From the sequence record OQ031493.1: a DNA stretch of 64,000 nucleotides. One strand, written 5' to 3'. Below the pieces are notes generated by a model, which was not told where the DNA came from, made no database searches, and worked only from the letters and a program-made list of their open reading frames with translations. Positions 1 through 64,000 of the stretch are shown here, one piece after another. Within the stretch, counting starts at the first letter, position 1, and each line of letters begins with the position of its first letter. The translations under genes and the position numbers were made by a program.

Positions 1-25
1 GAGGTAATTTAAATCCATATGTTAC

Positions 26-895
26 CTATACATAGATAGTTATGGACCAAATATTAACAGGGCTGCATAAGACAATTGTGATTAAATCTCCATGAGTTCT
101 CTGATAATGGTTGGAACACATAACTTTGATTAACTTTAATTTTTTAGTTTCTTTATTTTGAATTTCTTTGATAAGTGATTCAATAAGATCAGTAGTAATA
201 AGTGAATGACCATCAATAAATGGTTTTATACTTACTAGCGAATCTTTGTTAAATAGAATTGCATCATCATATTCACATGTAGATGCGGTCTTGTATATGG
301 ATGCAACTTTATTAACTTTGTCATTAGTGACTATAGAAAAATTAAATTCACTCTTAGTTTTACTCAACGATGTTTCAAATAATTTATATTTATCAATAAT
401 AGTTTTATTATCAATAAATGATTTCATTCCAATATTTAAATCTATGTCCAGGGTATAAGAGTTATGTATTAATCCAACTGATAGTTGAGTTTCATTACCA
501 CTATTGTTAAACTTAATATTATTAACTGAACATATCTGATTATTAATAAACGATAATAATAGTTTAGAAATAGTTTTAATAACATTAACTTCATAATCAT
601 TATTAGTACAAGCAAGTGCAGTTGTCATGTATCGACTAACTTGACCAACATCTAGTTTCTGATAGGGATTATCACTATCTATCCATGGGTCAATAGTTAA
701 ATTAATCCTTAGACTAGCTAGAATATCAGAAGATGTTTCAGAATAAATGAAAAACACATTATTGTTAAGATCATCTTTTAGCCAACCACTAGTTCTAAGA
801 TTTTCTAGATCTTTTTCATTAGATACCGATTGACTTAATTGCTGAATTAAACTAGGGTTAGCTAGGTTTAATAAACTAATCATTTTATAAACCAT
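26..895 (-). CDS. hypothetical protein (289 aa)
   Basis: Long AT-rich ORF with upstream GAGGA RBS; no motif recognised. Confidence 0.8.
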   Translation of the reverse strand: MVYKMISLLNLANPSLIQQLSQSVSNEKDLENLRTSGWLKDDLNNNVFFIYSETSSDILASLRINLTIDPWIDSDNPYQKLDVGQVSRYMTTALACTNNDYEVNVIKTISKLLLSFINNQICSVNNIKFNNSGNETQLSVGLIHNSYTLDIDLNIGMKSFIDNKTIIDKYKLFETSLSKTKSEFNFSIVTNDKVNKVASIYKTASTCEYDDAILFNKDSLVSIKPFIDGHSLITTDLIESLIKEIQNKETKKLKLIKVMCSNHYQRTHGDLITIVLCSPVNIWSITIYV

Positions 896-985
896 TTTAT
901 TATCCTCTAATTTATGTAATTACATGGAATAAATAACATAAGTACTTTTATGACTTATGATTTGATTCTCCAGGAGGTTTTCCCA

Positions 986-2224
986 ATGGCAACTATTAAA
1001 GAAGTCCTTGATAGAAATTTTAAGGATGTTCAATTTGATCGCGATTTATGTAAAAGAATTATTGACTTTACTATCAGTTTTATGAATAGGAATGCTGATC
1101 ACTCTGCTTTCTTTGGTGGTGTATTACTAGGTGTACAACAAGTTAAATTCTTCGATACGGATCGTGAGATTTGGTATGATGATGTTTTACGAATTGATGA
1201 AGCGCTGTTAGTCCAAGATTTTAAGTCAGTTGAATTCATTGACCCTAACCATCGTGTAATGTCAGATGTATTCAATCATCTTCCTGCCTATATTTGTTCT
1301 AGGCTTTTAAAAACAACTAATGTTCCTTTGAATATTAGACATGAAGCAATGGTTAGTTGTTTCATGGTGTTGCATTTTAAATATCTAACATCTTTACTTG
1401 TACCACGCTTTAAATATCCTGCACGTAAAGAAGTAGCCGAAGCTGCATTCGCCGCACTCAATTATCGATTTGACATTAAGACAATTGGGTCATGGGAGAA
1501 ACTATTTAGGCAACGGGCTGAAGGTATCATTGCACCTGATTCTATTTATGCACCTTTCTTAACTGGTAAAACACAAGAACTGGATTATTGGTCTGGTCGT
1601 GTAGTATCTGATACTCAAACACGTCTACGTGAATTAATCAACAAGTACTATGATGTTTATATCAGAACACTACAATCAGGTGGTAAATTAGTTATTTCAT
1701 CAGACATGGCTGTTAATTCTGATGGTGAGCAGATTCTACGCGATAAGTCTACTGGGTATCGCTCATATCTTACTTATATCCATCAAGTTGCGCAACAAGA
1801 ACAAAATTTCATTAGACCTGAGCTAGTCGGTATTATTGAAAAGATAATGCCCACAATGCCTCCAGAAATGTTCATGGCAACGCTTAGACACCTTTCCCGT
1901 AACATCGGTCAACCTAGAGCACAAAAGCTTGAGAAACTCGTAGATGAGTGCTTATTGTATGCTTTCGATTATATGCAATCACTCCGTACAATGGTTGCTA
2001 GAAATAATGATCTACAAACATTGCTTGTAAAAATACGAGCAAAGATAATGGCATCTAAAACAGAAAATGCTCAAGTTATTTTCATGCGTGAAGAAGGTGA
2101 GAAGTTAGTTAGGGATGCGACTAATTCTAGGGTACCTGCATATATCGCAGCAACTAGGACTGGGTTGATGTTGTATTTAATTCTACGTGCTATGACTAAG
2201 AATTACTATACAAAAACAAAATAA
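986..2224 (+). CDS. conserved phiKZ-like virion structural protein (gp32-like by synteny)
   Basis: GGAGG RBS at ~972 favours ATG 986 over 950; lies beside the tube/sheath locus; followed by a hairpin terminator. Confidence 0.7.
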   Translation: MATIKEVLDRNFKDVQFDRDLCKRIIDFTISFMNRNADHSAFFGGVLLGVQQVKFFDTDREIWYDDVLRIDEALLVQDFKSVEFIDPNHRVMSDVFNHLPAYICSRLLKTTNVPLNIRHEAMVSCFMVLHFKYLTSLLVPRFKYPARKEVAEAAFAALNYRFDIKTIGSWEKLFRQRAEGIIAPDSIYAPFLTGKTQELDYWSGRVVSDTQTRLRELINKYYDVYIRTLQSGGKLVISSDMAVNSDGEQILRDKSTGYRSYLTYIHQVAQQEQNFIRPELVGIIEKIMPTMPPEMFMATLRHLSRNIGQPRAQKLEKLVDECLLYAFDYMQSLRTMVARNNDLQTLLVKIRAKIMASKTENAQVIFMREEGEKLVRDATNSRVPAYIAATRTGLMLYLILRAMTKNYYTKTK

Positions 2225-2231
2225 ACATAAT

Positions 2232-2252
2232 GCCCTCCCGCAATGGGAGGGC
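2232..2252. terminator. intrinsic terminator between convergent genes
   Basis: gccctccc-gcaat-gggagggc; identical 21-mer at 62176-62196. Confidence 0.8.
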
Positions 2253-2270
2253 TTATGCTGTTAAGTAACA

Positions 2271-2633
2271 TTAGCTAGATTGATCATTACATAAATTTTT
2301 CAGAGCATCGTAAATAGCCACATAAGTAAAAATAGTTAAACTATCTTTAATTTCCTTACGCGGGGTACCACTGAATCCACCCCATGATACATTTGTATTA
2401 CTAACGCATACAGTGCTAATAGCTGGCTCGTGATAGCCACCATCTACTTTACGCTTTGCATAAACCTTAGCCGTAATTTCTCCACGTAACTTTTTGAAGA
2501 AAACTAGAGCACCCGGAACGACTATACGTTTATTACCAATCTTCGTAATAAATTCTTTACGATTAGTAAAGTGCTCTTTTAATAAATCATTAATAATTTT
2601 AGTTAAACTATCAATTTCATTCTTCATCGACAC
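2271..2633 (-). CDS. hypothetical protein
   Basis: 120-aa ORF overlapping the upstream gene end. Confidence 0.7.
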   Translation of the reverse strand: MSMKNEIDSLTKIINDLLKEHFTNRKEFITKIGNKRIVVPGALVFFKKLRGEITAKVYAKRKVDGGYHEPAISTVCVSNTNVSWGGFSGTPRKEIKDSLTIFTYVAIYDALKNLCNDQSS

Positions 2634-3820
2634 GTTGTTAGTTCCTTACAAATAAACTTGATAACGTGATCACTTACAAATTTCAATGGACCAGAACAAT
2701 TAGATTTCTCAATAGCGGTTTCAGTGTATGAAATTATTTGATTTCCACTTAAGGATAATGAATCAAATAATTCATAAGAGTTATTATTTTTATTCTTAAA
2801 GGATACTGCATATTGACTATTTTCACTATTGATGCAAAATAGGTTAATAGCTGGGATAGATACAGAGTTATCTGAAGTATGGCTATTTTCCGTAATATTC
2901 CAATTACTGTATACAGTGAAAATATTTGCAGCTAATAAAAGGTTGGCATTAACCGTTTCTAAACTAACATACTCCACAGAAGTACCTTTATGCCAATATA
3001 GTTCAATTGGATTAACCCAAGTATACCCAATGGTTTTATAGAAGGCATGCATTACATATTCTCGCCAACGTGTGGGTTTCTTATTATCAGTTAAAACACA
3101 CGTAATATTGCCTGACGGATAAATGTGGTGGATGCTACATGCATTAATTTCATCTCTAACATTAGTTGTTTCAGTAATATTAGAATGATCCTGTTTGAAT
3201 AGCCATTTTAAATGACTATTAGTTGTGTCATCACCTTCCCCATTTGCAATGTCATTTTCTAACCACTTTTCAAATGTAGCTTGTCTATCAGGTGTTGGCA
3301 TTCCCCAATAGGTAGCTAAAATGAAACGATAATAGTATCGAATAATATCATCATCGTTAAGAATATTTTTATCCAGTTTCCAGTGATGTTGATACTCGTA
3401 TACTTCGCTTGGAATATTATTTACTTGATACCATGTATTAATTAATACTTGAATTGTTAATTGCCGAATACTCTCACTTGTTAGAGTGTAATATTCCCTG
3501 CTATGCGGCTCTTCAATTGTCACTTCTTGATCAGTATAACCAATGTATTTAGGTTTACCATCGATGAGTGCAAAATTAACATTCCATGATGTATCATTAC
3601 TAAAAGTGATATTAATAAAACCTTGTTCAAAGCTAGGCTTCACTACGAAACTGACATCATCCTTCTGATATGTCATTTGCGTTAGAATACCAAAATTAAT
3701 TTTAGATGTAAATTCTTTATCGAAGTTATGTTTATAAAGTAATCCTAGTAAACAATCAATTTTATTAATAGTGTGGTTTTCTAATAATAAATCAGTATTT
3801 GTAAGTTCATTAATTTTCAT
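2624..3820 (-). CDS. hypothetical protein (398 aa)
   Basis: Long ORF, AGAGG RBS, TATATTAC motif upstream. Confidence 0.85.
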   Translation of the reverse strand: MKINELTNTDLLLENHTINKIDCLLGLLYKHNFDKEFTSKINFGILTQMTYQKDDVSFVVKPSFEQGFINITFSNDTSWNVNFALIDGKPKYIGYTDQEVTIEEPHSREYYTLTSESIRQLTIQVLINTWYQVNNIPSEVYEYQHHWKLDKNILNDDDIIRYYYRFILATYWGMPTPDRQATFEKWLENDIANGEGDDTTNSHLKWLFKQDHSNITETTNVRDEINACSIHHIYPSGNITCVLTDNKKPTRWREYVMHAFYKTIGYTWVNPIELYWHKGTSVEYVSLETVNANLLLAANIFTVYSNWNITENSHTSDNSVSIPAINLFCINSENSQYAVSFKNKNNNSYELFDSLSLSGNQIISYTETAIEKSNCSGPLKFVSDHVIKFICKELTTCR

Positions 3821-3874
3821 TTTAACCTCTATAAAATTTACAATCTAGTTTTACTTATTGAATAAGCAAACATG

Positions 3875-3882
3875 TAATATAT
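3875..3882 (-). promoter_or_regulatory. phiKZ-type early promoter core TATATTAC
   Basis: gtaatata on + strand, ~55 nt upstream of ORF 3820 and downstream of a terminator. Confidence 0.6.
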
Positions 3883-3921
3883 ATCTTAATTATTTTTTAG
3901 CATAGTTTTTAACAACATAAA

Positions 3922-3939
3922 GCCTCCCCGAAGGGAGGC
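3922..3939 (-). terminator. terminator of sheath-tube operon
   Basis: GC stem, UUCG loop and U-rich tail on the minus strand. Confidence 0.85.
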
Positions 3940-3947
3940 GATATGCT

Positions 3948-4129
3948 TTAGCTTTTTTGGTTAGTACCGACAGTCTGCTCATTCTTTTCAGTTTGAGCAT
4001 TTCGCCGAAGTTGACTAACCAGACCATTGCCAGCCGCAACTACATCGGGAGAAAAGAATGCATTGATATCAAAGTTCTGATCTTGGTTGCGAGTCTTCCC
4101 AGGTGGGACCATCGGATATACTTTTGCCA

Positions 4130-4130
<1 letters not shown>
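3948..4130 (-). CDS. small protein coupled to tail tube gene (60 aa)
   Basis: TAATG stop/start overlap with the tube gene; ends just before the terminator. Confidence 0.65.
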
Positions 4131-5014
<884 letters not shown>

Positions 5015-5042
5015 ACTTTTCCTCATTCTGAAAGCCACCCAC

Positions 5043-7181
<2,139 letters not shown>

Positions 7182-7258
7182 CTAACAGTCAATCATAGAT
7201 ATTAATCATAGTTGACCATACTAGTTATTTTTTACTATCCATTTAAGGAGTAGCGGTA

Positions 7259-12589
<5,331 letters not shown>

Positions 12590-12590
12590 A

Positions 12591-12627
12591 TATAAAGCCC
12601 CCTAGGAACCACCTAGGGGGCTTTATA
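12591..12627. terminator. bidirectional terminator
   Basis: 16-bp perfect inverted repeat tataaagccccctagg/cctagggggctttata. Confidence 0.85.
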
Positions 12628-12728
12628 ACGTCTTTTAACACATTATCCATATGAGACTATACTTTACAATTGCCGTTCAATACGGCTTTATTATGGCACA
12701 TTAAAATAAGTACCTTAAAGGGCAGTGT

Positions 12729-14882
12729 ATGGACGTTATACTTTTCAATAGTGATTGGGATAAATACTACAGCGCTAGTGTTGATCTTACTACTAAAAAT
12801 AAATCTTTTATAAAGTTAGCCTTGACTTATAAAAAGATGGGTATTAAAAATTACAAATTTATACTAGCTATATTGGACCAAGGTTTAATTGGGGTGGATC
12901 CATATGACCCTAATCTTAGCGAAGAAATGAAGTTTCGTATTAACATGGAATGCAAATATAATCCTTGGTATTTTTTTAGGGAAGTGGCAAGAATCCCCCC
13001 TAACTCGGGTAATAACCCAATTCCATTCCAAGCTAACCGTGGTAATATTGCTTTATTCTGGTGTTATTTCAATCACGTAGATTTTGGTTTATTACAGCCT
13101 CGTCAGACAGGTAAGTCCGTATCAACTGACGTGCTCAATACAGGCATGATGTATATCTGGGGTGAGAACACTAAGATTAACCTTATTACTAAAGATAACA
13201 AACTACGCAATGCTAACATCGAGCGTCTAAAAGTAATGCGTGATTTGTTACCAGAGTATATCCACTATACTGATCCATTAGATGCGGATAACTCCGAATT
13301 GATGACATGTATTAGATTAGGTAATAGGTATCTAACAGCTGTTGGTCGAAATGATGTTAACGCAGCTGATAAATTAGGTCGTGGTCTTACAGTACCAAAT
13401 ATGCACTTTGACGAACTTGCATATATTAATTTAATTGGTGTTTCACTACCTGTTGCACTTGCGTCAGGTTCAGCAGCTCGTGATGAAGCTCGCCGTGAGA
13501 ACCAGCCTTATGGTAACATCTATACAACTACAGCTGGTAACATCACTACCCGTGATGGTGAATTTGCATATCACTTCTTAACAGGTGGCTGCCCATGGTC
13601 AGAGGAATTCTTTGATCTACCAGATCAGAAAACTCTACATCGTGTTGTAGAAAAAGGCACTACTGGAAAGAAACCTCTAGTTTATGGTGCATTTAACCAC
13701 CGTCAATTAGGACGTACCGATGAGTGGTTATATAACACACTTCGTGAATCAGGTTCATTCGGTGAAATTGCCGATAGGGACTTCTTCAATATTTGGACAG
13801 TTGGTGGTGAAGGTTCACCCTTATCATCAGATGAGAAAGATAAACTTAAAAACAATATGCGTGAGCCAAGCTGGACAGAAATCACGGATGATGGTTATAC
13901 ACTTCGTTGGTATATACCAAAAGATGAAGTAGCCTCACGGATGATGAAGGGTAGGTTCGTTATGGGTACCGACCCATCTGAACTTCTTGGTGAAGATAAT
14001 GACGCCACTGGCACAGTTGTAGTTGACGTAGAAACACATGAGGTTATGTGTGTTGGTAGATACAATGAATCATCAGTGCCATCAATGGGTAATTTCTTTG
14101 CAACAATGCTATTGAGATATCCTAATATTCTTTGGATACCAGAACGTAAATCAATAGGTATATCGTTAATTGACCATGTTATCTTGATTCTACATACTAA
14201 AGGAGTAGATCCATTCCGGCGTATCTTTAACAGAATTGTCAATGAATCATCAGAAAGAGAAAATGATTTCAGAGACATTCAGACTCCGCTATCAGCAAGA
14301 CAACCATCGTTCTATGATAGGTTTAAACGTTATTTTGGTTATGCAACGTCAGGTACTGGTGAGTATTCTCGTGATAATCTATTTAAGGTGGCATTACCAT
14401 CAGCAATGCATTATGGGGTAAGGACCATCTATGATAAACCACTTAGCACGGAGTTATTAGCACTTACTATCCGTAATGGTAGAATTGACCATGCTAAGGG
14501 GAACCATGACGACTTAGTGGTATCATTATTATTAGCCCACTGGTTATTAATACAAGGTAAGAATTTATCTTATTATGGTATCAATGTTCCCATCTTAGGT
14601 AAATCAAAATTACGTGATAAAGAACCAAGTCAACTTGAAAAATATCATGAAGAGAAAGAACAGCAAGGTCGCAAAGAATTTGAAGAGATAATTGAGCAGC
14701 TTCGCGGTGAAAAGAACCCGATGATTGCAGCTAAATTAGAAATGCGTTTGAAACAATTGTCTAAACGTGTTAATATTGATGATAGCAGTGGTGTAGGTAT
14801 TGATGCCATGTTAAATCAAGCTCGTGCAGAGCGTACACGTAGAGTGCGTATTAACAGATATTCTAGAAATAGTTGGTATTAA
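12729..14882 (+). CDS. terL: terminase large subunit
   Basis: Walker A PRQTGKS, Walker B HFDE, RNase H-like nuclease motifs MGTDPS...D and HDDLV; 717 aa. Confidence 0.93.
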   Translation: MDVILFNSDWDKYYSASVDLTTKNKSFIKLALTYKKMGIKNYKFILAILDQGLIGVDPYDPNLSEEMKFRINMECKYNPWYFFREVARIPPNSGNNPIPFQANRGNIALFWCYFNHVDFGLLQPRQTGKSVSTDVLNTGMMYIWGENTKINLITKDNKLRNANIERLKVMRDLLPEYIHYTDPLDADNSELMTCIRLGNRYLTAVGRNDVNAADKLGRGLTVPNMHFDELAYINLIGVSLPVALASGSAARDEARRENQPYGNIYTTTAGNITTRDGEFAYHFLTGGCPWSEEFFDLPDQKTLHRVVEKGTTGKKPLVYGAFNHRQLGRTDEWLYNTLRESGSFGEIADRDFFNIWTVGGEGSPLSSDEKDKLKNNMREPSWTEITDDGYTLRWYIPKDEVASRMMKGRFVMGTDPSELLGEDNDATGTVVVDVETHEVMCVGRYNESSVPSMGNFFATMLLRYPNILWIPERKSIGISLIDHVILILHTKGVDPFRRIFNRIVNESSERENDFRDIQTPLSARQPSFYDRFKRYFGYATSGTGEYSRDNLFKVALPSAMHYGVRTIYDKPLSTELLALTIRNGRIDHAKGNHDDLVVSLLLAHWLLIQGKNLSYYGINVPILGKSKLRDKEPSQLEKYHEEKEQQGRKEFEEIIEQLRGEKNPMIAAKLEMRLKQLSKRVNIDDSSGVGIDAMLNQARAERTRRVRINRYSRNSWY

Positions 14883-14904
14883 ACAAAAAAAAATAATAAT
14901 ACGT

Positions 14905-14929
14905 TACCCTCTTCGCAATGAAGAGGGTA
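14905..14929. terminator. terminator between terL and convergent gene
   Basis: taccctcttc-gcaat-gaagagggta. Confidence 0.8.
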
Positions 14930-14936
14930 TTTGAAG

Positions 14937-15203
14937 TTAAGCAACTCTAGCGAACAAAAGATTACTGGAGTTAGAATTAATATGATAGTTAGACGATCCG
15001 TCAATCCATTTAGCATCGGAAAGCTTGTTTACAAGCTGACCATTGCCAATGTAACCAAGGAACATCTTACCATCGTATACAGCAACTTTGATTTGCTCAT
15101 TTCGCCCATAGACGATCGGCTTACCATTGAATGCTGTTACCTCTAGACCAGTCAAGTACCCGTGGTGGGGATCTGGTCTGGAACTTGTTTCAAAGACTTT
15201 CAT
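14937..15203 (-). CDS. hypothetical protein (88 aa)
   Basis: AGAGGAG RBS favours the MKVFETSS start at 15203 over 15284. Confidence 0.7.
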   Translation of the reverse strand: MKVFETSSRPDPHHGYLTGLEVTAFNGKPIVYGRNEQIKVAVYDGKMFLGYIGNGQLVNKLSDAKWIDGSSNYHINSNSSNLLFARVA

Positions 15204-15267
15204 TAGGAGTCTCCTCTGCAAGTGGGCCCATTTGGGCAAAAAGTCAAGCTTAAACTTGACGACATAT

Positions 15268-15293
15268 AGCCCTCCTGGTTGCACAGGAGGGCT
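15268..15293. terminator. intrinsic terminator-like hairpin
   Basis: agccctcctg-gttgca-caggagggct. Confidence 0.7.
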
Positions 15294-15316
15294 AATCTTT
15301 TCAGAACGTACGGTGT

Positions 15317-15460
15317 TGTTATAATACTGCTAGTGAAAATGCCCACGAGGGGTAAGTAGCTAATCCGCAGTTCTCTTGGACGACACCTGCTGACAGTGTA
15401 GTCGCGAATGCACTGTTTGGAACCCCATTGGTTTAGCGGCCAATGGGGATTTCCTTTTAT
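15317..15460 (+). ncRNA. candidate structured small RNA with extended -10 promoter
   Basis: TGtTATAAT at 15317-25, then three stem-loops and a 13-bp hairpin with U-tract; no credible ORF. Confidence 0.45.
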
Positions 15461-15894
15461 GCCGCTTCGGACTTCTGTTTAACAGGTTTCTTGTACTTCC
15501 ACTTGTACAGTTGGTGCAGGATGAAACTCGGAAGACCCAGTGCCAGTACACCAGCGACGGCTGTACCGACAATCTCTTGGAGAGTGATTGCATTGAACTC
15601 GGTGCCGAAAACAACCTGAGTAATGATAATGATCATCAAACCGATCAGAGTGGTGATCCATAGACGTGGATGCAAGGAACGACTCAGACGAAGCCCTGGA
15701 GCAGAAACGCGTTCCATCCGAGTAGACCAGGTGTGGTTACGGTAGTACATCATGTCAGTGAAGTAATCACTGTAGATGTGCAGCAGTTCTCCACGTTGAT
15801 CACCGGTACCATGAGCCAAGCCATGGTAGTAGTAAATACCACCATCTTCTTTGTGGGTGTAAAGTTCAGCGTTGTCTTTTGTATACATCGACAT
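15457..15894 (-). CDS. DUF1653-like domain plus two TM helices (145 aa)
   Basis: YTHKEDGGIYYYHGLAH...IY...YYR resembles DUF1653; two hydrophobic segments at the C-terminus; ATG just after the N gap. Confidence 0.55.
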   Translation of the reverse strand: MSMYTKDNAELYTHKEDGGIYYYHGLAHGTGDQRGELLHIYSDYFTDMMYYRNHTWSTRMERVSAPGLRLSRSLHPRLWITTLIGLMIIIITQVVFGTEFNAITLQEIVGTAVAGVLALGLPSFILHQLYKWKYKKPVKQKSEAA

Positions 15895-15919
15895 TTTTNN
15901 NNNNNNNNNNNNNNNNNNN

Positions 15920-16461
15920 ACCGGGGTAAGTTGTTTGAGGGCATTGATGATACGGTGAACAGTATCACGTGCAAACTCGCGATTGTGGAAGTTATTGGAA
16001 ATCTGATACTGAAGCTCTACTTCGCCCGTTTCCGAGTTCCGATCGAAATCTTTTACAGTGTAACTGCTATCCAAGATAGCTTCCACCATTTCGTCGTTAA
16101 GTTTGAACTCGGCAATCGTTGGCGAAACTAAACGCCCCTGGAGATTTCTGATGACCTCGTTACGGAACGCGATGGCGCCTTCTGCAATCTCCAGTCGTTC
16201 TTCAACAGAGATGAACGGGTTCTTCCAGAGTTCGGTTTCCATTGTAGGGCGAACAGAAGCTTTCTCCCATGCAATGCACCAGTAGAACCAACGTTCTTGA
16301 ATTTCTTCGTTGGCTTTATCGAATGCTGTTATCGCGTTTTTATTACGGTGACAATCCAGAGGATGAGTAGCCTTCGGAAGCCAGGTGTCAGTCTTCTCAC
16401 AGTAAACGAAACGATCAACACCAGGGGTCACTGCTTGGAATTCCTTCAATTTTTTGTCCAT
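15920..16461 (-). CDS. hypothetical protein, 3' end hidden in N gap
   Basis: Open frame to the gap at 15899-15919; the 334-aa track ORF probably fuses two genes. Confidence 0.65.
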
Positions 16462-16468
16462 GATGACC

Positions 16469-16804
16469 TCAGATATTTACCATGTTCATAAATTCGGTGT
16501 AGTTGTAGCCGGTATTCATATCGAGGTAGTCTTGTTCGACCATGTCGTCATTCAGGTACTTGACGTAAGCCTCGGCGTGAGCAGTGGCTACCGACTTGGT
16601 GAAGAAGTAACGAGCGTGTTGACGGTTCTGTTCGAACCGACGCAGATTAGTAGTGGCCTGACCGCCGAAACCATTGACCTCCATTACCCCGTAAACAGTA
16701 CGATCATCCAGAGTAGTGATCTGTGCAATCACTACACGAGAAGCATTTTCCGAATGGTCGATGAACGTCATACTGTAAATCTCGATTTCTTTGAAGTCTT
16801 CCAT
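16469..16804 (-). CDS. hypothetical protein
   Basis: 111 aa, AGGA RBS, tight packing. Confidence 0.75.
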   Translation of the reverse strand: MEDFKEIEIYSMTFIDHSENASRVVIAQITTLDDRTVYGVMEVNGFGGQATTNLRRFEQNRQHARYFFTKSVATAHAEAYVKYLNDDMVEQDYLDMNTGYNYTEFMNMVNI

Positions 16805-16835
16805 TAGAATTTCCTGTTAAGAAATGAATAGACAA

Positions 16836-16855
16836 CCCCTACCCGAAGGGAGGGG
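16836..16855 (-). terminator. intrinsic terminator
   Basis: GC stem with UUCG-type loop on the minus strand. Confidence 0.7.
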
Positions 16856-16950
16856 CCTTATATCGTTACTTGCTGTGAAGATTTTTCTCGCGTACAGCGT
16901 CTGTTAACTGACGTGGCGGGTTGAGTTGATCTGACAGGAGCTTCCGGAGG

Positions 16951-17208
16951 TTATCCAGACCGATTACTTTCTTCTTGGATATTGAGATTATTCTCTTTAA
17001 GTAATTTGTTGAGGTGGTATTTAACCTCCACCCATTCTAACCTACCCACGTCAATCCACTTCCGATAACCAGGAGCAGCAGGTTTGAGGACCTGGGTTTT
17101 CCAGCGCTGAAATCGGAAGTTGCCGACACGGATATCGGTGCTCTCAACAAAGCGAGGTGGGAGTATACCGAGGTCAGTCAGTATCCCTCGTAGCTTGTCA
17201 GAGTTCAT
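16951..17208 (-). CDS. hypothetical protein
   Basis: 85 aa, TGATG junction with the upstream small ORF. Confidence 0.6.
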   Translation of the reverse strand: MNSDKLRGILTDLGILPPRFVESTDIRVGNFRFQRWKTQVLKPAAPGYRKWIDVGRLEWVEVKYHLNKLLKENNLNIQEESNRSG

Positions 17209-17235
17209 CAGTAAGAACGCCTTGAGTTTCGAACA
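17201..17235. repeat. 35-bp direct repeat, copy 1 (copy 2 at 18296-18330)
   Basis: 32/35 identical by manual alignment. Confidence 0.85.
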
Positions 17236-17337
17236 CCGAAATGATCGATCATTCGTTGGAACAACTTGCCAAACGAGAACTTTTCATACTCGCAGTCGAT
17301 ATGGAGGACATCAACGGTGTCCACCGGTGGATTATAA

Positions 17338-17676
17338 CTACTGCTCATTGGCCATCTCCTTACGTTTGTTTTTGGCCCAGTTCTTTTCATAATCGGAACG
17401 GATGAACTTAGCGCCGGCGGCATTTAGCCAGTAACGCTCCCCTTTGAAATAACGTTCTCGTTTAGCACGGGTCAAGCGAAGAGGATCGAACATATCTTGT
17501 TCCTGACACATGAATCGATTACGCAAGAAGCAGTTATCATTCAGGATTCGAACCGAGTACAGTTGACCAAGCCGGCAGTTAGCCAACTCAGCTTTCTCGG
17601 TACGTAGCCGAGTTTCGTATTTCTTTGCATCTTCGTGATGATTGCAAGGATGTTTCTTTCCAAGTTTCCTAGACAT
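17338..17676 (-). CDS. basic hypothetical protein
   Basis: 112 aa, Lys/Arg-rich, AGGA RBS. Confidence 0.7.
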   Translation of the reverse strand: MSRKLGKKHPCNHHEDAKKYETRLRTEKAELANCRLGQLYSVRILNDNCFLRNRFMCQEQDMFDPLRLTRAKRERYFKGERYWLNAAGAKFIRSDYEKNWAKNKRKEMANEQ

Positions 17677-17687
17677 TATGTTTTTTC

Positions 17688-17993
17688 CTATTCTGTTGTT
17701 TTACGAAAAATCTTATCATGGAACGTCATTGCCAACACGACGCCTATCGAACCACCTAGACCGCTGGATATGATAGCAGGAAGACCCACTATTACAAATA
17801 GTCCAATGGTGGTCAACTCAAGGGTACTGATACCCCATGAGGTGAAGAAAGCAGCTTTTTTGTACCCATGAAAGATGTTTCTTTGTTGAAAGGTTTTTAC
17901 AAAGGCATAGATGAATGATGTAGCTGTACTTAACAGTAGTAATATCCAGATAGGTAGATCATGATTAATGTTAATCACTTCTCTTGTTCCCAC
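17688..17993 (-). CDS. small multi-TM membrane protein
   Basis: Three hydrophobic segments; FQQRN...GG.IG..LAM pattern reminiscent of UPF0316/DUF5698-type proteins. Confidence 0.65.
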   Translation of the reverse strand: MGTREVININHDLPIWILLLLSTATSFIYAFVKTFQQRNIFHGYKKAAFFTSWGISTLELTTIGLFVIVGLPAIISSGLGGSIGVVLAMTFHDKIFRKTTE

Positions 17994-18043
17994 ACGGTGG
18001 GCTCACATTTAGTATGTTGGACATTATGAATATCTTCCAGTTG

Positions 18044-18331
18044 TTAGATATTGTGTTCCTTCGTATCGATGGCCGCCAGCGCCACGATTTCGACATGATA
18101 AGGATGATCCACATTATGGCTGATACATGCCTCGCATTTGAAGATACGCCACATTCCATACGAAGGTAGTTCACGGTTTTTCAAATAAGCATAATCGTGA
18201 GCGGCCGCAAGATATTTTTGTTGGATGGAAAACTCACAAGTAATGTAACCTTTCTCACGAATGAATTCATTGGTCATCTGATCGAAGATCTGTTTGAGTT
18301 CATCAGTAAGGGCGACTTGAGTTTCGAACAT
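18044..18331 (-). CDS. hypothetical protein
   Basis: 95 aa, AAGGA RBS. Confidence 0.7.
   Translation of the reverse strand: MFETQVALTDELKQIFDQMTNEFIREKGYITCEFSIQQKYLAAAHDYAYLKNRELPSYGMWRIFKCEACISHNVDHPYHVEIVALAAIDTKEHNI
18296..18330. repeat. 35-bp direct repeat, copy 2
   Basis: Encodes the start FETQVALTDEL of ORF 18331; near-identical to 17201-17235. Confidence 0.85.
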
Positions 18332-18388
18332 TGAAAGTTTCCTTTTGATATATTAAATAGTTTTGATTATTTCGGAGTTATTGAATAT

Positions 18389-18607
18389 TTAGGTTACCAT
18401 CTGCTCTATATAAACTCGGCTGATTTCATTTAAGTAAGCGAGTGCCAATAGAATACCAGCCCAAATAACAATTTTTCGAGTAGTCTGTTTTTCTATTACA
18501 CCTGGGTGTGATTCACGAATACTACGGTGACAAAATACATAAAACAGACACAGACTCATTGTAACAAAGATAATGGTAAACCATCCCAGATAGATCATTT
18601 TCTTCAC
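18389..18607 (-). CDS. small 2-TM membrane protein
   Basis: 72 aa, two hydrophobic helices. Confidence 0.7.
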   Translation of the reverse strand: MKKMIYLGWFTIIFVTMSLCLFYVFCHRSIRESHPGVIEKQTTRKIVIWAGILLALAYLNEISRVYIEQMVT

Positions 18608-18627
18608 CTATTTTTTATAAATAGAGT

Positions 18628-18957
18628 TTATAGTTTAGTTAGGCGGATGATTTCTTCTAAAGCTGCATCAACTTGATAATACGGCCATGAATCAACACGA
18701 GGTTCGTTATCAAAGTATGTCCAAAGTTGAATACCTTGGAGTTTATTGTAGAATACATTGATTCTGATTCCTTCATGGCCAACAAGACCTTCAATGTAAG
18801 CTGCACCATGCACATACGTAACATGTAGTGCGTACTCGCTATCTTCACCAATGTATTGTATAGGTCTGGAGTAGATGAAGGAATAAGGATTAAATGGATC
18901 AGCCTGAGTGATATGTTCGAAGAATTCTTTCAAACTAGATTTTTTCATATTGGACAT
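18628..18957 (-). CDS. hypothetical protein
   Basis: 109 aa, GAGGA RBS. Confidence 0.75.
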   Translation of the reverse strand: MSNMKKSSLKEFFEHITQADPFNPYSFIYSRPIQYIGEDSEYALHVTYVHGAAYIEGLVGHEGIRINVFYNKLQGIQLWTYFDNEPRVDSWPYYQVDAALEEIIRLTKL

Positions 18958-19019
18958 TATATTTTCCTCATGATTTATTAAGTATACCTCCTAGAAGATA
19001 GACTTAATACTATTCGATG

Positions 19020-19412
19020 TTATTTTAAGACACCTGCCTTGTAACCTTTAACAACAGTTCTAGCTTCTAATGCACTGATTTCGCCAATGTGTTTACGCAG
19101 TGCTTTAATAGCGTTGATGGTAGGTTCATTATCCGCGATATGTCGCCAGTTTCCCTTACCCTTAATGAGTTCAACATCCTGGACATATAGACCATCTTTA
19201 ACTAGATCCATTGTTTCTACCAACTTTTCGACTTCTTTAGTTAGATGCGTATGAAGACTGGCGAGGGACATGTCAGTCATTTGATGCACATCATAGAGAA
19301 AATCCCTATTATCAGAAGACGATAAAATTTCTTTGGTGAGTTTATTTACAGTGTCAATGTTTGCTGCAATTGAAACTAGCAGTGCGGCATATTTCTCTGC
19401 ATTATAATTCAT
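19020..19412 (-). CDS. protein with ribosomal bL12 (L7/L12) C-terminal-like motif
   Basis: INAIKALRKHIGEISALEARTVVK matches the KI.AIK..R...G..L.EAK..V signature. Confidence 0.55.
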   Translation of the reverse strand: MNYNAEKYAALLVSIAANIDTVNKLTKEILSSSDNRDFLYDVHQMTDMSLASLHTHLTKEVEKLVETMDLVKDGLYVQDVELIKGKGNWRHIADNEPTINAIKALRKHIGEISALEARTVVKGYKAGVLK

Positions 19413-19440
19413 TAATACGTATTCCTATTTAAAATTGGAT

Positions 19441-19584
19441 TTAGTGTAATGCGGTAATACTGCGAATATCTAATTCATGTAAATCATATTTCTTTAGGAA
19501 CTCATTCACCGCTTGCTGAATGGTGTACCCACTCGGAGATTCCCACTGAGTACCATTAAAAGCAATAATACGATAACCTACCAT
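19441..19584 (-). CDS. small hypothetical protein (47 aa, below track cutoff)
   Basis: MVGYRIIAFNGTQWESPSG...; AGAGGA RBS; fills an intergenic gap. Confidence 0.6.
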   Translation of the reverse strand: MVGYRIIAFNGTQWESPSGYTIQQAVNEFLKKYDLHELDIRSITALH

Positions 19585-19610
19585 TTTTTATTCCTCTAAT
19601 CACAAAATAA

Positions 19611-19632
19611 ATACCCTCCCGAAGGAGGGTAT
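19611..19632. terminator. intrinsic terminator
   Basis: ataccctcc-cgaa-ggagggtat. Confidence 0.8.
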
Positions 19633-19640
19633 TTATATCG

Positions 19641-20120
19641 TTACCAATTGATTACAGCGACAAACTCAAATACCCGACACAATTCTTTATCACGATGGGC
19701 ATGATGAAAAGATTTACCTTCAATACCGCAATACGGATAAAACAATTTTCGGTGTTCCGTGTCGCCGAACCAGAAGGTGGTGTTATTGGAATCAACCACA
19801 CCATGGATAGCCACATCACGAATGTACTGAAATACATGAACTGCCTTATCAGTGATCACTCGAAGTTCTACACCGTGTTCCTTCATCATAGCCAGGATGT
19901 CTTCCTTGGTGTAATCTGCTTGTTCAGCATTGGTCATGATCTTGTGAGTCAGAGAACGCTTTTCCTTGTCACCGAAACAGATACAGACCAATTGCACCAA
20001 CTGACCTTCTACCTTGAGACCACTGGTCGGTTTTAGTAGAACGAACTCATCATATTTGTAATCATTGGTGACAATCAGTGCCGACTTATTGCGAGTGACA
20101 ATGCCTAGGTTATACGACAT
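19641..20120 (-). CDS. hypothetical protein
   Basis: 159 aa, GAGGA RBS. Confidence 0.75.
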   Translation of the reverse strand: MSYNLGIVTRNKSALIVTNDYKYDEFVLLKPTSGLKVEGQLVQLVCICFGDKEKRSLTHKIMTNAEQADYTKEDILAMMKEHGVELRVITDKAVHVFQYIRDVAIHGVVDSNNTTFWFGDTEHRKLFYPYCGIEGKSFHHAHRDKELCRVFEFVAVINW

Positions 20121-20132
20121 AATTAATCTTCC

Positions 20133-21134
20133 TCATTTTAGAATATGTTGAACCTTGTGGATGTCTTCCAGGCTATGACCAAGACCAGTGGCTTTGTAAG
20201 AATGTTCCTGATCAACACGCTTGTGATATGCAAGCAGTGCATCTACTGGATGTTCAGCGAAGAAGTATTCAGTGTTGTTGCAGTCCCAAGCGAACTCCCA
20301 TTCACCATCACGAATCTCTATTTTGTTAGCACTGAGGTAAGTGATATTGATGGTATTTACAGTGGCATTACCACCAATGAGGTAGTACGATCCTTCATTG
20401 CTACGAACATCGATCCTGCCGCCATCGATAGTATCCTGATAGTAGAAACCACGGTCGAAGAATAACTTCAGCATCGAAGTGAAGTAGCTGTTCAATACAG
20501 CTTGAGCATCTTTCTCTTCGACCACCCATTTTCCATCAACGATGTTATTCAGGTAATTACGATCATGATTGATCCCGACATTATCCACGATGTCAGCGTA
20601 GTTCTTATGGAACTTAGCAATCTCGTACAAACGTTCCAGAGCAGCAAAACGGAAAGGGCTGGTGGGATGCAGAGCCAGAATGATCCGACCTACGCTCCAC
20701 AAACCGGTCCCGTTGACCTCGTAACTTTCTTCGAGGTAACCTTTGATACCACAGTTAACTTCAAGTTCATCTGCTGGGAAACCGGTGCGGAGCCGCCTAC
20801 GGATAGCCAATAGTACCGATTCGGATTCTTCCGGATCGAACAGGTCTATGCCGAAAGTAATCCAGCTACCACGTACTTTGTGCTGGTATGCCAGGCGTAC
20901 AGTATCACCGAATGGAGAAATGAACCAGCGTTCGTCTTCCGATACGACCAAATGGCAACCACATTGCCACAGGGTACTTAGAGGATCGTTAGAGGCGAGA
21001 ATGCGCTTGGTGTCGTTCATATCCGACGAAGTAGCATCTGGACTGCCATGTAGGTGTGTCAGAATAAACAGAAGCGATGATTCTGTAGTTTGAGCACTCA
21101 ACATTGCGCGAGTGATGGTTGCATTGATGATCAT
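20133..21134 (-). CDS. hypothetical protein (333 aa)
   Basis: Long ORF, AAGGA RBS. Confidence 0.8.
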   Translation of the reverse strand: MIINATITRAMLSAQTTESSLLFILTHLHGSPDATSSDMNDTKRILASNDPLSTLWQCGCHLVVSEDERWFISPFGDTVRLAYQHKVRGSWITFGIDLFDPEESESVLLAIRRRLRTGFPADELEVNCGIKGYLEESYEVNGTGLWSVGRIILALHPTSPFRFAALERLYEIAKFHKNYADIVDNVGINHDRNYLNNIVDGKWVVEEKDAQAVLNSYFTSMLKLFFDRGFYYQDTIDGGRIDVRSNEGSYYLIGGNATVNTINITYLSANKIEIRDGEWEFAWDCNNTEYFFAEHPVDALLAYHKRVDQEHSYKATGLGHSLEDIHKVQHILK

Positions 21135-21205
21135 GAGATATCTTCCTTTTTACAGTTTATGAATATATTGCTAAATAAAAAAATATTACGATGTAGAAAA
21201 TAAAA

Positions 21206-21223
21206 GGGAGTCCGAAGACTCCC
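21206..21223 (-). terminator. intrinsic terminator
   Basis: gggagtc-cgaa-gactccc with U-tract on the minus strand. Confidence 0.8.
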
Positions 21224-21238
21224 ATTATTGCGTGTAAT

Positions 21239-22351
21239 CTATTTGATGATAACCGCTTTAGAAAGAGTTTCCATACTTCCAATAACTAATTTGGATTTCT
21301 CTTCTTCAGGGTTCCCCATTGCTTCACGCAGGAGTTCACCAATAGTTTTGGGTTGAACATCATCACTGATTTCACGCGAGCATGCCGAGTCGTCGTACAT
21401 ATCAAACACATTCAGATCATCATCATCCAGGGGCGTGCTGTCATTCCATGAATAGCTTGATTCATCCGAGGTATCATCAGACTCACCATACTGTTCACTG
21501 AGGTCACGGTCCAGTTCAGCCTCATACATCTCGCTAATTGCTTTATCGTCTTCTTCTTGCGCCTTACGACGAGAAGTCTTGTAGAACGGAAGCAGGCGTT
21601 GCAGGACTTTATGGAACTTCTTCTTGCTGATCAACCAGCTAACAGAGTAGCGAGACAGCTTTACTTCAGCTGCTTTGATAGTCGGATCGGAGTACAGCGC
21701 CATGACTAGCTTGTCCAGTTTGTGCAGATGATCTTTAAACGAGTTTGCATAAGCAGGATGTTCCCGAAGAGTGAACATCACAAACGAACGCATGTCAGTG
21801 ATATAGTACTGACTGTGATGTTTGTTGATTTCGATGTATACCGGATCTACTGCGCGGTTATAATCGAATTCCTCTGCCCAGGTAAGGCTACGTACTTTAG
21901 TAGGACGAGGACCTTCTGCCCAACGAACAGTCGGATGTTTCTCACGGATGTTCCAACCATGATTGCGATCATACTCGGTTGACTCTTCTTTGAACCAGGT
22001 GAAATTACCTTCACCGCGCGATACAATACCACGGCACCAACTGACGTTGATTGCCTTGTTACGGCTTTCAGTAAGATCACAGGGCATGTCCAGAATAGCG
22101 ACATAACTGTTATGACCATTGGCCACAACGCCGAGAACAGTAGCTTCGAATGTCTCGTAGCGCTGTCCAGGATACACACGTTCATTCTCATCCAGGTAAC
22201 GAAGGGAGCAGGATTCGAAGATAGCACGAGTACCGGCAGGGAAATGGGCACGACCGAAAGGTTGTTCGGCCTTTCTTTCTTTACGACGGCTGATAACCCA
22301 TTCCAGTTTTTCTTTGGTCAGACGGGTTACGGGTTCACGATATTGTTTCAT
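21239..22351 (-). CDS. 370-aa early protein with acidic disordered tail (possibly phiKZ gp14-like)
   Basis: Basic N-terminus, SH3-like segment, D/E/S-rich C-terminus; gp number inferred only by counting genes between DHFR and terL. Confidence 0.6.
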   Translation of the reverse strand: MKQYREPVTRLTKEKLEWVISRRKERKAEQPFGRAHFPAGTRAIFESCSLRYLDENERVYPGQRYETFEATVLGVVANGHNSYVAILDMPCDLTESRNKAINVSWCRGIVSRGEGNFTWFKEESTEYDRNHGWNIREKHPTVRWAEGPRPTKVRSLTWAEEFDYNRAVDPVYIEINKHHSQYYITDMRSFVMFTLREHPAYANSFKDHLHKLDKLVMALYSDPTIKAAEVKLSRYSVSWLISKKKFHKVLQRLLPFYKTSRRKAQEEDDKAISEMYEAELDRDLSEQYGESDDTSDESSYSWNDSTPLDDDDLNVFDMYDDSACSREISDDVQPKTIGELLREAMGNPEEEKSKLVIGSMETLSKAVIIK

Positions 22352-22448
22352 GGTGTATTTTCCTTTTTACGATTAATTTGGATTATGTACATCCCAATGC
22401 ATCCTTTCCAAGATACATTGGGATGGAGTCTCCGAAGAGTCCCATCTT

Positions 22449-23051
22449 TTATTCCTGGGTCAGTTCCNNNNNNNNNNNNNNNNNNNNNNNNNNNNNNNNN
22501 NNNNNNNNNNNNNNNNNNNNNNNNNNNNNNNNNNNNNNNNNNNNNNNNNNNNNNNNNNNNNNNNNNNNNNNNNNNNNNNNNNNNNNNNNNNNNNNNNNNN
22601 NNNNNNNNNNNNNNNNNNNNNNNNNNNNNNNNNNNNNNNNNNNNNNNNNNNNNNNNNNNNNNNNNNNNNNCATGAAAGTCTTTATCTTATTGCGATACAT
22701 ATTTACCCATGCATTGGATTCATCCACGTGAGTGGATGTGTACTCAGCNNNNNNNNNNNNNNNNNNNNNNNNNNNNNNNNNNNNNNNNNNNNNNNNNNNN
22801 NNNNNNNNNNNNNNNNNNNNNNNNNNNNNNNNNNNNNNACGCTCTGCTTTTATGAAGGCGATGGTATCTTCGATGATAATCTTTTCCAGGTCCTTGTACT
22901 TAACATGGTCGTTATGGATCAATGCCAACATGTCATCAACCTTTACAGTCAACAACATGTCTTCATTACGACGGTTGACCAGTTCATTGGTCTGTTCTTG
23001 GGTGAACACATGGTCCACGTTTTGGAAGACTCTCGACAGACGACTATCCAT
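22449..23051 (-). CDS. hypothetical protein(s) interrupted by two N gaps
   Basis: Frame open on both sides of gaps 22468-22670 and 22749-22838. Confidence 0.5.
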   Translation of the reverse strand: MDSRLSRVFQNVDHVFTQEQTNELVNRRNEDMLLTVKVDDMLALIHNDHVKYKDLEKIIIEDTIAFIKAERXXXXXXXXXXXXXXXXXXXXXXXXXXXXXXAEYTSTHVDESNAWVNMYRNKIKTFMXXXXXXXXXXXXXXXXXXXXXXXXXXXXXXXXXXXXXXXXXXXXXXXXXXXXXXXXXXXXXXXXXXXXELTQE

Positions 23052-23054
23052 TTA

Positions 23055-23228
23055 TTATTCCTCAGTAATAGTGAATGCAAACATAGTACATTTCGGTTTA
23101 GCCGGCTGTTGACACCATTCCTTCGAAACCTTACCTTCGGGTTTGGTCAGTTCATAATAGAATTCACCGCCAGCAGTAGTTAGTCCCATTAGAACTGCAA
23201 GAAAACCTACCACTATTTTGGTTTTCAC
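23055..23228 (-). CDS. small protein with N-terminal TM/signal (57 aa)
   Basis: GTG start in a GTGA overlap; MKTKIVVGFLAVLMGLTTAGG... Confidence 0.6.
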   Translation of the reverse strand: MKTKIVVGFLAVLMGLTTAGGEFYYELTKPEGKVSKEWCQQPAKPKCTMFAFTITEE

Positions 23229-23623
23229 TTAGTGATGATCCGTTGTACGAAATGTTGGAGATTTGCAACCAGTCGATCGAACTCTTCCACGGTCAACTGA
23301 TCACGATGAGATTCCAGAAGTACTTCTACCTCTGGAAGAATGTTGAGTGCGATGTCCAATTGGGTCCGTGAGATGAACTCTGCGACATCCAACTCGTGAT
23401 CTCGACGAAGATGATTTATCAGCTTGCGATGTTGTTCACTGTTACGGTAGGTGGAGATCTTATCGATAAGAATATCAGAGATACTGCTTTCGATCTGTTC
23501 AGCTACAGTCTGACCGTCTTCCTTTACGGTAGCTTTGACCGCGAGGATGGCAGCAACGGCTGTTGCGCCAACTGCCAGTGCAATAAGACCAAGACCAAGT
23601 GCGTTTTCTTTGATGAAGTTCAT
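23225..23623 (-). CDS. N-terminally anchored membrane protein
   Basis: LGLGLIALAVGATAVAAILAV helix followed by a soluble domain. Confidence 0.75.
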   Translation of the reverse strand: MNFIKENALGLGLIALAVGATAVAAILAVKATVKEDGQTVAEQIESSISDILIDKISTYRNSEQHRKLINHLRRDHELDVAEFISRTQLDIALNILPEVEVLLESHRDQLTVEEFDRLVANLQHFVQRIITK

Positions 23624-23628
23624 ATTGA

Positions 23629-23970
23629 TTATCCTTTCAAAGTTGCATCATCATTGAAGATATCAGGACCCACCGAGAGACTTCCCAGAAGATCCGGAGC
23701 AATGTAAACAGAGTTGAGGGTTTCGTATACACCGGTAACAGCATCTACGTTAACCAGGCTAGAACTGCGCATGGGTACCCATTCACCGTTACGGAAGGCT
23801 TCACCGACCAGTACACGAACATCATCTACGTCAGTGCGGTTCGGCCATAGATCCTTACCTTCTACTATTTTTACATTACGAGCATGGTAGACCAGTTTAC
23901 CATTCATGCGAGCAACGATATTCGGACGGCACATGTTGTCGATTACTTTAACTGCTACGGACTTTTCCAT
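23629..23970 (-). CDS. hypothetical protein
   Basis: 113 aa, tight packing. Confidence 0.75.
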   Translation of the reverse strand: MEKSVAVKVIDNMCRPNIVARMNGKLVYHARNVKIVEGKDLWPNRTDVDDVRVLVGEAFRNGEWVPMRSSSLVNVDAVTGVYETLNSVYIAPDLLGSLSVGPDIFNDDATLKG

Positions 23971-23980
23971 TTTTATTTCT

Positions 23981-24130
23981 CTATTTAGTTACGAGCATTT
24001 CTTGACCATTGGGACCGATACGATGACCGAGGATAACAGTTTCATTAGAAATAGTTTGCTCTTCAAACTTAGCGTTTACAAACAGTCCACCAAAAGTCAA
24101 ACCAATAACCACTAGTGCGAATGCTTTCAT
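23981..24130 (-). CDS. small signal/TM protein (49 aa)
   Basis: MKAFALVVIGLTFGGLFVNAK...; first gene after the 53-bp promoter cassette. Confidence 0.6.
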   Translation of the reverse strand: MKAFALVVIGLTFGGLFVNAKFEEQTISNETVILGHRIGPNGQEMLVTK

Positions 24131-24140
24131 TTTTAAAGTC

Positions 24141-24193
24141 CCTTTTTACATTAATTGAAGGTTAAATATCAAGTTAGTAATATACTGTTTAAA
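24141..24193 (-). promoter_or_regulatory. early promoter + leader + RBS cassette, 53-bp exact repeat copy 1
   Basis: Contains TATATTAC (24177-84); identical to 25992-26044. Confidence 0.8.
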
Positions 24194-24220
24194 TATGTTT
24201 GAATAAGGGAGTAGTAGTTA

Positions 24221-24481
24221 TTACATATCGTGCAGGTAGGTCTCATCAATGATGGCACGGGCTAGCTCAATGAGACTATCTTCATCAACAACAATGTTAC
24301 CATCTTTCCAGGTAGCGCTATGGGATAACCAGTTACGGTAATCCTTACCTCGTACAGGATTGATGCATACCTGACGAGTAGCTGCATCACGGTCACCACG
24401 GAAACCCATGATAGCACGTGCACGACGGATTGCTTCTTTCTCCAAGTCTTCGTCAGATTTAAAAGTCAGGAAAGTTGTCAT
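24221..24481 (-). CDS. hypothetical protein
   Basis: 86 aa, AAGGA RBS. Confidence 0.75.
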   Translation of the reverse strand: MTTFLTFKSDEDLEKEAIRRARAIMGFRGDRDAATRQVCINPVRGKDYRNWLSHSATWKDGNIVVDEDSLIELARAIIDETYLHDM

Positions 24482-24526
24482 AGTTTGATTCCTTTTTACT
24501 GATTTAATAGGTTTAATTACACTGTT

Positions 24527-24534
24527 GTGATATA
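24527..24534 (-). promoter_or_regulatory. early promoter variant TATATCAC
   Basis: Same flanks as other copies (actg.ttaaaatggtt). Confidence 0.55.
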
Positions 24535-24562
24535 CTGGTTAAAATGGTTTTAATGTATTATT

Positions 24563-24895
24563 TCATTTCCACAGACGACAATAGTCATCTACATGTCGAG
24601 TGATTTCTGCAACAGCCCTGAGTCGCCGGCGGCCAGTTAATTTAGAGCAGTGTTTATTAACTAATGTATCAACAGTTTTACGTAACCTAACACAGCGTTC
24701 TTCATTAGGTATATCTTGTTCGATAAACAGGCTAGTTAATTTATGGATTTCCATATGGATTTTCTTACATACATCGTTAGCCGATTTTTCTTCATTTAAT
24801 TTGTTGTATGATTCGACTAACTTAACAATAGTTGTAGCAACAGTAGTTGCGGCAACAAAAATTTGAATACCATTGATAAAATTTTTATTAAACAT
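24563..24895 (-). CDS. hypothetical protein
   Basis: 110 aa, GGAG RBS. Confidence 0.75.
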   Translation of the reverse strand: MFNKNFINGIQIFVAATTVATTIVKLVESYNKLNEEKSANDVCKKIHMEIHKLTSLFIEQDIPNEERCVRLRKTVDTLVNKHCSKLTGRRRLRAVAEITRHVDDYCRLWK

Positions 24896-24946
24896 TTTTA
24901 AACTCCAACTAATGTATTAAAAAAATATGTCTATATTGAAAATAAA

Positions 24947-24966
24947 GCCCTCCCCGAAGGGAGGGT
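24947..24966 (-). terminator. intrinsic terminator
   Basis: UUCG-loop GC stem with U-tract. Confidence 0.8.
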
Positions 24967-24996
24967 GTATGTCGCCAATAAGTGTTACTAATTTAT

Positions 24997-25209
24997 TTAG
25001 TTAGTTTGACCATACGTTCTTTCAAAGTTGTTTACATCATAACCTGAGTGGTGTGTTGCAGAACCACCTGAAGTAGTATCTATAATCTTAACTACCACTT
25101 CATCATTTTCAATGTAAACCGACAGTTTATCTCGCATAAAATCCACGTGGTCATTTCGAGAACGTAGATATTTCATTACAGCTTCGCCACTGATTTTACT
25201 GTTAGCCAT
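24997..25209 (-). CDS. hypothetical protein
   Basis: 70 aa, GAGGA RBS. Confidence 0.7.
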   Translation of the reverse strand: MANSKISGEAVMKYLRSRNDHVDFMRDKLSVYIENDEVVVKIIDTTSGGSATHHSGYDVNNFERTYGQTN

Positions 25210-25211
25210 TA

Positions 25212-25448
25212 TTATTTCCTCGATTGATTCCAGTTAAAATTATCTTTTGCATTTTTAGTGAAGAACCCGTTACCCCAACCAAATGAGTATCTAAAGTCCT
25301 TGATTACACCAACATCCGAATCGATAACCTTATATTCAATGACTTTATCACTATTCTCCAGAATGACTAAGATCGCGATAAGATCTTTAGGATCACCTAC
25401 AGTCAATTCATGTCTTTCAGACTCGTCTCTGTGGATAACGATGTACAT
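25212..25448 (-). CDS. hypothetical protein
   Basis: 78 aa, AGAGGA RBS. Confidence 0.7.
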   Translation of the reverse strand: MYIVIHRDESERHELTVGDPKDLIAILVILENSDKVIEYKVIDSDVGVIKDFRYSFGWGNGFFTKNAKDNFNWNQSRK

Positions 25449-25465
25449 GGTACTTTATCCTCTAA

Positions 25466-25981
25466 TTATACCCATTTAGTTACTGGGAGTTCGAAGGTTT
25501 CACACAAGTCGAGTACTTTACGATGTTCCAAGTTATTTTCTGGATAGAAGGTAATGGGTGTAGTCGGACTACCCCAATTAACACGACATCCAGTTTCTTT
25601 ATGGATTTCGCCAAGTACAGTATATGCACCTGCCCCATCTGCATAACCCATTTGATTAGGGTTAACGCAGATTTGAGTAAAACGCTCCGTCAATACTCGA
25701 TTAATAGTGATGGTCAAGAGACGAACGAACTCACGAGTCTTCTCGATGTCGTCTACCCAGAATTCCAGAAGGATCCATTTCCCATGAGGGTTATCATGCC
25801 CACCTTGGAAGAATACACAGAAACCTTCTTTTGCCTTATAAAACTCGTGATTGGTAATGTTACATTCAACCATTTGTTTCACTGCATGCCATACACGCTC
25901 GGTGACATAATCACCATAAAGTTCGATGCAGTGACCACGGCCAGGGAATTGTTCTTTTTTAGAAAATTTAATTTCGAACAT
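25466..25981 (-). CDS. hypothetical protein
   Basis: 171 aa, first gene after repeat copy 2. Confidence 0.8.
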   Translation of the reverse strand: MFEIKFSKKEQFPGRGHCIELYGDYVTERVWHAVKQMVECNITNHEFYKAKEGFCVFFQGGHDNPHGKWILLEFWVDDIEKTREFVRLLTITINRVLTERFTQICVNPNQMGYADGAGAYTVLGEIHKETGCRVNWGSPTTPITFYPENNLEHRKVLDLCETFELPVTKWV

Positions 25982-25991
25982 GGTATAGATT

Positions 25992-26044
25992 CCTTTTTAC
26001 ATTAATTGAAGGTTAAATATCAAGTTAGTAATATACTGTTTAAA
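25992..26044 (-). promoter_or_regulatory. early promoter + leader + RBS cassette, 53-bp exact repeat copy 2
   Basis: TATATTAC at 26028-35; identical to 24141-24193. Confidence 0.8.
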
Positions 26045-26075
26045 ATGGTTTGAATGTATTATCGGTAGGGGAGGG

Positions 26076-26489
26076 TTACCCTTTTAACTTTTTAATACTA
26101 TTGGATAAGTACATGACACTACGGAAAATTTTGAATCTTGAAAAGTATTCACGTACTTCTTTTTTAGTCAATACAAGTCTTCCATCTTTGTTTACATTAT
26201 CACCAAAGACAATTTCCTGAGTATTCTTCCATAAAGATCTATAAAGATAACAGCCGTGTGGTGCATCACACCAATCATAGATCTTAAGTTCAAATTCAAC
26301 TTTGTCGACAATATCATCATCAAATAAAATAGTATTTCCTTTACTATTTAATTCCATTAACTCATTTGCACAATTTATTGCAAACTCAACCGCTGCCCAG
26401 GTTCTACCACCGCTGAACATATCTTTACTTAATTTATTTAAATCGATAGCATTATAAGTTGTTTTCTTAGTGTTTTTCATGGACTGCAC
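26076..26489 (-). CDS. hypothetical protein
   Basis: 137 aa downstream of an early promoter. Confidence 0.75.
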   Translation of the reverse strand: MQSMKNTKKTTYNAIDLNKLSKDMFSGGRTWAAVEFAINCANELMELNSKGNTILFDDDIVDKVEFELKIYDWCDAPHGCYLYRSLWKNTQEIVFGDNVNKDGRLVLTKKEVREYFSRFKIFRSVMYLSNSIKKLKG

Positions 26490-26531
26490 CCCTCAATAAT
26501 AAATAGAATAATCTGTATTTAATTCACCTTT

Positions 26532-26539
26532 GTAATATA
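26532..26539 (-). promoter_or_regulatory. early promoter core TATATTAC
   Basis: Upstream TATTCAAA...TTTAAA context matches the other copies. Confidence 0.7.
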
Positions 26540-26571
26540 CCCTTTAAATACATTTGAATACATGACATAAA

Positions 26572-26591
26572 GCCTTCCCCTGGGGGAAGGC
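26572..26591 (-). terminator. terminator after DHFR
   Basis: gccttccc/gggaaggc stem with U-tract. Confidence 0.75.
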
Positions 26592-26596
26592 TATTA

Positions 26597-27121
26597 TTAT
26601 GTTTTAATCCAATGGGTATATGTACATAGGTCAGTTTCTTTAATAATGGTTGATTTCCATTTATCCCATTTAATGATTTCTTTAGGGAAATAAACACAAC
26701 TACTATTATCGATTTCCATCTTGACAGTAGTAATGTACATTTCGTCTAAAATATCCTTTTCAATGACTTCTTTATAAAGTTGAGAACCGCCAATGATCCA
26801 TACATCCTTTCCAGTTTCTTTATTGAAATGAGTGGCATAAATAACAGCTGCACTTAGATTAGGGAGTACACCTAATTTATTATCACAGGATACTGGGTAA
26901 TTACCGTTACGATATAAACTTGATGATACAACAATGTTATTACGATTAGGTAACGGTTTACTACCTAAGGATAAGAAAGTATTTTTACCCATGATAACAC
27001 AGCAACCAGTTGTCATTTCTTTAAAGAAAGCTAAATCCTCAGGTATATGCCAAGGTAATAGATTATTATATCCAATGACACCATTTAGGTCATGGGCAAC
27101 GATTAATTTAATAGCCATCAA
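26597..27121 (-). CDS. folA: dihydrofolate reductase
   Basis: IVAHDLNGVIG..N.LPWHIPEDLAFFKEMT, VIMGKNTF, PLPNRNNIVVS, IIGGSQLY motifs. Confidence 0.95.
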   Translation of the reverse strand: MMAIKLIVAHDLNGVIGYNNLLPWHIPEDLAFFKEMTTGCCVIMGKNTFLSLGSKPLPNRNNIVVSSSLYRNGNYPVSCDNKLGVLPNLSAAVIYATHFNKETGKDVWIIGGSQLYKEVIEKDILDEMYITTVKMEIDNSSCVYFPKEIIKWDKWKSTIIKETDLCTYTHWIKT

Positions 27122-27624
27122 TTTTCCTTAGGCCAGAATTTACAAGATACTTCATTATCTTTAAATTCAATAGCCCAACTACAGCAAGTGAAATTAGTTT
27201 TAAACTTAAATGTAGACGCTAATAGGTAATTAATTTGAGCCATTTGTAATAGCGTTAATTCACCATATACTTTCTCATCAATTAATACACCAGGTCTTTT
27301 ATGTTTAATAACTAATTCATTCAACTTAATATCTTGTTCAATATAGAGGTATTCCACTTCGCCTTTTTCTAGTATAGGTATGTCCCAAAGAATCAGACTA
27401 ATCTGTTGTGTGAATTCCTCAATACTAGTTGTAATATCTAGTCCTTCATAACCTATCAATAGATTTATAAGTACTTGTAGACTAATCAGATTAACAGGTA
27501 AGTCTTTTAAATCGTCTTCTTTAATAGTTGTTCTAAAATAAACAGTACCATCTAAGTTTTTAACTAATAATCTATTTAATAGATGATTGACTTCTGATTT
27601 AATCTGATAATCCAGTTTGATCAT
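27118..27624 (-). CDS. hypothetical protein
   Basis: 168 aa overlapping its neighbours. Confidence 0.75.
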   Translation of the reverse strand: MIKLDYQIKSEVNHLLNRLLVKNLDGTVYFRTTIKEDDLKDLPVNLISLQVLINLLIGYEGLDITTSIEEFTQQISLILWDIPILEKGEVEYLYIEQDIKLNELVIKHKRPGVLIDEKVYGELTLLQMAQINYLLASTFKFKTNFTCCSWAIEFKDNEVSCKFWPKEN

Positions 27625-28183
27625 TAACTAATTCCTTGAGTCTAGTCATGCCATTGCTAACTTCAATAATGTAACTAAAATCAAAACTATATTTCATCAT
27701 TTTGAATTCTTCTTTAAAGTTAGCGATATTTCCAGACAGAGCAATTTGTTCAAATCGACTAAAATCAGTGATAGTTTCATCGAACATTAGTTCTCTTGCG
27801 GTAATATCTGGATCATAGTTAGGATGATCAACTACAGTGCCTTCGTGATTTAAAGTACCTTGAAAATTCAAAGTCTTCTTAACATGGTCTACAGTTATTT
27901 TCCAGCTAGTTGCAATATATCGAGCTTTAACTAAATTAGGAGCATACCTGTAAATACACCATTGTAGTGGAGTGCCAACAGTTTGCGTATCATGCGTGGC
28001 TTTTATAACTTTAATAAAATTCTCAAGTTGATCAAATGTAACATTTCTGGTTACACCATCACTAGTGGTTATATTAAGAGATGGTCGAAGACCAGTACCA
28101 AGATCATTGGTGATGATTATGTCCTCAACTAAAGCTTCATATAACTTTAGTCCTTCTTTTCTGGATCCAACATCATTGCCCAT
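27599..28183 (-). CDS. hypothetical protein
   Basis: 194 aa overlapping its neighbours. Confidence 0.75.
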   Translation of the reverse strand: MGNDVGSRKEGLKLYEALVEDIIITNDLGTGLRPSLNITTSDGVTRNVTFDQLENFIKVIKATHDTQTVGTPLQWCIYRYAPNLVKARYIATSWKITVDHVKKTLNFQGTLNHEGTVVDHPNYDPDITARELMFDETITDFSRFEQIALSGNIANFKEEFKMMKYSFDFSYIIEVSNGMTRLKELVNDQTGLSD

Positions 28184-28536
28184 TGTTTAGCTTCCTCTTT
28201 TGTTACCAGTTGATAAAGTTTATTAAATTCATGTTGACGCATTAATTTGTAATCTAATATACGCCCATTATTTTTACGAATTAAAATAATAAAATCACCC
28301 GGACAGACAATTTTATCTTTATCTGAACCCACACGTAAAATACCATGACTAGATTCAGTTAGATTACATAATGGGCAAATCGCATTACTAAGAGTAGACT
28401 CTTTAGTAGGTATAGCATAACCAACAATAGCACCTTGGTTGATATTATTGATAACGCCATCACCAGGTATATCACCGTTCTTTTTCCATTCGATTGCTTC
28501 AATTGGATCGGTGTATCTCGGTAGATAAAAAGACAT
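28147..28536 (-). CDS. conserved phage protein (IEAIEW...HG...PGDFII family)
   Basis: Motif pattern common in phage hypothetical proteins; GGAG RBS. Confidence 0.7.
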   Translation of the reverse strand: MSFYLPRYTDPIEAIEWKKNGDIPGDGVINNINQGAIVGYAIPTKESTLSNAICPLCNLTESSHGILRVGSDKDKIVCPGDFIILIRKNNGRILDYKLMRQHEFNKLYQLVTKEEAKQWAMMLDPEKKD

Positions 28537-28880
28537 TCTTAATTAACTCCGATAAATAATAGTAGTATAGTAAAAAGCACTTAGGTATATTTCTATTTTA
28601 AGTTATATTGCTGATAAAATAAAACCTAAGGGTACATAGTGGGTTATTGTTTAAAGCTCTTAAATAGCATGGTAGAACGATATTGGACTATATAGCTGTA
28701 ACCCTTAAGGCACTAAGGCTACAGAGGTTTTTAAGATAAAGATATCCAATGTACCATAATATGCTTTTACAATAGATCAACTAAATTCATTTAAAATGGG
28801 TCGTAAAAATACTTAGTTGATCTAAAGATATGTTGAATACTTTTTCACATGAACTTACGACTCACAATTGGAAATTAACA

Positions 28881-31169
28881 ATGTTAAAAACTATCATTAA
28901 ACTAGACGGTACTGAAGAAGCATACTCACCTGCTAAGATTAATGGTTGGGGTGAATGGGCAGCCCAACATCTTGGCGATAAGGTGGATTGGAGTAGTGTT
29001 GTGATGGATGCTGTTCAAGCTCTTGGTGATAAAACTTCATCACAAGAACTACAATTACAACTTATTGAAGAATGTCTAAATCGTAAGACATGGTCTTATT
29101 ATCTAATGGCTGGTCGACTATATGCGATTTATCTTCGTAAGAAGTTCTATGGTCTAAATGGCATCCCAACTGTTAAAGCGCTTCAAACCAGGATGCGTAA
29201 AGATGGTATCATTGTTAAATTAGATTATAGTAGTAAAGAATACGCTCAGATTGAAAAGATCATTGATCATGATCTTGACCTACTTTGTCCGCATTTTTCA
29301 CTTCATCACATTCGTGGAAAGTATGCTCTACGTAATCGTAAAACTGGTCAAGAATATGAGACTGCCCAGTTTGTATATATGCGAATGGCAATGGCTCTAG
29401 CTGAAAAAGAGCCAGCTGAAACTCGCATGACCCATGTGGAGAATTACTATAAACTACTTTCTAATAAAATTCTTAGTGCGCCAACACCTAACTACGTTAA
29501 CCTAGGTACTAAGCTTCGTGGTTTTGCATCATGTTGCCTATTTGCTTCTGGTGATAATGGTGTATCACTGGCAATGGGCGATTATATTGCTAACATCATG
29601 ACCCAATCATCAGCAGGCATTGGTGTTAACTTAATGACTAGGTCAATTGGTGATCCTATCCGTAATGGCCTAATCATTCACCAAGGTAAGAAACCATACA
29701 TCGATGTAATTGGTAAAGCAGTAAGGGCTAACCTACAAAATGGTCGAGGTGGTGCTGTTACGTGTTACTACAGTGCTTTCGATCCTGAAGCAGATATGAT
29801 TACTCAGCTACGTAATCCACGTTCTACTGAGGATAGGAAGAACCGTGATCTTCACTATGCATTCCTAAGTAATAAGTTCTTTGCTAAGAAAGCGGCTCAG
29901 AAAGATGGCATGATCTTTGTATTCAATCCATTTACTGCTCCAGATCTACATGATGCTTTCTATAGTGGTGATATTGATAAGTTTATTAAGCTTTATGAAA
30001 AATATGAAGCGGATCCTAAATTTGAGAAAACTTATGTAAATGCTCGGGATCTTCTCAAATCAATGCTAGTTGAAGCATATGAGACTGGAACCATCTATTC
30101 AGCTCAAATTGATGAACTCAATCATCATACACCATTTAAAGAACCTATTTACAGTTCTAACCTATGCCTTGAAATCGCAGAACCCACTAAGCCTTACTAT
30201 CGAATGGAAGATCTTTATTCTAGTGAGGATCACGGGCGCGGTGAGATTGCTACTTGTTCACTGGCTGCTATTGCAGTGGATAACGTTCCTGATAAGCAAA
30301 CTTATGAAATGGCGGCTTACTATGCACTTAAGATGATTGACTATTGTATCCTTAATGCAGAGTATGCTTTCCCACACCTTGCACTAACCGCTAAGAATCG
30401 AATGAGTGCTGGTGTTGGTATCATGGGTCTAGCCACACATATGGCACGTGCTGGCCTTAAATATAGCAGCGATGCTGGTAAAGCTGAAATCCACTTCATT
30501 GCTGAACGGCATATGTACTTCCTTATCAAGGCGTCACTTAAGATTTCTAAAGAACGCGGGAATGCGCCTTGGATTCATAAGACTAAATGGCCAGAGGGAT
30601 GGACTCCACGTAAGACTTATAATAAGTCAGTGGATACTATCATTGAAGGTGGCTTTGAAGAACTTTATCCATGGGATGAGCTAGAGAAAGAGATTAAGGA
30701 GAATGGTGGTATTGCACACTCCGTACTAGCTGCATACATGCCTGGTGAAGCATCATCTAAGGCACTAGGGTCAACTAATGGTCCATACCCGGTACGTCGC
30801 CTAATTCTTAATAAGACTGATAATGGTGCACGTGTGCTATGGGCTGCTCCATATGGAGATGATGACTCCTATGTGTATGAATCAGCTTATGATATCCCCA
30901 CTAAAGATCTTATTGATTGCTATGCCATTATTCAAAAGTGGACTGATCAAACAATCAGTGCGGACCTCTACCGACGCATTGTAGGTTCTGAAAAGATCTC
31001 TTCTAATGAAATGCTAGGTAATCACTTCTACATGGTGAAACGTGGAATGAAAACCCGGTATTATGTAAATCTAGAAACAGCAGCAGGACTTGATATTAAA
31101 TCACTTGAACGTGCTGTTGAGGTAACTAATACTGAAGTTGGGTGTGCAGGCGGTTCGTGCACTCTTTAA
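28881..31169 (+). CDS. nrdA: class Ia ribonucleotide reductase alpha subunit
   Basis: ASCCL, SNLCLEI, ATCSL catalytic residues, RYY pair, C-terminal CAGGSC; probable start MLKTIIK at 28881. Confidence 0.95.
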   Translation: MLKTIIKLDGTEEAYSPAKINGWGEWAAQHLGDKVDWSSVVMDAVQALGDKTSSQELQLQLIEECLNRKTWSYYLMAGRLYAIYLRKKFYGLNGIPTVKALQTRMRKDGIIVKLDYSSKEYAQIEKIIDHDLDLLCPHFSLHHIRGKYALRNRKTGQEYETAQFVYMRMAMALAEKEPAETRMTHVENYYKLLSNKILSAPTPNYVNLGTKLRGFASCCLFASGDNGVSLAMGDYIANIMTQSSAGIGVNLMTRSIGDPIRNGLIIHQGKKPYIDVIGKAVRANLQNGRGGAVTCYYSAFDPEADMITQLRNPRSTEDRKNRDLHYAFLSNKFFAKKAAQKDGMIFVFNPFTAPDLHDAFYSGDIDKFIKLYEKYEADPKFEKTYVNARDLLKSMLVEAYETGTIYSAQIDELNHHTPFKEPIYSSNLCLEIAEPTKPYYRMEDLYSSEDHGRGEIATCSLAAIAVDNVPDKQTYEMAAYYALKMIDYCILNAEYAFPHLALTAKNRMSAGVGIMGLATHMARAGLKYSSDAGKAEIHFIAERHMYFLIKASLKISKERGNAPWIHKTKWPEGWTPRKTYNKSVDTIIEGGFEELYPWDELEKEIKENGGIAHSVLAAYMPGEASSKALGSTNGPYPVRRLILNKTDNGARVLWAAPYGDDDSYVYESAYDIPTKDLIDCYAIIQKWTDQTISADLYRRIVGSEKISSNEMLGNHFYMVKRGMKTRYYVNLETAAGLDIKSLERAVEVTNTEVGCAGGSCTL

Positions 31170-31177
31170 GTGTATAC

Positions 31178-31199
31178 ACCCTCCCTTAATTGGGAGGGT
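31178..31199 (+). terminator. terminator, identical to 32852-32873
   Basis: accctccc-ttaatt-gggagggt. Confidence 0.75.
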
Positions 31200-31269
31200 G
31201 TTATTCCCAATTTATACTAACCTCTATTATTTATTGTAAGAAATATTTTTAAATTGTAAAGGAACTGAT

Positions 31270-32433
31270 ATGTCTACTAAATCTCAACTACCAAAGAAAA
31301 TCTTCAATGTTGCTAAGAGTGATTATCATCTACCGGAAATTATTCTTGGAGATGATCCAGGTCTACTAGATTCAATCCACACTCATTATCCTAAAATGTG
31401 GGAGCTATATAAGCGTCTAAAGATGCTTGATTGGGATGAGCTAGAATTTGACTTTTCCACTTGTCTAGTAGAATTTGAAACGTGTGATAAATCAACTTAT
31501 GACATGATGATTAAGACACTGGCCTGGCAATGGGAAGCTGACTCTGTAGCCAGTCGTTCCATTGTTAATATTCTATCACCTGTCATGACAGATTCACGAG
31601 TATGGGCGGGATATGTACGTATTAATGATAATGAAGACGTACATGCTTTAACTTATTCTGAAATTGTACGTAATAGCTTTAAAGATCCTAAAGTTATTCT
31701 AGACGAAATTCTTAGGGTAGAAGAAGCACAAGAACGAATGGTTGCAGTAGCCCGCACTATGGGTGAAGCACATGACGCAGTTCATGCGTATGCTCTTAAT
31801 CAGGTACCCAATGATCAAGAACTTTACAATAAAGTATTCATGTTCTTCATCGCTCTATATTTCCTAGAACGTATCCAGTTCATGGCATCCTTTGCAGTAA
31901 CCTTTGCTATTGGTCGTACTGGTGCATTCCAGCAAATTGCAGCCGCTGTTAAGAAAATTGCCCAAGACGAATTCGAAATCCATGCACAATATGGACAAGA
32001 AGTTATTCGTGCACTACTGGCAACTGAACGCGGTAAACTCGCTTACAGTCAATGTAAAGATAAAATCATTGAACTACTATGGGAAATTGTAAAGACTGAA
32101 GTTACCTGGGTTAATTATCTATTCTCTGAAGGTCGTGAACTAACTGGTGTTAATGCGACTAAACTTATTAACTGGGTACTTTTCAATGCTAATGCCGCAG
32201 CAACATTCCTAAGTATTGAAAATGATGTTGTAGAACAGTATCAAGTGGAGTTTAAAGAATCAGCTGGATTTGATTTTGTTTGGCCAGAGAAGAACCCACT
32301 TCTTTATATGGAAGACTACCTAGATATTTCATCAACCCAAGCATCTCCTCAGGAAGAAGAGAAGCCTGATTACATGGTCAACGTTGTAAATGATGTTGGT
32401 GAAGAAGAAGAATTTGAGGTTGACTTCTTATGA
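31270..32433 (+). CDS. nrdB: ribonucleotide reductase beta subunit
   Basis: WEADS, EDVHALTY (radical Tyr), FLERIQF, DEFEIH di-metal motifs; directly after nrdA. Confidence 0.93.
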   Translation: MSTKSQLPKKIFNVAKSDYHLPEIILGDDPGLLDSIHTHYPKMWELYKRLKMLDWDELEFDFSTCLVEFETCDKSTYDMMIKTLAWQWEADSVASRSIVNILSPVMTDSRVWAGYVRINDNEDVHALTYSEIVRNSFKDPKVILDEILRVEEAQERMVAVARTMGEAHDAVHAYALNQVPNDQELYNKVFMFFIALYFLERIQFMASFAVTFAIGRTGAFQQIAAAVKKIAQDEFEIHAQYGQEVIRALLATERGKLAYSQCKDKIIELLWEIVKTEVTWVNYLFSEGRELTGVNATKLINWVLFNANAAATFLSIENDVVEQYQVEFKESAGFDFVWPEKNPLLYMEDYLDISSTQASPQEEEKPDYMVNVVNDVGEEEEFEVDFL

Positions 32434-32843
32434 TTAAGATTATCGCATTCGTAGTTTTAATGTGGTCCACTGTCCTATTTGCAGCAACTGAAGTAAAATC
32501 AACTACAGATGGTATTATTGCACATTCAGAATGTCAGCTAGTTGCTAAAGATAGTAGTGTTGTCGGCACTACTGTTGGAGGTGCGGTTGGAGCCACCGCA
32601 GGCGCTGTGTTAGGTCGAGCAATCTTTGGTAAATCTGGAGGTTGGGTAGGTGGTTTAATCGGTGGTGCCGCAGGCGGCGCAGTCGGTAATAATGTTAGTG
32701 CTACTGAAACATTTCAATGTAAACTGATTGTTAATACAGATGGCAAGCAGTACATGGTTCAAACAGTTACCAATGAAAAACCAAAGGTTGGTGATAAAGT
32801 CACTGTTGTTGAAATGAATGATGGTACACGAGATATAATGTAG
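32430..32843 (+). CDS. secreted/membrane glycine-zipper protein
   Basis: Signal peptide, then GTTVGGAVGATAGAVLG...GGLIGGAAGGAVG. Confidence 0.8.
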   Translation: MIKIIAFVVLMWSTVLFAATEVKSTTDGIIAHSECQLVAKDSSVVGTTVGGAVGATAGAVLGRAIFGKSGGWVGGLIGGAAGGAVGNNVSATETFQCKLIVNTDGKQYMVQTVTNEKPKVGDKVTVVEMNDGTRDIM

Positions 32844-32851
32844 ACATAATG

Positions 32852-32873
32852 ACCCTCCCTTAATTGGGAGGGT
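32852..32873 (+). terminator. terminator
   Basis: Identical 22-mer to 31178-31199. Confidence 0.75.
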
Positions 32874-32928
32874 TTATGCTAACAATTCTATAGCACTCTT
32901 ATTAACAGTCATCAACGAGAGAGTAGAC

Positions 32929-34812
32929 ATGAATAAAATGCTAAACTTCCTAAACCGTACGCTATATAGCGGTACTGAAAAAGTATCTTCAAAAGCTACA
33001 CCAAGTCTAGAACACTTTAAAACAAATGTTGAACAAGTAGATAAAAAGATTCTACAACCCTTTAGTACTAAATTTAAAACCATTCTAAAAGAATGTTACA
33101 GTAATGAAGAGTGGGTTGAAGAACAATCATTTATTGAAGAACCTATTGATCTTGGTTCAGCTGCACGCGGTCTTACCGAGCGCGGTATTATGCGTGGTGA
33201 TTGGGGACGCTTAGCGCATTCCACTATTAAAGAAGCAGAAGGTATGATGCGTACTTATAGTGGTCGTCTAAATGAAGATATGGAGGCATCTGAAATTAAT
33301 GAAGTAATTCAAGATATGCCTTATAACTTCACAGCTGGCTCAGCTAATACTAGCCGTTTAGAAGAAGATGATTCTATTTTTGTTGAAGCAGATACAACTG
33401 TAGTTGAACCTCTGTCTAAGCAGACTCTGCCAAAAGTAGCAGAACTTACTAACCAACTAGTAGAAGTTTATAACCGAATCACTGAAGAATTTACAGAAAC
33501 TGGTATTGCTAAAGTTGAACAAGTTGAACAGCCAGCAGTTCTTGTAGCACTTGGTGAGATCATTAGTAGTTTTAATAAACTAATTGATGCTTCATGTGGT
33601 GCTCTACCAGTGGAAGAAACTGTTATTGTAGAGGAGGATCCGTTACCTGCCATTGTTACTGGTCCAACTACTGAACCCATTGATGGTGAAATTCCACCTG
33701 TTGATGCTATTAATAATTCTGCGGCATTAGAAGAGTTTATTGAAGAAGTACTAAGTACTAATCCAGAATTCATTAAATACCAAAGTATGAATGATAGTAA
33801 TATTGATTCATATCTAACTGGAGATGACTGGATTATACTAAAATTTAAAGATGGTTCTTATTATTTATACAATGCCCAGAGTGCTGGTGAAACAAATATA
33901 GAAATCATGAAAGATATGGCCGAAACTGGTAGTGGTCTTAATGGTTTTATAAATCGAGTTATTCGTGGCGGGTATGTAGAGAAGTCCATCGTTAATACTC
34001 CCGGTTTTATACAAGTCTCAAATGAAGGTCTTATCGACACCATTAAGAGTATCTTCGACTCTGGCCCTGAGATCAATCTTGATAAAAAGAAGAAAGCTAT
34101 TGCTACACTGAAAAGTACCTATGGTGATGCCAAATGGGTGGCAGAAGCAAAGCTTAAAACCGGCGAAGTAAAAGTATCGAGTTACGAGACGTTCGCGTCT
34201 AATGATCCTAAGACCGCAAAAGCCAATATCACTAATGCTGTAGCTAAAGCTGATCGTCACAACCAGAAAGTTCTGGATGAGAACAGTAAGATACTAGCCC
34301 CCGTGGTTAATCTGTTCAAAGGGAATGATTGGCAAGACCCTAAGAAAGTCGCTACTCTTCTGGCTGAATGGAAACCCAATGTAAAGACAAACTTCCAAGA
34401 ACCCAAATGGCCAGATAATGCTGGTGCTAAGATTAAGTTGCTTGATGCTACCGGTATTGTGGAAGCAGCTAACGTTATCATTGACGTTCTGTCTAACAAC
34501 ACTAAGACTATTGCGGACACTTGGGTAGCCCAGTATCCTGACCTATCTGTCAATGGGGATATCTACAAACATAAGCTATCCACTATTAAAGATAAAGATG
34601 CTCTTGAGGATGTATATCTGCTGGCTAAAAGGGCCGATAATGCCATTCTTAACATTCATGCATCGTACGACGACGCTAAGGTTGAATCTACATATCGAGT
34701 ATTTGCTATCGACATGTTGAAACTAATGCAAGCATCTGTCAGTAGCTTCCCAAGTGGTTCAACCGTAGAGAACACCAATGAACGCAATACGGTCATTGGT
34801 ATTGAAGAATAA
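32929..34812 (+). CDS. internal head/ejection protein (gp303-like)
   Basis: 627 aa with S-x-E processing-type motifs (SLE, SNE, VSNEGLIDTIK), acidic linker, KTSC-like insert; synteny. Confidence 0.65.
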   Translation: MNKMLNFLNRTLYSGTEKVSSKATPSLEHFKTNVEQVDKKILQPFSTKFKTILKECYSNEEWVEEQSFIEEPIDLGSAARGLTERGIMRGDWGRLAHSTIKEAEGMMRTYSGRLNEDMEASEINEVIQDMPYNFTAGSANTSRLEEDDSIFVEADTTVVEPLSKQTLPKVAELTNQLVEVYNRITEEFTETGIAKVEQVEQPAVLVALGEIISSFNKLIDASCGALPVEETVIVEEDPLPAIVTGPTTEPIDGEIPPVDAINNSAALEEFIEEVLSTNPEFIKYQSMNDSNIDSYLTGDDWIILKFKDGSYYLYNAQSAGETNIEIMKDMAETGSGLNGFINRVIRGGYVEKSIVNTPGFIQVSNEGLIDTIKSIFDSGPEINLDKKKKAIATLKSTYGDAKWVAEAKLKTGEVKVSSYETFASNDPKTAKANITNAVAKADRHNQKVLDENSKILAPVVNLFKGNDWQDPKKVATLLAEWKPNVKTNFQEPKWPDNAGAKIKLLDATGIVEAANVIIDVLSNNTKTIADTWVAQYPDLSVNGDIYKHKLSTIKDKDALEDVYLLAKRADNAILNIHASYDDAKVESTYRVFAIDMLKLMQASVSSFPSGSTVENTNERNTVIGIEE

Positions 34813-34832
34813 CTTACTGAGTATGTAATGAT

Positions 34833-34975
34833 ATGTAGAAATGATCCCTCCCCCTCGTTTCTACATTAGTCATAATAAATCGGAGCCAGTCCCCCTTCCA
34901 ACTGGCTCCCAGAGAGTAAAACTCTTTGCTGGGCATTAATGACGATATATCGCCTCCCTTCGGGGAGGCTTTATA
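34833..34975 (+). ncRNA. candidate sRNA / structured 3'UTR with C-rich loops
   Basis: Three hairpins (loops UCCCUCCCCC and CCCCCUUCCA) followed by a UUCG terminator. Confidence 0.5.
34952..34969 (+). terminator. intrinsic terminator
   Basis: gcctccc-ttcg-gggaggc-tttatatttt. Confidence 0.85.
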
Positions 34976-35032
34976 TTTTGTTTTTACGTATGTATATTAA
35001 AATATGTATAAACAACATAGAGTAATTATAAA

Positions 35033-35485
35033 ATGATCAAAAATGAACTTTTACCAGGGCTAATCTATGCCCAAAAAGAATTTGATAAAATTGCAGCTAA
35101 TGTAAAAGACTATGATAAGTATAAAAGACGCGAAGCTGGTAGGGCAAGTGCCGTTTTAAGAAGTCTAGTGAGCAATATTGTAAATCAGAATAAACCATCC
35201 TCACTTGAACATGAAGGCAAAGTTAGTACTACTAATACTAATGAATATTTAGAAGAAGTTAATAATTACTTCTTTAACATTAATAATATTAAATTAATTT
35301 CTCCTAAACTCATAAAAGAGAAATTAACAATTGATCTAATGAATATTTATGTTAAATGGAATATGATTGGAGTGGCTGGCCGAAATGATGTTCCAATTAT
35401 TGAACACAGAATTAATGATTGGTGCGAAGTGACCGATGTCTACATTAATGGTAATAAGATAACTTCTTTACAATGGCCACGTTGA
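35033..35485 (+). CDS. hypothetical protein
   Basis: 150 aa ORF. Confidence 0.75.
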   Translation: MIKNELLPGLIYAQKEFDKIAANVKDYDKYKRREAGRASAVLRSLVSNIVNQNKPSSLEHEGKVSTTNTNEYLEEVNNYFFNINNIKLISPKLIKEKLTIDLMNIYVKWNMIGVAGRNDVPIIEHRINDWCEVTDVYINGNKITSLQWPR

Positions 35486-35543
35486 ATTTAAAATAAGTTG
35501 TAATAAAATACCTAGCATTACATGTTATGTATTGAAGCACAAT

Positions 35544-35628
35544 GCCCGAATGGTGAAATTGGTAAACACAGAAGACTTAAAATCTTCCGGCTACGGTCTT
35601 GTCGGTTCGAATCCGACTTCGGGCACCA
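35544..35628 (+). tRNA. tRNA-Leu(TAA)
   Basis: Cloverleaf, long variable arm, gaaga-ctTAAaa-tcttc, encoded CCA. Confidence 0.95.
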
Positions 35629-35637
35629 ATTTAAATA

Positions 35638-35713
35638 CGGAGTGTAGCGCAGTTGGTAGCGCGCCTGCTTTGGGAGCAGGATGTCGGGAGTTCGAGTCTC
35701 CCCACTCCGACCA
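35638..35713 (+). tRNA. tRNA-Pro(TGG)
   Basis: cctgc-ttTGGga-gcagg, TTCGA T-loop, CCA. Confidence 0.95.
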
Positions 35714-35734
35714 TTTTAATAATAGGTAAATAGG

Positions 35735-36028
35735 ATGGATAATAAATGGATATCATGGGAACATCAAATTATAGGAACAGCTCTTTACGCTATTCTTAGT
35801 GACCCTGAATTAACTAATATTCAATTAGCTCAAGGCTTACACTATCTAACAGAAGCAAAGTCTTCTGTATTACATGTTTGTAATAACCATATTACATTCA
35901 CTGTAACCTATCCACATGGCACATTTAGAACCAATGTAATTAGAGAGTGCCCTGCTAGTGATACAAATACATTCAAATGGTCAGGTGTATTAGTCCGTCA
36001 AAAAGATGGAACATTCTTACCAGAATAA
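35735..36028 (+). CDS. hypothetical protein
   Basis: 97 aa between tRNAs, AGG RBS. Confidence 0.7.
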   Translation: MDNKWISWEHQIIGTALYAILSDPELTNIQLAQGLHYLTEAKSSVLHVCNNHITFTVTYPHGTFRTNVIRECPASDTNTFKWSGVLVRQKDGTFLPE

Positions 36029-36035
36029 ATAAAAA

Positions 36036-36112
36036 GGGCCTATAGCTCAGTTGGTTAGAGCAGGCGACTCATAATCGCTTGGTCGCAGGTTCAAGTCCTG
36101 CTGGGCCCACCA
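36036..36112 (+). tRNA. tRNA with CAT anticodon, probably Ile2 (lysidine) rather than Met
   Basis: ggcga-ctCATaa-tcgct; C4-G69/C5-G68 pairs; body resembles gammaproteobacterial ileX. Confidence 0.9.
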
Positions 36113-36164
36113 TATACTAGCCTCCCACTTGGGGGAGGTTTTATACTGTCTCATTGAGGAAAAC

Positions 36165-36386
36165 ATGAATACAGTAATAATGTTGGTATTATCTATCAAA
36201 GTTGGATTATTTGGTTTCATTTCGACTAATGAAAGTAATATCCTATTTGAAAATAGGGAACAGTGTATTTCTCATCTGGATATTCTGGAACATAAATACA
36301 AGTCTCTTGAAGTTATTCGAAATGAGAATACTCTAAAGATAACCGAAAGAGATAACCATTCTATTTATATTTTTAAATGTCTCTAG
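36165..36386 (+). CDS. small protein with N-terminal hydrophobic segment
   Basis: GAGGA RBS favours ATG 36165. Confidence 0.65.
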   Translation: MNTVIMLVLSIKVGLFGFISTNESNILFENREQCISHLDILEHKYKSLEVIRNENTLKITERDNHSIYIFKCL

Positions 36387-36682
36387 GAAAATACATGGAA
36401 CATCAAGAACAAAAAGAACTATTGAGACAACCATTACAAACACTTTATAATCTTACTTTTAGTCCCCGTTTACGTAATGGAGCGAAGGCTCCCGATTGGA
36501 TTCACCTGACCGATGAAGTAACCCTATTCCCAAACGAATTAGATATTACAATCAACGCTGTTACACGTTGCATCAAATGGGAACTTATCGGCGAGGATGT
36601 AAGTAACATTACTTATGTTGAAGCTATGTTCTTTAATAAAGGTCTTAAAGCAGTTAAAGCCTATCTCAAACATACGGAGTAA
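36377..36682 (+). CDS. hypothetical protein
   Basis: ~101 aa, tight packing. Confidence 0.7.
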   Translation: MSLGKYMEHQEQKELLRQPLQTLYNLTFSPRLRNGAKAPDWIHLTDEVTLFPNELDITINAVTRCIKWELIGEDVSNITYVEAMFFNKGLKAVKAYLKHTE

Positions 36683-36684
36683 AT

Positions 36685-37032
36685 ATGGATCATCTAACCC
36701 CAACGCAGAGCGCTGTATATTTCACATTTATTAGCCCTGAGTTTATAAAGCTAACTCTTGTTGAATCTTTTGTAGCGATCCACAAGAAACATCCAGAAGT
36801 AAAGCATTGCGTTAAGAAAAAGATTAGTGCTAATGAAACGCAGTTTATCTTTATCTTCAAAGATGGGACTGATAATTTAATCATTACACGTAAAACTGAA
36901 CCTTGCCCTGAACTGGATAGCCCAGTAGGCGATAGTATTAAGTTGTCCGGCGAAGAACTTAAAAATATTCTTGCTAAGTACGATCGTCCCAAGGATGGTA
37001 ACTATTTCAAGCACTGGACTGATCGCCCGTAA
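36685..37032 (+). CDS. hypothetical protein
   Basis: 115 aa, GGAG RBS. Confidence 0.75.
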   Translation: MDHLTPTQSAVYFTFISPEFIKLTLVESFVAIHKKHPEVKHCVKKKISANETQFIFIFKDGTDNLIITRKTEPCPELDSPVGDSIKLSGEELKNILAKYDRPKDGNYFKHWTDRP

Positions 37033-37084
37033 TAAAATATTACTGGTTATGTAATACTATGTAGGAAGTCATGTCCATACGTTT

Positions 37085-37161
37085 GCGCTCATAGTTCAGT
37101 TGGTTAGAATACCCGCCTGTCACGCGGGTGGTCAGGGGTTCGAGTCCCCTTGGGCGCGCCA
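37085..37161 (+). tRNA. tRNA-Asp(GTC)
   Basis: cccgc-ctGTCac-gcggg, CCA. Confidence 0.95.
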
Positions 37162-37167
37162 TTTAAT

Positions 37168-37243
<76 letters not shown>

Positions 37244-37250
37244 TATTCTA

Positions 37251-37272
37251 AAGAGTAGCTTCGGCTACTCTT
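37251..37272 (+). terminator. terminator after tRNA pair
   Basis: aagagtagc-ttcg-gctactctt-tt. Confidence 0.85.
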
Positions 37273-37327
37273 TTATGTTGCCATGGGTTATCTTATGAAT
37301 TAAAATGATTTACTTGAGAGCACACTC

Positions 37328-38335
37328 ATGTTTGAATTACTATTATCACCAGATATAGGCGAAGAGTTACCCTTGGTTGGATTTAATGAAATTATTAAAT
37401 TAGGTGATCTACCTGTAGCGTTAGCTGGTACAATGTCATATGTGGATGGAAATACACTGTATGTTGGATCTGGTCATCATACTGAAGGACAAACAGCTGC
37501 AACTGTGTTCAGACGTTTTACCATATCGCCATTTGCCGATATAGGTGCAACTGCTTCTGGAACATTCTTACCAGGGGTATCTTTAGGATTTGGGACATTA
37601 CATAAGAATAACTTTATTGTTTATGGCGGTATTACTGGATGGAACTCGGCTGGTAATGGTGGTACGGGAACATCTAACTTTATACAACATTTTGATATAG
37701 CTACAGGCAATAGGGTTGAGCGATATAGTGGTCCCGTACCACTTTGGGGCACAGCCTCCGCATCAGATGGTAATGATCTTATTCTATGCGTTAACCCAAT
37801 TGGCGTAAACGCAATGCGATTAAAACCATCAAGTAAGTCTTGGCTTAGCGGGCAAGACTATTCAGGTGGTGCTCGTTCAGGTCAACAGTTATTCTTTTAT
37901 AATGGTTACTTTTACCATTTTGGTGGTTGGGATAATACAAAGAACATACCTAATCTTGAAGTTTATCGATATAATGCAACTACCTTAATATGGGAGCAAA
38001 CACCTTGGATGATTATACCTGCTGATAAAGGAACAATCTGGCAAGGTAATGGTTATGTAGATGGGGACTATTTTAATTACCTTAACGCTGTTGATGTCGG
38101 CGGTGTAACTAAAATGTTTGCACAACGTTTTAATATTAGGCGCCGGAAATGGGCTGAACCATTTGAACTAGGTATCGGATTCCTTAATATTTCATCTATA
38201 GCTAAAGGTCCGGATAATAGCATGATCATTGTAGGTGGATCTAAAATGCCAGTTGGTGGTGGAGCATATATGTTGAAAAGCCAATTGTTATCAGGTATCT
38301 ATCAGGTAAAACTAGCACCATTAATCATTGATTAA
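37328..38335 (+). CDS. Kelch-like beta-propeller protein, probably virion/tail-associated
   Basis: Repeated hydrophobic-GG motifs (VYGG, HFGG, IVGG) with spaced Y/W; MFELLL N-terminus recalled from phiKZ tail paralog families. Confidence 0.7.
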   Translation: MFELLLSPDIGEELPLVGFNEIIKLGDLPVALAGTMSYVDGNTLYVGSGHHTEGQTAATVFRRFTISPFADIGATASGTFLPGVSLGFGTLHKNNFIVYGGITGWNSAGNGGTGTSNFIQHFDIATGNRVERYSGPVPLWGTASASDGNDLILCVNPIGVNAMRLKPSSKSWLSGQDYSGGARSGQQLFFYNGYFYHFGGWDNTKNIPNLEVYRYNATTLIWEQTPWMIIPADKGTIWQGNGYVDGDYFNYLNAVDVGGVTKMFAQRFNIRRRKWAEPFELGIGFLNISSIAKGPDNSMIIVGGSKMPVGGGAYMLKSQLLSGIYQVKLAPLIID

Positions 38336-38417
38336 AATAATAATATTTATAACTATTTAGATAATTATACTGGCACGATGATATTATGTAAGAGTACTAT
38401 AATAAAGTATTCTTAAA

Positions 38418-38500
38418 TCTATCCACTAAACACACTCGGTGGTAGAACTTATTATAGAGTGTGTCTAAATGCCAGGGGTTTGCCACCCCTGGTTATATTC
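38418..38500 (+). ncRNA. candidate H-type pseudoknot followed by a hairpin
   Basis: S1 38418-26/38439-46, S2 38430-37/38457-64, then ccagggg-tttgcca-cccctgg. Confidence 0.35.
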
Positions 38501-38619
38501 ATTGTTACTATTATAAATTCATTTATAGATGAGAAAAGGTTTTATCACCTTTTCAAAATCGGCATTTAATTCCAGTTAAAAAACTGAATCTATGCTACAT
38601 TGTAATAAAGGAGTCTATT

Positions 38620-39132
38620 ATGACTAACTCTAATCAGTTTGTAAGAACTATTGTAAAGTACCAAGATATCCTAGATGCTTTAATTCAAAAAACGAATGAG
38701 AACTGGGTTAATTATCGATCTAATTCTATTGGTCATATTGTTATTCGTGAATACAGGACTGTTGGATTATTTGTAGGTCGGCAATGTGGTAGTACAACTG
38801 CATTGATTGAGTTTGCTAATCGTCATCCTGGCGAATGTCTAGCTGTATTTGTAGAAGATAAAATTAAACAGGCTGTACTGGCTAAGTTCCAGAATGCTAA
38901 AGATAATATTGTTTCTTGTTTAATTACACACCAACTCCGTAAATATATTCATCAACCTGAGGAATCATCTATTCAAAAAGATATTAAAGAAGAATTAATA
39001 TCGTCTGTAAAATATATTCTTGTTGACAATGCCTCATTTAATCTGAACCTACGCGGTATCACTGATAAAGAATTTAACCAGTGGGTTGCAGATACTTTTG
39101 GTACAGAGGTAATGGTGGTTCGTTTTAGTTAG
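38620..39132 (+). CDS. degenerate P-loop NTPase-like protein
   Basis: VGRQCGSTT (Walker A-like, K to S) and YILVDN (Walker B-like). Confidence 0.55.
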   Translation: MTNSNQFVRTIVKYQDILDALIQKTNENWVNYRSNSIGHIVIREYRTVGLFVGRQCGSTTALIEFANRHPGECLAVFVEDKIKQAVLAKFQNAKDNIVSCLITHQLRKYIHQPEESSIQKDIKEELISSVKYILVDNASFNLNLRGITDKEFNQWVADTFGTEVMVVRFS

Positions 39133-39293
39133 AATTAGTAACTTTGATAGTTTCTAATAAGATTAACTACACGTTATTTACATAATGTCATAACAAGAAA
39201 TAAATAATACTCAGATTGTAATAATATGTAGTTATTACATATCTATATTAGGTTGTCAGTAACTCATCTCTAATATAAAATCGCCATAATTCT

Positions 39294-39369
39294 TCCGTGA
39301 TAGCTCAGTCGGTAGAGCAAATGACTGTTAATCACTGGGTCCCTGGTTCGAGTCCAGGTCACGGAGCCA
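39294..39369 (+). tRNA. tRNA-Asn(GTT) copy 2
   Basis: Identical to copy 1 except one G>A in the anticodon stem. Confidence 0.92.
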
Positions 39370-39413
39370 ATTCATAGTTTTAGATTTAGTTATATTTCAC
39401 TACTATGTAAACT

Positions 39414-39439
39414 ATAAAGGCAGCTAATGCTGCCTTTAT
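39414..39439. terminator. bidirectional terminator
   Basis: ataaaggcagc-taat-gctgcctttat. Confidence 0.85.
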
Positions 39440-39500
39440 GTCGTCTTGTAAAAGTACCCAGTAGTTGAATCTTATAGCTGAATACAAATAGGGTAAAGAC

Positions 39501-39686
39501 ATGTCACTTAAAGCATTGCAAGATATAGTTAGTAGTGTTCCTACAAATGAACAAAAGGAACGATTAGTTAAAGTTCGGAAAACGATGGAAGAGCTAAATG
39601 AGTCTATTAAGAATCAGATTCGTAATAAACGACCTAGTCAAGCTCTTCTCGACAAAACGATAAACTGGGGTACCAAGTATGGCTAA
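39501..39686 (+). CDS. small coiled-coil protein
   Basis: 61 aa overlapping the next gene. Confidence 0.65.
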   Translation: MSLKALQDIVSSVPTNEQKERLVKVRKTMEELNESIKNQIRNKRPSQALLDKTINWGTKYG

Positions 39687-39969
39687 GACATTAGTTCGTG
39701 CAAAGCTGATTACTGAGGCTGGTCAATGGATGTCGTCTGACTGGGAATGTGGTTTCCGTGCATGTCGATTCGTGAAACTTGGTAATGATCATGTAAACAT
39801 AAAAGACTTTGAGGCTATGATCACGGCATTCGAAGTTGGTGACATGTTAGTGATTTGGCCAAATGGGCTTAGAACTTCGTATAGTGTGGATAATTTCAAT
39901 AAGTACTTTTCCCATATCAAAGATGAATACCATGAGACTGATCTCCGTCCACTCTTTTACCCCAAGTAG
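39679..39969 (+). CDS. hypothetical protein
   Basis: 96 aa. Confidence 0.7.
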   Translation: MAKTLVRAKLITEAGQWMSSDWECGFRACRFVKLGNDHVNIKDFEAMITAFEVGDMLVIWPNGLRTSYSVDNFNKYFSHIKDEYHETDLRPLFYPK

Positions 39970-40440
39970 TTGAGCTTATGATAACTATATTCGTGTATAA
40001 ATACATTACATTCGTTATATCCTTTAATTGATTGAAATCAAGCTACATAAAAGTGATTGAATGGTCCATGTAGGTGATAATTTTAATAAAGGTAAAGGAT
40101 TTATCAGAGAATATCTCAGTGCATTTAGGTATTTTATCACTCGCCTATCTAAATCACATAAAGCCCTTTACCGAGGAATGTGAGAATGTTGGTTGCGATT
40201 GATAATACTGGGACAGAATATGATGTCGACCCAACTGATGAAGTAGACGTAATGTTTGTATTTAGACCCACACTAAAATAACTTTATATGACTTAATACC
40301 CCTCTATATAGAGTGGTCTATTTATAAGTAAAATTATACATAGAGTTAATATTATTTGTAGATTAGTTCTACACATAACTCAACTTGAAACCGGGTGTTA
40401 ATAAAATTTAACACTACGGAAAACATAAAGGTGTATAAAA

Positions 40441-41070
40441 ATGGCTTTTCATTTTACTGAAGTAGATTTAAATGATTTTATCAATGAATCAGGTAAAGAC
40501 TTAAAAATAAATGTTGGTAAACAAACACTAGCAGTTTATGATATCGATAGGCTAAATATTGTTAATTCAACTATTAATAAACTAGTTTATAATGAACCTA
40601 TAAGTGAAGAACACATAGATGCATCACTTACAGATAATTCATTAAAAGAGCTTAATGATTATTTACTAAATGTTGGTGTTACTGAAAGCGCTAAAATGAT
40701 GATTGATGCTGTGTTAGAATTAAGCGATTATCATAAAAGTGATGAATACTTTAACCCAATGATGTATAAATTAAAAAGTATGCACACTAAAAATACAGAT
40801 GGTGTTTATTTGATATTTTTACCAACGCCTACTATCGATGATCAAATTAACACCATGCAAGGGTATATTATCAATAAATCCGGTAATCTCATTAGGACTA
40901 CTGTACAGTCATGGCGATTTGAGAAAATTGAATTCAAAGACTTAGCCAAACATGATAGACGTTGGTTATTTATTGAATATTACATTAATGTTAAACAAAC
41001 GAAAAATAATATAATCAAAGAGCAACAAGATGAATTAACTAAATTTATTTATTATAGTACTCTAAGTTAA
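40441..41070 (+). CDS. hypothetical protein
   Basis: 209 aa, AAGG RBS. Confidence 0.8.
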   Translation: MAFHFTEVDLNDFINESGKDLKINVGKQTLAVYDIDRLNIVNSTINKLVYNEPISEEHIDASLTDNSLKELNDYLLNVGVTESAKMMIDAVLELSDYHKSDEYFNPMMYKLKSMHTKNTDGVYLIFLPTPTIDDQINTMQGYIINKSGNLIRTTVQSWRFEKIEFKDLAKHDRRWLFIEYYINVKQTKNNIIKEQQDELTKFIYYSTLS

Positions 41071-41094
41071 AACAAATAAAAAAATAAATATAAG

Positions 41095-41117
41095 AGCTAG
41101 CCCCTAATGGGCTAGCT
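41095..41117. terminator. bidirectional terminator
   Basis: agctagccc-ctaat-gggctagct between convergent genes. Confidence 0.8.
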
Positions 41118-41127
41118 TTATGTTATC

Positions 41128-41265
41128 TTACTCTGCTACATCTTTTACATCAGGTTTATTATTCCAACGTACTGCTCTCGCAATACCATACGTAAGAATA
41201 AGAGCACCTACGGTGCCAATAGTGGTGCTAATAATAATGCCAAGAGTTTTTGGATCAATATTCAT
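41128..41265 (-). CDS. small single-TM protein (45 aa)
   Basis: MNIDPKTLGIIISTTIGTVGALILTYGIARAVRW...; AGGA RBS and own early-promoter cassette. Confidence 0.65.
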   Translation of the reverse strand: MNIDPKTLGIIISTTIGTVGALILTYGIARAVRWNNKPDVKDVAE

Positions 41266-41306
41266 ATTTAGTATCCTATTTACAATTAATAGAAAATATT
41301 ACTTTT

Positions 41307-41350
41307 AGTAATATCAAGTTAATGATATACTGTTTAAATATGTTTGAATA
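41307..41350 (-). promoter_or_regulatory. early promoter cassette, partial copy (core TATATCAT)
   Basis: atatcaagtta.tgatatactgtttaaatatgtttgaata matches 24165-24205 closely. Confidence 0.7.
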
Positions 41351-41412
41351 TAACTTTATTTATTATAATAAATAAAATAATACTTTCATATACACTATAT
41401 GTAGAAGATTCC

Positions 41413-41489
41413 GCCGCTATAGCTCAGCTAGGTAGAGCAACGCACTTGTAATGCGTAGGTCCTCCGTTCGATTCGGAGTGGCGGCACCA
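41413..41489 (+). tRNA. tRNA-Thr(TGT)
   Basis: acgca-ctTGTaa-tgcgt, CCA. Confidence 0.95.
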
Positions 41490-41567
41490 AATTTACTGAG
41501 GTTTAAACTATTCTTAAATATATTAGTTAGGATGGGATTGAACGCGAAAGACTCAGTAAATCATATT

Positions 41568-41587
41568 GCCCCTCCATATGGAGGGGC
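41568..41587 (+). terminator. intrinsic terminator
   Basis: gcccctcc-atat-ggaggggc-ttatgttt. Confidence 0.75.
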
Positions 41588-41618
41588 TTATGTTTGTCAT
41601 TAATCAGGAAAATATAAA

Positions 41619-41795
41619 ATGAGTCATCTATTATTTATCATCCAAGAATACATTACTAATAAATTTGAGGTAACACGAATTGATATGAAGCCAGGTAATA
41701 GAATGTTACGTGTATGTTTATACGGTCAACATGAGGGAAAAGGTTTCGTCCGTATAGATTTATGGTCAGTTGGTTATCGCATTACAAAGAAATAA
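41619..41795 (+). CDS. small hypothetical protein (58 aa, below track cutoff)
   Basis: AGGA RBS; MSHLLFIIQEYITNKFEV... Confidence 0.6.
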   Translation: MSHLLFIIQEYITNKFEVTRIDMKPGNRMLRVCLYGQHEGKGFVRIDLWSVGYRITKK

Positions 41796-41837
41796 TACTC
41801 CAGATTATTTAATATGTATTAATCAAAGGAGTTTATA

Positions 41838-42248
41838 ATGAGTAATGAAACTAACTATCTAGGTTATGAATGGAAAACAGATATAACTACTTCAAATCTT
41901 AATAGAGTGGTTGATTTATATACACTTGAATTAACATGGTTAAAAGAAGATTTTAATGATACTCTTTTTATAAAGTCTTATAAAGTGCTAGAGGGTCTAT
42001 TAGAGGAACCGTCTAGGGCAATCCATGATGATACAGTAACCGTTCAAGATCAATTAGATGAATTAAATACTGTTTTTAAATTAGTATTTGGAAAAGATAA
42101 TGACGTAGAGTTATCAATTAATAATGATTCAATTATTGTGATCGGTGCTACAGATGCAACTAAAGAAAAATTAGAAGCAGAGGTGCGTGAGTTTGCATAT
42201 AGAAAATCATTAATTGATGAACGTTATCCAGACATTGTAACGGATTAA
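41838..42248 (+). CDS. hypothetical protein
   Basis: 136 aa, AAGGAG RBS. Confidence 0.8.
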   Translation: MSNETNYLGYEWKTDITTSNLNRVVDLYTLELTWLKEDFNDTLFIKSYKVLEGLLEEPSRAIHDDTVTVQDQLDELNTVFKLVFGKDNDVELSINNDSIIVIGATDATKEKLEAEVREFAYRKSLIDERYPDIVTD

Positions 42249-42328
42249 AATACTTACAGCTATCTAGTATGTAACTAGGCGGATTGCCATTTGTAAATTA
42301 TCTATTTAATCAAACTGAGGAAATACTA

Positions 42329-42718
42329 ATGAAACAATTCTTTCAACTACTTCTAAGCCTACTTTTCAAACTACCGGTTCTATCATATTTTGCTGAGAAG
42401 AAACGACTAGAGAAAGAGAAAAAGGAAGAAGAAAAGCGTCAGCAAGAACAACGTCAAAAAGAACTACTTGACGAACAGCGTCGCGAACAAGAAGATCATT
42501 ATCGAAAGACGGCTTACGATCGCCTAGCAAAACTTATTCATACTCGGTGGTATGATGAGTTTAATGCATATGAAAAGAAACTAGTTGATCTTGCCGTGTC
42601 TACTGGTAAAGCAGTTAGTGTTAAGTATGGTAAAGTTACTAAGATGCAACACCCTCATCAATTTAAACTACTTAATGATTGGCTGGATGATATTCCAGTA
42701 GAAGATTTTTCTAAGTGA
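42329..42718 (+). CDS. membrane-anchored coiled-coil protein
   Basis: GAGGA RBS; hydrophobic N-terminus, then E/K/Q-rich coil. Confidence 0.75.
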   Translation: MKQFFQLLLSLLFKLPVLSYFAEKKRLEKEKKEEEKRQQEQRQKELLDEQRREQEDHYRKTAYDRLAKLIHTRWYDEFNAYEKKLVDLAVSTGKAVSVKYGKVTKMQHPHQFKLLNDWLDDIPVEDFSK

Positions 42719-42744
42719 GTTTAAATAAAAAAATAAAGACATAT

Positions 42745-42766
42745 CCCCTCTCCATACGGAGAGGGG
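42745..42766. terminator. bidirectional terminator at strand switch
   Basis: cccctctcc-atac-ggagagggg. Confidence 0.85.
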
Positions 42767-42778
42767 TTTATGCCGTAA

Positions 42779-43459
42779 TTATACACTTACTTTGATAAGA
42801 TTTTTAATATCAGTAAAATGGGTATATGTTGCCTTTTTATCTTTGTGAACCAGTAAGCAACAGGTGCCTTCATTTACTGTATTGGTTTGTTTTAATGGGA
42901 TATTTAAAGCATATTCAAACAGATCATCCATCCAGTTAAATACCATGAACTTACTGATAAGGACATGATCGAAATCAATTAATCCAATAAACGAATCGAT
43001 CTCAAATTGATAATACTCTACAACCATTTTAGACCATTCTTTGTTTATTGCCTCAATGACATTAGGATTATTTATTTTATTAAATAACTCAGTGCGTTCC
43101 TTAGTAGGTAAACTGAGGTAATAATTAATATTACTCCTAACGATATCTGGATTAGTGATATCAATTTTTTCTGGTAAGTTATATTTACTATCTACATAAT
43201 TCTTAGTTTCTGGCGTCATTCTCCAGCAACCATAATCAGCAGTAGTACTTGATAGATCTACTCTAGCCTCTACTACTTTAGAAAATACATTTACATATAA
43301 ATTAACAGATTCACATATATCAGGTCTGATTGAATTAAAGTTTAAACTTTTAATAAGACCCCTAACTGGTCGAGTACCAATTAGACAATGCAATTCAAGC
43401 TTAACATTTTCCTCTTTAGCCATCTTAAATATATCAGCAAAACTGAGCTTTTCTACCAT
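42779..43459 (-). CDS. hypothetical protein
   Basis: 226 aa. Confidence 0.8.
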   Translation of the reverse strand: MVEKLSFADIFKMAKEENVKLELHCLIGTRPVRGLIKSLNFNSIRPDICESVNLYVNVFSKVVEARVDLSSTTADYGCWRMTPETKNYVDSKYNLPEKIDITNPDIVRSNINYYLSLPTKERTELFNKINNPNVIEAINKEWSKMVVEYYQFEIDSFIGLIDFDHVLISKFMVFNWMDDLFEYALNIPLKQTNTVNEGTCCLLVHKDKKATYTHFTDIKNLIKVSV

Positions 43460-43609
43460 TTAGAATATACCTTTTATTAATTGGACAAATAGATTAGATA
43501 CACATAGCAATAGAATAAACCATAAACCTAGTCTTTGTAATTTATCTATACGCTTAGCTTTTTGTTTCCTCTTTAATCTAACTAATAATGTATTTTTAAT
43601 ATCATTCAT
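43460..43609 (-). CDS. small basic protein with C-terminal TM (49 aa)
   Basis: MNDIKNTLLVRLKRKQKAKR...LGLWFILLLCVSNLF; stop abuts the next ATG. Confidence 0.55.
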   Translation of the reverse strand: MNDIKNTLLVRLKRKQKAKRIDKLQRLGLWFILLLCVSNLFVQLIKGIF

Positions 43610-43628
43610 TAAATTATCTCAGATTTTT

Positions 43629-44159
43629 TTAGACGGTGTATAAACCTTCAGTATTACATGTTGTTATGATGTTGTAAAGACGATGCCAATAGCGATCATA
43701 CGTATTTTTACGTTTGTAGCTATTGGTGCGGATGACTAGATTGGCGACCCAGTGATTCTGATCAATGGTCTCATGTAGATGCCCGAAATAAGCCCCCAGT
43801 TCAATTTCGAATGGGATCTTACACTCACGCCCCTTACACATTGCTTCACGTAATAAACGCATTGCAGAATTCTCTGCATTAGTGTCTTTAAATAAAAGAC
43901 TAATGTATCCAGGGCTACCACCAGTTTCTTCATCAACATGGCCTGAACAACAATAAATAGTTGCAATATTGGTGAATTGGTTAAACCATTTAATCAATGG
44001 TCTACATGCTTCATCAATAAGATCTTCATATTCAGGTTTATACATTACTTTAACAGTATCATCTGCACGTTGTTTCACATGATGAAAATATTGCTCCCAA
44101 TTTACATTAGTGTAATATAGCATATCCATATTAGAATTACTCATACAAATCAACCCCAT
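43629..44159 (-). CDS. TYW3/Taw3-like protein
   Basis: IDEACRPLIKWFNQ...TIYCCSGH resembles the D..I..L...IN...T.SSCSG motif. Confidence 0.5.
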   Translation of the reverse strand: MGLICMSNSNMDMLYYTNVNWEQYFHHVKQRADDTVKVMYKPEYEDLIDEACRPLIKWFNQFTNIATIYCCSGHVDEETGGSPGYISLLFKDTNAENSAMRLLREAMCKGRECKIPFEIELGAYFGHLHETIDQNHWVANLVIRTNSYKRKNTYDRYWHRLYNIITTCNTEGLYTV

Positions 44160-44881
44160 ATGTTATTGGCATATTCGCGGTCATTGAAAATGCGGGTAAG
44201 ATCCATCCGCTTTTGAATGCGCGCTAGTATCCATTTTAGTTGTTTAGTTGATAGTTCTTGATTTTGCTTGTACTCACCTGTAGCATGGATGTAATAATCA
44301 AATTTACGACTTACAGTAGTAGTATGTGCACATGCAATAGCAAATGCTTCAAGTGCAGTTAGTTTGGTTGATCCATTATCATTACAATTAGGGATAAACT
44401 CAAGTACACTATTAACTGCATCTACACCACTACCCAAATGAGCCCAATCTTTCTTGGTGATGTTGATACCCATGTCTTTAAGAATAACTGTATATATGCC
44501 ACCATTCTCCATAGTGAACATCATAGAAGTATTACCATTAAACAACCTGCGTTCTATGACTGGCAAGATATTTACTTCAACTTTAAACCAATCAGCTAAA
44601 TCAACACCTGCGGTAAGGGCATTCAATAGATCATAAACATTATCTATAGTTCCAGCAAAAGCCATAGTTTTAACACGTTTGCCTTGCCAAGTAACAGTCG
44701 GATGAAAAATTATCTTGTGGCAATCATTGTAATATACATCTACACCTTCAGCTTTAGCAGTTAGATCAATATAACCGTTATCTAATACTGGAAGTCGCCC
44801 AATGCTATCAGTTGCATTATTCCGCTCAATTAATAGGCAGTCTGCAATCATGACTTTACCATCATTTACGATATATGTCAT
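44150..44881 (-). CDS. Ntn-hydrolase (HslV/proteasome beta-like) peptidase candidate
   Basis: RBS-supported ATG 44881 gives M-T-YIV..G..MIAD; AFAGT, HLGSG, ALEAFAIAC motifs. Confidence 0.55.
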   Translation of the reverse strand: MTYIVNDGKVMIADCLLIERNNATDSIGRLPVLDNGYIDLTAKAEGVDVYYNDCHKIIFHPTVTWQGKRVKTMAFAGTIDNVYDLLNALTAGVDLADWFKVEVNILPVIERRLFNGNTSMMFTMENGGIYTVILKDMGINITKKDWAHLGSGVDAVNSVLEFIPNCNDNGSTKLTALEAFAIACAHTTTVSRKFDYYIHATGEYKQNQELSTKQLKWILARIQKRMDLTRIFNDREYANNIWG

Positions 44882-44924
44882 TTTCACCCCTTATAATAAA
44901 ATAAATAGGCTTAAGCGAAATAAA

Positions 44925-44944
44925 GCCCTCCCCGAAGGGAGGGC
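44925..44944 (-). terminator. intrinsic terminator
   Basis: UUCG-loop GC stem with U-tract. Confidence 0.85.
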
Positions 44945-44957
44945 ATTATCAATAGGT

Positions 44958-45021
44958 GGGATCTCGGCGGCACCTTCATTTGCGGACGGGAACGCTGAAG
45001 GGAGATAGTCCGGGAGATCCC
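44958..45021 (-). ncRNA. GC-rich nested stem-loop in a 3'UTR
   Basis: gggatctc/gagatccc outer stem, ccttca/tgaagg and gcg/cgc inner stems. Confidence 0.4.
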
Positions 45022-45047
45022 GATTTGGGTATTCTTTACATATGGTA

Positions 45048-45428
45048 TTACTGCAAGTATTTGTTCCCCGCAGTATAATCACCATTGATCCAATTTTTGA
45101 TTACAACACTGATCCCTTCATTTTCTTTAACGGTAACCCCCAACTCAAGATCGATTGATTGATAAGCTACAGCCGCCAGTGTTAACCGAAGATAAACGGA
45201 TCCATCTTTTTCGATATCGTAGGATACTACGAACCCGTCTTGTAGATTTTGTAGCTGGAATGTATTAGCATGTTGTGGGTGGAGACGATCCATATTGTAC
45301 TCGACGACATCTAGTAGATATTGCCGAGCATCAGCAGCATTATCAAATCCGAGATCGCACAGACCGATCGGATAGCGAGCTTGCGTGCATGTAACTTTCA
45401 TAGATACTACACGATGTTGTTTGCACAT
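45048..45428 (-). CDS. hypothetical protein
   Basis: 126 aa, AGAGGA RBS. Confidence 0.75.
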   Translation of the reverse strand: MCKQHRVVSMKVTCTQARYPIGLCDLGFDNAADARQYLLDVVEYNMDRLHPQHANTFQLQNLQDGFVVSYDIEKDGSVYLRLTLAAVAYQSIDLELGVTVKENEGISVVIKNWINGDYTAGNKYLQ

Positions 45429-45453
45429 TATATTTTCCTCTTAGATGTCAAAA

Positions 45454-45476
45454 ACCCTCCCCGATCAGGGGAGGGT
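45454..45476 (-). terminator. intrinsic terminator
   Basis: accctcccc-gatca-ggggagggt with U-tract on the minus strand. Confidence 0.8.
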
Positions 45477-45569
45477 ATCTCATTGGTACTTCTTCAGCAA
45501 AACTGAAACTAAGATAAAAGAGCAATCGTAAAGGAACTACATAGAATAGTGTATTTCTTTTACTATTTT

Positions 45570-45983
45570 TTACACAACCTCTTTAGATGGGGGTTCTTTA
45601 TGAATCCAGTCTAAAGTTGTTGGTAAACTATTATCTGATCTGAAGGTACACACCGTCCGGAACCGAGAGTGATCAACTACAGATAATTGCCCGTTAATCG
45701 CAGCCTCATATTGCCTACACAACTTCACACACCTTTTCTCTAGATCAGTTGGTTCGTAACCTTCTTCTCTTGGTTCAGTGTATGGTCCATCCCAAAAGAA
45801 TATTAATCTAAGATCAATCCCAGATTTATACTCCGCTTGGTATGAATATTGATGAACATCAAAATCATCTAATTCTTCAACTAGATGTGATGTTATTGTT
45901 CTAGGGTGTTCATGAGTTAATTCACTGTATATATGTTTATTTCTAGGGTTTTGTAAATCAACTACGATAAGTTGACTAGTCAT
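45570..45983 (-). CDS. hypothetical protein
   Basis: Probable start MTSQL at 45983 avoids a long overlap. Confidence 0.7.
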   Translation of the reverse strand: MTSQLIVVDLQNPRNKHIYSELTHEHPRTITSHLVEELDDFDVHQYSYQAEYKSGIDLRLIFFWDGPYTEPREEGYEPTDLEKRCVKLCRQYEAAINGQLSVVDHSRFRTVCTFRSDNSLPTTLDWIHKEPPSKEVV

Positions 45984-45984
45984 T

Positions 45985-46638
45985 TTAACTTTTATCCAGA
46001 TGTCTATTACGAGTGCGTTCCACTGCTGTAGGTTCGACAGTGGCTCGCGGTAGATAAGTAATCTCCGGGAAAGTCTTATTAAGAGCATCTTCAATTAGCT
46101 CTTTAGCAATCTCTGCATCGATGTAATGGTTTAGAATAATACCACGATGATACAGGAAGAAGCTGTATTCATCATAACCATGGCGAAGACTTACTTTACC
46201 ACGATACCCACCATAGGTTAGAGTATCTTCGTTAATTTCATTCCGATAAATATCAAGTTGGATATTATTTTGAAGATGCATTTGAATAAAGTCATTACTA
46301 TCACCGCCGAATAGGGTTGGTCGTTTCCGACCAGTAACAACATCTTGGATGGAATCCATTAGTCGGTTAATGTCTGTTTCTAATCGTTGGATATCACATT
46401 GAGAATTCATTGCTTCATGGAAACGAGTTACAACTGCATTGAATTCTTCTTCAGTCCAACCACTGGTACGTTTTTCATAATCAACAATGATAATACCGAA
46501 CCAGGCATAACCGTTAGAATGTTTTACTTTAACACATAGATGAGGTACATTATCAGCACCTGACTGATGGTTAACAGTGTAATTATTATTACGGCTGATT
46601 ACTAGTTTGATAAAAGGTAGACTAATGATTGACGCCAT
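45985..46638 (-). CDS. hypothetical protein
   Basis: 217 aa, AAGGA RBS. Confidence 0.8.
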   Translation of the reverse strand: MASIISLPFIKLVISRNNNYTVNHQSGADNVPHLCVKVKHSNGYAWFGIIIVDYEKRTSGWTEEEFNAVVTRFHEAMNSQCDIQRLETDINRLMDSIQDVVTGRKRPTLFGGDSNDFIQMHLQNNIQLDIYRNEINEDTLTYGGYRGKVSLRHGYDEYSFFLYHRGIILNHYIDAEIAKELIEDALNKTFPEITYLPRATVEPTAVERTRNRHLDKS

Positions 46639-46786
46639 GGAAATATTCCTTTTGTATTTTTTAAATTAAAGTAGGAGTTATTATTGAGTTTCAACTCAAT
46701 ACATCAATAACTCCAGTATGTTTTCAAAATTAAATACATGTATTTACAGTTACATTGTAACCAGTTAGTTTTGCCAACAATACAAA

Positions 46787-46975
46787 TTAGCGAACCTGTT
46801 CGATTTTTTCAGAAACAATGAAAATATGTGCAATACGATCCTCATCAACATACCGATATCGAAATGAGGTATAACTAGATGACACATCCGTATCGTTTAA
46901 ATAGGTGATATTAAAATCATCTACTTCCCTACCATTAGCAGCCGCAACGGTATTTAGAATGTTGAGTAGACTCAT
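46787..46975 (-). CDS. small hypothetical protein
   Basis: 62 aa, AAGGA RBS. Confidence 0.6.
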   Translation of the reverse strand: MSLLNILNTVAAANGREVDDFNITYLNDTDVSSSYTSFRYRYVDEDRIAHIFIVSEKIEQVR

Positions 46976-46998
46976 TTTACAGATTCCTTTTTAGTATA

Positions 46999-48525
46999 TT
47001 AATATTTCAATAGACTATTGATAAAAGCATTAGGGTCATAACGGTTATTTGAAAAAGCCGCCATTACATCACACCCTGGCTGATCTTTAAATCTGATATC
47101 TTCAGGAATATCGAAGTCAGGGAACATTAGTTTAATATACTCCCTAACTTCTTGATCTCGTAGATATGGAATCTCCACCATGTAATCAACGCGACCTTTC
47201 CTTAGAAGTGCTTTATCAATATTCTCAGGATGGTTTGTAGTTAGAATGGTCATAGTCTCATCTAGTGGAACAATGCCATCTAGCCCATTTAATAGAGCTG
47301 ACAAAGTTAATCCGCTAGCTGGTTGTTCATACGTGATTCCATTCTTCATGCACTTCTTTAATTTCCACCATCGGCGAATTGTGGTAAATAATGGATCTTT
47401 TTCATCGGCCCATTTTGAAACACCCAGTTCAGCCATAGCATAAGCACTTATCCCAAAACCTTGATCATCGCTATTTTCATCAAAGATATAGATGGTGTCA
47501 TTAAACCCAACTACAGAGTATCCTTCATAGTCATCTTTAAGATCAACCCATGCAGACGGATATTTTTCAATTAAATCAATAAAAGAATATTTCCTCTCTA
47601 ATTCCTTTATCTCTTTATCTAGTTTTACAGGATCATTTAAAACACGATCTTTAACTGCCGGGGTATCATCGAAATCTTCAATTAGAAGAATATTACCTTT
47701 AGGTAGTGTAGTAAATGCCCGCCTAAGACTATCATTGGTCATAGAGGCTAATGACAGTGCACTAACATTTTTATTAAAATGTGAGGCAATCGCTTTACTG
47801 ATTGAGGTTTTACCAGTACCAGGAGGACCTGTTAGAACACAAGTGAATTTATAGGGTAGTCCACGATCATCGTACCATTTCCGATCAGAATAGAATTCTT
47901 CAATCTTATTAAGGAATTCTTCTTTGATCTCTTTACGCAAAATCACCGTGTTGATATCGCGTTTAGTAACTTCAATCTCATTGCCCCAACGGTTACCATC
48001 CCAATGTGAAATAGTCAGACCCCTTTCATTTGGGCGCCAATGGTAAGCATCTACTAAATCAATAATTAGTTTACTACTCCTAGATAATCCACGGATAGTA
48101 ATATCCATTTGATCTCGACTGGCATTTTGACTATCCCGGCGTGCTTTTACAAACCAGAATAACCTACCTTTAAACAGAAAGAAATGTAAGCCAAAACCAA
48201 CACCAATTTTCTGTTTAGTTGCACTATAACTTTGCTCATCAACATTAGTTGAAAAACGTCGATTAAATCCAGCTAATGGCTGCTTAATATACCATTCCAT
48301 GAAACAATCAAAGTTCTTCTCGTTCAGCCCATTACCCATGTTGGTAATATGTAGACTAACTGTAAACTGATTTAATGCGAACCTAGCTAGTTTACTTGGT
48401 AAGCCTCTTAGAGTGGTCCAGAATAAACCACCAATTGCCATTCCGATAGCTCCACCCATAACCATATTCTTCTGAGAGATATCGATGAACATGGCGTAAT
48501 ATTGCAATAAGGTTTCTATAATCAT
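46999..48525 (-). CDS. BCS1-like membrane-anchored AAA+ ATPase
   Basis: N-terminal TM, FLFKGRLFWF BCS1_N-like segment, GPPGTGKTS, LLIEDFD, LSALLNGLDG, TTNHPENIDKALLRKGRVD. Confidence 0.85.
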   Translation of the reverse strand: MIIETLLQYYAMFIDISQKNMVMGGAIGMAIGGLFWTTLRGLPSKLARFALNQFTVSLHITNMGNGLNEKNFDCFMEWYIKQPLAGFNRRFSTNVDEQSYSATKQKIGVGFGLHFFLFKGRLFWFVKARRDSQNASRDQMDITIRGLSRSSKLIIDLVDAYHWRPNERGLTISHWDGNRWGNEIEVTKRDINTVILRKEIKEEFLNKIEEFYSDRKWYDDRGLPYKFTCVLTGPPGTGKTSISKAIASHFNKNVSALSLASMTNDSLRRAFTTLPKGNILLIEDFDDTPAVKDRVLNDPVKLDKEIKELERKYSFIDLIEKYPSAWVDLKDDYEGYSVVGFNDTIYIFDENSDDQGFGISAYAMAELGVSKWADEKDPLFTTIRRWWKLKKCMKNGITYEQPASGLTLSALLNGLDGIVPLDETMTILTTNHPENIDKALLRKGRVDYMVEIPYLRDQEVREYIKLMFPDFDIPEDIRFKDQPGCDVMAAFSNNRYDPNAFINSLLKY

Positions 48526-49307
48526 ACTAGCATCCCTCTGGATAGCTTAGGAAAATATTGTCCACAGATCATGTATTCACGTTCTAGAAAATCTAGAGTA
48601 TGACTTTCAAATATTTCACCTACATCTTTACCATAGATTTCCGTATACCCATTTTTGAATACGGCCATTACATAAACATCAGACATAGTCATGCCGTAGT
48701 TATAAATTTGATTGTCTCTGTATTTTGGATGAAATAGGTCATATAAAAAACGAGTCATTGAACTATTGGCAACAGTTGTCACCCCTTTCTGCTTTAAGGC
48801 ATAACGTACTTGTTTAACCACATAGTTAACTTTAGAGCGCTCGCCAAATACCGTCAGTTTATCTACATTGCAATTACGATATCCCATAACATCAGGATTA
48901 GCTATCACGGTGTGTTTTGGAACACGTACATCAAAGATAATGCCATTAGGGGATAGAATAATCTTTTCATGGTTAAATAGAACATGAAATAAATGTCGTT
49001 CTGGTTTAGTGATTTTGATACTTAACCCAATCACTCCACTAATCTTTCTTTCTAGATCTTCTAGTGACTGCATCACCATGTGATATTGATTGAAGAAAGC
49101 ATTGTTCTTATATTGATCTAATTCAAAGTATTTCCAACTTCCACGAAAATGAATAGCATGGCTTTTGGTATAACCTTTAGTTAATCGACACTTGAGTTTG
49201 TCAAACCAGCTTTCAAGATAACTCTCGACTGTAAAACCAAGTGGGTTATTATTAATAAGTTTATTGGAATATGATAAGCTAAATCTGTACATAGTTCGAC
49301 GATGCAT
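48522..49307 (-). CDS. hypothetical protein, paralog of 49364-50236
   Basis: Probable start MHRRT; ATGA overlap with the ATPase gene. Confidence 0.75.
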   Translation of the reverse strand: MHRRTMYRFSLSYSNKLINNNPLGFTVESYLESWFDKLKCRLTKGYTKSHAIHFRGSWKYFELDQYKNNAFFNQYHMVMQSLEDLERKISGVIGLSIKITKPERHLFHVLFNHEKIILSPNGIIFDVRVPKHTVIANPDVMGYRNCNVDKLTVFGERSKVNYVVKQVRYALKQKGVTTVANSSMTRFLYDLFHPKYRDNQIYNYGMTMSDVYVMAVFKNGYTEIYGKDVGEIFESHTLDFLEREYMICGQYFPKLSRGMLV

Positions 49308-49334
49308 TTTATATTCCTGCCAAATAAAGAAAAA

Positions 49335-49360
49335 ATAAAGGGCTCCGAAGAGCCCTTTAT
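49335..49360. terminator. terminator-like hairpin
   Basis: ataaagggctc-cgaa-gagccctttat. Confidence 0.8.
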
Positions 49361-49363
49361 GTA

Positions 49364-50236
49364 TTAGATTTTTACAGACCAACTTTGCTCGAATTCCTGA
49401 TATAGGAAATTGTCTGACGCATTATCCCAATTTTCTCGATCAGTTACACCATAATAATGGAATTCTAGTTCAGTAGGTCCACCAACAAAACCATTCTTAG
49501 CATAGCTATAAACTTTGCCATTGGTTAGCTTAATCAGTGTATCCACATAGAAACTATTACGGTTCCATATTTCATTGTGGATGTACTTAAATACCACACT
49601 GTGGATATACTTAAATTGCGCACTTGGTTTTCCGAGTACACTCCAATAGAATTTACGGATACCTATTTCGGTCTTGAAATTAAACTCTCCGTTGCGAATG
49701 TTGTTAGAAACAATACGTGCCAGTTTATTAACCCGATTTTCTTCACCGATTAGATAGATCCCGGAAACACTACATCCATCTCCTATTGATCCATTATTAA
49801 CTAGTGGATCAACACCATATTCATCAGTGAAAATGGTTTTGATAACCTCTTTACCTTCTCGACGCACTAACATATTCAGGTGACCATCTTCGATATATGA
49901 CATATGGCTAGGCTGAATATATTCACTTGTATCGACGATAACATCATTCGCCATTACATTAAACTGTAGATGGTTTACCAGATCACTAATACCTTTAAAA
50001 CGAATGGCTTGGTTCGCTGTATTTAGATCGACATACACCACGACATCAATAATGCCTTGTTTTAGTGATTTGTCATCTTTGTCAGTAGTTGTATCAATTT
50101 TTACGTAATTTTGATATAGTTCACTAAAACAAGATATGATGTCATCATGTAGTTTAATTACATCAGATCCATTTCGTTCAAGCGCTTTAAGCGATACGTT
50201 AAAACCAATACGAATTTTATTAGAACGACGTGCCAT
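49364..50236 (-). CDS. hypothetical protein, paralog of 48522-49307
   Basis: 290 aa; shared GE..VN and N.I.N...D...NG...Y.K patterns. Confidence 0.8.
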   Translation of the reverse strand: MARRSNKIRIGFNVSLKALERNGSDVIKLHDDIISCFSELYQNYVKIDTTTDKDDKSLKQGIIDVVVYVDLNTANQAIRFKGISDLVNHLQFNVMANDVIVDTSEYIQPSHMSYIEDGHLNMLVRREGKEVIKTIFTDEYGVDPLVNNGSIGDGCSVSGIYLIGEENRVNKLARIVSNNIRNGEFNFKTEIGIRKFYWSVLGKPSAQFKYIHSVVFKYIHNEIWNRNSFYVDTLIKLTNGKVYSYAKNGFVGGPTELEFHYYGVTDRENWDNASDNFLYQEFEQSWSVKI

Positions 50237-50277
50237 GGTTATATCACCTATGTTAAATTAATGAATTATTTATTCAA

Positions 50278-50640
50278 TTACCGTACTACATCTGTGATTA
50301 GAATAAGTTCACCATCACTATTGATAACACTATAGCTTTTTACAATTTCGATGCGCTTACTAATAATCTTATTCTCTAGATCTACTTTTACGATATTAAC
50401 ACGAATTACCTTATTCGATTGATCATGCATTTCTTTAAAAATGCATTCGATATTTTTACCAATGACAGCTTTTAATTTTTCAATGCTGTCAATGGATGAA
50501 TATTTAAAACTATATGCTTCTGCCAGGGTTTTTGCATTACCCACAACCGTAGTTAGGGTACCCCAATAATCATAAACATACAACGCAGTATCACTATTGG
50601 GATTATCGATAATTTCAATTATAAAATCCACTTGTATCAC
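50278..50640 (-). CDS. hypothetical protein
   Basis: 120 aa, AGGAG RBS with GTG start. Confidence 0.7.
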   Translation of the reverse strand: MIQVDFIIEIIDNPNSDTALYVYDYWGTLTTVVGNAKTLAEAYSFKYSSIDSIEKLKAVIGKNIECIFKEMHDQSNKVIRVNIVKVDLENKIISKRIEIVKSYSVINSDGELILITDVVR

Positions 50641-50667
50641 TCCTATTAGTTTATTGATAGTACACTT

Positions 50668-50675
50668 GTAATATA
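50668..50675 (-). promoter_or_regulatory. early promoter core TATATTAC
   Basis: Intergenic, ~28 nt upstream of ORF 50640, TTTAA upstream. Confidence 0.6.
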
Positions 50676-50695
50676 GATCTTAAATAAATTATGAT

Positions 50696-51160
50696 CTAAC
50701 CATTTAAAATAGATAAAGCCTCTATATGCCAATGGTGTATTAGTTCTTCTTTACTAATAATATTATTGAAGTAGTTTAACCGATGTGATACCATTAATTT
50801 AGAATGCATATCGACTTCACTACTTACCTTAATCACCCCAGTCTCTAATAATTGCAGAGAGCCAACATACGCAAATAAAGTTGGTTTTAAATACCAGTGT
50901 TCCCTATATTGTTTTTGATCAGGTACATTTCCTATAATGTAGTCAGTAGAATTACTTCGGTATGCGTAAATAGTTGATTTAGAACCAAGTAAATTAAGAT
51001 CGATATCATAACTCCCGCTTTTAGCTGCAATACATTCAATAACTGATGGGGCCACACATATACGGTTGGTTACACTGTCTTCGCCATCAGCTCTATTACT
51101 TGGAATATATGGCCTTAATAAAACATAATCCCCAAGGTATACTGTCGATATGTGATACAT
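50696..51160 (-). CDS. ADP-ribosyltransferase-fold candidate 1
   Basis: YHIS, L.P, RICVAPS, IYAY, REHW pattern. Confidence 0.45.
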   Translation of the reverse strand: MYHISTVYLGDYVLLRPYIPSNRADGEDSVTNRICVAPSVIECIAAKSGSYDIDLNLLGSKSTIYAYRSNSTDYIIGNVPDQKQYREHWYLKPTLFAYVGSLQLLETGVIKVSSEVDMHSKLMVSHRLNYFNNIISKEELIHHWHIEALSILNG

Positions 51161-51175
51161 AATTAACCTATTTAA

Positions 51176-51703
51176 TTAAAACAGATAACGCTCTGTTACT
51201 GAACGATATTGTGACATGATGTTTAATGGATCAACATCCACTGGTGCTTTAGTGACAGTTAAGCGAGCACCTTTTAAAAATTCACCAATATCTAATTTCC
51301 TTACAGTAACATCATGGATAGTGTTTTTCGTAATCCACTCAGTATCAATGCTATTGTGAGGATTATTATTCTTAATCCATTTGTCAGAGTCCCTAAATGG
51401 AATGGTATAAACATACACAACCATTTTTAAAATATCACTTTTATCGATATTATTTTGACAATAGATTGTAATATCCCTATCAACAGTAGCATATCTATCA
51501 CTATCAAATAACTTTTCGATAGCGCTACCAATACCTAAATAAGATGCATCTTTTTCAGATGACGTTGCATATAGGTATTGGTTAGACTCAATACCATCCC
51601 ACATAACAAGTTCACCAGATCTTTTAAATCCTGGCATTAATTCGTCTTGTTTATACAGAGAACCATGGTAAAGTAATTCTGGTTTATTCATAATAAAATC
51701 CAC
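51176..51703 (-). CDS. ADP-ribosyltransferase-fold candidate 2 (H-Y-E type, Arr/PARP-like)
   Basis: LYHGS, LMPG, YLYATS..K.A, VYVY, NPHN...TEWI. Confidence 0.55.
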   Translation of the reverse strand: MDFIMNKPELLYHGSLYKQDELMPGFKRSGELVMWDGIESNQYLYATSSEKDASYLGIGSAIEKLFDSDRYATVDRDITIYCQNNIDKSDILKMVVYVYTIPFRDSDKWIKNNNPHNSIDTEWITKNTIHDVTVRKLDIGEFLKGARLTVTKAPVDVDPLNIMSQYRSVTERYLF

Positions 51704-51737
51704 TGTGCTTTATAAGGGTTATGGTTATCAATTAACT

Positions 51738-52094
51738 TCAAGGTAGTAGTGTGGCAGTATTGAAGTGATTGGTTACTGCTTCGATCAGCATTTGCTCGAT
51801 GTTGATTTTGTAGTATTCTGGTTCTTCGTTCAATTCCCAAATAATAGTCGCACGTAATAGTGCAGGTGCTATGAATCTAACTACCTTACCATGTGTGTCA
51901 AACTCTACATTGAACATTGCATATTGTTCAGTAGTATGATTTTTATAGAAAATGAAATTACCAGCGTAACTGCGAACCTCTATTTCACCATGAATACTGG
52001 AGTAGGTTTCCTGGTGGAATACTTTACCTTTAAGGCGTGTATTCTCTTCAATGATATTTACCAATTCTTTCAATTTGTCTTTATCTAGTTGCAT
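51738..52094 (-). CDS. hypothetical protein
   Basis: 118 aa, AGGA RBS. Confidence 0.75.
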   Translation of the reverse strand: MQLDKDKLKELVNIIEENTRLKGKVFHQETYSSIHGEIEVRSYAGNFIFYKNHTTEQYAMFNVEFDTHGKVVRFIAPALLRATIIWELNEEPEYYKINIEQMLIEAVTNHFNTATLLP

Positions 52095-52134
52095 TTGTAG
52101 GTTCCTATTAATAAATGTATACGATGGATATCTT

Positions 52135-52500
52135 TTACGATTTCCGGTGCTTATCCATATCTAGTTTTATATCAGTATATATCTTGAATCTATTAGATAG
52201 GCTATCCATATCTACGCGCAATGCCCGAATATGCATATCAGTATCTTTTGGTTTACCTTCAGACTCCCATACGGCCTTTGCGATATCAAATGCTACATTG
52301 TTCAAATAGTATTCGACTTCATGTTCATCAAGCAAAAGAGCATCATGGAAACCAATACGTGATAGAATGGCGTAATCACGCTGATTAACATCTCTCCAAT
52401 CTTTACGCACTAAGTAACTTTTACCAATTCCATCTTTTTTACAACTTTTACTAATAATTTCTATAATGAACTTATCATGCCATTTATAATCCATAATCAT
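52135..52500 (-). CDS. hypothetical protein
   Basis: 121 aa, AAGGAG RBS. Confidence 0.75.
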   Translation of the reverse strand: MIMDYKWHDKFIIEIISKSCKKDGIGKSYLVRKDWRDVNQRDYAILSRIGFHDALLLDEHEVEYYLNNVAFDIAKAVWESEGKPKDTDMHIRALRVDMDSLSNRFKIYTDIKLDMDKHRKS

Positions 52501-52507
52501 TACTCCT

Positions 52508-53020
52508 TTATTTAATCAGCTTCATTACTAGAGGAACAGATAGACTTATGCCATTAGCCATTTTAGCTAGAATATGATAGACATCGTCTGCTTCTTGATT
52601 ATTGGTACAAGGTATAGAAATGGCATCACCATAGTAAGGACTGTAGTTAATACGGTTGCCATATACACCACTTACAAAACTATAATCTAATCCATCCGTA
52701 GTGGTCATAATAACTACAACATGATCATCCCCAACCATACCGGATTCCAGATAGTCACATAGTTCCAGTTTTTGTTGCACACCTCGTTGACAGATCCATA
52801 CTTCACGGTATTGATGATGAGGATATGGATTACATGCTACATCATTTTCACTAACGAAGTACATAGTCCCCCAGTTGTAAGACTGGAATTGGGTTGTTTG
52901 TTTGTGGGCTTCCCATACCTCTTCCATACAAAAGGTATGTTTGTTAACCCATAGACCATCGTTATTAAGACTATCAACGATCCCATCACGGACACGTACT
53001 ACACGGAGTGTTTTAGTCAT
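52508..53020 (-). CDS. hypothetical protein
   Basis: 170 aa, overlaps the upstream stop. Confidence 0.75.
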   Translation of the reverse strand: MTKTLRVVRVRDGIVDSLNNDGLWVNKHTFCMEEVWEAHKQTTQFQSYNWGTMYFVSENDVACNPYPHHQYREVWICQRGVQQKLELCDYLESGMVGDDHVVVIMTTTDGLDYSFVSGVYGNRINYSPYYGDAISIPCTNNQEADDVYHILAKMANGISLSVPLVMKLIK

Positions 53021-53453
53021 CTACGTAACCCTCATCAGATACATAAGTACGTTCAGGGCTGAACACATATTTGATGTTATTAATTACAGCTGTGATATAA
53101 ACCTGATATTCTTTTGAAATAGATTCCATCAGTTCAATAGATACGGAATTTGAACTCTGAATAAGTTTATTTACTTTCTTTAGTTCATCAAATTCTAACC
53201 GACCGTAGATTACACCAACATCTCTGAAACTGATAACTGGATAGTGTTTCCAAATATAACAATTCAGTTTACCAAGATGAATTACTTGAATTGTTTCATC
53301 GCACCATTGTTTCTTTTTCTTATTGTAGTATTCAACACGACGTTCGATGAAGACGCGAGTACCAGAAACAGAGGTGTATGCATTCAGTTCATAACCATAC
53401 TTATGGTCAACGTTATTTGGGTCTTGGCGCCATTTTGGGATGAACGCTTTCAT
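53013..53453 (-). CDS. hypothetical protein
   Basis: 146 aa, AAGGA RBS. Confidence 0.75.
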   Translation of the reverse strand: MKAFIPKWRQDPNNVDHKYGYELNAYTSVSGTRVFIERRVEYYNKKKKQWCDETIQVIHLGKLNCYIWKHYPVISFRDVGVIYGRLEFDELKKVNKLIQSSNSVSIELMESISKEYQVYITAVINNIKYVFSPERTYVSDEGYVDD

Positions 53454-53480
53454 TTGTATTTTCCTTTTTACGAAATAGAA

Positions 53481-53498
53481 GCCCTCCCGAAGGAGGGC
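53481..53498 (-). terminator. intrinsic terminator
   Basis: gccctcc-cgaa-ggagggc. Confidence 0.75.
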
Positions 53499-53511
53499 AA
53501 TTATACCATTA

Positions 53512-53811
53512 TTAAATTACGAGTCTATATACTTCTTTTAATTTCTCACCAGGGGTAGCTAGATAATCGACATTATATTTAATAGCAATTACACCCACAA
53601 GTTCTTTTCTCAGTAGTAGTTCTACCTGATCGCATAATTTATCGATAGCTTCATCTTCTACATCCTCGTATAATGGATATTGACTATAAATATTATCAGG
53701 TGTAAGTACAGACAGTTTCAATTCCCCATCTTTACCAATGACTGGGTGATATGTCTGTTTAAGACCTTTACAATGATAGTGATAGGTAATGCGCTGTTGT
53801 TTAGTGGTCAT
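53512..53811 (-). CDS. hypothetical protein
   Basis: 99 aa. Confidence 0.7.
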   Translation of the reverse strand: MTTKQQRITYHYHCKGLKQTYHPVIGKDGELKLSVLTPDNIYSQYPLYEDVEDEAIDKLCDQVELLLRKELVGVIAIKYNVDYLATPGEKLKEVYRLVI

Positions 53812-53822
53812 GTAAAGATACC

Positions 53823-54344
53823 TTAAATAAACCGTTGGGTAGTTCCGTCTTTAAAGACAGTTAGTTGATTAACATCTTTCAATGAATTATCTGCAATATT
53901 CTTAGCCAATAACAATAGATCATCGTGATATGTTTTAATGAGAACTTTAAGCCTCTCCCTTTGTTTATATCGGAAACCTTTATTAATCACAGTAACTCCA
54001 TCTGGATTATTTTTATAATTCAGTACAGTGATTGGTGTATTCGGTACAAAGACGGCTAGTTCGTCATCGAATACAATGTAAACCATCACTTTATAATTAT
54101 TAACCGATTCTTGGAATTGTTGTGTGATTACATTATAGTCTTTTGTGCGATGGCTAAGAAACAGCTCACTATTAGCTTGGCAGAAACTATGTCGCGCTTC
54201 TTTATCAGCACTCATAACAGCAATACCACGGATAATGAATTTATTATCTAAGGTATATTTTCTTTGAGACATCGCATAGTCGACTACATCAACATCGCCA
54301 CCAAATAGCACGGCATTTTCACCATATCCACAAATAAGAGCCAT
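53823..54344 (-). CDS. hypothetical protein
   Basis: 173 aa. Confidence 0.75.
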   Translation of the reverse strand: MALICGYGENAVLFGGDVDVVDYAMSQRKYTLDNKFIIRGIAVMSADKEARHSFCQANSELFLSHRTKDYNVITQQFQESVNNYKVMVYIVFDDELAVFVPNTPITVLNYKNNPDGVTVINKGFRYKQRERLKVLIKTYHDDLLLLAKNIADNSLKDVNQLTVFKDGTTQRFI

Positions 54345-54358
54345 TTATAATTACCTAT

Positions 54359-54718
54359 TTAAAAATTATATTCAATAAATTGAAGAGTGAATAGTTCACT
54401 ACATTCCCATGTACGACTTGCTAATTTATATTTACCTTTAACAGGTAAGTCAAAATAACGTAATGCTTTTTCTACTGAACCAGCCTCATGATTAACCAAT
54501 AGAACATCCCTAGCCTTCAGAATATTTGAACAATTTACAAGTTCATAATCATCTCGCTTAGGTGTCAACATAGCTACATTAGTGCCTGGTTTTCTAGCAT
54601 ACCAGAGCACCTCATGGCCCTCTGGATTAATAATAGAGATATATAGCTGACGTTCAGCGGGCAACCACAAGTTACGTGGATCATACTCTCCATTAACATC
54701 AAAGAATTTAAATATCAT
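54359..54718 (-). CDS. hypothetical protein
   Basis: 119 aa, ATGA overlap. Confidence 0.75.
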   Translation of the reverse strand: MIFKFFDVNGEYDPRNLWLPAERQLYISIINPEGHEVLWYARKPGTNVAMLTPKRDDYELVNCSNILKARDVLLVNHEAGSVEKALRYFDLPVKGKYKLASRTWECSELFTLQFIEYNF

Positions 54719-54954
54719 AGAGTTGGAACCGGTTTTGATGGATCAGCAATTAGTGCAGATTCGTCTACATAAACCATTGCAAAGTTTTCACCTTCTTTAC
54801 GAATACCAGTAGAAGGTGTTTTCGATGGATCATAAACGATAATTTGGCACTGCTGTCCAGCTGTTAAATAAGTTGGGCCAGTTAATGCATTGGGTTTTGG
54901 ATGAGGAATATCAATTTTAGTAATACAATATTGACCAGTACGAAACTCACGCAT
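54715..54954 (-). CDS. small SH3-like beta-barrel protein
   Basis: FRTGQYCITKIDI...AGQQCQII pattern shared with 56817 and 57038. Confidence 0.6.
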   Translation of the reverse strand: MREFRTGQYCITKIDIPHPKPNALTGPTYLTAGQQCQIIVYDPSKTPSTGIRKEGENFAMVYVDESALIADPSKPVPTL

Positions 54955-54966
54955 TATATTAACCTC

Positions 54967-55653
54967 TTAATGAATAACTGTTGCAGAAGGACGACATTTC
55001 ATAGTTTTAAAAATGTCAGTAGGATAGATATTACCAGCTTGTCCGAAAGGTTTATCGGCTAGAAGAAACTGCGGACAAACTGTTTGTAGATAACCACTAT
55101 CAGTGGGTAGGAATCCTTCAATATCACTGATGAGAATTTGCCAGATGGGCAATTGGTTATAATAGTCATCCATATTGTAGTATGCGTGGAGTTTACCACC
55201 AAAACCATATACAAATTGACGAGTATCAATTAGGCGAATACCAAATTTAGGTTGGCGTCCCATCCGTTGATCTTCTTCAAATGCACTCAGTAAATCTGCA
55301 ATCTCTACGCCACCCGTGATCTGTTTCACTTCTTTTAATTTTTCAAAAATGGCGTAAAAGGTATTTACTGCCGATTCCTTAGTAATGCAGGCAGTGATCA
55401 CCAGTTCAGGAAAGAGTGGATCTTCTTTATTACATCCACACGTGTAATAAACAACATTGGAACCAATATCACCTTCTCGTTCAACCACGGCAAAAGGTTT
55501 TTTGGATAGTTTCATTTGCTTTTCAATTAACTGTCTGCTATTCTCACGAATAGATTCATATTCGTGACTGGCCTTAAAAATAGGTGCTTTGTAATCTATC
55601 TCTTTTGGTTCTACTAGATCACTTGCCGATTTGATAACTAATGGATTACTCAT
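54967..55653 (-). CDS. hypothetical protein
   Basis: 228 aa, AAGGA RBS. Confidence 0.8.
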   Translation of the reverse strand: MSNPLVIKSASDLVEPKEIDYKAPIFKASHEYESIRENSRQLIEKQMKLSKKPFAVVEREGDIGSNVVYYTCGCNKEDPLFPELVITACITKESAVNTFYAIFEKLKEVKQITGGVEIADLLSAFEEDQRMGRQPKFGIRLIDTRQFVYGFGGKLHAYYNMDDYYNQLPIWQILISDIEGFLPTDSGYLQTVCPQFLLADKPFGQAGNIYPTDIFKTMKCRPSATVIH

Positions 55654-55699
55654 TGTATATTTCCTTTTCTTATATAAGAAAAGGGAGGTATTACCCTCC

Positions 55700-56035
55700 C
55701 TAATTAAGCATTAAATATTTAGGTTCAGTAGTGGCTCGGATCTTAGCAATAAGTGCTTTTTGATCACTAACCTTACTAATGGGATATTCTAATAAACGTA
55801 AATCCATGTCCCGATGTACTAAACCTAACATTGCCTTATTTTGATGACTATTATTACGTAATGCAGCGATATGTTTATCAACTTCATTACTAACAGTCTT
55901 TGAAAGCCCTACCAAATACTTCCCAGTTGCAATGTGTTCAATAACATAAACACCTGCTCCAACTATTTCGCTTCTTTTCCCACGACCGTGCGAAGTACTT
56001 GACCAACTATAACACTTATCATCAACTATAAACAT
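55700..56035 (-). CDS. GIY-YIG-like protein, apparently degenerate
   Basis: GVYVIEHIATGKYLVG...H...L....H.N. Confidence 0.6.
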   Translation of the reverse strand: MFIVDDKCYSWSSTSHGRGKRSEIVGAGVYVIEHIATGKYLVGLSKTVSNEVDKHIAALRNNSHQNKAMLGLVHRDMDLRLLEYPISKVSDQKALIAKIRATTEPKYLMLN

Positions 56036-56078
56036 GGTTAATTCCCGTCCTATAACTATCTAATTGGACGGTCAAGTA

Positions 56079-56441
56079 TTAGCTACCAGTCCATGAATAC
56101 TTATCATAAACTAACCACATTGAATGGATCTTATTGATGATATTGAAAATAGGTTCTTGGACCTCTTCAAAATCACCTAGGTTAGCTGCCAGATTGGCCA
56201 TGTATTGGAATAGCCACTCAATTGACACATCCACTAGATTGGTAAATGGGATACTGGCATATGGGATTTGCTTTGACATACCAAACTGATAAACCTTAGC
56301 AAACCATGCATCCAACATTGCAACATCTGCTTTAAGCATCCAATTAATTTCAGCAGGATGTGCGCCATAGGTGATGTTAAATAAATCACCAGTAACTGTT
56401 TTAACAAGCATTTCCACTTCAGTCGCATTAAATTCAATCAT
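56079..56441 (-). CDS. hypothetical protein
   Basis: 120 aa. Confidence 0.75.
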   Translation of the reverse strand: MIEFNATEVEMLVKTVTGDLFNITYGAHPAEINWMLKADVAMLDAWFAKVYQFGMSKQIPYASIPFTNLVDVSIEWLFQYMANLAANLGDFEEVQEPIFNIINKIHSMWLVYDKYSWTGS

Positions 56442-56442
56442 C

Positions 56443-56820
56443 TCAACCCACCTTTAGTTTACTGCAATATAGTCTAAACTTAAGAATATCCTCTACTAAG
56501 TTAGACCACAGGGTATACCTATTTCGTGATGCATTTACTTCTTCAATCTTAGCATTTATATTTTGGCGAAGAACTTTGTAATGCTGATACGCATTAGTCG
56601 CATGTTTAGAGAACATGATGATAATATCATCAGGACTTTTATTTAGCACATCAGCTAGTGAATCATCATCATATATTTCAATAAGTGTATTAACGATACG
56701 ATGATGAAGATGGGTTAGTAATTGGTAAATATGATATTCGCTACCAATATAATCACCTTTTATAAAAGCTCTTTTACTGTAGAAGATCTGTGCAGTATCT
56801 CTTATGCATTCAAGTTTCAT
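56443..56820 (-). CDS. hypothetical protein
   Basis: 125 aa, ATGA overlap. Confidence 0.75.
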   Translation of the reverse strand: MKLECIRDTAQIFYSKRAFIKGDYIGSEYHIYQLLTHLHHRIVNTLIEIYDDDSLADVLNKSPDDIIIMFSKHATNAYQHYKVLRQNINAKIEEVNASRNRYTLWSNLVEDILKFRLYCSKLKVG

Positions 56821-57029
56821 TGTGCATTAACCTGATGTAGATGAACATAAAATCCATTACTAGGACCACTATTAGATGGATAAACTAACAGATGGTCTCC
56901 ATTAACAGATTCGATTATAACTACAGTACCAGCTTTACATAGTGTAAGATCATAACCGCATTCACCGGTGCTATTAATAATATCTGTATTGACTACAACT
57001 TTGTCACCGGCTTTAAATGAATTTGACAT
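56817..57029 (-). CDS. small SH3-like beta-barrel protein
   Basis: FKAGDKVVVNTDI...AGTVVII. Confidence 0.65.
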   Translation of the reverse strand: MSNSFKAGDKVVVNTDIINSTGECGYDLTLCKAGTVVIIESVNGDHLLVYPSNSGPSNGFYVHLHQVNAQ

Positions 57030-57037
57030 ATACCACC

Positions 57038-57340
57038 TCAGTTATATGCGTGAAGAATATCATCCATATCTGTACATTGTACAGTTTCAATTTGATTATA
57101 ATTGTCGGCATTTAAAACTCTAAAGCCGCCTTCGGGATTACCCTCATCAACGCCTAATACGGTTAGGTCATCTCCTTCATCGGCAAACTTCCATTCTAGA
57201 TAACCATTCTTTTTACAAGTACGCATGATCCAAATATCCTGTGTTGCTTGTAGAATCATACCAACTTGAACTTTATTCTTAGCGATAAGACTAATACCAT
57301 TAGCTAGCGCGTTTGCTAGACAGCTCACTGTTGAACTCAT
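57038..57340 (-). CDS. small SH3-like beta-barrel protein
   Basis: VQVGMILQATQDI...EGDDLTVLG. Confidence 0.65.
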   Translation of the reverse strand: MSSTVSCLANALANGISLIAKNKVQVGMILQATQDIWIMRTCKKNGYLEWKFADEGDDLTVLGVDEGNPEGGFRVLNADNYNQIETVQCTDMDDILHAYN

Positions 57341-57634
57341 TTCTTTTTACCTCTTTACAACTCTTCTCTTCAGTCAGCCATGACTTGTTAAAGATGCTAT
57401 TTATGATAGGATTGAATTTCGGTGATTCTTTCTTTTTCTGATCGGTATCCATCGATATCACCTATATTGATAATTTTATTAATACCAATTAGCGTACTAC
57501 CTAAAACCGCTATAACTAAAAACAATGCTACATATTTCATTCCTTCCATTTGTGATACCTCAGATAATATTTATTTTATTTGGCATGGTTGTTATATAAC
57601 TTTAAATTTTATTATAATAAACTATTACCCCGTA

Positions 57635-57937
57635 TTAAGGTAATAGTTTATTATATTTATTATAGTTATCGATAACCCATTGGCATGACATATGTTTAGG
57701 AGTATCACCTAGTAATTTGGTGTACGTTAGAAAATATATTACTTGGGCTTTGTTAAAGTCCAATCCAGCTTCTTCCCAGATATAACGATACTGTTCAGTT
57801 TTATCACCATGTGCNNNNNNNNNNNNNNNNNNNGAATCAATGTATCGATCCTCACCAGAGAAAACAGCACTTATGAATTTATCAGTATTATCCAACATAT
57901 ACTGAGTCGATTTGATTACCTTATCATTCATTTTCAT
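57635..57937 (-). CDS. hypothetical protein containing a 19-N gap
   Basis: Frame preserved across 57815-57833. Confidence 0.65.
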   Translation of the reverse strand: MKMNDKVIKSTQYMLDNTDKFISAVFSGEDRYIDXXXXXXXAHGDKTEQYRYIWEEAGLDFNKAQVIYFLTYTKLLGDTPKHMSCQWVIDNYNKYNKLLP

Positions 57938-57971
57938 TTGAATATACCTGTTTATATAAAAGGATATAAAA

Positions 57972-57989
57972 GCCTCCCCGAAGGGAGGC
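57972..57989 (-). terminator. intrinsic terminator
   Basis: Same 18-mer as 3922-3939. Confidence 0.8.
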
Positions 57990-57999
57990 CATTATGACG

Positions 58000-58434
58000 T
58001 TACATTGTGAAACGAATTGACACACCACAAATAGGACTATTGTCATCTGTCCAAATTTTTGCAGTACCATCATTTTTAATAGTTAAACAATAACCCCAAC
58101 GGAGATTATTTATTTTAGTGGTATAACCACTTTTGAATACAGCCATGTCTTTATAAAGCTGAGGGATAGTTGGCACTACCTTTGACTGCATTTTACCAGA
58201 TAAATCACGATAGTAGAGTTTATCTACAATCACATTATCAAATTTTTTGTAATCACCAAAGACTTCAGATAGATTAAACTCTACCCCATCTGTTTTCAGT
58301 GGGGCTGTCATAAAACTACCTTGCTCAGTTGTAACCATACTGATAGCAACATCATGGTCTAATAGAAATCGAGTTTCACCAATAGTTTTCTTATATACTG
58401 GGAAACTTCCTAGCGGTTGTAGAACACTCATCAT
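58000..58434 (-). CDS. hypothetical protein
   Basis: 144 aa, AGGAG RBS. Confidence 0.75.
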   Translation of the reverse strand: MMSVLQPLGSFPVYKKTIGETRFLLDHDVAISMVTTEQGSFMTAPLKTDGVEFNLSEVFGDYKKFDNVIVDKLYYRDLSGKMQSKVVPTIPQLYKDMAVFKSGYTTKINNLRWGYCLTIKNDGTAKIWTDDNSPICGVSIRFTM

Positions 58435-58467
58435 TAACTCCTGATTGACGGTCTATAAAATTGACCA

Positions 58468-58914
58468 TTATAAACCTTTATAGCATTCTACGCTAATTTT
58501 CTTTATGGTCATATCAAACTCACTATCAACATACTCATTGTCATGATAGTATTCATCTGAATAACCTATGAGTTTTTTCTGGTTATGATAATTTAAAAAG
58601 AAAATAACACGCATCACAATACAAGCATGTTCGGGATGATTAAGGTATAATTCTTTCTTATTTAGGTCTAAATAAAGTGTTTTTATTTGAACTGGTTCAT
58701 TAGTGAAAACTAGTTTTACAGGGTTATCCAGCTGTATTACTTTGGGTTCACTATTAAAAAATGTATCACCGGGTTCACCTAAGTAATACGTAATTGATTT
58801 AACATAATAGGCTATATCTTCGGTTTTCTCTAACCGGGTTATACAATAGCCGGTTATGACTGAAAGAACAAACAATGATAAAATAACTAATATTATCTCA
58901 GTCACATTGACCAC
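58468..58914 (-). CDS. N-terminal TM protein
   Basis: IILVILSLFVLSVITGYCI helix. Confidence 0.7.
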   Translation of the reverse strand: MVNVTEIILVILSLFVLSVITGYCITRLEKTEDIAYYVKSITYYLGEPGDTFFNSEPKVIQLDNPVKLVFTNEPVQIKTLYLDLNKKELYLNHPEHACIVMRVIFFLNYHNQKKLIGYSDEYYHDNEYVDSEFDMTIKKISVECYKGL

Positions 58915-59194
58915 CCATATAAAGTGTTGTTATATCGATACACTGTGAAACAGAATGTTTACGTGGAATAAATATTTCATCGATGGTTAAATCATCATCA
59001 ATGGGTTGAATACTTTCTAATCTACCAAATCCATCACAGTTAAATTTAAGTGCTGGATAACCTTCAATACCCATGCTAACCCAACTATTTTTATTTTTAG
59101 TTACATGGTTGAATTTAAAATTACGCATCTTTCCTAGAAATTCAATTGTCCATGTAGCATCCTTCTGTTTCTTCAAATGGTAATATTTATTCAT
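58898..59194 (-). CDS. hypothetical protein
   Basis: 98 aa. Confidence 0.7.
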   Translation of the reverse strand: MNKYYHLKKQKDATWTIEFLGKMRNFKFNHVTKNKNSWVSMGIEGYPALKFNCDGFGRLESIQPIDDDLTIDEIFIPRKHSVSQCIDITTLYMGGQCD

Positions 59195-59240
59195 TAGTAT
59201 TCACCATTATTAAGATTAGTTTCATTCTATTAAATAGATA

Positions 59241-59258
59241 GGGGGTCTTTAGACCCCC
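59241..59258. terminator. terminator-like hairpin
   Basis: gggggtct-tt-agaccccc. Confidence 0.65.
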
Positions 59259-59272
59259 ATTTTCATAATTAA

Positions 59273-59692
59273 TTAGAATGCAGAAATGGTCAACTCATTG
59301 CACTTAACGGCAGCGAGTTTTTCCCAATCTTCTTCATGTTCCATCAAGCATTCAATTACAACATGCATGGACCATGATTCACCGTCAATATTTGCAAATA
59401 CAAAGAAACCATCATCAAGCTCAGTGATACCACTAATCAGATTATTTTTGATCAGATAGACCAATTGATCATTAACGATTTTAACTTCATTATCAATGAG
59501 ATGGCTGACATATTTGCTAGTGATATCAAACACTTCTTTTGATGAAAGTGATCCATCGCGTTTGACGGCAGTTAGGCTCCAATTAACCAAAGACGGTGAA
59601 CACCAATGAAGACCATGCACATTCATCAAAACTGGATGTTTGTTATCCATAGCTTTTACAGAATGAGCCCAGTACTTTTCATCAATATACAT
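59273..59692 (-). CDS. hypothetical protein
   Basis: 139 aa, AAGGA RBS. Confidence 0.75.
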   Translation of the reverse strand: MYIDEKYWAHSVKAMDNKHPVLMNVHGLHWCSPSLVNWSLTAVKRDGSLSSKEVFDITSKYVSHLIDNEVKIVNDQLVYLIKNNLISGITELDDGFFVFANIDGESWSMHVVIECLMEHEEDWEKLAAVKCNELTISAF

Positions 59693-59718
59693 TTATATTT
59701 CCTTTTTTTCCAGATTGA

Positions 59719-59997
59719 TTATTTTATTACAATGCCTTCAGCATTGCGTACTGCTTCTTTAGCAAATTGAACATCTCCAAATACATGTTCAATAAACTTT
59801 GATGCATCTGACCCAGCTACATCGCTTGATAGTAGTTTCACAGTCTTGGTAATCTTACCAGGATAATAGAGGATGATATCCCATCCATCACTTTCTTTAA
59901 CAGAGCGAATTTTTAGAATAGGCTCTTCTTTACCAAGGTGTTCAAGACTAACACCACTTTTGACAGCGGCTTCATATACTACATCAGAGATAGACAT
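59719..59997 (-). CDS. hypothetical protein
   Basis: 92 aa, AAGG RBS. Confidence 0.75.
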   Translation of the reverse strand: MSISDVVYEAAVKSGVSLEHLGKEEPILKIRSVKESDGWDIILYYPGKITKTVKLLSSDVAGSDASKFIEHVFGDVQFAKEAVRNAEGIVIK

Positions 59998-60024
59998 ATT
60001 AGTTACCTTCTTAAAAGAAAGCGG

Positions 60025-60258
60025 TCATGCGACCGCATCTTTAATCAGCGAGATAATTCGCGCTGATGGTTCGCGCCAAAATTCAATACGTACATTATTG
60101 AACTGGCTATCGTGATGCATAAAAGCTGACGATTGCTTTGCTGCATCGTGATTCATAATAGAACGTAGCTGGATAATATTTTTGTCTTTGAGTCGGATAC
60201 CATCCAGATCAATGACTTTCAGTCCAGAGTTCATAGTTTTTACAGTTACATGTTGCAT
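60025..60258 (-). CDS. hypothetical protein
   Basis: 77 aa, AAGGA RBS. Confidence 0.7.
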   Translation of the reverse strand: MQHVTVKTMNSGLKVIDLDGIRLKDKNIIQLRSIMNHDAAKQSSAFMHHDSQFNNVRIEFWREPSARIISLIKDAVA

Positions 60259-60716
60259 TTACAATTTCCTTTTAGTTGGATTAAAAATCTGATAAACTAC
60301 TTNNNNNNNNNNNNNNNNNNNNNNNNNNNNNNNNNNNNNNNNNNNNNNNNNNNNNNNNNNNNNNNNNNNNNNNNNNNNNNNNNNNNNNNNNNNNNNNNNN
60401 NNNNNNNNNNNNNNNNNNNNNNNNNNNNNNNNNNNNNNNNNNNNNNNNNNNNNNNNNNNNNNNNNNNNNNNNNNNNNNNNNNNNNNNNNNNNNNNNNNNN
60501 NNNNNNNNNNNNNNNNNNNNNNNNNNNNNNNNNNNNNNNNNNNNNNNNNNNNNNNNNNNNNNNNNNNNNNNNNNNNNNNNNNNNNNNNNNNNNNNNNNNN
60601 NNNNNNNNNNNNNNNNNNNNNNNNNNNNNNNNNNNNNNNNNNNNNNNNNNNNNNNNNNNNNNNNNNNNNNNNNNNNNNNNNNNNNNNNNNNNNNNNNNNN
60701 NNNNNNNNNNNNNNNN

Positions 60717-61130
60717 TTTTGCGATAGCTTTAATGAGTTCCTGTTCAAGTTGCACGAGTTCATCATCTGCGATGTCGCGTGAAACACACATACACCGTCC
60801 TGGTCGTTTATACCAAGTAATGCAGACATCACGCCAAATAAGCGCACCTTCATCGATATCATTGAGCCTGAAAGTCTTTAGCTCGTCAGTGTTAAGAGAA
60901 GGACCACCAGGATAAGGATAAAATCTTTCGTAATCAATTCCACTATATTTCATCACTAGGGCATATAGTGGTGGTTGAACCATTTTCCAATATGAAGCTA
61001 ATTTAATATCCTCACTTGGTACAGATGCCCAATACTCTTTTTCTGCTTCATCCATTTCTTCTGGTTTAGGAAGTCCACCAATCAGGCAATATGCATGTTC
61101 AGCAACTTCAACTAAGCGTGTATTTTTCAT
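60717..61130 (-). CDS. hypothetical protein, 3' end hidden in N gap
   Basis: AGGA RBS; open to the gap 60303-60716. Confidence 0.7.
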
Positions 61131-61725
61131 AGCTTAATCCTAATNNNNNNNNNNNNNNNNNNNNNNNNNNNNNNNNNNNNNNNNNNNNNNNNNNNNNNNN
61201 NNNNNNNNNNNNNNNNNNNNNNNNNNNNNNNNNNNNNNNNNNNNNNNNNNNNNNNNNNNNNNNNNNNNNNNNNNNNNNNNNNNNNNNNNNNNNNNNNNNN
61301 NNNNNNNNNNNNNNNNNNNNNNNNNNNNNNNNNNNNNNNNNNNNNNNNNNNNNNNNNNNNNNNNNNNNNNNNNNNNNNNNNNNNNNNNNNNNNNNNNNNN
61401 NNNNNNNNNNNNNNNNNNNNNNNNNNNNNNNNNNNNNNNNNNNNNNNNNNNNNNNNNNNNNNNNNNNNNNNNNNNNNNNNNNNNNNNNNNNNNNNNNNNN
61501 NNNNNNNNNNNNNNNNNNNNNNNNNNNNNNNNNNNNNNNNNNNNNNNNNNNNNNNNNNNNNNNNNNNNNNNNNNNNNNNNNNNNNNNNNNNNNNNNNNNN
61601 NNNNNNNNNNNNNNNNNNNNNNNNNNNNNNNNNNNNNNNNNNNNNNNNNNNNNNNNNNNNNNNNNNNNNNNNNNNNNNNNNNNNNNNNNNNNNTTTAAAT
61701 AAATTTTAATACTAGTTATGGTTTA

Positions 61726-62085
61726 TTATTTACCAATAGATACAATTACCTCTTTTAATTTACCATGGTCATTAATTGCCATCTGACAAGTGGGGCACGG
61801 ATACGCATCCAATGGCCTGCCATCAGCACCGACCCGCGCAACATAGATCCTATATCCTTTTCCTTTGGAGAGGATGATAGAACGCAACTCACTATGCATC
61901 TCACAACGTAGATCAGACAATCCTGCTTTTAGAGAATAACGTTTCTGAACAGGATGTGTTTTACCATACATATTTTGGCTTTCACTAATAATCCTGCCAC
62001 GCTTATCAGTAATGACTGAATAAACACGTTGACGATGTTTTACATAAGGGATCTCGCGACACTTTTCCAAAGCATAATCCAACAT
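61726..62085 (-). CDS. cytidine/CMP-deaminase-fold Zn protein
   Basis: HSE...PCPTC motif; probable start MLDYALEK at 62085, downstream of an early promoter. Confidence 0.65.
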   Translation of the reverse strand: MLDYALEKCREIPYVKHRQRVYSVITDKRGRIISESQNMYGKTHPVQKRYSLKAGLSDLRCEMHSELRSIILSKGKGYRIYVARVGADGRPLDAYPCPTCQMAINDHGKLKEVIVSIGK

Positions 62086-62128
62086 AATTGATTTACCTAT
62101 TTGAAATTTAGATAGTTTTATCACATTT

Positions 62129-62136
62129 GTAATATA
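62129..62136 (-). promoter_or_regulatory. early promoter core TATATTAC
   Basis: gtaatatactgtttaaaatg context identical to 26028 copy. Confidence 0.75.
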
Positions 62137-62175
62137 CTGTTTAAAATGCTTTAAATACAAAAAAATAAAATATAA

Positions 62176-62196
62176 GCCCTCCCGCAATGGGAGGGC
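62176..62196 (-). terminator. intrinsic terminator
   Basis: Identical to 2232-2252; U-tract on the minus strand. Confidence 0.8.
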
Positions 62197-62209
62197 AATA
62201 TAATAACTA

Positions 62210-62644
62210 TTACAATTTATTCGCCATTTTACCTGGTACTATAACCCAGTGTAAATTACATTTAATGTGTTTATTTTTAAGAGACATTCCTGAGATACAC
62301 ACATCCTCTTTGGTTATGCTAATTTTAAATAAAGCTTCCCATTTATTAGCTGTGATGATTTCATCAACAGTGTGATGGAATTTAAGTGTGTTATCTAATA
62401 CTGAAATATAAAAGTCTTTATTGGGTTGACCTTTAGTTAAATCAATTATTAACCTATTATTTAATTTAGGTGAAAAAGTTGTTAATGTACCATCTTCATT
62501 ATTTTCAGATATATAAGAGCAACCAGTAACAATGAAGACATTATCATTTACACTATTGGCATAAATTATTTTTGGGTGTTTAAAAATATTAATTAGATAA
62601 ACAATAATTGCTGACAGGATTAGTGCAATTACTATATCAGCCAT
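62210..62644 (-). CDS. N-terminal TM protein
   Basis: IVIALILSAIIVYLINIF helix. Confidence 0.75.
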   Translation of the reverse strand: MADIVIALILSAIIVYLINIFKHPKIIYANSVNDNVFIVTGCSYISENNEDGTLTTFSPKLNNRLIIDLTKGQPNKDFYISVLDNTLKFHHTVDEIITANKWEALFKISITKEDVCISGMSLKNKHIKCNLHWVIVPGKMANKL

Positions 62645-62646
62645 TA

Positions 62647-63021
62647 TTAACCCCTATTAACAAAGATAAAATAATCTCGTAGTTCACCAGCTAAATCTAA
62701 TGGTTGATAATTATCACTACCATCATCATAAGGGATATAATCAGCACCTGCTTCTACAGCCGCTAAATATTCTTCCTCACCAACTGCTGGAATTAAATGA
62801 AACGCTGGGCAATCGTCATTATTGCCATCTAGTATATCTAGCATGCCTGTAATGACACTATCTGCTACAGCCCTGTCCCGATCAGCTGGCTCTGTAAATT
62901 GATCAAGTTTAGAGTTATTGATAGCATTATCACGCATATTGACAACACTACTAATAAATAGTTCTTTAACTTGTTCCTGTGTTACAGGTTTAACATTACC
63001 ATCGCCTTCAAAATAGATCAT
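62647..63021 (-). CDS. acidic hypothetical protein, paralog of 63066-63752
   Basis: LDGN...PAFHLIPAV...G..YIP...DLAGELR. Confidence 0.8.
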   Translation of the reverse strand: MIYFEGDGNVKPVTQEQVKELFISSVVNMRDNAINNSKLDQFTEPADRDRAVADSVITGMLDILDGNNDDCPAFHLIPAVGEEEYLAAVEAGADYIPYDDGSDNYQPLDLAGELRDYFIFVNRG

Positions 63022-63065
63022 AATTACATACCTTGTTATCAGTAGCTTATAAATTTATTAGTTCA

Positions 63066-63752
63066 TTAACGCATTATTCGACTGATATCATCAGCTATTT
63101 GTGATTGTATCTTTTCCGCTTTTTCTTTAGCTTTTTCTACTAACATAGCAAGTTGCTCTTGCGTAAAATTACCCGAGTAATACTTAACAGGTTTCTCACC
63201 TGCTAAACTAAGGAAATGGTTCAATAGTGCATGTGGTCCTTTGAAAGGTTCCGTAAATGTCTTAGAAACTTGATAACGTAGATTACCAGAAATATCAACT
63301 GCATCACACTTTGCACGGATATTATCTTTTAAATTTTCAACTGGGTTTACTGGCCAATAATTCTCACCAATACTTATTAGGTAGTCAATATCCTCTTGAG
63401 TAACATTAGGTATAAGTTTGAATCCGGGTATATTTGGATCATTGCCATCTAGGCCAGCTGCGATGCTATATATAAATCCATCAAGCATATCTCTGATAGA
63501 TAGTGCCTTATCTGTATTTTGAGTATCGGTATACTGTTTATGCCAGTAATTACGTGTGCTTTGAAGCCAATTTACAAAGAGAGAAGTTTGTTCCTCTTTT
63601 GTATATTCTCTCGGATCATCTACTTTCTCCCATTCTTTTTGTTTATTTATCTTAGGAGTCTTAGTTTTCTTTACAGGTTGTTCAATCGGTGAATCTGAAA
63701 CCTTTGTTTCAAATCCTATACCAACTATAGTTTTATCGGTTGTATTGATCAT
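63066..63752 (-). CDS. hypothetical protein, paralog of 62647-63021
   Basis: LDGN...PGFKLIPNV...G..YWP...DISGNLR. Confidence 0.8.
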   Translation of the reverse strand: MINTTDKTIVGIGFETKVSDSPIEQPVKKTKTPKINKQKEWEKVDDPREYTKEEQTSLFVNWLQSTRNYWHKQYTDTQNTDKALSIRDMLDGFIYSIAAGLDGNDPNIPGFKLIPNVTQEDIDYLISIGENYWPVNPVENLKDNIRAKCDAVDISGNLRYQVSKTFTEPFKGPHALLNHFLSLAGEKPVKYYSGNFTQEQLAMLVEKAKEKAEKIQSQIADDISRIMR

Positions 63753-63979
63753 AGAACATGAAACCTTTGTATATAGTTTGGTTTTATGCGTTTAGTAAAT
63801 TGCGCTGAATGCTCAATGTAATAAATGCATTTATCATTAAGTGAATACACTGTATAATAGGTTTTAGCACATATATGTCGTATGCCAATAGTAACACATA
63901 TTTCCCAACCGATCTTTGTAAATACATAACCTAACTGATTAGGCTCTATTTCTAAACATCTTTTGTCGAAGTTAACCAT
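63749..63979 (-). CDS. hypothetical protein
   Basis: 76 aa, GAGGA RBS, ATGA overlap. Confidence 0.65.
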   Translation of the reverse strand: MVNFDKRCLEIEPNQLGYVFTKIGWEICVTIGIRHICAKTYYTVYSLNDKCIYYIEHSAQFTKRIKPNYIQRFHVL

Positions 63980-64000
63980 TGTGGCTTCCTCGGAATAGTT

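What the first reader, a model, noticed from the sequence alone, without database searches (positions are those of the whole stretch)
34833..34975. Candidate regulatory RNA with anti-Shine-Dalgarno-like C-rich loops
Seen: between the head-protein stop and a UUCG terminator lie three hairpins: a 12-bp stem (34833-44/34855-66) with loop UCCCUCCCCC; a perfect 9-bp stem ggagccagt/actggctcc with loop CCCCCUUCCA; and cag-agagt/actct-ttg-ctg. Exposed C-rich loops are striking in a roughly one-third-GC genome. Established: C-rich loops (e.g. S. aureus RNAIII) pair with SD sequences. On the opposite strand the loops display GGA, the CsrA/RsmA-binding motif of Pseudomonas RsmY/RsmZ. Inference: a 3'UTR-derived sRNA that blocks ribosome-binding sites or, if antisense, an RsmA sponge. 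This is the best candidate here for an undescribed system.
Basis: partly seen in the sequence, partly recalled or inferred. Interest (0 to 1): 0.78.

Follow-up and report, generated by a model that had tools for sequence, protein, structure and literature searches.

The report
Known phiKZ-type phage small RNA
The hairpins are real and form the PA7 copy of a 141-nt small RNA already detected by sequencing and northern blot in jumbo phage phiKZ; its job is still unknown, but its exposed C-rich loops are conserved across three phage genera.

Summary
The window is a PA7/phiKZ-type jumbo phage of Pseudomonas aeruginosa. The three hairpins and the UUCG terminator are present as described, between the orthologues of PHIKZ303 (structural head protein) and PHIKZ302.

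This is not an undescribed system. In phiKZ the identical stretch is transcription unit TU237. It is a 141-nt RNA with its own late promoter (P144), ending at terminator T131. It was confirmed by northern blot and listed as an ncRNA candidate of unknown function (Putzeys et al. 2024).

New here:
- The RNA is conserved in Phikzvirus, Pawinskivirus and Miltoncavirus (phiPA3).
- All three stems show compensatory changes, and a closing helix is predicted in each genus.
- The loop CCCUUCCA is invariant, and loop 1 is always C/U-rich.
- The downstream gene differs between genera, so this is a stand-alone sRNA gene rather than a leader of PHIKZ302.
- It is single-copy, and no complementary site lies on any coding strand of the phage.
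- The closest Rfam model is ar14 (cuckoo/NfeR1, anti-SD loops), but the match is far below threshold.

The antisense RsmA-sponge idea has no support. Anti-SD-type pairing remains the leading hypothesis, but it is untested.

The parts
32929..34812 (+). Upstream gene, orthologue of PHIKZ303 (virion structural / head protein). In phiKZ its mRNA (TU238) ends at the same terminator as the sRNA.
   Evidence: ORF list; annotation; TU238.
34813..34835 (+). Late-type promoter, orthologue of phiKZ P144. The motif TATGTAATGNTATGTAGA is conserved in three genera. The TSS maps to about 34836 (+/-1-2 nt).
   Evidence: P144 TSS 274148(-), classed 'late promoter'; coordinate mapping through the alignment; conservation.
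34836..34863 (+). Hairpin 1 at the 5' end of the RNA. Stem 34836-44 with 34855-63; loop L1 at 34845-54 (UCCCUCCCCC). The genomic inverted repeat extends to 34833-34866.
   Evidence: Covariation G-C to A-U in phiKZ and U-G / C-G / U-A in Pawinskivirus. L1 is always C/U-rich (CUCC or CCUUCC).
34869..34873 (+). 5' strand of the closing helix (GUCAU). It pairs with 34939-34943 and encloses hairpins 2 and 3.
   Evidence: MFE and centroid. An analogous closing helix is predicted in Pawinskivirus and phiPA3 and by RNAalifold. The register differs between genera.
34882..34909 (+). Hairpin 2: a perfect 9-bp stem with loop L3 at 34891-34900. The core CCCUUCCA is invariant in Phikzvirus, Pawinskivirus and phiPA3.
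   Evidence: 100% of cells are paired, with pair types GC/AU/CG and CG/UA/UG at the two loop-proximal pairs. Loop invariance.
34910..34928 (+). Hairpin 3: stem 34910-17 with 34921-28, loop AAA.
   Evidence: One pair shows GC/AU/UA types. All Pawinskivirus copies carry one A.C mismatch.
34939..34943 (+). 3' strand of the closing helix (AUGAC).
34952..34977 (+). Intrinsic terminator, orthologue of phiKZ T131: GCCUCCC-UUCG-GGGAGGC plus UUUAUAUU. The RNA 3' end maps to about 34977.
   Evidence: T131 TTS 274007(-), 'intrinsic'; terminator scan. It matches the conserved phiKZ terminator motif quoted.
34985..35007 (+). Second late promoter, orthologue of phiKZ P143, with TSS at about 35007. It lies directly after the terminator and serves the PHIKZ302 orthologue and the tRNA cluster.
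   Evidence: P143 TSS 273977(-); 100% identity of this stretch to phiKZ.
35033..35485 (+). Downstream gene, orthologue of PHIKZ302. It is not next to the RNA in Pawinskivirus or phiPA3.

Best explanation
Window 34836-34977 (+) is the PA7 copy of a stand-alone small-RNA gene of P. aeruginosa nucleus-forming jumbo phages. In phiKZ the same RNA is TU237, also listed as '5'UTR_PHIKZ302'. It is transcribed by the phage non-virion RNA polymerase from a late promoter placed just after the stop codon of the head-protein gene, and it ends at the intrinsic terminator that also ends that gene's mRNA.

The RNA folds into a 5'-terminal hairpin, a junction domain carrying two further hairpins, and the terminator. 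The structured 5' and 3' ends would explain why it accumulates (inferred).

The parts under sequence selection are the single-stranded C/U-rich loops: L1 (CUCC or CCUUCC type) and L3 (invariant CCCUUCCA). The most likely mode of action, which is inferred and not shown, is trans-acting. The loops would serve as seeds that pair with G-rich, Shine-Dalgarno-like stretches of another RNA, as the anti-SD loops of alpha-proteobacterial ar14/NfeR1/CcsR RNAs do. No complementary site lies on a coding strand of the phage, so the partner is more likely a host RNA.

My probabilities: about 0.95 for identity as the published RNA; about 0.8 for a stand-alone gene rather than a PHIKZ302 leader; about 0.35-0.4 for loop-mediated RNA pairing. 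The single confidence figure given for this explanation (0.45) is for the statement as a whole, mechanism included.
For: Identity and expression:
- The window is 100% identical to PA7-type phages and 97-100% identical to phiKZ over the RNA.
- phiKZ P144 (TSS 274148-), T131 (TTS 274007-) and TU237 (141 nt, northern probe JVO-21409) are reported.
- TU238 shares T131, and P143 lies just after it.

Structure:
- z = -6.4, -5.4, -3.5 and -4.0 for the PA7, phiKZ, PS119XW and phiPA3 copies.
- 94.6% of cells are paired, against 37-50% in slid controls. Five pairs change on both sides.
- RNAalifold independently recovers the three hairpins plus a closing helix, with 7 compensated pairs.

Loops are the constrained part:
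- CCCUUCCA is invariant in three genera that are about 73-79% identical overall, while its closing pairs covary.
- Loop unpaired probability is 1.0.
- The C-rich-loop hairpins are unique in the genome.

Stand-alone gene:
- The promoter motif is conserved.
- The downstream neighbour is PHIKZ302 in Phikzvirus, tRNA-Leu in Pawinskivirus and gp374 in phiPA3.
- PHIKZ302 has its own promoter after the terminator.

Analogy: the best Rfam alignment places L1 and L3 on the CCUCCUCCC loops of ar14. ar14/NfeR1 and CcsR loops act as anti-SD seeds. Pawinskivirus and phiPA3 copies carry further CUCCU(U) motifs.
Against: - No target has been identified.
- In the 267-kb phage genome, complements of L3 or L1 of 7-8 nt occur only in terminator 3' arms (paired), on non-coding strands or inside ORFs. 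None sits at a true start codon.
- Phage SDs are short AGGA/AAGG/GAGG types.
- The host genome could not be searched with these tools.
- L3 (CCCUUCCA) is not a canonical anti-SD (CCUCC), and phiKZ L1 lacks CUCC.
- The promoter is of late type, and by my recollection of the literature (not checked here) little host mRNA remains late in infection.
- A folded junction with one invariant loop would fit a protein-binding site equally well.
- Expression was measured in phiKZ, not in PA7.
Confidence: 0.45

Rival explanations
1. Protein-binding RNA (decoy, sponge or scaffold). The junction presents the invariant loop CCCUUCCA and the C/U-rich L1 as a binding site for a phage or host protein that recognises C-rich single strands. 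One candidate would be a factor that also reads the CCYCCC arm of the conserved phiKZ terminators.
For: One loop is invariant on a covarying helix within a conserved multi-helix fold. No RNA target exists in the phage. phiKZ terminators share a conserved C-rich sequence that resembles the loops. The RNA is reported as abundant.
Against: No candidate protein is known and no protein data were available here. Two or more C/U-rich motifs of differing sequence are more typical of redundant pairing seeds. This could not be tested with the tools at hand.
Confidence: 0.2
2. Cis-acting leader, the reading of the paper that found it. The RNA is the prematurely terminated 5'UTR of PHIKZ302 and the tRNA operon, and conditional read-through of T131 tunes late expression of the downstream genes.
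For: In phiKZ, read-through units TU233-236 run from P144 to PHIKZ302 and the tRNAs. The authors propose conditional termination. In all three genera a tRNA-Leu gene lies 40 nt to 1 kb downstream.
Against: The gene next to the RNA is not conserved. PHIKZ302 has its own late promoter 30 nt after the terminator. No conserved antiterminator exists: complementarity between the loops and the terminator 3' arm falls to 4 nt in Pawinskivirus and phiPA3 (sequences). Invariance of the loop sequence is not needed for attenuation.
Confidence: 0.15
3. No trans function. The hairpins are a 3'UTR stability or insulation module of the head-protein mRNA. The 141-nt species is a stable by-product of a minimal TATG promoter that happens to lie upstream of the terminator.
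For: The element is part of the TU238 3'UTR. Late promoters are short TATG-type motifs. Hairpins at the 5' and 3' ends would stabilise any transcript.
Against: The promoter motif and the loop sequence are conserved across three genera, while the neighbouring 3' coding region of gene 303 is almost unalignable even between PA7 and phiKZ. A pure stabiliser needs stems, not an invariant 8-nt loop.
Confidence: 0.15
4. Antisense-strand RNA whose GGA-bearing loops sponge RsmA/RsmN, like RsmY/RsmZ.
For: On the - strand the loops would read UUGGAAGG and GGGGGAGGGA.
Against: No TSS or TTS on that strand is listed at phiKZ 2738xx-2743xx. The - strand folds at only z = -2.6. No Rsm family hit appears even at E up to 10. 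The published table prints the RNA in antisense orientation by a slip, which could mislead readers toward this idea.
Confidence: 0.02
5. Near-leaderless mRNA for a 32-aa proline-rich peptide (ATG at 34841, MIPPPRF...).
For: An ORF runs from 34841 to 34939, starting 5 nt from the 5' end.
Against: The start codon is ATA in phiKZ. Pawinskivirus has no ATG and a 4-nt indel in the loop. The AUG lies inside the stem of hairpin 1.
Confidence: 0.01

Closest known systems
phiKZ ncRNA candidate TU237 / '5'UTR_PHIKZ302' (Putzeys et al. 2024, microLife, PMC10914365; bioRxiv 10.1101/2023.10.13.562163, Table S7)
   Same: Same locus (between the 303 and 302 orthologues), same strand, same promoter motif and the same terminator. 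The sequence is 97-100% identical.
   Different: The window is a PA7-type genome, where expression has not been measured. Loop 1 differs by one base, and one stem pair is G-C instead of A-U. The paper classes the RNA as 5'UTR-derived; the comparative data here argue for a stand-alone or type-I 3'UTR gene.
ar14 / NfeR1 / CcsR 'cuckoo' sRNAs of Alphaproteobacteria (Rfam RF02344)
   Same: Several hairpins, each exposing a C/U-rich anti-SD-like loop on stems of differing sequence. Some family members derive from UTRs. This is the best Rfam alignment.
   Different: The score is 19.9 bits against a gathering score of 58.8. The loops are CCCUCCCCC and CCCCCUUCCA, not the ultraconserved CCUCCUCCC. The RNA belongs to a phage of a gammaproteobacterium, and no target has been shown.
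UCCC-motif sRNAs of Staphylococcus aureus
   Same: Exposed UCCC-containing loops that pair with SD regions.
   Different: No homology, a Gram-positive chromosomal setting, and no target evidence here.
Type I 3'UTR sRNAs such as DapZ or MicL (class definition from my own knowledge; a review, PMC9438474, is in the library but I did not read it)
   Same: Own promoter at the 3' end of the upstream gene, and a terminator shared with that gene's mRNA.
   Different: The promoter lies after the stop codon and is read by a phage RNA polymerase. Hfq dependence is unknown.
RsmY/RsmZ CsrA-family sponges
   Same: Multi-hairpin small RNA of a Pseudomonas system.
   Different: The transcribed strand shows C-rich loops, not GGA loops. 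No Rfam match and no antisense transcript.

Membership tests
phiKZ TU237 ncRNA candidate (orthologue) | Lies between the PHIKZ303 and PHIKZ302 orthologues on the coding strand | tested here: met
phiKZ TU237 ncRNA candidate (orthologue) | Late-promoter sequence at the TSS and the T131 terminator are conserved | tested here: met
   The TATGT at the TSS is conserved and the terminator is 100% identical.
phiKZ TU237 ncRNA candidate (orthologue) | A 141-nt transcript is actually made in this (PA7-type) phage | not testable with these tools
   Only phiKZ data exist.
Rfam RF02344 ar14 (cuckoo/NfeR1) | Covariance-model score at or above the gathering threshold of 58.8 bits | tested here: not met
   19.9 bits, E 0.05-0.07.
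Rfam RF02344 ar14 (cuckoo/NfeR1) | An identical CCUCCUCCC motif in each hairpin loop | tested here: not met
   The loops are UCCCUCCCCC and CCCCCUUCCA.
Anti-SD-type base-pairing sRNA (functional class) | C/U-rich motifs are single-stranded and conserved | tested here: met
   Unpaired probability 1.0. L3 is invariant and L1 is always C/U-rich.
Anti-SD-type base-pairing sRNA (functional class) | Complementary target sites at ribosome-binding sites of phage mRNAs | tested here: not met
   No complement of 7 nt or more at a genuine phage start codon.
Anti-SD-type base-pairing sRNA (functional class) | Complementary target sites at ribosome-binding sites of host (P. aeruginosa) mRNAs, and regulation of them | not testable with these tools
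RsmY/RsmZ-type RsmA sponge | Several GGA motifs in unpaired regions of the transcribed RNA | tested here: not met
   The two GGA triplets of the sense RNA are both in stems. No antisense TSS or TTS is reported. No Rfam hit.
Type I 3'UTR-derived sRNA | Own promoter, plus a terminator shared with the upstream mRNA | tested here: met
   Published phiKZ maps show P144 to T131 (TU237) and P145 to T131 (TU238).
Transcription-attenuating leader / riboswitch of the downstream gene | Conserved downstream gene and conserved alternative (antiterminator) pairing | tested here: not met
   The downstream gene differs between genera. Loop-terminator complementarity is not conserved. A separate promoter lies after the terminator.

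The most novel reading that the evidence does not exclude
The RNA would be the first functional trans-acting riboregulator of a nucleus-forming jumbo phage. In this reading it is an abundant late sRNA whose exposed, invariant C/U-rich loops mimic the ribosomal anti-SD. The loops would then either silence a defined set of G-rich (host-type) ribosome-binding sites while sparing the A-rich SDs of phage mRNAs, or titrate a factor that binds C-rich RNA.
Probability: 0.3. Interest if true: 0.7.

Novelty: already known. Interest (0 to 1): 0.4.

Why it matters
Small RNAs of virulent phages are almost entirely uncharacterised, and phiKZ is the model nucleus-forming jumbo phage. This RNA is one of the few phiKZ ncRNA candidates with northern confirmation.

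The comparative analysis here turns a transcript of unknown function into a testable object. It defines a conserved fold and two loops to mutate. It gives evidence that the RNA is a gene of its own, and a negative result for phage-internal targets that points the search to the host.

It also flags that the published table shows the RNA in the wrong orientation, which hides the C-rich loops from anyone working from that table.

As a discovery it is modest, because the RNA itself is already described.

Tried and rejected
- Rfam at gathering threshold found only the 7 tRNAs. At E up to 10 it gave only sub-threshold hits, the best being ar14.
- tRNA or tmRNA-like element: none found here.
- Peptide coding: the 32-aa ORF is not conserved.
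- Antisense RsmA sponge: no transcript, weak fold, no family hit.
- Antitermination by loop-terminator pairing: the complementarity is not conserved outside PA7/phiKZ.
- Phage-internal targets: exact-complement scans of the whole PA7-type genome gave only terminator arms, non-coding strands or ORF-internal sites.
- Paralogues: the covariance model finds a single copy per genome.
- Wider relatives: none downstream of the gp303 homologues of Phabio and 201phi2-1. IMG/VR pattern scans gave only PA7, phiPA3 and one GC-rich chance hit. All 20 metagenome pattern hits are partial, GC-rich chance matches. BLAST with the phiPA3 copy adds nothing.
- Literature search for a functional study of this RNA (RIL-seq, Hfq, sRNA with phiKZ) found none.
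- Host target prediction could not be done, because no P. aeruginosa genome is available in these tools.

Full report
**What the window is.** A 1-kb query around the finding matches 47 Pseudomonas jumbo-phage records. It is 100% identical to PA7-type genomes and has the same coordinates as record OQ031493. The finding lies in the 220-nt spacer between two genes. Upstream is the orthologue of PHIKZ303, annotated 'structural head protein' (window 32929-34812). Downstream is the orthologue of PHIKZ302 (35033-35485), which is followed by a tRNA cluster.

**The observation.**
- Hairpin 1: 12 bp with one G-U, loop UCCCUCCCCC.
- Hairpin 2: a perfect 9-bp stem, loop CCCCCUUCCA.
- Hairpin 3: 8 bp by RNAfold.
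- A GCCUCCC-UUCG-GGGAGGC terminator.

The + strand RNA 34836-34977 folds at -52 kcal/mol (z = -6.4; 0 of 200 shuffles as stable). The opposite strand gives only z = -2.6. Both C-rich loops have unpaired probability 1.0. The window is 36% GC with 18% C. A scan of the whole 267-kb genome on both strands finds no other hairpin with a stem of at least 9 bp and at least 7 C in a 10-nt loop.

**It is already described.** Putzeys et al. (microLife 2024, PMC10914365) mapped phiKZ transcripts by ONT-cappable-seq. [quoted passage not shown] It was confirmed by northern blot and proposed as a regulatory ncRNA candidate. Their supplementary tables give these units:
- P144: TSS 274148(-), 'late promoter'.
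- T131: TTS 274007(-), intrinsic terminator.
- TU237: 141 nt, northern probe JVO-21409.
- TU238: P145 to T131, covering PHIKZ304-303.
- TU233-236: read-through units from P144 into PHIKZ302 and the tRNAs.
- P143: a further late promoter with TSS 273977(-), just after T131.

The window and phiKZ are 97-100% identical from 34821 onwards. That maps the TSS to window 34836 (+/-1-2 nt), the 3' end to about 34977, and P143 to about 35007. The RNA is therefore on the + strand and carries the C-rich loops. Only 9 of the 12 bp of hairpin 1 lie inside it. I found no paper assigning it a function.

**A slip in the published table.** Table S7 prints this one RNA in antisense orientation: the printed sequence begins with the reverse complement of the terminator. 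The energy listed there, -48.70 kcal/mol, is reproduced exactly by folding the antisense strand of phiKZ. The sense strand gives -50.1 kcal/mol for the 142-nt stretch and -54.0 for the 143-nt stretch. Anyone working from that table would see G-rich loops instead of C-rich ones.

**Relatives and structure.** The element is present in every Phikzvirus record. At 73-79% identity it is also present in Pawinskivirus (PS119XW, PA1C, HPP-Temi, phiLBG22, phiHQ, BRkr) and in Miltoncavirus phiPA3. In each case it starts directly after the stop codon of the gp303-like structural gene.

It is absent downstream of the homologous genes of Phabio and 201phi2-1, which infect other Pseudomonas species. Pattern scans of IMG/VR and of metagenomes, and a covariance-model search, found no further members and no second copy in the genome.

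On an 8-sequence alignment, the three-hairpin structure has 94.6% of cells paired, against 37-50% when the partners are slid. Five pairs change on both sides. Examples:
- Hairpin 1: G-C in PA7 becomes A-U in phiKZ. Another position is U-G, C-G or U-A.
- Hairpin 2: 100% paired, with GC/AU/CG and CG/UA/UG at the two pairs next to the loop.
- Hairpin 3: GC/AU/UA at one pair.

RNAalifold, given no structure, returns the same three hairpins plus a closing helix around hairpins 2 and 3, with 7 compensated pairs. Single-sequence folds of the Pawinskivirus and phiPA3 RNAs also predict a closing helix.

**What is conserved at the sequence level.** Within hairpin 2 the stem varies, but the loop core CCCUUCCA is invariant in all three genera. 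Loop 1 varies in length but is always C/U-rich:
- PA7: CCCUCCCCC.
- phiKZ: CCUUCCCCC.
- Pawinskivirus: CACUCC.
- phiPA3: CUACUCCUC.

Pawinskivirus and phiPA3 RNAs are longer, at about 178 and 157 nt. They share a 20-nt segment, UUCUCCUUGUUGUGUUGAUG, ahead of the terminator. Pawinskivirus also has CCCCUCCUUUC. Both add CUCCU(U) motifs. The promoter motif TATGTAATGNTATGTAGA is conserved as well. By contrast, the last 500 nt of gene 303 are almost unalignable between PA7 and phiKZ, and identity jumps at 34821, the start of the sRNA promoter.

**Stand-alone gene or leader?** The published label is '5'UTR-derived (PHIKZ302)'. Three observations argue against a dedicated leader.
- The gene after the RNA differs between genera: PHIKZ302 in Phikzvirus, tRNA-Leu in Pawinskivirus, gp374 in phiPA3. 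The PHIKZ302 homologue of phiPA3 lies 1.8 kb further on.
- PHIKZ302 has its own late promoter 30 nt after the terminator.
- No conserved antiterminator pairing exists.

The terminator is shared with the 304-303 mRNA. The arrangement therefore fits the class of 'type I' 3'UTR sRNAs: own promoter, shared terminator.

**How it may work.** Shown: the transcript exists in phiKZ, the fold is conserved, and the loops are exposed and conserved. Inferred: the loops are the active sites.

The closest model in Rfam is ar14, at 19.9 bits against a gathering score of 58.8, so the RNA is not a member. The alignment puts L1 and L3 onto the CCUCCUCCC loops of that family. In ar14/NfeR1 and CcsR these loops are redundant anti-Shine-Dalgarno seeds that block ribosome-binding sites.

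I tested the phage as a target. Complements of L3 or L1 of 7-8 nt occur only in the paired 3' arms of the conserved terminators, on non-coding strands, or inside ORFs. None lies at a genuine start codon. Phage SDs are short AGGA/AAGG/GAGG/GGAA types. If the RNA pairs with another RNA, the partner is therefore more likely a host RNA, and I could not search the host genome.

A protein-binding role is a serious rival, because an invariant loop on a conserved junction fits that equally well. A cis attenuator and a functionless stable by-product are less likely for the reasons above. The antisense RsmA-sponge idea and a 32-aa peptide are disfavoured.

**Verdict.** The feature is real and non-random, and it was correctly spotted. 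But it is the orthologue of a published, northern-validated phiKZ ncRNA candidate, so the object is already known.

What this analysis adds:
- conservation across three genera, with covariation in the stems;
- an invariant C-rich loop;
- evidence for a stand-alone gene;
- absence of targets within the phage;
- the orientation slip in the published table.

The mechanism remains open. My estimate is about 0.35-0.4 for loop-mediated RNA pairing.

Noticed in passing
phiKZ 274007-274148 (-), equal to window 34836-34977; Table S7 of bioRxiv 10.1101/2023.10.13.562163: The published table prints this RNA in antisense orientation. Its listed energy of -48.70 kcal/mol is reproduced only by folding the antisense strand (sense gives -50.1 or -54.0). 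Other minus-strand entries in the same table are printed in sense orientation.
   Followed up: yes
window 34300-34835, compared with L002 3480-4015: There is a sharp mosaic boundary. The 3' part of the head-protein gene (the 303 orthologue) is almost unalignable between PA7-type and phiKZ-type phages. Identity jumps to 97-100% at 34821, exactly where the sRNA promoter starts.
   Followed up: partly
window 38389-38499 (+): This is the orthologue of a second published phiKZ ncRNA candidate (3'UTR_PHIKZ298 / 5'UTR_PHIKZ297). It also starts right after a TATGT motif and ends at a CCAGGGG...CCCCTGG terminator.
   Followed up: partly
window 44918-45037 (-): This is the orthologue of the phiKZ candidate 5'UTR_PHIKZ289. 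It folds at -46.6 kcal/mol (z = -4.4) and also exposes C/U-rich unpaired stretches (hairpin loop UUCCCGUC and internal loop ACUAUCUC). C-rich loops may therefore recur among phiKZ small RNAs.
   Followed up: partly
whole window, for example 2234-2250, 3923-3938, 24949-24964, 31180-31197, 32854-32871, 44927-44942, 57973-57988: GGGAGG occurs 29 times against 9.9 expected. Nearly all copies are palindromic pairs that form the conserved CCYCCC-loop-GGGRGG terminators of phiKZ-type phages. Their 5' arms resemble loops L1 and L3.
   Followed up: partly
L003 1629-1690 (PS119XW) and L009 4968-5005 (phiPA3): The Pawinskivirus and phiPA3 versions of the RNA carry an extra 20-nt segment, UUCUCCUUGUUGUGUUGAUG, identical between the two genera and absent from Phikzvirus. 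It contains another anti-SD-like CUCCUU motif.
   Followed up: partly
window 35544-41489: There are seven phage tRNA genes (Leu-UAA, Pro-UGG, Met-CAU, Asp-GUC, Asn-GUU twice, Thr-UGU). In Pawinskivirus, tRNA-Leu follows the sRNA terminator directly.
   Followed up: no
window 34841-34939 (+): A 32-codon ORF (MIPPPRF...) runs through the hairpins. Its start codon is ATA in phiKZ and is absent in Pawinskivirus, so it is not a gene.
   Followed up: yes
PA7-type genome 221429-221450 (-), equal to L023 7429-7450: A 7-bp hairpin with loop GCCCUUCC shares CCCUUCC with L3. It lies antisense inside a 971-aa ORF, so it is probably chance.
   Followed up: partly

Follow-up and report, generated by a model that had tools for sequence, protein, structure and literature searches.

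Two early genes of phiKZ-type phages encode proteins with a predicted ADP-ribosyltransferase fold

The window, that is, the whole stretch of 64,000 nucleotides analyzed here (OQ031493.1), is Pseudomonas phage PA7, a relative of phiKZ; it matches PA7 and further Phikzvirus genomes at 99-100%, and it shares its numbering with PA7. The PA7 deposition is a partial genome with N runs at 60303-60716 and 61145-61693, which are the reason for an apparent GC dip to 0.20 and for spurious overlapping ORFs. Mapping onto the phiKZ genome (AF399011) identifies the pair of ORFs under study as PHIKZ282 and PHIKZ283, hereafter gp282 and gp283. Each is present as a single copy in the PA7 record, on the minus strand, within a long same-strand series of small genes and upstream of the gene for the BCS1-like AAA ATPase PHIKZ286. 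The orthologue of the latter lies at 46999-48525 (minus strand); a PHIKZ286-like ATPase is also found near the gp282 homologue, on its downstream side, in PhiPA3 and directly adjoining it in one metagenomic phage, and knock-down of PHIKZ286 in an antisense screen lowered ChmA (++) and left plaques unaffected (PMC12571901). The PHIKZ284 orthologue (49364-50236, minus strand, 290 aa) gives a sub-threshold Pfam match to the SidC N-terminal domain (E=0.0013, 18 bits for a cut-off of 25). In GenBank, gp282 and gp283 are recorded as hypothetical except for a few automatic labels, of which "recombinase", "phage-associated recombinase" and "terminase large subunit", given to gp282 in OP953026, AP019418 and MT995928, are supported by none of the searches.

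The gp282 orthologue (PA7 gp070, PHIKZ282) is annotated in PA7 at 51176-51691 on the minus strand, with 171 residues and a stop codon, and the ORF can be read from a GTG at 51703 (51176-51703, minus strand, 175 aa). The true start is likely the ATG at 51691, because the PA7 annotation begins there, because the PHROG profile phrog_13483, which spans residues 5-175 of the GTG form, begins there as well, and because the first 18 residues, including the LYHGS motif, are kept even in homologues that share no more than about 36% identity. In the phiKZ reference (AAL83183.2 / NP_803848.2), PHIKZ282 begins at Met19 and counts 153 aa. The stretch omitted by this annotation corresponds to 51637-51691 of the window (minus strand) and to 256554-256608 of AF399011, and the 153-residue form appears to lose strand 1 together with the conserved and presumably catalytic His.

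At least 162 relatives of gp282 were collected, none of which is named and the majority of which reside on contigs as large as jumbo-phage genomes. Cultured carriers comprise the phiKZ-like phages, PhiPA3, 201phi2-1, Phabio and Noxifer, as well as Viktualia, PS119XW-like phages, DT01 and Erwinia phage Wellington, and the protein is conserved across nucleus-forming phages of Pseudomonas and Erwinia. In an alignment of 121 sequences, W31, D32, E35, N37, L40, Y41, Y95, N110, N113, E118 and T121 are invariant, Y41 and E118 being found in 121 sequences out of 121, and His9 is kept in all 119 rows without a gap at this position. No above-threshold Pfam match was obtained for gp282 and 28 of its relatives, the sub-threshold ones being scattered; one of these, of a single relative to ART-PolyVal (E=0.07), was set aside as evidence.

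The gp283 orthologue (PA7 gp069, PHIKZ283) occupies 50696-51160 on the minus strand, encodes 154 residues plus stop and corresponds to phrog_25542. It looked like an orphan in a word-indexed search, and an exhaustive phmmer search gave at least 179 cluster representatives at E<=0.001, with matches covering residues 1 to about 105. The best conserved positions in an alignment of 151 sequences are R33 (99%), D81 and E87 (98% each), W89 (97%), C35, C43 and P17 (96% each), P20 and Y67 (95% each) and H3 (89%). Neither gp283 nor 50 relatives have a Pfam match. Its viral structural relatives are uncharacterized proteins from phages of Rhizobium, Klebsiella, Erwinia and Pseudomonas, along with a 785-aa "acetyltransferase", and this is a patchy, widespread and uncharacterized family of phage accessory proteins.

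A preliminary description of this DNA had drawn attention to a common order of motifs in both ORFs and had read them as a pair of candidate ADP-ribosyltransferase (ART)-fold enzymes. The common order is borne out by the translations: Y8-H9-G10-S11, L18-x-P20, Y41-A-T-S44, V92-Y-V-Y95 and E118-W119 in gp282 are paralleled by Y2-H3-I-S5, L15-x-P17, C35-V-A-P-S39, I64-Y-A-Y67 and E87-H-W89 in gp283. Of the 147 frames in the window with 80 aa or more, a regular expression of this order matches gp282 and gp283 alone, and each shuffled set yields about 0 matches; these figures measure specificity and not independent significance, the expression having been composed after both ORFs were viewed. Furthermore, conservation within each family falls on the motif residues, with H9, Y41, Y95 and E118 of gp282 invariant in non-gap rows. 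Sequence comparison of gp282 with gp283 revealed no kinship (BLASTP E=11, hhalign probability 0.9%, Smith-Waterman z=-0.3 against shuffles), and the motifs may be regarded as equivalent because the predicted fold is shared. In PhiPA3 and in three contigs of metagenomic jumbo phages, the 5 kb around the gp282 homologue contain no gp283-like ORF, and the hypothesis that the two genes form a conserved module was dropped, their adjacency being seen in phiKZ-type phages only. Hence, of the earlier pair, the ART fold stands for both members by modeling, but they are neither homologous nor conserved together, and are best seen as independent ART-fold genes that are chance neighbors in phiKZ-type phages.

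Profile searches were silent as to function: neither ORF has a match in Pfam, NCBIfam or PADLOC, the same libraries and PHROGs returned just PHROGs of unknown function for both ORFs and six neighbors, and sequence-profile searches of the PDB with gp282 and gp283 were empty. The structural models were more telling. The AlphaFold model of gp282 (pLDDT 93.5, pTM 0.86) gave E-values of 0.06 or more with Foldseek against the PDB, yet the majority of its top matches are ARTs. A search independent of Foldseek, against 48,161 representative chains, placed KptA on top (Z 7.6), with CARDS toxin, pertussis S1, Scabin, mouse Tpt1, TreX, PltA, Arr, AvrPphF and DarT1 next in this order. A second comparison gave Z 8.1-8.2, 1.7-3.2 Å, 82-87 residues and 23-24% identity for Tpt1 chains, of which Tpt1 of Aeropyrum pernix (8tg4_A) reached Z 8.2 with 1.7 Å, 82 residues and 23% identity, the match being always confined to the C-lobe of Tpt1, residues 88-186. 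Arr-2 scored Z 7.2, with 110 residues. On the strength of this model, gp282 very probably has an ART fold.

The gp283 model (pLDDT 80.7 overall, core mostly above 88) consists of a confident core, residues 1-116, which forms the predicted ART-fold domain, and a low-confidence helical tail. Its structure search gave just 72 chains with Z of at least 2, and the best 50 of these 72 are all ART or ART-like. The top matches are TreX/TreTu (Z 6.5), pertussis S1 (6.4), Arr (5.9), PltA (5.5) and CARDS toxin (5.5); next come BC2332 (5.3), the detoxified pertussis toxin 6ro0 (5.2) and ParT (5.1), then, at ranks 9 and 10, PltA of PltAB (4z9c, 5.1) and RES (5.0), with AcrIF11 (6kyf) lower at Z 3.5. A language-model search, which sees the sequence only, returned Arr-ms for 30 of the 30 nearest named Atlas clusters of gp283 (0.94-0.95). 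An ART fold is highly probable for gp283 too, if with slightly less assurance than for gp282. The ART reading of the preliminary description is thereby supported at the level of the models, the neighbors of both being nearly all ART-fold chains; the Foldseek comparison it had foreseen agrees in that mostly ARTs come on top for gp282, but its E-values are weak (0.05 or more for both proteins).

To judge by their structural neighbors, both models would have the split beta-sheet core and the strand-helix NAD-binding unit that characterize the ART superfamily. The second motif (LYATS in gp282, ICVAPS in gp283) is predicted as a strand followed by a helix, and a conserved loop further on leads to the conserved Glu, with which another strand begins, a layout which, in the models, is that of ARTs. 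The gp282 model has strands at 6-11, 40-43 and 118-121, which carry H9, Y41 and E118, respectively, and a helix at 46-62. His9 of the LYHGS strand (codon at 51665-51667, minus strand) is the predicted NAD-binding His, as indicated by conservation and alignment starts, and alignment offsets place it on cholera toxin R7, pertussis toxin R9 and Arr H19; these, with diphtheria toxin H21, we take to be the strand-1 catalytic residues of the respective enzymes. Tyr41 (51569-51571, minus strand) would be the middle residue of the triad, and Glu118 of the TEW motif (51338-51340, minus strand), which starts its strand after the conserved loop W105-x-K-N-N-N-P-x-N113, the catalytic Glu, both from conservation and the model. 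The H-Y-E clade is defined by a strand-1 His (H-G-[ST]), a Tyr on strand 2 and a Glu/Asp that opens strand 5. With H9-G10-S11, Y41 and E118 all at the predicted places of this clade, we infer that gp282 has a canonical His-Tyr-Glu set. The placement of residues of gp282 and gp283 in the NAD pocket is derived from secondary structure and alignment starts, assuming a gap-free strand 1.

The putative active site of gp283 is less regular. Its alignments start at M1, which falls on cholera toxin L5, pertussis S1 V7, Arr 17 and diphtheria toxin 19, so that His3 of the strand-1 YHxS motif (codon at 51152-51154, minus strand) would fall on R7, R9, H19 and H21 if strand 1 is gap-free. The R33-I-C35-V-A-P-S39...C43 segment (51032-51064, minus strand) makes up, by conservation and by the model, strand 2 (33-37) and the start of a helix (40-48), and Cys35 sits at the strand-2 position where H-Y-E enzymes carry Tyr, Tyr67 being on a later strand than the triad position. 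The D81...E87 segment (VPD...T.E.W; 50900-50920, minus strand) is conserved and precedes the strand 88-90, and either D81 or E87 may be the catalytic acid. Of a putative H-Y-E set, gp283 has H3 (89%) and E87 (98%), with Cys35 (96%) and no Tyr in strand 2.

Domain fusions and published phiKZ data bear on the context in which both proteins may act. A 314-aa protein (P0246), found on three metagenomic contigs that derive from an ENA assembly and a Logan run, hence from two sequencing projects or more, joins a gp282-like ART domain (6-145) to a C-terminal YAcAr SLOG domain (191-254, E=2.8e-10), and this natural fusion could indicate the pathway. YAcAr SLOG domains of jumbo phages are predicted by Iyer et al. 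(2021; PMC7824862) to be linked to NAD or ADP-ribose, and are listed there with domains that use NAD+ or make ADP-ribose derivatives. In a 1083-aa protein of a metagenomic contig (P0150, positions 2971-6222 of locus L005), two gp283-like domains (431-570 and 736-872) flank a GNAT domain, upstream of which a shikimate-kinase-like P-loop is matched near residues 117-155; gp283-like domains also occur in GNAT- and ankyrin-fused clusters, architectures typical of multi-effector conflict proteins. In phiKZ, both mRNAs increase from 2 min post infection, with RNA-seq counts at 0, 2, 4, 6, 8 and 10 min of 0, 133, 342, 481, 604 and 738 for PHIKZ282 and of 0.2, 218, 550, 842, 1057 and 1333 for PHIKZ283 (PMC10914614). 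Cells pooled at 10-30 min were fractionated on gradients, in which mass spectrometry quantified both proteins, gp282 in the light fractions and the pellet (0.63) and gp283 in the light fractions, fractions 18-20 and the pellet (0.71) (PMC10914614). PHIKZ283 is listed as non-core, and its knock-down in PAO1 left PFU/CFU unchanged and weakly reduced ChmA, the same pattern as that of the macrodomain gene 104 (PMC12571901). As the product of the latter, AdfM (gp104, PHIKZ104), strips ADP-ribose and matters solely in hosts carrying DarTG2 (PMC13309987), the silent phenotype of PHIKZ283 in PAO1 fits a counter-defense or host-specific role.

Taken together, these data are likely explained by two small cytoplasmic ART-fold proteins, produced in the first minutes of infection, that would ADP-ribosylate host molecules. 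NAD+ use, transferase activity and targets are here deduced from fold and conservation. gp282 would be related to the NAD-binding lobe of Tpt1/KptA, here as a protein of its own, and would have a canonical His-Tyr-Glu site. If it works like known enzymes of this class, NAD+ would be held by His9-Gly10 and Tyr41, nicotinamide would leave with the help of Glu118, and the acceptor would be chosen by the W105...N113 loop and the W31-D32...E35...N37 segment. gp283 would be a separate, Arr/Tre-like minimal ART relying on His3, Cys35 in place of Tyr, Tyr67 and Asp81/Glu87. Both would most likely transfer ADP-ribose from NAD+ onto host molecules for take-over or counter-defense, and they probably act independently and not as a complex. 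We are fairly confident that gp282 is an active NAD+-using enzyme, and lean cautiously toward the same for gp283, in both cases as judged from the models. As to the target of gp282, a protein is presumed to be the first candidate, a nucleic acid comes somewhat behind, and a small molecule or plain NAD+ hydrolysis is the least probable of the three.

Several other readings of the same data deserve to be weighed. That the resemblance of fold arises from chance or from a model artefact, the two being unrelated small early proteins with some other function, would agree with Z scores near or under 8, of which those between 6 and 8 lie, as the tool itself warns, in a range where unrelated models may also score, with Foldseek E-values of 0.05 or more and with the absence of any HMM link. 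This reading is nonetheless very unlikely, because the argument for the ART fold is founded on the uniformity of the match lists, on the agreement of two independent models, built from unrelated alignments, whose top rows are practically all filled by one and the same superfamily, on the language model that independently gives Arr for gp283, and on the family-conserved residues, which fall at the expected places on the strands bearing the ART catalytic positions. The ART fold is also found in NADases, in pseudo-enzymes and in binding modules, and one or both proteins could bind NAD+ or an ADP-ribose signal, or act as a scaffold, without transferring ADP-ribose (pseudo-enzyme, sponge or sensor). 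The replacement of the stacking Tyr by Cys and the mere 89% conservation of His3 in gp283 speak in this direction, as do the TASOR pseudo-PARP, IcmQ and AvrPphF among its structural neighbors and the presence of most of both proteins in the gradient pellet (0.63 and 0.71), a hint of large assemblies. But the His-Tyr-Glu set of gp282 is invariant in 121 sequences, some at about 36% identity, an invariant catalytic Glu is hard to square with a pure binder, and D81 and E87 of gp283 are both 98% conserved, which makes a role without transfer rather unlikely. Less likely still, the proteins could consume NAD+ as glycohydrolases or phosphorylases, in the manner of RES/MbcT or Tne2, and thus alter the host NAD+ pool with no macromolecule modified. 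RES toxins, MbcT and Tne2 are indeed structural neighbors, and the fusion of a gp282-like domain to YAcAr SLOG suits the chemistry of soluble ADP-ribose nucleotides; however, the RES/MbcT matches (Z 4.2-5.0) rank below those of transferases, NAD+ depletion is normally an abortive-infection tactic of the host that harms phages, and the place at which ARTs read the acceptor is taken up in gp282 by a long invariant loop.

The closeness of gp282 to Tpt1/KptA calls for two further alternatives. As Tpt1/KptA is the top structural match (Z 8.2, 23% identity), gp282 might be an RNA 2'-phosphotransferase for RNA repair. Pairwise alignment with E. coli KptA (NC_000913.3) sets LYHGS on LYHGT and YLYATS on YVHLS, that is, the LYHG[ST] and Y-[VL]-[HY]-[LA]-[ST] segments correspond (Smith-Waterman z=2.8, shuffle p ~0.02), and KptA-family ARTs are reported from a few group 1 jumbo phages by Iyer et al. 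(2021; PMC7824862). This function is nevertheless very improbable for gp282. Its match involves the C-lobe only, residue 1 of the model falling on Tpt1 residue 88, so that the protein is devoid of the entire N-terminal RNA-binding lobe, which bears three of the four residues of the Arg-His-Arg-Arg tetrad. The position of the fourth Arg is Ser36/Asn37 in gp282, no Arg being present at the position preceding the strand-2 motif. The Tpt1/KptA profile PF01885 has no match in the phage at E-values up to 10. Finally, gp282 has Tyr41 where E. coli KptA has His (in YVHLS, from the pairwise alignment) and Glu118 where it has Val (matched by eye). Alternatively, gp282 could be KptA-derived, have regained the His-Tyr-Glu set and ADP-ribosylate nucleic-acid ends or RNA rather than protein, with 5'- or 2'-phosphates of host or phage RNA in the cytoplasm as candidate acceptors. 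We hold this to be improbable; if true, it would bring NAD+ chemistry on RNA into the host shut-off or transcript protection of nucleus-forming phages. The reading retained is that of two early ART-fold proteins that most likely ADP-ribosylate host molecules.

Among nucleus-forming jumbo phages, phiKZ serves as the model, and a known function is lacking for the majority of its early genes. Two early candidate NAD+-using enzymes offer a concrete entry to host take-over or counter-defense. PHIKZ282 and PHIKZ283 are not mentioned, whether under gene name or accession, in the main text of the papers searched, none of which calls them ARTs, in keeping with the earlier remark that such enzymes are not obviously described for phiKZ-like phages. 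Phage ARTs as such are already known, and gp282 and gp283 are new families inside a well-known superfamily. Part of the finding may have been seen before, since Iyer et al. (2021; PMC7824862) state in general terms that ARTs occur in all groups of jumbo phages. The present analysis defines two ART families that are invisible to current profile libraries, with at least 162 members and at least 179 cluster representatives, respectively, and suggests that the phage probably tags host molecules by means of NAD+, an activity undescribed for phiKZ. Furthermore, the phage also encodes AdfM, and ADP-ribosylation may thus serve both sides of the conflict.

Among known systems, the C-terminal NAD-binding lobe of Tpt1/KptA (8tg4, 1wfx, 9ld3) is the best structural match of gp282. 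Both have in common the LYHG[ST] strand, the subsequent strand-helix unit and a W-[IL]-T strand, and gp282 is distinguished by a hairpin (66-77) and a C-terminal extension (135-171); with a chain that starts at ART strand 1, it falls outside the Tpt1/KptA family. Like the phage proteins, Arr (PF12120; 2hw2, 9iaf, 9iba) is a minimal ART that carries a His on strand 1; it counts about 140 aa and scores Z 5.9-7.2 with gp282 and Z 5.4-5.9 with gp283. gp283 differs from it by a Cys at the Tyr position and by its conserved R33 and C43, and the Arr-ms profile (PF12120) matches neither gp282 and 28 relatives nor gp283 and 50 relatives. The substrate of Arr is a small-molecule antibiotic, of which there is no hint for the phage proteins.

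The TreX/TreTu Rhs toxins and the pertussis- and cholera-type toxins are the top neighbors of gp283 (Z 6.4-6.5, about 97-105 residues) and score Z 6.3-6.7 with gp282, with an identity to the phage proteins of just 8-10%. Cholera- and pertussis-type toxins carry an Arg, a Ser-Thr-Ser and a Glu-x-Glu motif, whereas both phage proteins have a strand-1 His; neither Ser-Thr-Ser nor Glu-x-Glu is present in the gp282 and gp283 family alignments, which sets both proteins apart from the R-S-E clade with its strand-1 Arg, Ser-Thr-Ser motif and Glu-x-Glu or Gln-x-Glu. T4 Alt, ModA and ModB, which belong to the Arg-Ser-Glu class, and AcrIF11 are early or injected phage ARTs and may serve, by analogy, as a functional model for gp282 and gp283. 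Their substrates are host RNA polymerase, ribosomal proteins or Cas8f, and a sequence relation of gp282 and gp283 to the T4 enzymes and AcrIF11 is undetectable. phiKZ relies on its own polymerases for transcription and has no obvious need to redirect that of its host.
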